Virus record (IMG/VR): IMGVR_UViG_2703718848_000004
DNA length: 7,785 nucleotides
From: a virus
Lineage: Duplodnaviria > Heunggongvirae > Uroviricota > Caudoviricetes
Direction: 5' to 3' (one strand)
Shown: positions 1 through 7,785 of the stretch, in pieces
How positions within the stretch are numbered: position 1 is the first letter of the stretch
Layout of the letters: each line of letters begins with the position of its first letter
The notes under the pieces: model-generated
What the model saw: the letters and a program-made list of their open reading frames with translations, nothing else
Database searches by the model: none
What the model was told of the DNA's origin: nothing
Position numbers and translations under genes: made by a program

Positions 1-128
1 TTCTGCTCATTACAGAAAAAGTAGCGATCCCCGCCTACCTCGGTCAGGTCGATTTCCCAGAGCACCACGCTGGCCGACTGCTCCGCACGAATGCATTCAT
101 TCAGCGTTTCCTGTTGTATGTCCTGCAT
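1..128 (-). CDS. L: minor tail protein L, N-terminal fragment (continues past the left edge of the window)
   Basis: Minus-strand ATG at 128..126 overlaps the TGA stop of the upstream gene (ATGA). Hand translation gives [42 protein letters not shown]..., nearly identical to the lambda L N-terminus as I recall it. The frame stays open to position 1. Confidence 0.85.
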   Translation of the reverse strand, partial: MQDIQQETLNECIRAEQSASVVLWEIDLTEVGGDRYFFCNEQ

Positions 129-466
129 CAGATCACCACTTCGTCAAACTGACACGAAAAATCGGTATAGGTGATATGTTCTGTCGCTGACCACGTTCGA
201 CACACCACTCTGATTTTTCTGTTAATACCCGGCGGGCGCCAAAAAAAAGATTTATAGCCTTCATGCCGGGCTAAAAATTTTTCAAATGAATCACGTTCAT
301 TCGCCTCAACTTTGAAATCACAGGTGAAAACGCGCAGAGAATGATTAAGTCCATTTGGACTTCGTTGCTCATAACCATCGCCAAATCTTACAGTTTTTAT
401 CGATGGTTTATTTTCTGTTTTCATTCCATCCTCTGGTAACCAGTGAAATTCTTCCGTATTAGCCAC
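128..466 (-). CDS. M: minor tail protein M
   Basis: 112-aa ORF. The segment [35 protein letters not shown] and the C-terminal FDEVVI align with lambda M (FRWKVKPGM...VRKVRFGDGYSQRAPAGLN...FEQVVN, from memory). The start is GTG at 466..464, directly after an in-frame TAA, with a GGGGGA Shine-Dalgarno 7 nt upstream. It overlaps the end of the tape measure gene by 8 nt and the start of L by ATGA. Confidence 0.9.
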
Positions 467-3400
467 TTAACATTCCCCCATCACGTCGCATATTTAACAG
501 ATTGCCCTGCACCCGCTGATCAACCATCCCCATAAGTGCTTTTATTGCCTGAGGGCCAATCTCTCCATTCTGGCCGTCATTTTGAATAGTGATTTGGTAT
601 ACAGGGGCATAGGTAATATCTCCGCCTCCATTACCACTTTTACTATTAATAGCTCTGACACCAAGAGAACCATCGGAAGTTCGTGTTAATGGCATAATGG
701 CTTCCGGACCAGCCTCACCAAAAACACCAGCCCCTCTTGCAAAAGCAAAAAATTGCGGGGAATCATAAATACCGTTCGAATACGTGTTCAATGACGGAGA
801 CTCATAAACACCGCCCTTTGCATTCGGAATAAATTTACTAATAGCACTCCCGATAGTTCCTAAAATCCCCCCAGAAGAACTGTTACTAATGCTGTCGAAA
901 ATCCCAGTAATTGAAGCCTTTAATGCTATTCGACTAAGATCCGAAATCACGGAAGTAGCGAAAGAACGAAAATTTGCCTTGCCTGTCGTGACAAAATCAC
1001 CCAACGCATCGGTCATTCCATCAAACATCTGAGTCGTGGTTGATTTTATCTGCTCACTGATATCCTTAGTGTCATCCAGCCAGTTATTGAATCCCTGGGA
1101 GGCACCACTAACCCAGTCTCCTGCCTGAATATCGAGCTGCTCGTTTTTCTGTCTGACAATTTCTTTTTCTCGTTCCAGAGCATCATTCAGAGCCTGCATT
1201 TTCTCCTGAAAAACATGATTTGACATCCCACGGGATTTATCTGCATAGTCACGTTCAAGTTGCAGACGCTGATTGTTATATTCACGTTCAATCCGCAGTA
1301 ATTCCTGCTGGCGTTGCTGATTTTTATCGCCAACCCCATAACCAGCAATCTGAATATCATACCCCTGTTGACGATTATCAATCGAAGCCTGCAATGAATC
1401 ACGCCATGCAGCTATTTCGGCGGATTCCTTGATTAGCCTGTTATTTTTTTCAATCGCAACATTTTTCTCCATCAACGCGGTTATTTCTTCCCGGTGTAAG
1501 AGAAGCGATTTCTGATCCTGGGTTAATTTCGATGACGGTCGTGACTCCAGGTCGGCAATCTGCTGACGCCACTTAACCAGTTCCTGTTCAGAGGAACTTA
1601 ATTTAACGGTTAATTCAGTTTGTGAACTTAGTAACGCATTCTGTTGATTCAGATGATCAATCATTCGTTGGGCAGCATCATCCGAATAACCTTTCGCCTT
1701 TGGTTGCTTTGGATCTTTATAACGCTCATTTATTTGAGCGATAAAATTATTATATTCTTCCTTTGAATACTGACTCTTTAGCTTTTCCAGTTTTGCAAGT
1801 TCACTAGCTCTCTGCTGCTCCCGGGTCTGATATTGTTTTGAAAAGGCATCTGCTCTCTGTCTGAGTTCAATTCCTTCCTGTTGTCGCTTGTTGTAATCGT
1901 TTATTGATGAATTTAGGACGTCCTGAGCAATTTTTTCTGCTTGAAGTACGCCCAATTGCTGCTTTAATCGTGCCAGCCTTTTATTTTGAGCTCCGCCATC
2001 TCCAATGCCACCTAACCCGGAAACTCCGGGTCGGGTATTTTTTTCTATTTCATCAATTTGACGGAGAACATCTGAGATTTTTTGATCAAGGGAGGCCTCA
2101 CGGCCAATATCCAGCATGGAATCCCATGCCCATTTTGCGGAGTCTGCGACAGCTTTCCATGCAGTCTCAAGATAACCAAGATTTTCTTTAATCTGGTTGG
2201 TGCGCTGGATCATTGAGGATGAGTATGCTTCTGTCGCAATGCGGGCGGCCTCCTGCTGGTTCCCTTCATCCTGTAGCGCCTTAATCTGGTTATAAGTCGC
2301 AATTGTCAGAAAATGGTACTGATCATTAAGTTTTGATATGGCACTGACAGGATCCTTTGCAATTTCATTGAAGTCATTAACCAGTTGTTCGGTTGATATT
2401 CCTGTTACTTCGCTCGTTTTTACTATCGCTGTCGTCACTTGCTCCAGCGAACTGCTCGCTACCTTTCCCGAACGCACAAGCTGGTTTAATACTGCCGCCG
2501 CAGCGCCAGTTGTCGAATCAGCCGCATTCCCGGCACGTTGAGCTATATCGGCCAATTGCCCGCTGGTTGTCCCCAACTGATTTCCGGTAAGAATAAGAGA
2601 TTTATTAAATTCGTCCTGCTCCTGAGAGCCTTTATAGTAAGCCAGCCCTAAGACGCCAACGGCTGCTGCGGCCAGGGTAAAAGGATTAATTAATCCCAGC
2701 ACATAAGAACCAACACCTTTGATCGCCGGGCCAATCCCACCGAACATATCTTTTAGCTGGCCGCCCTGCTGCATTAACACCATAAAAGGCGACTGACCAG
2801 TGGACAACCCAACAACAATATCCGTTATTTGTGCAGGCAACATGCGCATAGCAAAAGCCGTTTGTTTTGCCGACATTCCGGTTTTGCTTAATTGAGATTG
2901 AGTAACCTCAAGCTCACTCCGCATAGCACGAAGTTTTCCAGAAAGTTCCTCATACATTTCAGGAGAGAGCATCCCCTTAGCTTTTGCTTCATTGAGCTGT
3001 TTCTGTTGTTCTACCAGACGATTAAAAGCAGTTCCGACAGGGTCAAGTTGAGCAATCAGACGTTGCAAAGCAGCAACCTGTTCATCATGCGCTTTTGCTG
3101 CTTCTCGCTCTGCCTGAGCCTCTCCGGTAAGCTCTCGCCGTGTTTCCTGTATTTTTCGGCTATAATTCTCAAACTGAGAACCATTTATTTTCCCGGATGC
3201 AAACGCAGCATTAAGTTCATCCTGCTGTTGTTCAAGATTTCTTAGCGCCGCAACCAGAGGGTCGATCTTGTCCAGCATTCTTTGAAAGGCCTGAGCCTGC
3301 GATTCCTGCTGGGCGGCAGCAAGTTTTCCGGCCTTCTCGGCTTCTCTCTGCGCTTGCGCAACCCCGCTCAATTCCTCTGTGGTTTCATTAAGTTTACGGA

Positions 3401-3664
3401 CAAGAAATTCATATTCTTCTTTATCAATAAGCCCTTTATCGAAAAATTTCTTTAATTCAGANNNNNNNNNNNNNNNNNNNNNNNNNNNNNNNNNNNNNNN
3501 NNNNNNNNNNNNNNNNNNNNNNNNNNNGTCACTTTCCCTGCGCTATTTGCAGCAGTTTCCCCGGCCTGCGTCATTTTGACTAATGAGGAGGTCAGATTGT
3601 CAGCATTATTTTTTGCTCCAGTGCTATCAATAATTATTGCGAGACGCGAGGTTTGCTCTGCCAT
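459..3664 (-). CDS. H: tail tape measure protein (lambda H-like), interrupted by an assembly gap
   Basis: The 970-aa ORF 459..3371 stays open upstream to the N-run by hand translation (the listed start at 3371 is an internal TTG). A 45-codon N-terminal piece, [20 protein letters not shown]..., begins at ATG 3664..3662 on the far side of the gap. The protein carries lambda H-like motifs ([41 protein letters not shown] versus lambda [40 protein letters not shown]), a long Q/E/K/R-rich coiled-coil-like region, a hydrophobic segment and a lambda-like C-terminus ([16 protein letters not shown]...RRDGGMLSG). It sits immediately upstream of M. Confidence 0.9.
3462..3527. other. run of 66 N (assembly gap or masked bases) inside the tape measure gene
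   Basis: Contiguous N characters. The open reading frames on either side are in different phases (end coordinates 3371 and 3664 differ mod 3), so the N count probably does not equal the true missing length. Confidence 0.95.
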
Positions 3665-3680
3665 TTATTAAAACTCCAGA

Positions 3681-3708
3681 CAACAAAAAGCCCACCGAAG
3701 TGGGTTTC
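3681..3708 (-). terminator. rho-independent terminator-like hairpin 20 nt upstream of the tape measure start
   Basis: Minus-strand RNA reads GAAACCCAC-UUCG-GUGGGCUUUUUGUUGU: a 5-bp GC-rich stem (CCCAC/GUGGG) closed on a cUUCGg tetraloop, followed by a U-tract. The GGAG Shine-Dalgarno and the ATG of the tape measure gene follow directly. Confidence 0.6.
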
Positions 3709-3827
3709 AGGCGACATAATAGTAGATATAGCGATTACGAGGCCACGCAATGCTTTTCTCCAGGAGCATCATCGATTTAATTAAAGACACCATCACATCT
3801 CTGTAACAGAGTGTACGTAATTAACAA

Positions 3828-4597
3828 CTACACACACTGCTCCTGAAAATACTGGTCATCCAGTGCAAAGATCACTGCTTCAAACTCATCGCGCTCAATC
3901 AATACCGGATGAGTGGCTAAATATTCATTTATCTCTGTCAGAGATAAAGGCAAAGGCACCCCGGTCATTCCAGCATAACGTCGGGCACGGGATATTACCG
4001 AATAGGCGTACAACAATTCCTTAAGCACCGGGTCTATTTCTGGTTCCGGTATCGGTGGCAACCTGAGTTTTTCTCGCTTCCATCTTGCCTTTTCCCCCCT
4101 TTCTCCCCCGAACTCCGATAACCACCGCTGGGCGGCTATGGCTTTTTTATCGTATCCTGCTTCTGCTGCTCTTTACCCTGGGCGATGCTGGCTGCTTCTG
4201 CAAGGATCTGCCAGTACAACTCTGGATTCTGCTTAAGCAGCGCGATCCCTCGTTCTGGCGTATATTCCAGTGCAACCTCAGCACCATTAACCAGTTCACC
4301 AACCCCTTTCCAGTCTTTCAGCAGATAACGAGCAGCATTATCAATGAGTAAATCATCAACAGAATCTACCTCGGAAACCTTTGAAATATCAAACTCCTTC
4401 GTTCCGACGTGCAAACTGGCATCCATTTTCTCAATGTGACGACGGATTAATGCATTACGGGAGCGATACTGATCGTTATCGCTGCTTGCCACCAACAGTT
4501 TTAACCCGTCTACAGGTTTTAAGTCCTTCATTGGCGTAAACCAGCGTTCTCCACCGATGATAATTTTCTGATTAAGAATAAACATCCATAACCTCAT
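3828..4597 (-). CDS. tail assembly chaperone G-T fusion, made by a programmed -1 ribosomal frameshift
   Basis: The 77-aa ORF 3828..4061 is in the -1 frame relative to the 153-aa ORF 4136..4597 (its listed start is an internal TTG). Hand translation shows its frame open upstream through the end of G. A slippery heptamer A_AAA_AAG lies 1 codon before the G stop, giving ...QDTIKK|AIAAQRWLSEFGGERGEKARWKREKLRLPPIPEPEIDPV.... This is the conserved G/GT arrangement upstream of the tape measure gene. Confidence 0.75.
4136..4597 (-). CDS. tail assembly chaperone (lambda G analogue), zero-frame product
   Basis: 153-aa ORF directly between the major tail gene and the tape measure gene, ending 2 codons after a slippery site. 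The start is ambiguous: ATG at 4597 (preceded by GGGGGA) or ATG at 4585 (preceded by GAGG), giving MRLWMFILNQ... or MFILNQ.... I see no clear sequence similarity to lambda G; the call rests on position and the frameshift architecture. Confidence 0.75.
   Translation of the reverse strand: MRLWMFILNQKIIIGGERWFTPMKDLKPVDGLKLLVASSDNDQYRSRNALIRRHIEKMDASLHVGTKEFDISKVSEVDSVDDLLIDNAARYLLKDWKGVGELVNGAEVALEYTPERGIALLKQNPELYWQILAEAASIAQGKEQQKQDTIKKP
4142..4148 (-). other. -1 frameshift slippery heptamer A_AAA_AAG
   Basis: Plus strand is ctttttt at 4142..4148, so the mRNA reads A AAA AAG with AAA and AAG in the G zero frame (ATA AAA AAG CCA TAG). After a -1 slip the reading continues GCC ATA GCC GCC CAG... 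into the T frame. Confidence 0.7.
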
Positions 4598-4606
4598 TCA
4601 ATGCGT

Positions 4607-4633
4607 CCCCCTGTAGTGCAGTACCACAGGGGG
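4607..4633 (-). promoter_or_regulatory. GC-rich hairpin between the major tail gene and the chaperone gene, overlapping the chaperone ribosome-binding site
   Basis: A perfect 8-bp inverted repeat, ccccctgt (4607..4614) and acaggggg (4626..4633), plus about 3 more inner pairs and a 3-nt loop. On the mRNA the 3' arm ACAGGGGG holds the G-run that is the only Shine-Dalgarno-like element upstream of the 4597 ATG. No U-tract follows. Confidence 0.5.
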
Positions 4634-4645
4634 AATAACGGAAAA

Positions 4646-5608
4646 TCAACTAATCGCATCAGCACTGGCTTTTGCGATCACGGCAGTCGGGGAGCATTTT
4701 TTTCTGGTTATCGTAGGTGCTTCATCTGCTGCGGTAATGCTCAATTGAACCTGGATAATGTCAGTATTACCCCCATCAGGCCATTCACCTGACACCTGAA
4801 CCTTCGGGAAACTGAAAGTGTATGCCCCCTCTCCATTCGAAAGCGTGAAGCTGAACGGAACTGTTTCTCCAGTCAGTGTTTTACTCCAGATTTCCCACGC
4901 GGCTTTAGACCATGAAAGCGTCACCGTACCGGACGGTGTAAAAGTAGTCGGAATATTTGCTCCTGCATAAGGCGAGCCAGTCCCGATACAACGCTGTGTC
5001 TGGAGTTTGTTATCGAACAGAATATCAAAACTGTCGATACAAAAACCGTTACCTCCGGCAACACCATTCAGGCTTACTGCTGAAACCTCCTTAAACGAAT
5101 AGCGTAACTTTCCTGCACTATCCACAGGTTCGCCTTTGATAAAATTCGTATCATCGGCCTTTGATTCCCAGCCCAGCCCGGCAAAGGTTACGGTCGCTGT
5201 AATATCGCCGTCGTTAGGGATCTGCATTTTCCATGAGCCAACCTGCGCTCCTCTGACGACAGAGGCAATTCCGACATCGGACGCATAGGTCGCCAGAGAA
5301 AATGTTATTCGCTCATTCCCCATTGTCAGAGAATCGCCTGACCATTCCGCGCCGAAACAGGATGCAAGAAAATCATCATGTTGACCCCAGCGAAATTTGG
5401 TACCAACATCACCGCCGACATCCACAGTGCCAGGCGTCGCCCCCTGAGCCATCCGGGAGCCACCAATCTCATTATTTTCGCCTTTATTCTGGGTGGGTTT
5501 TACTCCCCAGCTTGTGCGTTTTAATAAACTCCAGTCACCACTTGCTGGCGTAGTGCCTGCAACTGTCTCCCGGATAAATGCCGAGATAACCTTTGCACCT
5601 GAACTCAC
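4646..5608 (-). CDS. major tail (tube) protein, lambda V position
   Basis: 320-aa ORF between the tail terminator gene and the chaperone gene. It starts with GTG at 5608..5606, immediately after an in-frame TAG, with a perfect AGGAGG Shine-Dalgarno 5 nt upstream. Gly/Thr/Ser-rich, beta-type composition. I could not align it to lambda V from memory, so the function is assigned by position and size. Confidence 0.7.
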   Translation of the reverse strand: MSSGAKVISAFIRETVAGTTPASGDWSLLKRTSWGVKPTQNKGENNEIGGSRMAQGATPGTVDVGGDVGTKFRWGQHDDFLASCFGAEWSGDSLTMGNERITFSLATYASDVGIASVVRGAQVGSWKMQIPNDGDITATVTFAGLGWESKADDTNFIKGEPVDSAGKLRYSFKEVSAVSLNGVAGGNGFCIDSFDILFDNKLQTQRCIGTGSPYAGANIPTTFTPSGTVTLSWSKAAWEIWSKTLTGETVPFSFTLSNGEGAYTFSFPKVQVSGEWPDGGNTDIIQVQLSITAADEAPTITRKKCSPTAVIAKASADAIS

Positions 5609-5634
5609 AGGAGCCTCCTATGTCATTAATTGCG

Positions 5635-6027
5635 CTAGAGCGCGCGATATGGAATTTGAAGATTAAGCTGGAACCAGCCATTCTTTTCGCCGACGGCTAT
5701 TGAGGAAACAGCCTGGTAACTGAGACGATCGTCATCCTGAAACTCAAACAGTTCCCGCAATTTATCGGCTGTCTCAGTAATGAGTTTTGAACCAGAACCT
5801 GCGGGGACAAATAACTGAATAATGATTATCCCCGTGCGATAAACAACCGGCCCCGCGCCAATTTCATTAACTCCAGCCTGCCCGGGAATATTACTTAACC
5901 GCGCCCAGATTAACTTACCGGAAGGATCGAACGTTGGCCCGTTCGGATACAATACGTCTTTTCCATCAATAATCGTCTGTGCCGTCATTCTGGAAATAAC
6001 CGTATTTCTGATTTCAGTAAACTTCAT
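5635..6027 (-). CDS. tail terminator protein (resembles lambda U)
   Basis: 130-aa ORF directly upstream of the major tail gene. The N-terminus MKFTEIRNTVISRM and the segment GIIIIQLFVP resemble lambda U (MKHTELRAAVLDAL, ELHIEVFLP, from memory). Its ATG overlaps the upstream stop as ATGA. Confidence 0.7.
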   Translation of the reverse strand: MKFTEIRNTVISRMTAQTIIDGKDVLYPNGPTFDPSGKLIWARLSNIPGQAGVNEIGAGPVVYRTGIIIIQLFVPAGSGSKLITETADKLRELFEFQDDDRLSYQAVSSIAVGEKNGWFQLNLQIPYRAL

Positions 6028-6404
6028 TTGTAAGCCTGTAAAACACCATGAAAAGCGTTGGCATACACGCCAGTTGGCGCTTGTTGTGAATGACCGTTTT
6101 CAAGAGCCTCTGCATAAGGAAGGTTATTCTGGATATAAATAACCCCGTAATTTTCAGCTTTCGAAATAACCCCGATCCCACGCTGAACAGCAATCGTACC
6201 GTTCGGATCCACGTTATCAGATATACCAAAATCGGGATGCTGTAACGACACCAGGTTGTTATTTCTGAAACGTCCGGTATCAACCGGAGCAGCAATATCA
6301 ATAGCAGTAAGAATCTGCATAGCGATGTAGCGAATCTTCAGCCCTACATCTTCCTCAATCATCCCGGCAAATATTGACGGTTCTATATCCCATGCCTTTG
6401 CCAT
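6024..6404 (-). CDS. tail completion protein, HK97 gp10-like (lambda Z position)
   Basis: 126-aa ORF containing the motif APVDTGRFRNN, typical of HK97 gp10-family tail components as I recall them. It has an AAGGAGA Shine-Dalgarno 6 nt upstream of the ATG and abuts the upstream stop as TAAATG. Confidence 0.65.
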   Translation of the reverse strand: MAKAWDIEPSIFAGMIEEDVGLKIRYIAMQILTAIDIAAPVDTGRFRNNNLVSLQHPDFGISDNVDPNGTIAVQRGIGVISKAENYGVIYIQNNLPYAEALENGHSQQAPTGVYANAFHGVLQAYK

Positions 6405-6788
6405 TTACGCTCTCCTTAACTGGATAGAGTAAACTGATGCGGAAGGATCTACACTTGCTGTAATTACCTCGTATCGTTGTAACTGCCTTGATACAGGATC
6501 ATAAATCTCAATAATATGGTCGACAGCTGGTTTATCCGTAACCTCGCATACCAGAGCGGTTAATTTAAGGTCACCATGCAAAATATTAATCCCATCAATT
6601 CTGCCCAGCTTATAACGTGTCAACACGCCTCGCCCGGTATAGATTGCGGTGGATTCGCCGCCAGTTTCCGTCACAGGATCCCAGTGCCGGTGCGTAACGT
6701 AAGAACCAGAAAAATCACTCACGGCGTCCGCTAAATCCTCATCAAAAGCAGCGGCAACCTCTGACTGAATCTCTTCACGAAGCCCCAT
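6405..6788 (-). CDS. head-tail joining protein, putative (lambda FII position)
   Basis: 127-aa ORF that is translationally coupled on both sides (TAATG upstream, TAAATG downstream). The function is assigned by position in the head-to-tail gene order; sequence similarity to lambda FII is at best vague. Confidence 0.55.
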   Translation of the reverse strand: MGLREEIQSEVAAAFDEDLADAVSDFSGSYVTHRHWDPVTETGGESTAIYTGRGVLTRYKLGRIDGINILHGDLKLTALVCEVTDKPAVDHIIEIYDPVSRQLQRYEVITASVDPSASVYSIQLRRA

Positions 6789-7183
6789 TATCCCCCCCTC
6801 ACAACCCTGACTTGTGAGCGACTAAGTCCGTACGGTTTCAGCAGTGCTATCGCAAGCTGTAAATCGGGTTCAAGCAATGCAGTGCTGTTTGCTGGCAACT
6901 CAGAAAATGATTTCGATACACTGACCCCGTCAGCCGACACGGCTTTACTGATAACAACGCCAGAATCATTTTTCTGCTGAAACAACTTACCGAATGAGGC
7001 AATTCTGGCTGCATATGCTCCCGCAAGTTTTACCTCTTCCGGAATACGGGATGGGTTAATTTTCAGGTTGAAGCCATTAAGCCAGGCATTAGCCATTAAA
7101 ACAGCTTTATTTTTAGCGTTCTCACTCGTCCAGGCGTTCCCAAACGCATTATCAACGTCATCACAGGTCACGTAAGTGATCAT
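6788..7183 (-). CDS. head completion / head-tail connector protein, putative (lambda FI position)
   Basis: 131-aa ORF with an AGGAG Shine-Dalgarno 6 nt upstream of ATG 7183..7181. It is the first gene after the capsid region. The function is assigned by position only. Confidence 0.5.
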   Translation of the reverse strand: MITYVTCDDVDNAFGNAWTSENAKNKAVLMANAWLNGFNLKINPSRIPEEVKLAGAYAARIASFGKLFQQKNDSGVVISKAVSADGVSVSKSFSELPANSTALLEPDLQLAIALLKPYGLSRSQVRVVRGG

Positions 7184-7186
7184 GTG

Positions 7187-7363
7187 TTACTCCTGAGTTT
7201 TCCAGCCCATAGCCTTCCAGTTGTCAACTTCATCAGGATGAACATTAGCGATAGTTGGTGCGCCGGGAAACATCTGATAATCGGTCACCATAACCACTAA
7301 CTCAATTTGCGTTTTTTGTGCGGCTTCACGCTGTGCTCTTTGCTCTTTAGTTAATCCGGCCAT
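7187..7363 (-). CDS. candidate small ORF (58 aa) of unknown function, not in the supplied ORF track
   Basis: Hand translation from ATG 7363..7361 to TAA 7189..7187 gives MAGLTKEQRAQREAAQKTQIELVVMVTDYQMFPGAPTIANVHPDEVDNWKAMGWKTQE. It fills a gap of about 220 bp that is otherwise non-coding. A G-run sits just upstream of the ATG. The stop is 3 nt before the next gene's start and the AGGAG of that gene lies inside the ORF's last codons. Confidence 0.4.
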   Translation of the reverse strand: MAGLTKEQRAQREAAQKTQIELVVMVTDYQMFPGAPTIANVHPDEVDNWKAMGWKTQE

Positions 7364-7372
7364 ATGCCCCCC

Positions 7373-7400
7373 ATTAAAAATGGGGCCGAAGCCCCGTTTG
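7373..7400 (-). terminator. rho-independent terminator-like hairpin directly after the probable capsid gene
   Basis: Minus-strand RNA reads CAAACGGGGC-UUCG-GCCCCAUUUUUAAU: a 5-bp G/C stem on a cUUCGg tetraloop followed by a U-tract, starting 6 nt after the TAA stop at 7408..7406. Confidence 0.6.
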
Positions 7401-7405
7401 AATGT

Positions 7406-7785
7406 TTAACCAAGAATCAGACAACCATGTGCCGGCTTCACTGATGAAACACCCCATGCCAGTCCAACTTCATAGCGCACCTGGCGATACTGACGATACA
7501 GTGCAATCTGGAACGTAATCCCTGAAATCGGGTCCGTAACATTCATTACATCATCAGCATTATCGCCACCTTCCGGCATTGCCGGAGTACGGGATGCCAG
7601 CAGAAACGCGTTGCGATCAAACGCCATATTTGCAGTAAAGGCCCCAACAACTGTGATGGCAGTATCATCGGCCAGATCCTGACGCAGTCCGGGCGCTGCA
7701 AGAGTAATCAGATTGCTGGTCGCTGCTGCCACAACATACTGATTCGGATCACCAGCGAACGTAACAATCTGACCTGCAGAAATAC
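7406..7785 (-). CDS. probable major capsid protein, C-terminal fragment (continues past the right edge of the window)
   Basis: By hand translation the frame is open from the window edge (...ISAGQIVTFAGDPNQYVV) through the listed GTG at 7732, so the 108-aa track ORF is the tail of a longer protein. The segment AFTANMAFDRNAFLLASRTPAMPEGG feels capsid-like. The call rests on position upstream of the head-tail joining genes and the terminator that follows it, not on confirmed homology. Confidence 0.5.
   Translation of the reverse strand, partial: ISAGQIVTFAGDPNQYVVAAATSNLITLAAPGLRQDLADDTAITVVGAFTANMAFDRNAFLLASRTPAMPEGGDNADDVMNVTDPISGITFQIALYRQYRQVRYEVGLAWGVSSVKPAHGCLILG

Follow-up and report, generated by a model that had tools for sequence, protein, structure and literature searches.

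A probable resident terminator before the tail tape-measure gene, at the edge of a variable cargo slot in a family of phage tail modules

The stretch of DNA analysed here (the window) comprises 7,785 nt of a Caudoviricetes virus record (IMGVR_UViG_2703718848_000004), and all of its genes lie on the minus strand. Their order is that of a RefSeq-annotated E. coli prophage, in which a P22-type capsid gene, head-tail genes, a tail terminator, a tail tube and YdaY are followed by a small 'hypothetical protein', the tape measure and M/L/K/I/J-like genes. The features around the junction between the tail chaperone and the tape-measure gene (TMP) are as follows.

4585..4136, minus strand: G-type tail assembly chaperone, YdaY-like, 149 aa, from the list of open reading frames, with GAGG 5' of the ATG at 4585
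4148..4142, minus strand: slippery heptamer A_AAA_AAG for a -1 frameshift (GT), in frame with G and 7 nt before the G stop
4142..3828, minus strand: T (-1) frame of the GT chaperone, 104 codons plus TAG at 3830..3828, from translation
3827..3665, minus strand: intergenic spacer of 163 nt between the T stop and the TMP start
3704..3691, minus strand: hairpin core CCCAC (3704..3700)-UUCG (3699..3696)-GUGGG (3695..3691), from a pattern scan and folding
3690..3681, minus strand: U-tract CUUUUUGUUG (C-UUUUU-G-UU-G), directly 3' of the stem
3677..3674, minus strand: Shine-Dalgarno GGAG of TMP, 9 nt before the ATG
3664..459, minus strand: tail tape-measure gene (TMP), ATG at 3664..3662; the RefSeq homologue is a 'phage tail tape measure protein' of 1077 aa

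The genes upstream of the spacer have the organisation of a lambda-type G/GT pair: a heptamer near the end of G and a 104-codon -1 frame, both of which are kept in relatives, and a position between the tube and TMP genes. The RefSeq name of the G homologue is 'protein YdaY', and a Pfam search with the G protein returned no family; an alternative ATG for G is present at 4597. The T frame gave a weak match to Phage_TAC_18 (E = 6e-4, below the cutoff), and the T frames of 12 genome loci are 55-99% identical to that of the window. The heptamer is of the E. coli dnaX type and occurs at the same place in the Klebsiella, Citrobacter and Dryocola relatives. It precedes the T match by a few bases in Siccibacter and Scandinavium, while Rosenbergiella (L017, near 3994..4000) has lambda's G_GGA_AAG at that place instead. 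Downstream of the junction, a run of 65 N (3463..3527) interrupts the TMP gene. Because near-identical phage records are 28 bases longer there (1329 vs 1301), this run represents about 93 real bases, so that the TMP gene measures 3234 nt (1077 aa), in agreement with RefSeq.

The gap between the T stop (3830..3828) and the TMP start (3664) is exactly 163 nt long. A preliminary description of this DNA, made from the letters alone, had reported a 163-bp non-coding gap with an intrinsic terminator near its end, and the positions it gave for the gap and the hairpin are all correct in the sequence. Four of the five pairs in the hairpin core are G-C, and the loop is a c(UUCG)g tetraloop, as that description had it. 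The stem reaches 3707..3687 by way of A-U pairs, with one A.C mismatch. The hairpin lies just upstream of the GGAG, and 20 nt separate the end of the five-U run from the ATG of TMP. The calculated folding energy is -8.7 kcal/mol (z -1.6), and 16 of 200 shuffled sequences fold as well. Moreover, the window as a whole contains 11 terminator-like sites, compared with 7.6 +/- 2.2 in shuffles. Judged by these predictions alone, the hairpin of the window is not beyond chance, and it is the comparison with relatives that settles the matter.

To find relatives, three aligned T frames served as the query against species-representative genomes and IMG/VR, and the T stop and TMP start were then located for each match. 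The distance between the two ranged from 39 nt to 3.9 kb, with junction lengths of 39, 163-165, 452, 535, 746-796, 985, 1783, 2088, 2311, 2532, 2543 and 3875 nt. The contents of the junctions were as follows.

39 nt, in Scandinavium and five viral contigs (L012, L091, L094-L097): no cargo
163-165 nt, in Escherichia and Shigella: gene-less spacer
452 nt, in Dryocola: lipoprotein
535 nt, in one viral contig: single ORF of about 120 aa
746-796 nt, in E. coli ETEC1730 and seven IMG/VR viral contigs: Ail/Lom outer-membrane protein
985 nt, in a Klebsiella phage: lipoprotein and Zn-ribbon membrane protein
1783-3875 nt, in Citrobacter, Siccibacter and Rosenbergiella: P22-type antirepressors with Arc-like genes, KilA-N, SocA/Panacea and unknowns

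The preliminary description had proposed that an alignment with related prophages would tell whether the spacer is absent, conserved or occupied by a gene. All three states occur: it is absent in the 39-nt junctions, conserved at 163-165 nt and occupied from 452 to 3875 nt. Across this tail-module family, the junction between chaperone and tape measure is a recurrent landing site for accessory genes.

The larger cargo regions have some features of their own. Citrobacter sedlakii (L010 4343..8217) and Rosenbergiella (L017 4346..6888) carry an immI-like block within the tail operon, with P22_AR_N, ANT/KilAC, Bro-N and P22_AR_C domains beside small proteins that are Arc/Mnt-like by eye. In Citrobacter pasteurii (L014 5250..6232), a 185-aa protein with a SocA/Panacea domain is followed by an overlapping ORF of 142 aa, and this pair looks like a toxin-antitoxin system of the PanA type. 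A PADLOC search with ten cargo proteins returned no known defence family, and neither of the two Citrobacter pasteurii slot proteins has a PADLOC match.

While the cargo varies, the hairpin stays in place. All 15 distinct junction types, which represent eight genera (those named are Escherichia, Klebsiella, Citrobacter, Dryocola, Scandinavium, Siccibacter and Rosenbergiella), have a GC hairpin with a T-run whose end is 20-24 nt upstream of the TMP start. A ribosome-binding motif of the form (A)TG(Y)C(C)GGAG adjoins the U-tract in all relatives. The 45 nt preceding the TMP start contained exactly one terminator-like site at all of the 14 divergent loci, compared with 0.02-0.05 predicted from the density of such sites. 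The stems change in sequence and remain complementary: CCCAC/GUGGG, CCCGC/GCGGG, CCCGG/CCGGG and CCUCGC/GCGGGG, as well as GCCGC/GCGGC, GGCCGCG/CGCGGCC and GCCCCGC/GCGGGGC.

Since the loops differ in size, MAFFT alignments put the stems out of register. We therefore used folding of each sequence, an in-register subset and a covariance model instead. In the subset, an alignment of five sequences with equal loop size that was not fitted to the structure, two of the eight pairs were doubly changed, and 92.5% of the cells were paired compared with at most 67% when the alignment was slid. In the covariance-model alignment, six of the eight pairs were doubly changed and 93.6% were paired; none of 500 shuffles reached its covariation score. 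Its 30 distinct sequences were fitted to the structure itself, and some of them are terminators from within cargo or from the tube|G junction.

The GC-rich stem-loop on the transcribed strand, the adjoining U-rich tract and the compensatory changes make it very likely that we are dealing with a genuine intrinsic terminator. The preliminary description had called it one from the window alone, and that assignment gains from the conserved position and the compensatory stem changes in relatives. The terminator is not peculiar to the 163-nt spacer, since the 39-nt junctions retain both hairpin and U-tract in the absence of cargo and relatives have a second such structure before G. Furthermore, one hairpin lineage (CCUCGC/GCGGGG) was found behind five unrelated upstream sequences. 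The presence of the hairpin in the 39-nt junctions and the different sequences behind which this lineage occurs imply that it belongs to the tail module, on the TMP side, rather than to the cargo. Together with the second terminator before G, the cargo-free junctions mark it as a resident feature of that module, which persists independently of the cargo. In principle, the various hairpin lineages might instead have been brought in by various cassettes and not be related by descent.

We propose, with a probability of roughly 0.7, that the hairpin is a resident Rho-independent terminator of the tail module, held at a fixed distance before the ribosome-binding site of TMP and forming the constant 3' edge of the cargo slot. 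An intact relative, the Rac-like prophage of E. coli 7/2 (with recET, kilR, sieB and trkG), has a gene for a DUF1133 protein immediately before the lysis genes, and this protein scores 27.4 bits against Phage_antitermQ (Pfam cutoff 26 bits). From this Q-like protein it follows that late transcription is probably Q-antiterminated, and it fits the suggestion of the preliminary description that the late operon is read by a Q-type antiterminated polymerase. A polymerase not modified by the Q-like antiterminator would release its transcript in the U-tract, 20 nt short of TMP. A promoter in the cargo, spurious promoters in AT-rich DNA and read-through in the lysogen are possible sources of such polymerases. 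Release in the U-tract would keep TMP and the tail-tip genes silent. During lytic growth, Q-modified polymerase would read through the hairpin. This role in insulating the lysogen is plausible; termination itself, read-through and any effect on protein ratios are inferred. In addition, the hairpin may shield the tube-G-T mRNA at its 3' end or somewhat lower expression downstream. A practical corollary for prophage annotation and the search for cargo genes is to inspect the DNA just upstream of the hairpin that precedes TMP.

Other hairpins in the operon bear on a second reading, which we consider possible though distinctly less probable, namely that the hairpin acts mainly during lytic growth. 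It would then be a partial terminator or 3' stabiliser in a staircase of such elements after the capsid, tube and GT genes, which would keep the mRNA for capsid, tube and chaperone above that for the few-copy tape measure and tip proteins. The place of the hairpin at the edge of the cargo slot would be of secondary importance, DNA inserted ahead of a resident terminator doing no harm. Two further hairpins of the window belong to this argument.

4631..4605, minus strand: strong hairpin between the tail-tube gene and G, without a U-tract in the window allele (-22.2 kcal/mol, z -4.05)
7395..7374, minus strand: GGGGC-UUCG-GCCCC plus AUUUUUAAU, terminator-like, right after the P22-type capsid gene (-11.1 kcal/mol, z -3.4)

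The second of these is directly followed by the GGGGGG ribosome-binding site of the next small gene (7363..7187). Hairpins thus placed after the capsid and tube genes of the window are what a staircase would call for, as is the terminator in cargo-free junctions. The same can be said of the strong hairpin with U-tract that relatives have before the ribosome-binding site of G, at a junction without cargo. In these relatives (L010 and L013-L015, near 3500..3560), hairpin and U-tract are followed by ATGCAGGAG, directly before G. This arrangement mirrors the one before TMP, and the tube|G junction never holds cargo. In contrast, the hairpin between tube and G in the window lacks a U-tract, and the intact relative encodes a Q-like antiterminator. 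In lambda, polymerase modified by Q ignores intrinsic terminators. The broader question raised by the locus is whether resident terminators in Q-controlled late operons serve as safe insertion sites or as tuners of tail-protein ratios.

The sequence upstream of the hairpin can be delimited by comparison with the Ail/Lom-carrying allele of ETEC1730 and the seven IMG/VR contigs. The two alleles share the flanking T and TMP sequences, with about 83% nucleotide identity where they can be aligned, the same breakpoints, and a terminator before the GGAG. The other allele differs in having a 178-aa Ail/Lom gene behind about 140 nt of AT-rich DNA, and in its hairpin, which is different and stronger (GCCCCGC/GCGGGGC, -18.3 kcal/mol). 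Homology with it ends inside T after GATGACCAGTAT (3860..3849) and restarts at the U-tract. These breakpoints define the swapped cassette of the window, including the last six T codons.

~3848..3705, minus strand: lineage-specific cassette, comprising the last six T codons, the stop and about 120 nt of orphan AT-rich non-coding DNA, from the breakpoints relative to the Lom allele

The left breakpoint of the cargo slot lies within T, after ...ALDDQY (3849..3860 in the window; L006 2780..2834). Since the breakpoint is inside T, the last 6-20 residues of GT vary with the cassette (FQEQCV, VSQSKTFDGILIN or a longer tail in Klebsiella). The GC content is 0.40 in the cassette, 0.50 in T and 0.46 in the whole window. 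Local alignment of the approximately 120 nt with 13 cargo regions of relatives gave scores no better than those of shuffles, and a distant BLAST search of E. coli genomes, phages and plasmids returned the same locus only. The gene-less cassette most likely represents filler or a remnant decayed beyond recognition.

These properties raise the alternative that the terminator was brought in by a moron that later lost its gene by deletion, so that the 163 nt are now a functionless scar. We regard this as unlikely. The cassette is indeed AT-rich (0.40 against 0.50) and lineage-specific, its breakpoints are shared with gene-carrying cassettes, and the scans revealed neither an ORF nor a promoter nor an RNA family there. 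However, it resembles neither the cargo of any relative nor other E. coli, phage or plasmid sequences in the collections searched. Furthermore, the hairpin differs from those of Rosenbergiella and Scandinavium by compensatory changes only, and the Scandinavium junction has no cargo. The preliminary description had itself offered, as its alternative, that the spacer is the scar of a lost or incoming moron cassette. The cassette part of that idea proved the better frame, as the slot is absent, conserved or occupied in different relatives; the notion of a mere scar fares worse, because the terminator is present in cargo-free junctions too.

Within E. coli the spacer is widespread. At an identity of at least 95% it was found in 1046-1047 of 5426 complete E. 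coli genomes (~19%), almost always as a single copy. Nine induced E. coli phages have it too, as does one Salmonella phage record. The copy in the Rac prophage of K-12 is the intergenic region between ydaY and ynaA (NC_000913.3 1426289..1426453), with the hairpin at 1426409..1426437. The analysis thereby accounts for a gap that is present, without annotation, in about 19% of the complete genomes of E. coli, the one between ydaY and ynaA in K-12 Rac among them. For this locus, a K-12 table of 3' ends has no entry near 14264xx and TERMITe lists no 3' end; the absence from the table is uninformative, because the Rac tail genes may not be transcribed. A search of the literature on ydaY and ynaA found nothing relevant.

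Two linked alleles were distinguished, with C3690 and T3678 in the window allele (14 of 73 copies) versus T and A in the other (59 of 73). The loop is 2 nt longer (UUCGCG) in 38 of the 73 copies. The T3690 allele has a stem of 8-9 bp with a predicted energy of -12.5 to -12.8 kcal/mol (z -3.3), whereas that of the window is the weaker one, with a GC core of 5 bp and a C immediately 3' of the stem. The loop-side ACUUCGG of the window allele can alternatively pair with CUGGAGU, which contains the Shine-Dalgarno sequence (-9.0 kcal/mol). Among the 73 E. coli-type copies, variation was mosaic, with five variable sites in 119 nt of spacer versus five in the adjacent 110 nt of T. As the adjacent coding DNA is equally invariant, the high identity of the spacer reflects recent common ancestry rather than demonstrable constraint, and variation this mosaic and sparse across 73 copies does not allow selection on the spacer to be inferred.

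In K-12 MG1655 (L005 2378..3454), a deletion in Rac fused ynaK to the 5' part of ydaY; some 1.2 kb upstream of the hairpin, on the same strand, there is now trkG, a transcribed moron. At this distance, the hairpin may be the first strong stop for read-through from trkG. In E. coli ET734 (L100 2289..3076), an IS1 is inserted in the spacer, with the last 59 nt before TMP left; the prophage is rearranged, and a second IS1 lies inside the tape-measure gene. The one truncated match in the search for the origin of the 120 nt, that of ET734, is this IS1 rearrangement.

The coding content of the spacer is low. The longest ORFs that touch it are two of the minus strand (29 and 38 aa) and two of the plus strand (43 and 47 aa), and only one of the minus-strand candidates lies wholly within it.

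3796..3707, minus strand: 29-aa ORF MMVSLIKSMMLLEKSIAWPRNRYIYYYVA, with its stop 2 nt before the hairpin

Direct reading of the sequence in front of this ORF revealed no recognisable Shine-Dalgarno sequence. Natural variants break it: the second-codon ATG at 3791 is lost in 7 of 73 copies, and a variant at 3743 turns Trp18 into a stop. The small-ORF reading of the spacer was therefore rejected. None of 40 sampled records, out of the 1046 that matched, has an annotation under the spacer. The statement of the preliminary description that the spacer holds no credible ORF is borne out by these results.

The search for RNA signals gave similar results. A scan for the sigma-70 consensus found no promoter-like site on the minus strand in 3827..3665. 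The sole match nearby was a weak plus-strand site at 3821..3850, and promoter-like sites were not enriched overall. An Rfam scan of the whole window at E <= 1 gave no match in the spacer, and the fold of the whole spacer (z -1.5) was no better than that of shuffles, so that neither a known family nor a significant structure points to a small regulatory RNA. Inverted and direct repeats in the spacer amounted to weak ones with 79% arms only.

These data also bear on the idea that the spacer is a tiny functional gene ending at the terminator, either the 29-aa peptide or an sRNA, the latter independent or cut from the 3' UTR of tube-G-T. It would agree with the identity of at least 95% across 1046 E. 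coli genomes and with the stop codon 2 nt before the hairpin. Moreover, Hfq-bound sRNAs usually end 3' in a stem-loop with a U tail. We nevertheless consider a tiny gene very unlikely. The ORF has no Shine-Dalgarno sequence and is disrupted at 3791 and 3743 in natural variants, an RNA would have neither a sigma-70-like promoter on the minus strand nor an Rfam match nor a distinctive fold, and the high identity is matched by the adjacent coding DNA, as expected from recent common ancestry. The same low probability applies to a prophage regulatory RNA made of the orphan 120 nt and the terminator, derived from the 3' end of tube-G-T or from an unconventional promoter. If this were true, an RNA with a stem-loop and U tail suited to Hfq would be present in roughly one in five E. 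coli strains, including K-12 in its Rac prophage.

A chance stem-loop without function, as the z-score of -1.6 and the 11 sites versus 7.6 expected in the window might suggest, is very improbable in view of the positional conservation over eight genera, with covariation.

The preferred reading, a resident terminator at the edge of a cargo slot, can be compared with several known systems. In phage T7, T-phi is a Rho-independent terminator located after gene 10, an abundant structural gene. Like T-phi, the element of the window combines a hairpin with a U-tract in a long structural operon, downstream of high-copy and upstream of low-copy products. Unlike that of T7, the operon of the window probably depends on the host polymerase in its Q-modified form and not on a polymerase of the phage. 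Lambda shares with the window the order of tube, G, GT produced by a -1 slippery frameshift, and tape measure. In lambda, however, there is no spacer: T (which ends at 10549) overlaps H (which starts at 10542) by 8 nt, as the preliminary description had anticipated in calling the two essentially adjacent, and this overlap leaves no room for a hairpin between them.

The closest parallel is found in HK97. The first element to be called a moron lay between the tail chaperone and tape-measure genes of that phage (PMC3594210), and by gene order the junction of the window is the archetypal moron position. A moron is defined as an extra transcription unit in a phage operon with its own promoter, and HK97 gp15 is a superinfection-exclusion protein (PMC3594210). 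In the HK97 record, the GT stop is followed by gene 15 ('moron product'), a 'terminator, putative' at 8398..8422 (GACCCGCUAUCAAGCGGGU plus U8) and, 12 nt later, the start of TMP, which is gene 16 of that phage. The two loci therefore agree in their position in the tail operon and in the succession of GT stop, extra DNA, GC hairpin with U-tract, and TMP, although the HK97 hairpin is closer to the TMP start than the 20-24 nt of the window family. HK97 further differs in having a real gene (gp15, 62 aa) and, by the definition of a moron, a promoter, whereas the window cassette has neither. Conversely, the window family keeps the terminator without cargo. The capsid and chaperone families differ as well, the window having a P22-type capsid and a YdaY-type G. 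Of the hallmarks of a moron, the window junction shows extra DNA (163 nt, compared with 39 nt in cargo-free relatives) and a deviant base composition; a gene and, in the scan for the sigma-70 consensus, a promoter of its own are absent. A terminator is present at the cassette, but appears to be part of the tail module rather than of the cassette. With a terminator but neither gene nor promoter, the junction of the window is not itself a moron by the definition of PMC3594210. It is rather an element of a known kind, an intrinsic terminator at an HK97-type cargo slot, and does not represent a new kind of element.

What the first reader, a model, noticed from the sequence alone, without database searches (positions are those of the whole stretch)
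7184..7405. Terminator after the capsid gene followed by an unlisted 58-codon ORF
The probable capsid gene is followed at once by a cUUCGg/U-tract terminator (7373..7400), and then by a 58-codon ORF (7187..7363) that the supplied track omits, presumably for being under its length cutoff. The ORF has plausible codon usage and a lysine/glutamine-rich N-terminus. It ends 3 nt before the next gene's ATG and contains that gene's AGGAG in its last codons, so the two would be translationally coupled. It could be a small head assembly or decoration-associated protein, or a non-coding leader that happens to be open.
Basis: seen in the sequence. Interest (0 to 1): 0.5.

Follow-up and report, generated by a model that had tools for sequence, protein, structure and literature searches.

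The report
Small conserved phage gene after capsid gene
The 58-codon reading frame is a real, strongly conserved phage gene of unknown function. It sits behind a conserved RNA hairpin just after the capsid gene of a common E. coli prophage, is already in public databases as a "hypothetical protein", and is laid out like phage lambda's FI packaging helper without being detectably related to it.

Summary
All features lie on the minus strand.

- **Layout:** capsid-gene stop (7408-7406), GGGGC-UUCG-GCCCC hairpin (7395-7382), U-tract, 58-codon ORF (7363-7187), then the AGGAG and ATG (7183) of the head-tail adaptor gene, 3 nt after the ORF stop.
- **Origin:** a Rac-like lambdoid prophage present in 761 of 5426 complete E. 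coli genomes. RefSeq already annotates the ORF (WP_000908084.1, hypothetical protein; PHROG 1514, unknown function).
- **It codes for protein:** synonymous sites are saturated (pS about 0.6) while pN is 0.08 to 0.29. 490 representative homologues exist. In every locus examined, across several phyla, it sits between a phrog_283 (P22-type) capsid gene and a head-completion gene.
- **Architecture:** an N-terminal helix motif (MAGLTKEQRAQR), a Q/E-rich linker of 0 to about 140 residues (absent in this copy), and a 37-residue beta-beta-alpha-beta domain (…ADVHPDEV.NW…GW) with no significant fold match.
- **Hairpin:** present at this junction in all 29 loci checked, including lambda E-FI and N15, with unrelated stem sequences.
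- **Best reading:** a leaky terminator or mRNA-stabilising hairpin, followed by a capsid-associated accessory protein that resembles lambda gpFI in position and architecture only. All homology tests against gpFI were negative.

Ordinary overall; interest is low to moderate.

The parts
7406..7785 (-). 3' part of the major capsid protein gene (P22-type, phrog_283). The stop TAA is at 7408-7406, and the gene runs off the window end.
   Evidence: Pfam P22_CoatProtein E 5.3e-5 on the fragment. The full-length gene in E. coli 7/2 is annotated 'P22 phage major capsid protein family protein' and matches phrog_283 at E 2.3e-136.
7382..7395 (-). GC-rich hairpin GGGGC-UUCG-GCCCC, starting 10 nt after the capsid stop codon
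   Evidence: Terminator scan. Folds at -11.1 kcal/mol, z = -2.4. A hairpin occupies the same place in all 29 related junctions, including lambda E-FI, HK639 and N15, with different stem sequences in distant hosts. The N15 record annotates its equivalent as a putative rho-independent terminator.
7373..7381 (-). U-rich tract A-UUUUU-AAU following the hairpin
   Evidence: Sequence. Enterobacterial relatives have a U-tract here (for example UUUUUUAAU, UUUGUUUUU), but it is absent in several GC-rich hosts (L028, L035, L037, L038).
7367..7372 (-). G-run (GGGGGG), the Shine-Dalgarno-like element of the small ORF, 3 nt before the ATG
   Evidence: Sequence. Homologues carry a canonical GGAGG at the equivalent position, 5 to 8 nt before the ATG.
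7187..7363 (-). 58-codon protein-coding gene (identical to WP_000908084.1; PHROG 1514, function unknown)
   Evidence: ORF. Annotated in RefSeq and GenBank. phrog_1514 at E 3.5e-43. Homologues. Median dN/dS about 0.05 for the N-terminus and 0.21 for the C-terminus, with saturated synonymous sites.
7316..7363 (-). Codons 1-16: conserved N-terminal basic helix motif MAGLTKEQRAQREAAQ
   Evidence: Invariant or nearly invariant columns. pN 0.08 against pS 0.64. AF2 predicts a helix at residues 6-16 with low confidence. The same motif occurs in beta-proteobacterial homologues.
7190..7300 (-). Codons 22-58: conserved 37-residue beta-beta-alpha-beta mini-domain (LVxMV..….P.A.VHPDEV.NW…GW)
   Evidence: AF2 pLDDT above 90. 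It is the core of the 490 representative homologues. The same fold is predicted in a distant member, P0194. No significant match in PDB or BFVD apart from uncharacterised family members.
7190..7194 (-). AGGAG Shine-Dalgarno of the downstream adaptor gene, inside the last two sense codons of the small ORF
   Evidence: Sequence: …CAG GAG TAA CAC ATG, with 6 nt between AGGAG and ATG.
6788..7183 (-). Head-tail adaptor Ad1 gene (131 aa), starting 3 nt after the small ORF's stop
   Evidence: phrog_493 'head-tail adaptor Ad1' at E 7e-49. Pfam DnaT_2 hit is weak.

Best explanation
The window carries the head-to-tail part of the late operon of a Rac-like lambdoid prophage, transcribed on the minus strand.

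**Hairpin.** A short, very stable UUCG hairpin with a U-tract follows the major capsid gene directly. It most likely works as a leaky intrinsic terminator, as a 3'-exonuclease barrier, or as both. Either way, capsid-gene message would end up more abundant than message for the low-copy genes downstream, while antiterminated polymerase reads through to the connector and tail genes. This mechanism is inferred; only the conservation of the hairpin is shown.

**Gene.** The 58-codon ORF behind the hairpin is a real gene, and this is shown. It has its own ribosome-binding site, and its stop is packed against the adaptor gene so that the two can be translationally coupled.

**Protein.** It has two modules: a basic N-terminal helix and a 37-residue beta-beta-alpha-beta domain. 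In relatives these are joined by an acidic Q/E-rich linker of freely varying length, which this copy has lost.

**Proposed function (inferred, about 0.35).** The gene always travels with one capsid-protein family (phrog_283), so the mini-domain most likely binds the capsid protein or prohead. The other module (the N-terminal helix here, a HeH/Rho_N-like motif in distant relatives) would then recruit a second partner such as the terminase-DNA complex. On this reading the protein is a sub-stoichiometric head-assembly or DNA-packaging helper that works like lambda gpFI but is not detectably homologous to it.

**Sub-confidences.** Real protein-coding gene, about 0.97. Conserved functional hairpin that lowers or stabilises rather than ends transcription, about 0.6. 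FI-like packaging chaperone mechanism, about 0.35.
For: **Coding**
- phrog_1514 full-length match at E 3.5e-43.
- 417 homologous clusters and 490 representatives at E<=1e-3 among 1.84 billion.
- Among 41 distinct enterobacterial alleles, pS is 0.61-0.64 and pN 0.08-0.29.
- Indels in the linker are always in frame.
- Homologues have GGAGG before the ATG.
- 105 fetched loci carry an intact ORF.

**Context**
- The ORF always follows a capsid gene of about 380 aa and precedes a head-completion gene.
- The capsid gene matches phrog_283 in the window type, in Nitrospinota L031 and in Pandoraea L035, and Pfam P22_CoatProtein in 4 of 5 distant loci.
- The downstream gene is DnaT_2/Ad1 or Phage_attach.

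**Architecture**
- Alignments.
- AF2 pLDDT above 90 for residues 20-58.
- In the distant member P0194, AF2 predicts the same domain, a disordered linker and a helix-loop-helix, with sub-threshold Rho_N/HeH hits.

**Parallels with lambda**
- The order E, UUCG hairpin (41 nt intergenic), FI, head-completion gene.
- The FI family has an N-terminal helical, SAP-like module, an acidic repeat linker of variable length, (DST)n, and a small C-terminal domain.
- gpFI bridges the capsid and the terminase-DNA complex (review PMC13595911).

**Hairpin**
-.
- N15 annotates the equivalent stem-loop as a putative terminator.
- No promoter-like site lies downstream of it.
Against: **No detectable homology to gpFI**
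- Pfam PF14000 is not hit.
- hhalign probability is 0.1-0.4%.
- FI C-domains score no better than shuffled sequences against the family HMM.
- PHROG families differ: 1514 against 92.

**Other points**
- The window's copy lacks the linker that a tethering model would seem to need.
- gpFI function has been established only for lambda-type cos packaging, and this phage has a different terminase set.
- No expression, virion-proteomics or binding data were available.
- The hairpin stem is only 5 bp, and by energy alone it is not exceptional in context.
- Termination efficiency is unknown, and the loss of the U-tract in some relatives argues against termination as the conserved role.
Confidence: 0.6

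Rival explanations
1. The protein is a capsid decoration or cement protein that binds the outside of the mature shell, in the manner of T4 Soc, lambda gpD or P22-like Dec. The Q/E-rich linker in relatives would be a surface-exposed spacer.
For: It is strictly adjacent to one capsid-protein family and co-inherited with it. It has a small, independently folding domain. The linker is hypervariable and low in complexity, as expected for an exposed segment.
Against: No sequence or fold similarity to any known decoration protein. The gene lies downstream of an attenuating hairpin and is coupled to a 12-copy adaptor gene, which is an odd place for a protein needed in hundreds of copies. Lambda D, by contrast, lies upstream of E with no hairpin between them. 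The second module (a basic helix or a HeH motif) looks like a binding module for a nucleic acid or another partner, not a capsid staple.
Confidence: 0.15
2. The protein is a low-copy head-completion or portal-vertex factor, comparable to lambda gpW. It would act with the adaptor Ad1 after packaging, which would explain its translational coupling to the adaptor gene.
For: A 3-nt spacer, with the adaptor's AGGAG inside the ORF. Tight or overlapping junctions with the downstream gene are conserved. Its size is similar to that of small head-completion proteins.
Against: The neck set is already complete: Ad1, Hc1, tail completion and tail terminator. The downstream partner changes between relatives (DnaT_2 type in most, Phage_attach in L031, phrog_14539 in L035), whereas the upstream capsid family stays the same. 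No similarity to gpW or other connector proteins was found in PDB searches.
Confidence: 0.15
3. The hairpin is an efficient operon-ending terminator, and the small ORF and downstream genes are transcribed from their own promoter.
For: It has canonical terminator anatomy in enterobacterial relatives: a 7-bp stem with a U6-8 tract in L005.
Against: No promoter-like site lies between the hairpin and the ORF or nearby on the minus strand, and only 18 nt separate the hairpin from the start codon. The gene order is that of a single lambdoid late operon. Similar hairpins punctuate other junctions of the same operon.
Confidence: 0.05
4. The ORF is a non-coding leader that happens to be open.
For: It is short, and no Pfam or NCBIfam family covers it.
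Against: There is strong purifying selection with saturated synonymous sites. Hundreds of homologues span several phyla with a conserved domain. Length variation is in frame. The domain is predicted to fold with confidence.
Confidence: 0.02

Closest known systems
PHROG 1514 / RefSeq WP_000908084.1 (hypothetical protein of Rac-like prophages; HK639 gp07)
   Same: The window's protein is identical to WP_000908084.1 and matches the phrog_1514 profile end to end at E 3.5e-43. HK639_07 is 62% identical and sits in the same position.
   Different: Nothing differs; this is the family it belongs to. The family has no assigned function, no Pfam or NCBIfam model and no solved structure.
Bacteriophage lambda gpFI, DNA-packaging chaperone (Pfam PF14000, phrog_92, PDB 2LSM)
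   Same: - The gene sits between the major capsid gene and the head-completion genes.
- A UUCG hairpin precedes it in an intergenic region of about 41 nt.
- It has an N-terminal helical module, an acidic low-complexity linker whose length varies by tandem repeats, and a small C-terminal alpha/beta domain.
- Distant phrog_1514 members pair the domain with a HeH/Rho_N-like motif, and the gpFI N-terminus gives a weak SAP hit.
   Different: - No detectable sequence homology.
- No fold match was retrieved.
- The partner capsid protein is P22-type (phrog_283), not lambda E-type.
- The core domain is smaller (37 aa against about 50).
- The window's copy has no linker.
- Function has not been tested.
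Intrinsic (rho-independent) terminators and 3' stabilising hairpins inside phage late operons, for example the stem-loop annotated after N15 gene 8
   Same: A GC-rich stem, a UUCG tetraloop and a U-tract immediately after the stop codon of the most highly expressed structural gene.
   Different: The stem is only 5 bp and the U-tract is interrupted (AUUUUUAAU). Relatives in GC-rich hosts keep the hairpin without a U-tract. Activity has not been measured, and in a Q-antiterminated operon it would be largely bypassed.

Membership tests
PHROG 1514 (unknown function) | Significant full-length match to the family profile | tested here: met
   E 3.5e-43, residues 1-58 matched to profile positions 1-58 of 58. 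Distant homologues from beta-proteobacteria and Nitrospinota hit the same profile at 1e-8 to 1e-12.
PHROG 1514 (unknown function) | Position directly after a phrog_283 / P22-type major capsid gene and before a head-completion gene | tested here: met
   Window. All loci L003-L039 that have an upstream ORF. Pfam and PHROG checks on distant loci.
Lambda gpFI packaging chaperone (Pfam PF14000 / phrog_92) | Sequence match to the family model | tested here: not met
   No Pfam hit at E<=0.1. hhalign probability 0.1-0.4% against lambda FI and against an FI alignment that includes N15, phi80, mEp237 and MStein. FI C-domains score no better than shuffles against the family HMM.
Lambda gpFI packaging chaperone (Pfam PF14000 / phrog_92) | C-terminal domain fold like PDB 2LSM | tested here: inconclusive
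Lambda gpFI packaging chaperone (Pfam PF14000 / phrog_92) | Gene located between the major capsid gene and the head-completion genes | tested here: met
Lambda gpFI packaging chaperone (Pfam PF14000 / phrog_92) | Two modules joined by a flexible acidic linker | tested here: inconclusive
   Met by the family, with linkers up to about 140 aa. In this 58-aa copy the linker is deleted.
Lambda gpFI packaging chaperone (Pfam PF14000 / phrog_92) | Binds the major capsid protein or prohead and stimulates terminase-dependent packaging | not testable with these tools
   Needs genetics and biochemistry. gpFI activity is taken from the review PMC13595911.
Intrinsic terminator | GC-rich stem-loop followed directly by a U-tract | tested here: met
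   5 GC pairs, a UUCG loop and 5 U within the next 8 nt.
Intrinsic terminator | Causes transcript release at the U-tract | not testable with these tools
   No transcriptome data were available. Loss of the U-tract in GC-rich relatives and the essential genes downstream argue for, at most, partial termination.
Capsid decoration proteins (lambda gpD, T4 Soc, Dec and similar) | Sequence or fold similarity to a known decoration protein | tested here: not met

The most novel reading that the evidence does not exclude
PHROG 1514 would be a second, non-homologous class of FI-type packaging chaperones.

- The 37-residue VHPDEV mini-domain would dock on P22-type (phrog_283) procapsids.
- The interchangeable second module (the MAGLTKEQRAQR helix or a HeH motif) would capture the terminase-DNA complex.
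- Linker length (0 to about 140 residues of Q/E repeats) would be a freely evolving tether.

This would make capsid-tethered packaging helpers a general, convergently evolved feature of tailed phages across Proteobacteria and Nitrospinota, not a lambda peculiarity.
Probability: 0.3. Interest if true: 0.55.

Novelty: already known. Interest (0 to 1): 0.3.

Why it matters
For annotation, the result is simple. The window's gene track should include this 58-aa gene, and the hairpin before it is a conserved piece of operon punctuation, not noise.

The family is large (490 representatives at 50% identity) and present in 14% of complete E. coli genomes, yet it has no function, no Pfam model and no structure. 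Its strict linkage to one capsid-protein family and its lambda-FI-like layout yield a cheap, testable hypothesis: a packaging or assembly helper that binds the prohead.

If that hypothesis holds, a function known only from lambda-like phages would extend to a second, unrelated protein family. If it fails, the gene remains one of many small conserved phage ORFs of unknown role.

Tried and rejected
1. **Homology to lambda gpFI.** I noticed by eye a resemblance between lambda 'LVKLH…TRDEP…PGTAFRV' and the family's 'LVKMVRDEP…PGGPTTADV'. Profile-profile tests (hhalign probability 0.1-0.4%) and a shuffle test (40 of 400 shuffles score as well as lambda, and about half do for N15, phi80 and mEp237) show it is not significant, so I dropped it.
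3. **Family and sequence searches.** Pfam, NCBIfam and PDB sequence searches with the protein and with two profiles found nothing.
4. **Rfam.** A scan of 7100-7500 found no known RNA family.
5. **Hairpin energy.** In a 61-nt context the energy is not significant, so the case for the hairpin rests on comparative data.
6. **Literature.** The primary gpFI structure paper (Popovic 2012) is not in the held library. Searches for work on hairpins after capsid genes returned nothing directly relevant. Papers that mention HK639 do not discuss gp07.
7. **gpFI homologue search.** The homologous-protein search with gpFI returned only near-identical sequences. I obtained diverged FI sequences by tblastn against phage records instead.

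Full report
**What is in the window**

All long ORFs lie on the minus strand and form a phage late operon. The order is:
- major capsid protein (3' part, stop at 7408-7406)
- the 58-codon ORF (7363-7187)
- head-tail adaptor Ad1 (7183-6788)
- head closure Hc1
- tail completion protein
- tail terminator
- tail tube
- two tail assembly chaperone ORFs
- tape-measure protein

A 786-nt segment spanning the finding (window 7000-7785) is 100% identical to a prophage that lies next to trkG and contains ydaY in E. coli strain 7/2, which marks it as a full-length Rac-type lambdoid prophage. The ORF region occurs in 761 of 5426 complete E. coli genomes. It also occurs in GenBank records named as phages, such as vB_EcoS-683R6.

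**Checking the observation**

On the minus strand the sequence reads: TAA acattcaaac GGGGC TTCG GCCCC ATTTTTAAT GGGGGG CAT ATG … CAG GAG TAA CAC ATG.
- The hairpin is at 7395-7382 and the U-tract at 7381-7373.
- The ORF runs from 7363 to 7187.
- The downstream gene's AGGAG (7194-7190) lies in the last two sense codons.
- There is a 3-nt spacer before that gene's ATG at 7183.

The terminator scan lists the hairpin. On its own it folds at -11.1 kcal/mol with z = -2.4. Within 61 nt of context the energy is unremarkable, z = -0.7, so the single sequence alone is weak evidence.

The one factual correction concerns annotation. The ORF is not missing from public records. RefSeq has it as WP_000908084.1, 'hypothetical protein', and GenBank phage records annotate it as well.

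**Is the ORF a gene?**

Yes, on several independent grounds.
- It matches PHROG 1514 end to end at E 3.5e-43.
- A word-indexed search found 417 homologous clusters in Escherichia, Salmonella, Citrobacter, Klebsiella, Raoultella, Atlantibacter and others.
- An exhaustive profile search found 490 representatives at E<=1e-3 among 1.84 billion.
- Among 41 distinct enterobacterial alleles, synonymous sites are saturated (pS 0.61-0.64). Non-synonymous divergence is 0.08 in the first 15 codons and 0.29 in the last 37. Median dN/dS is 0.05 and 0.21 respectively.
- Length differences are always in frame.
- Homologues carry a canonical GGAGG 5 to 8 nt before the ATG, where this copy has GGGGGG.
- A few frameshifted alleles exist, but only as clusters of one or two sequences.

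The 'open by chance' reading is rejected.

**Anatomy of the protein family**

The family has three parts.
- An almost invariant N-terminal motif, MAGLTKEQRAQR(E/A)A. AF2 predicts a helix at residues 6-16 with low confidence.
- A Q/E-rich low-complexity linker.
- A 37-residue core, LVxMV(T/R)D…PG(A/G)P..A(D/N)VHPDEV.NW…GW.

AF2 predicts the core with pLDDT above 90 as strand, strand, helix and short strand.

The linker varies widely in length. It is absent in the window's copy, which is the shortest form. It is 12 to 25 residues in most relatives. It reaches about 140 residues of (EQQQ)n in an Enterobacter hormaechei prophage, and a long polyQ run in Leclercia.

In distant members the core domain is combined with other partners. 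Some have different N-termini. Others have the core first, followed by a C-terminal helix-loop-helix that gives sub-threshold Rho_N and HeH hits. AF2 folds that region as two helices separated from the core by a disordered stretch.

**Context across relatives**

The gene follows the capsid gene in every genome locus where an upstream ORF was present, from Enterobacteriaceae to Methyloversatilis, Pandoraea, Variovorax, Steroidobacter and Nitrospinota. The capsid gene is about 380 aa and belongs to the same family throughout. It matches phrog_283 at E 1e-76 to 1e-136 in the three cases tested, and Pfam P22_CoatProtein in 4 of 5 distant loci. The gene precedes a head-completion gene whose family changes between loci: DnaT_2/Ad1 in most, Phage_attach in L031 and phrog_14539 in L035. 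The constant partner is thus the capsid protein. I infer that the core domain acts on the capsid protein or the prohead.

**The hairpin across relatives**

I folded the stretch from the capsid stop to the ORF start in 29 loci. Every one has a GC-rich stem with a tetraloop, most often UUCG, close behind the stop codon.
- Enteric versions share GGGGC/GCCCC.
- Distant hosts use unrelated stems, for example AAGGGAGGGG/CCCCTCCCTT in Nitrospinota, CCGGGGGC/GCTCCCGG in Variovorax and a 12-bp GC stem in Methyloversatilis. The structure, not the sequence, is what recurs.
- By a strict criterion (perfect stem of at least 5 bp with at least 4 GC pairs), 21 of 27 junctions have a hairpin, against 0.11 expected from the density elsewhere in the same loci.
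- U-tracts follow the hairpin in enteric phages but are missing in several GC-rich hosts.

Lambda has the same arrangement between E and FI: ATGGCCC-TTCG-GGGCCAT in a 41-nt intergenic region. So do mEp237, N15 and an Enterobacter Ravinvirus. The N15 record annotates its copy as a 'putative rho-indep. transcription terminator'.

In the window, further hairpins lie after the tail-tube gene and before the tape-measure gene. The HK639 record marks four terminators inside its late operon.

No promoter-like site lies downstream of the hairpin, and every connector and tail gene depends on transcription passing it. I therefore read it as a leaky terminator, an exonuclease barrier, or both. It would raise capsid message relative to downstream message and would be bypassed by the antiterminated polymerase typical of lambdoid late operons. 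That last point is established knowledge for lambda Q. One search gives a recent parallel for terminators inside a phage-like cluster being bypassed by antitermination. The mechanism here is inferred and was not measured.

**What the protein does**

No function can be transferred by homology.
- Pfam, NCBIfam and PDB sequence searches are empty.
- Foldseek against PDB has a best E of 2.4.
- BFVD returns only uncharacterised family members.

The closest analogue by layout is lambda gpFI.
- Its gene sits in the same slot behind the same kind of hairpin.
- The protein has an N-terminal helical module with a weak SAP hit.
- It has an acidic linker that varies by tandem repeats, (DST)n in N15, phi80 and MStein.
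- It has a small C-terminal domain.

According to the literature summarised in PMC13595911, gpFI bridges the capsid and the terminase-DNA complex.

I tested homology directly, and it fails. hhalign probability is 0.1-0.4%, and FI C-domains score no better than shuffles against the family HMM. The claim is therefore 'works like', at about 0.35, and not 'is a member of'.

Three points argue against even the analogy.
- The window's copy has lost the linker.
- The terminase set differs from lambda's.
- No experimental data exist.

The rivals are a decoration protein and a portal-vertex or neck factor.
- Decoration is disfavoured by the gene's position behind the hairpin, by its coupling to a 12-copy gene, and by the lack of any resemblance to known decoration proteins.
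- A neck factor is disfavoured because the neck set is already complete and because the downstream partner is the one that varies.

**Verdict**

The feature is already annotated as a hypothetical protein and is common in E. coli. The hairpin is normal punctuation of lambdoid late operons.

What is not known is the function of a large and strongly conserved family. The comparative data here give a concrete hypothesis: a prohead-binding, FI-like helper. That makes the finding mildly interesting but not surprising.

Noticed in passing
window 3691-3704 (minus strand), with U-tract 3681-3690: A second UUCG hairpin with a U-tract, CCCAC-TTCG-GTGGG followed by CTTTTTGTTG. It lies 27 nt upstream of the tape-measure gene's ATG (3664), between the chaperone ORFs and the tape-measure gene.
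   Followed up: partly
window about 4606-4640 (minus strand): A hairpin CCCCCTGT…ACAGGGGG immediately after the tail-tube gene stop (4646), without a U-tract. Together with the HK639 and N15 annotations, it suggests that hairpins punctuate the operon after each abundant structural gene.
   Followed up: partly
window about 3452-3530: A run of N (masked or unknown bases) inside the tape-measure gene splits it into two listed ORFs (459-3371 and 3452-3664).
   Followed up: no
L022 2027-2620 (Enterobacter hormaechei), L017 2282-2629 (Leclercia), L021, L023, L027: The linker of the homologous protein expands to about 140 residues of (EQQQ)n, or to long polyQ or (DQQQ)n runs, always in frame. The window's copy has no linker at all. 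The unrelated lambda FI family shows the same behaviour with (DST)n repeats (N15, phi80, MStein).
   Followed up: partly
L040 2501-3007 (Runella salmonicolor, Bacteroidota): A 168-aa ORF begins with MAGLTKEQRAQRAAEK, identical to the enterobacterial N-terminal motif, but continues into an unrelated acidic, T/E-rich sequence. Its neighbours have no PHROG or Pfam hits. This could be a mobile N-terminal module or coincidence.
   Followed up: partly
protein P0123 (223 aa, from the representative library): A ParB_N domain fused in frame to the complete 58-aa protein. It probably derives from a deletion that joined the prophage's ParB/Srx gene to this ORF.
   Followed up: no
proteins P0154, P0175, P0194, P0197, P0224, P0229, P0240, P0204: Distant family members place the VHPDEV core at the N-terminus and add a C-terminal HeH/Rho_N-like helix-loop-helix. 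P0204 has two cores flanking a HeH motif. Small 'Rho_N-like' phage proteins encoded next to capsid genes may therefore be functionally linked to this family.
   Followed up: partly
window 7367-7386 (minus strand): The G6 run that serves as the ORF's ribosome-binding site could also pair with the CCCC of the hairpin's 3' arm. Relatives have GGAGG here, so this alternative pairing is specific to this lineage. Its significance is unknown.
   Followed up: no
proteins P0025, P0027, P0030, P0031, P0063: Rare frameshifted alleles of the ORF in E. coli assemblies, with one or two sequences each. They may reflect prophage decay or sequencing errors.
   Followed up: no
protein P0183 (588 aa): A eukaryote-like protein with a SAM domain and four repeats resembling …TD.TTL.G..G.A..HP.CV hit the family profile at E 1e-9. 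This is probably convergent or compositional and was not examined.
   Followed up: no
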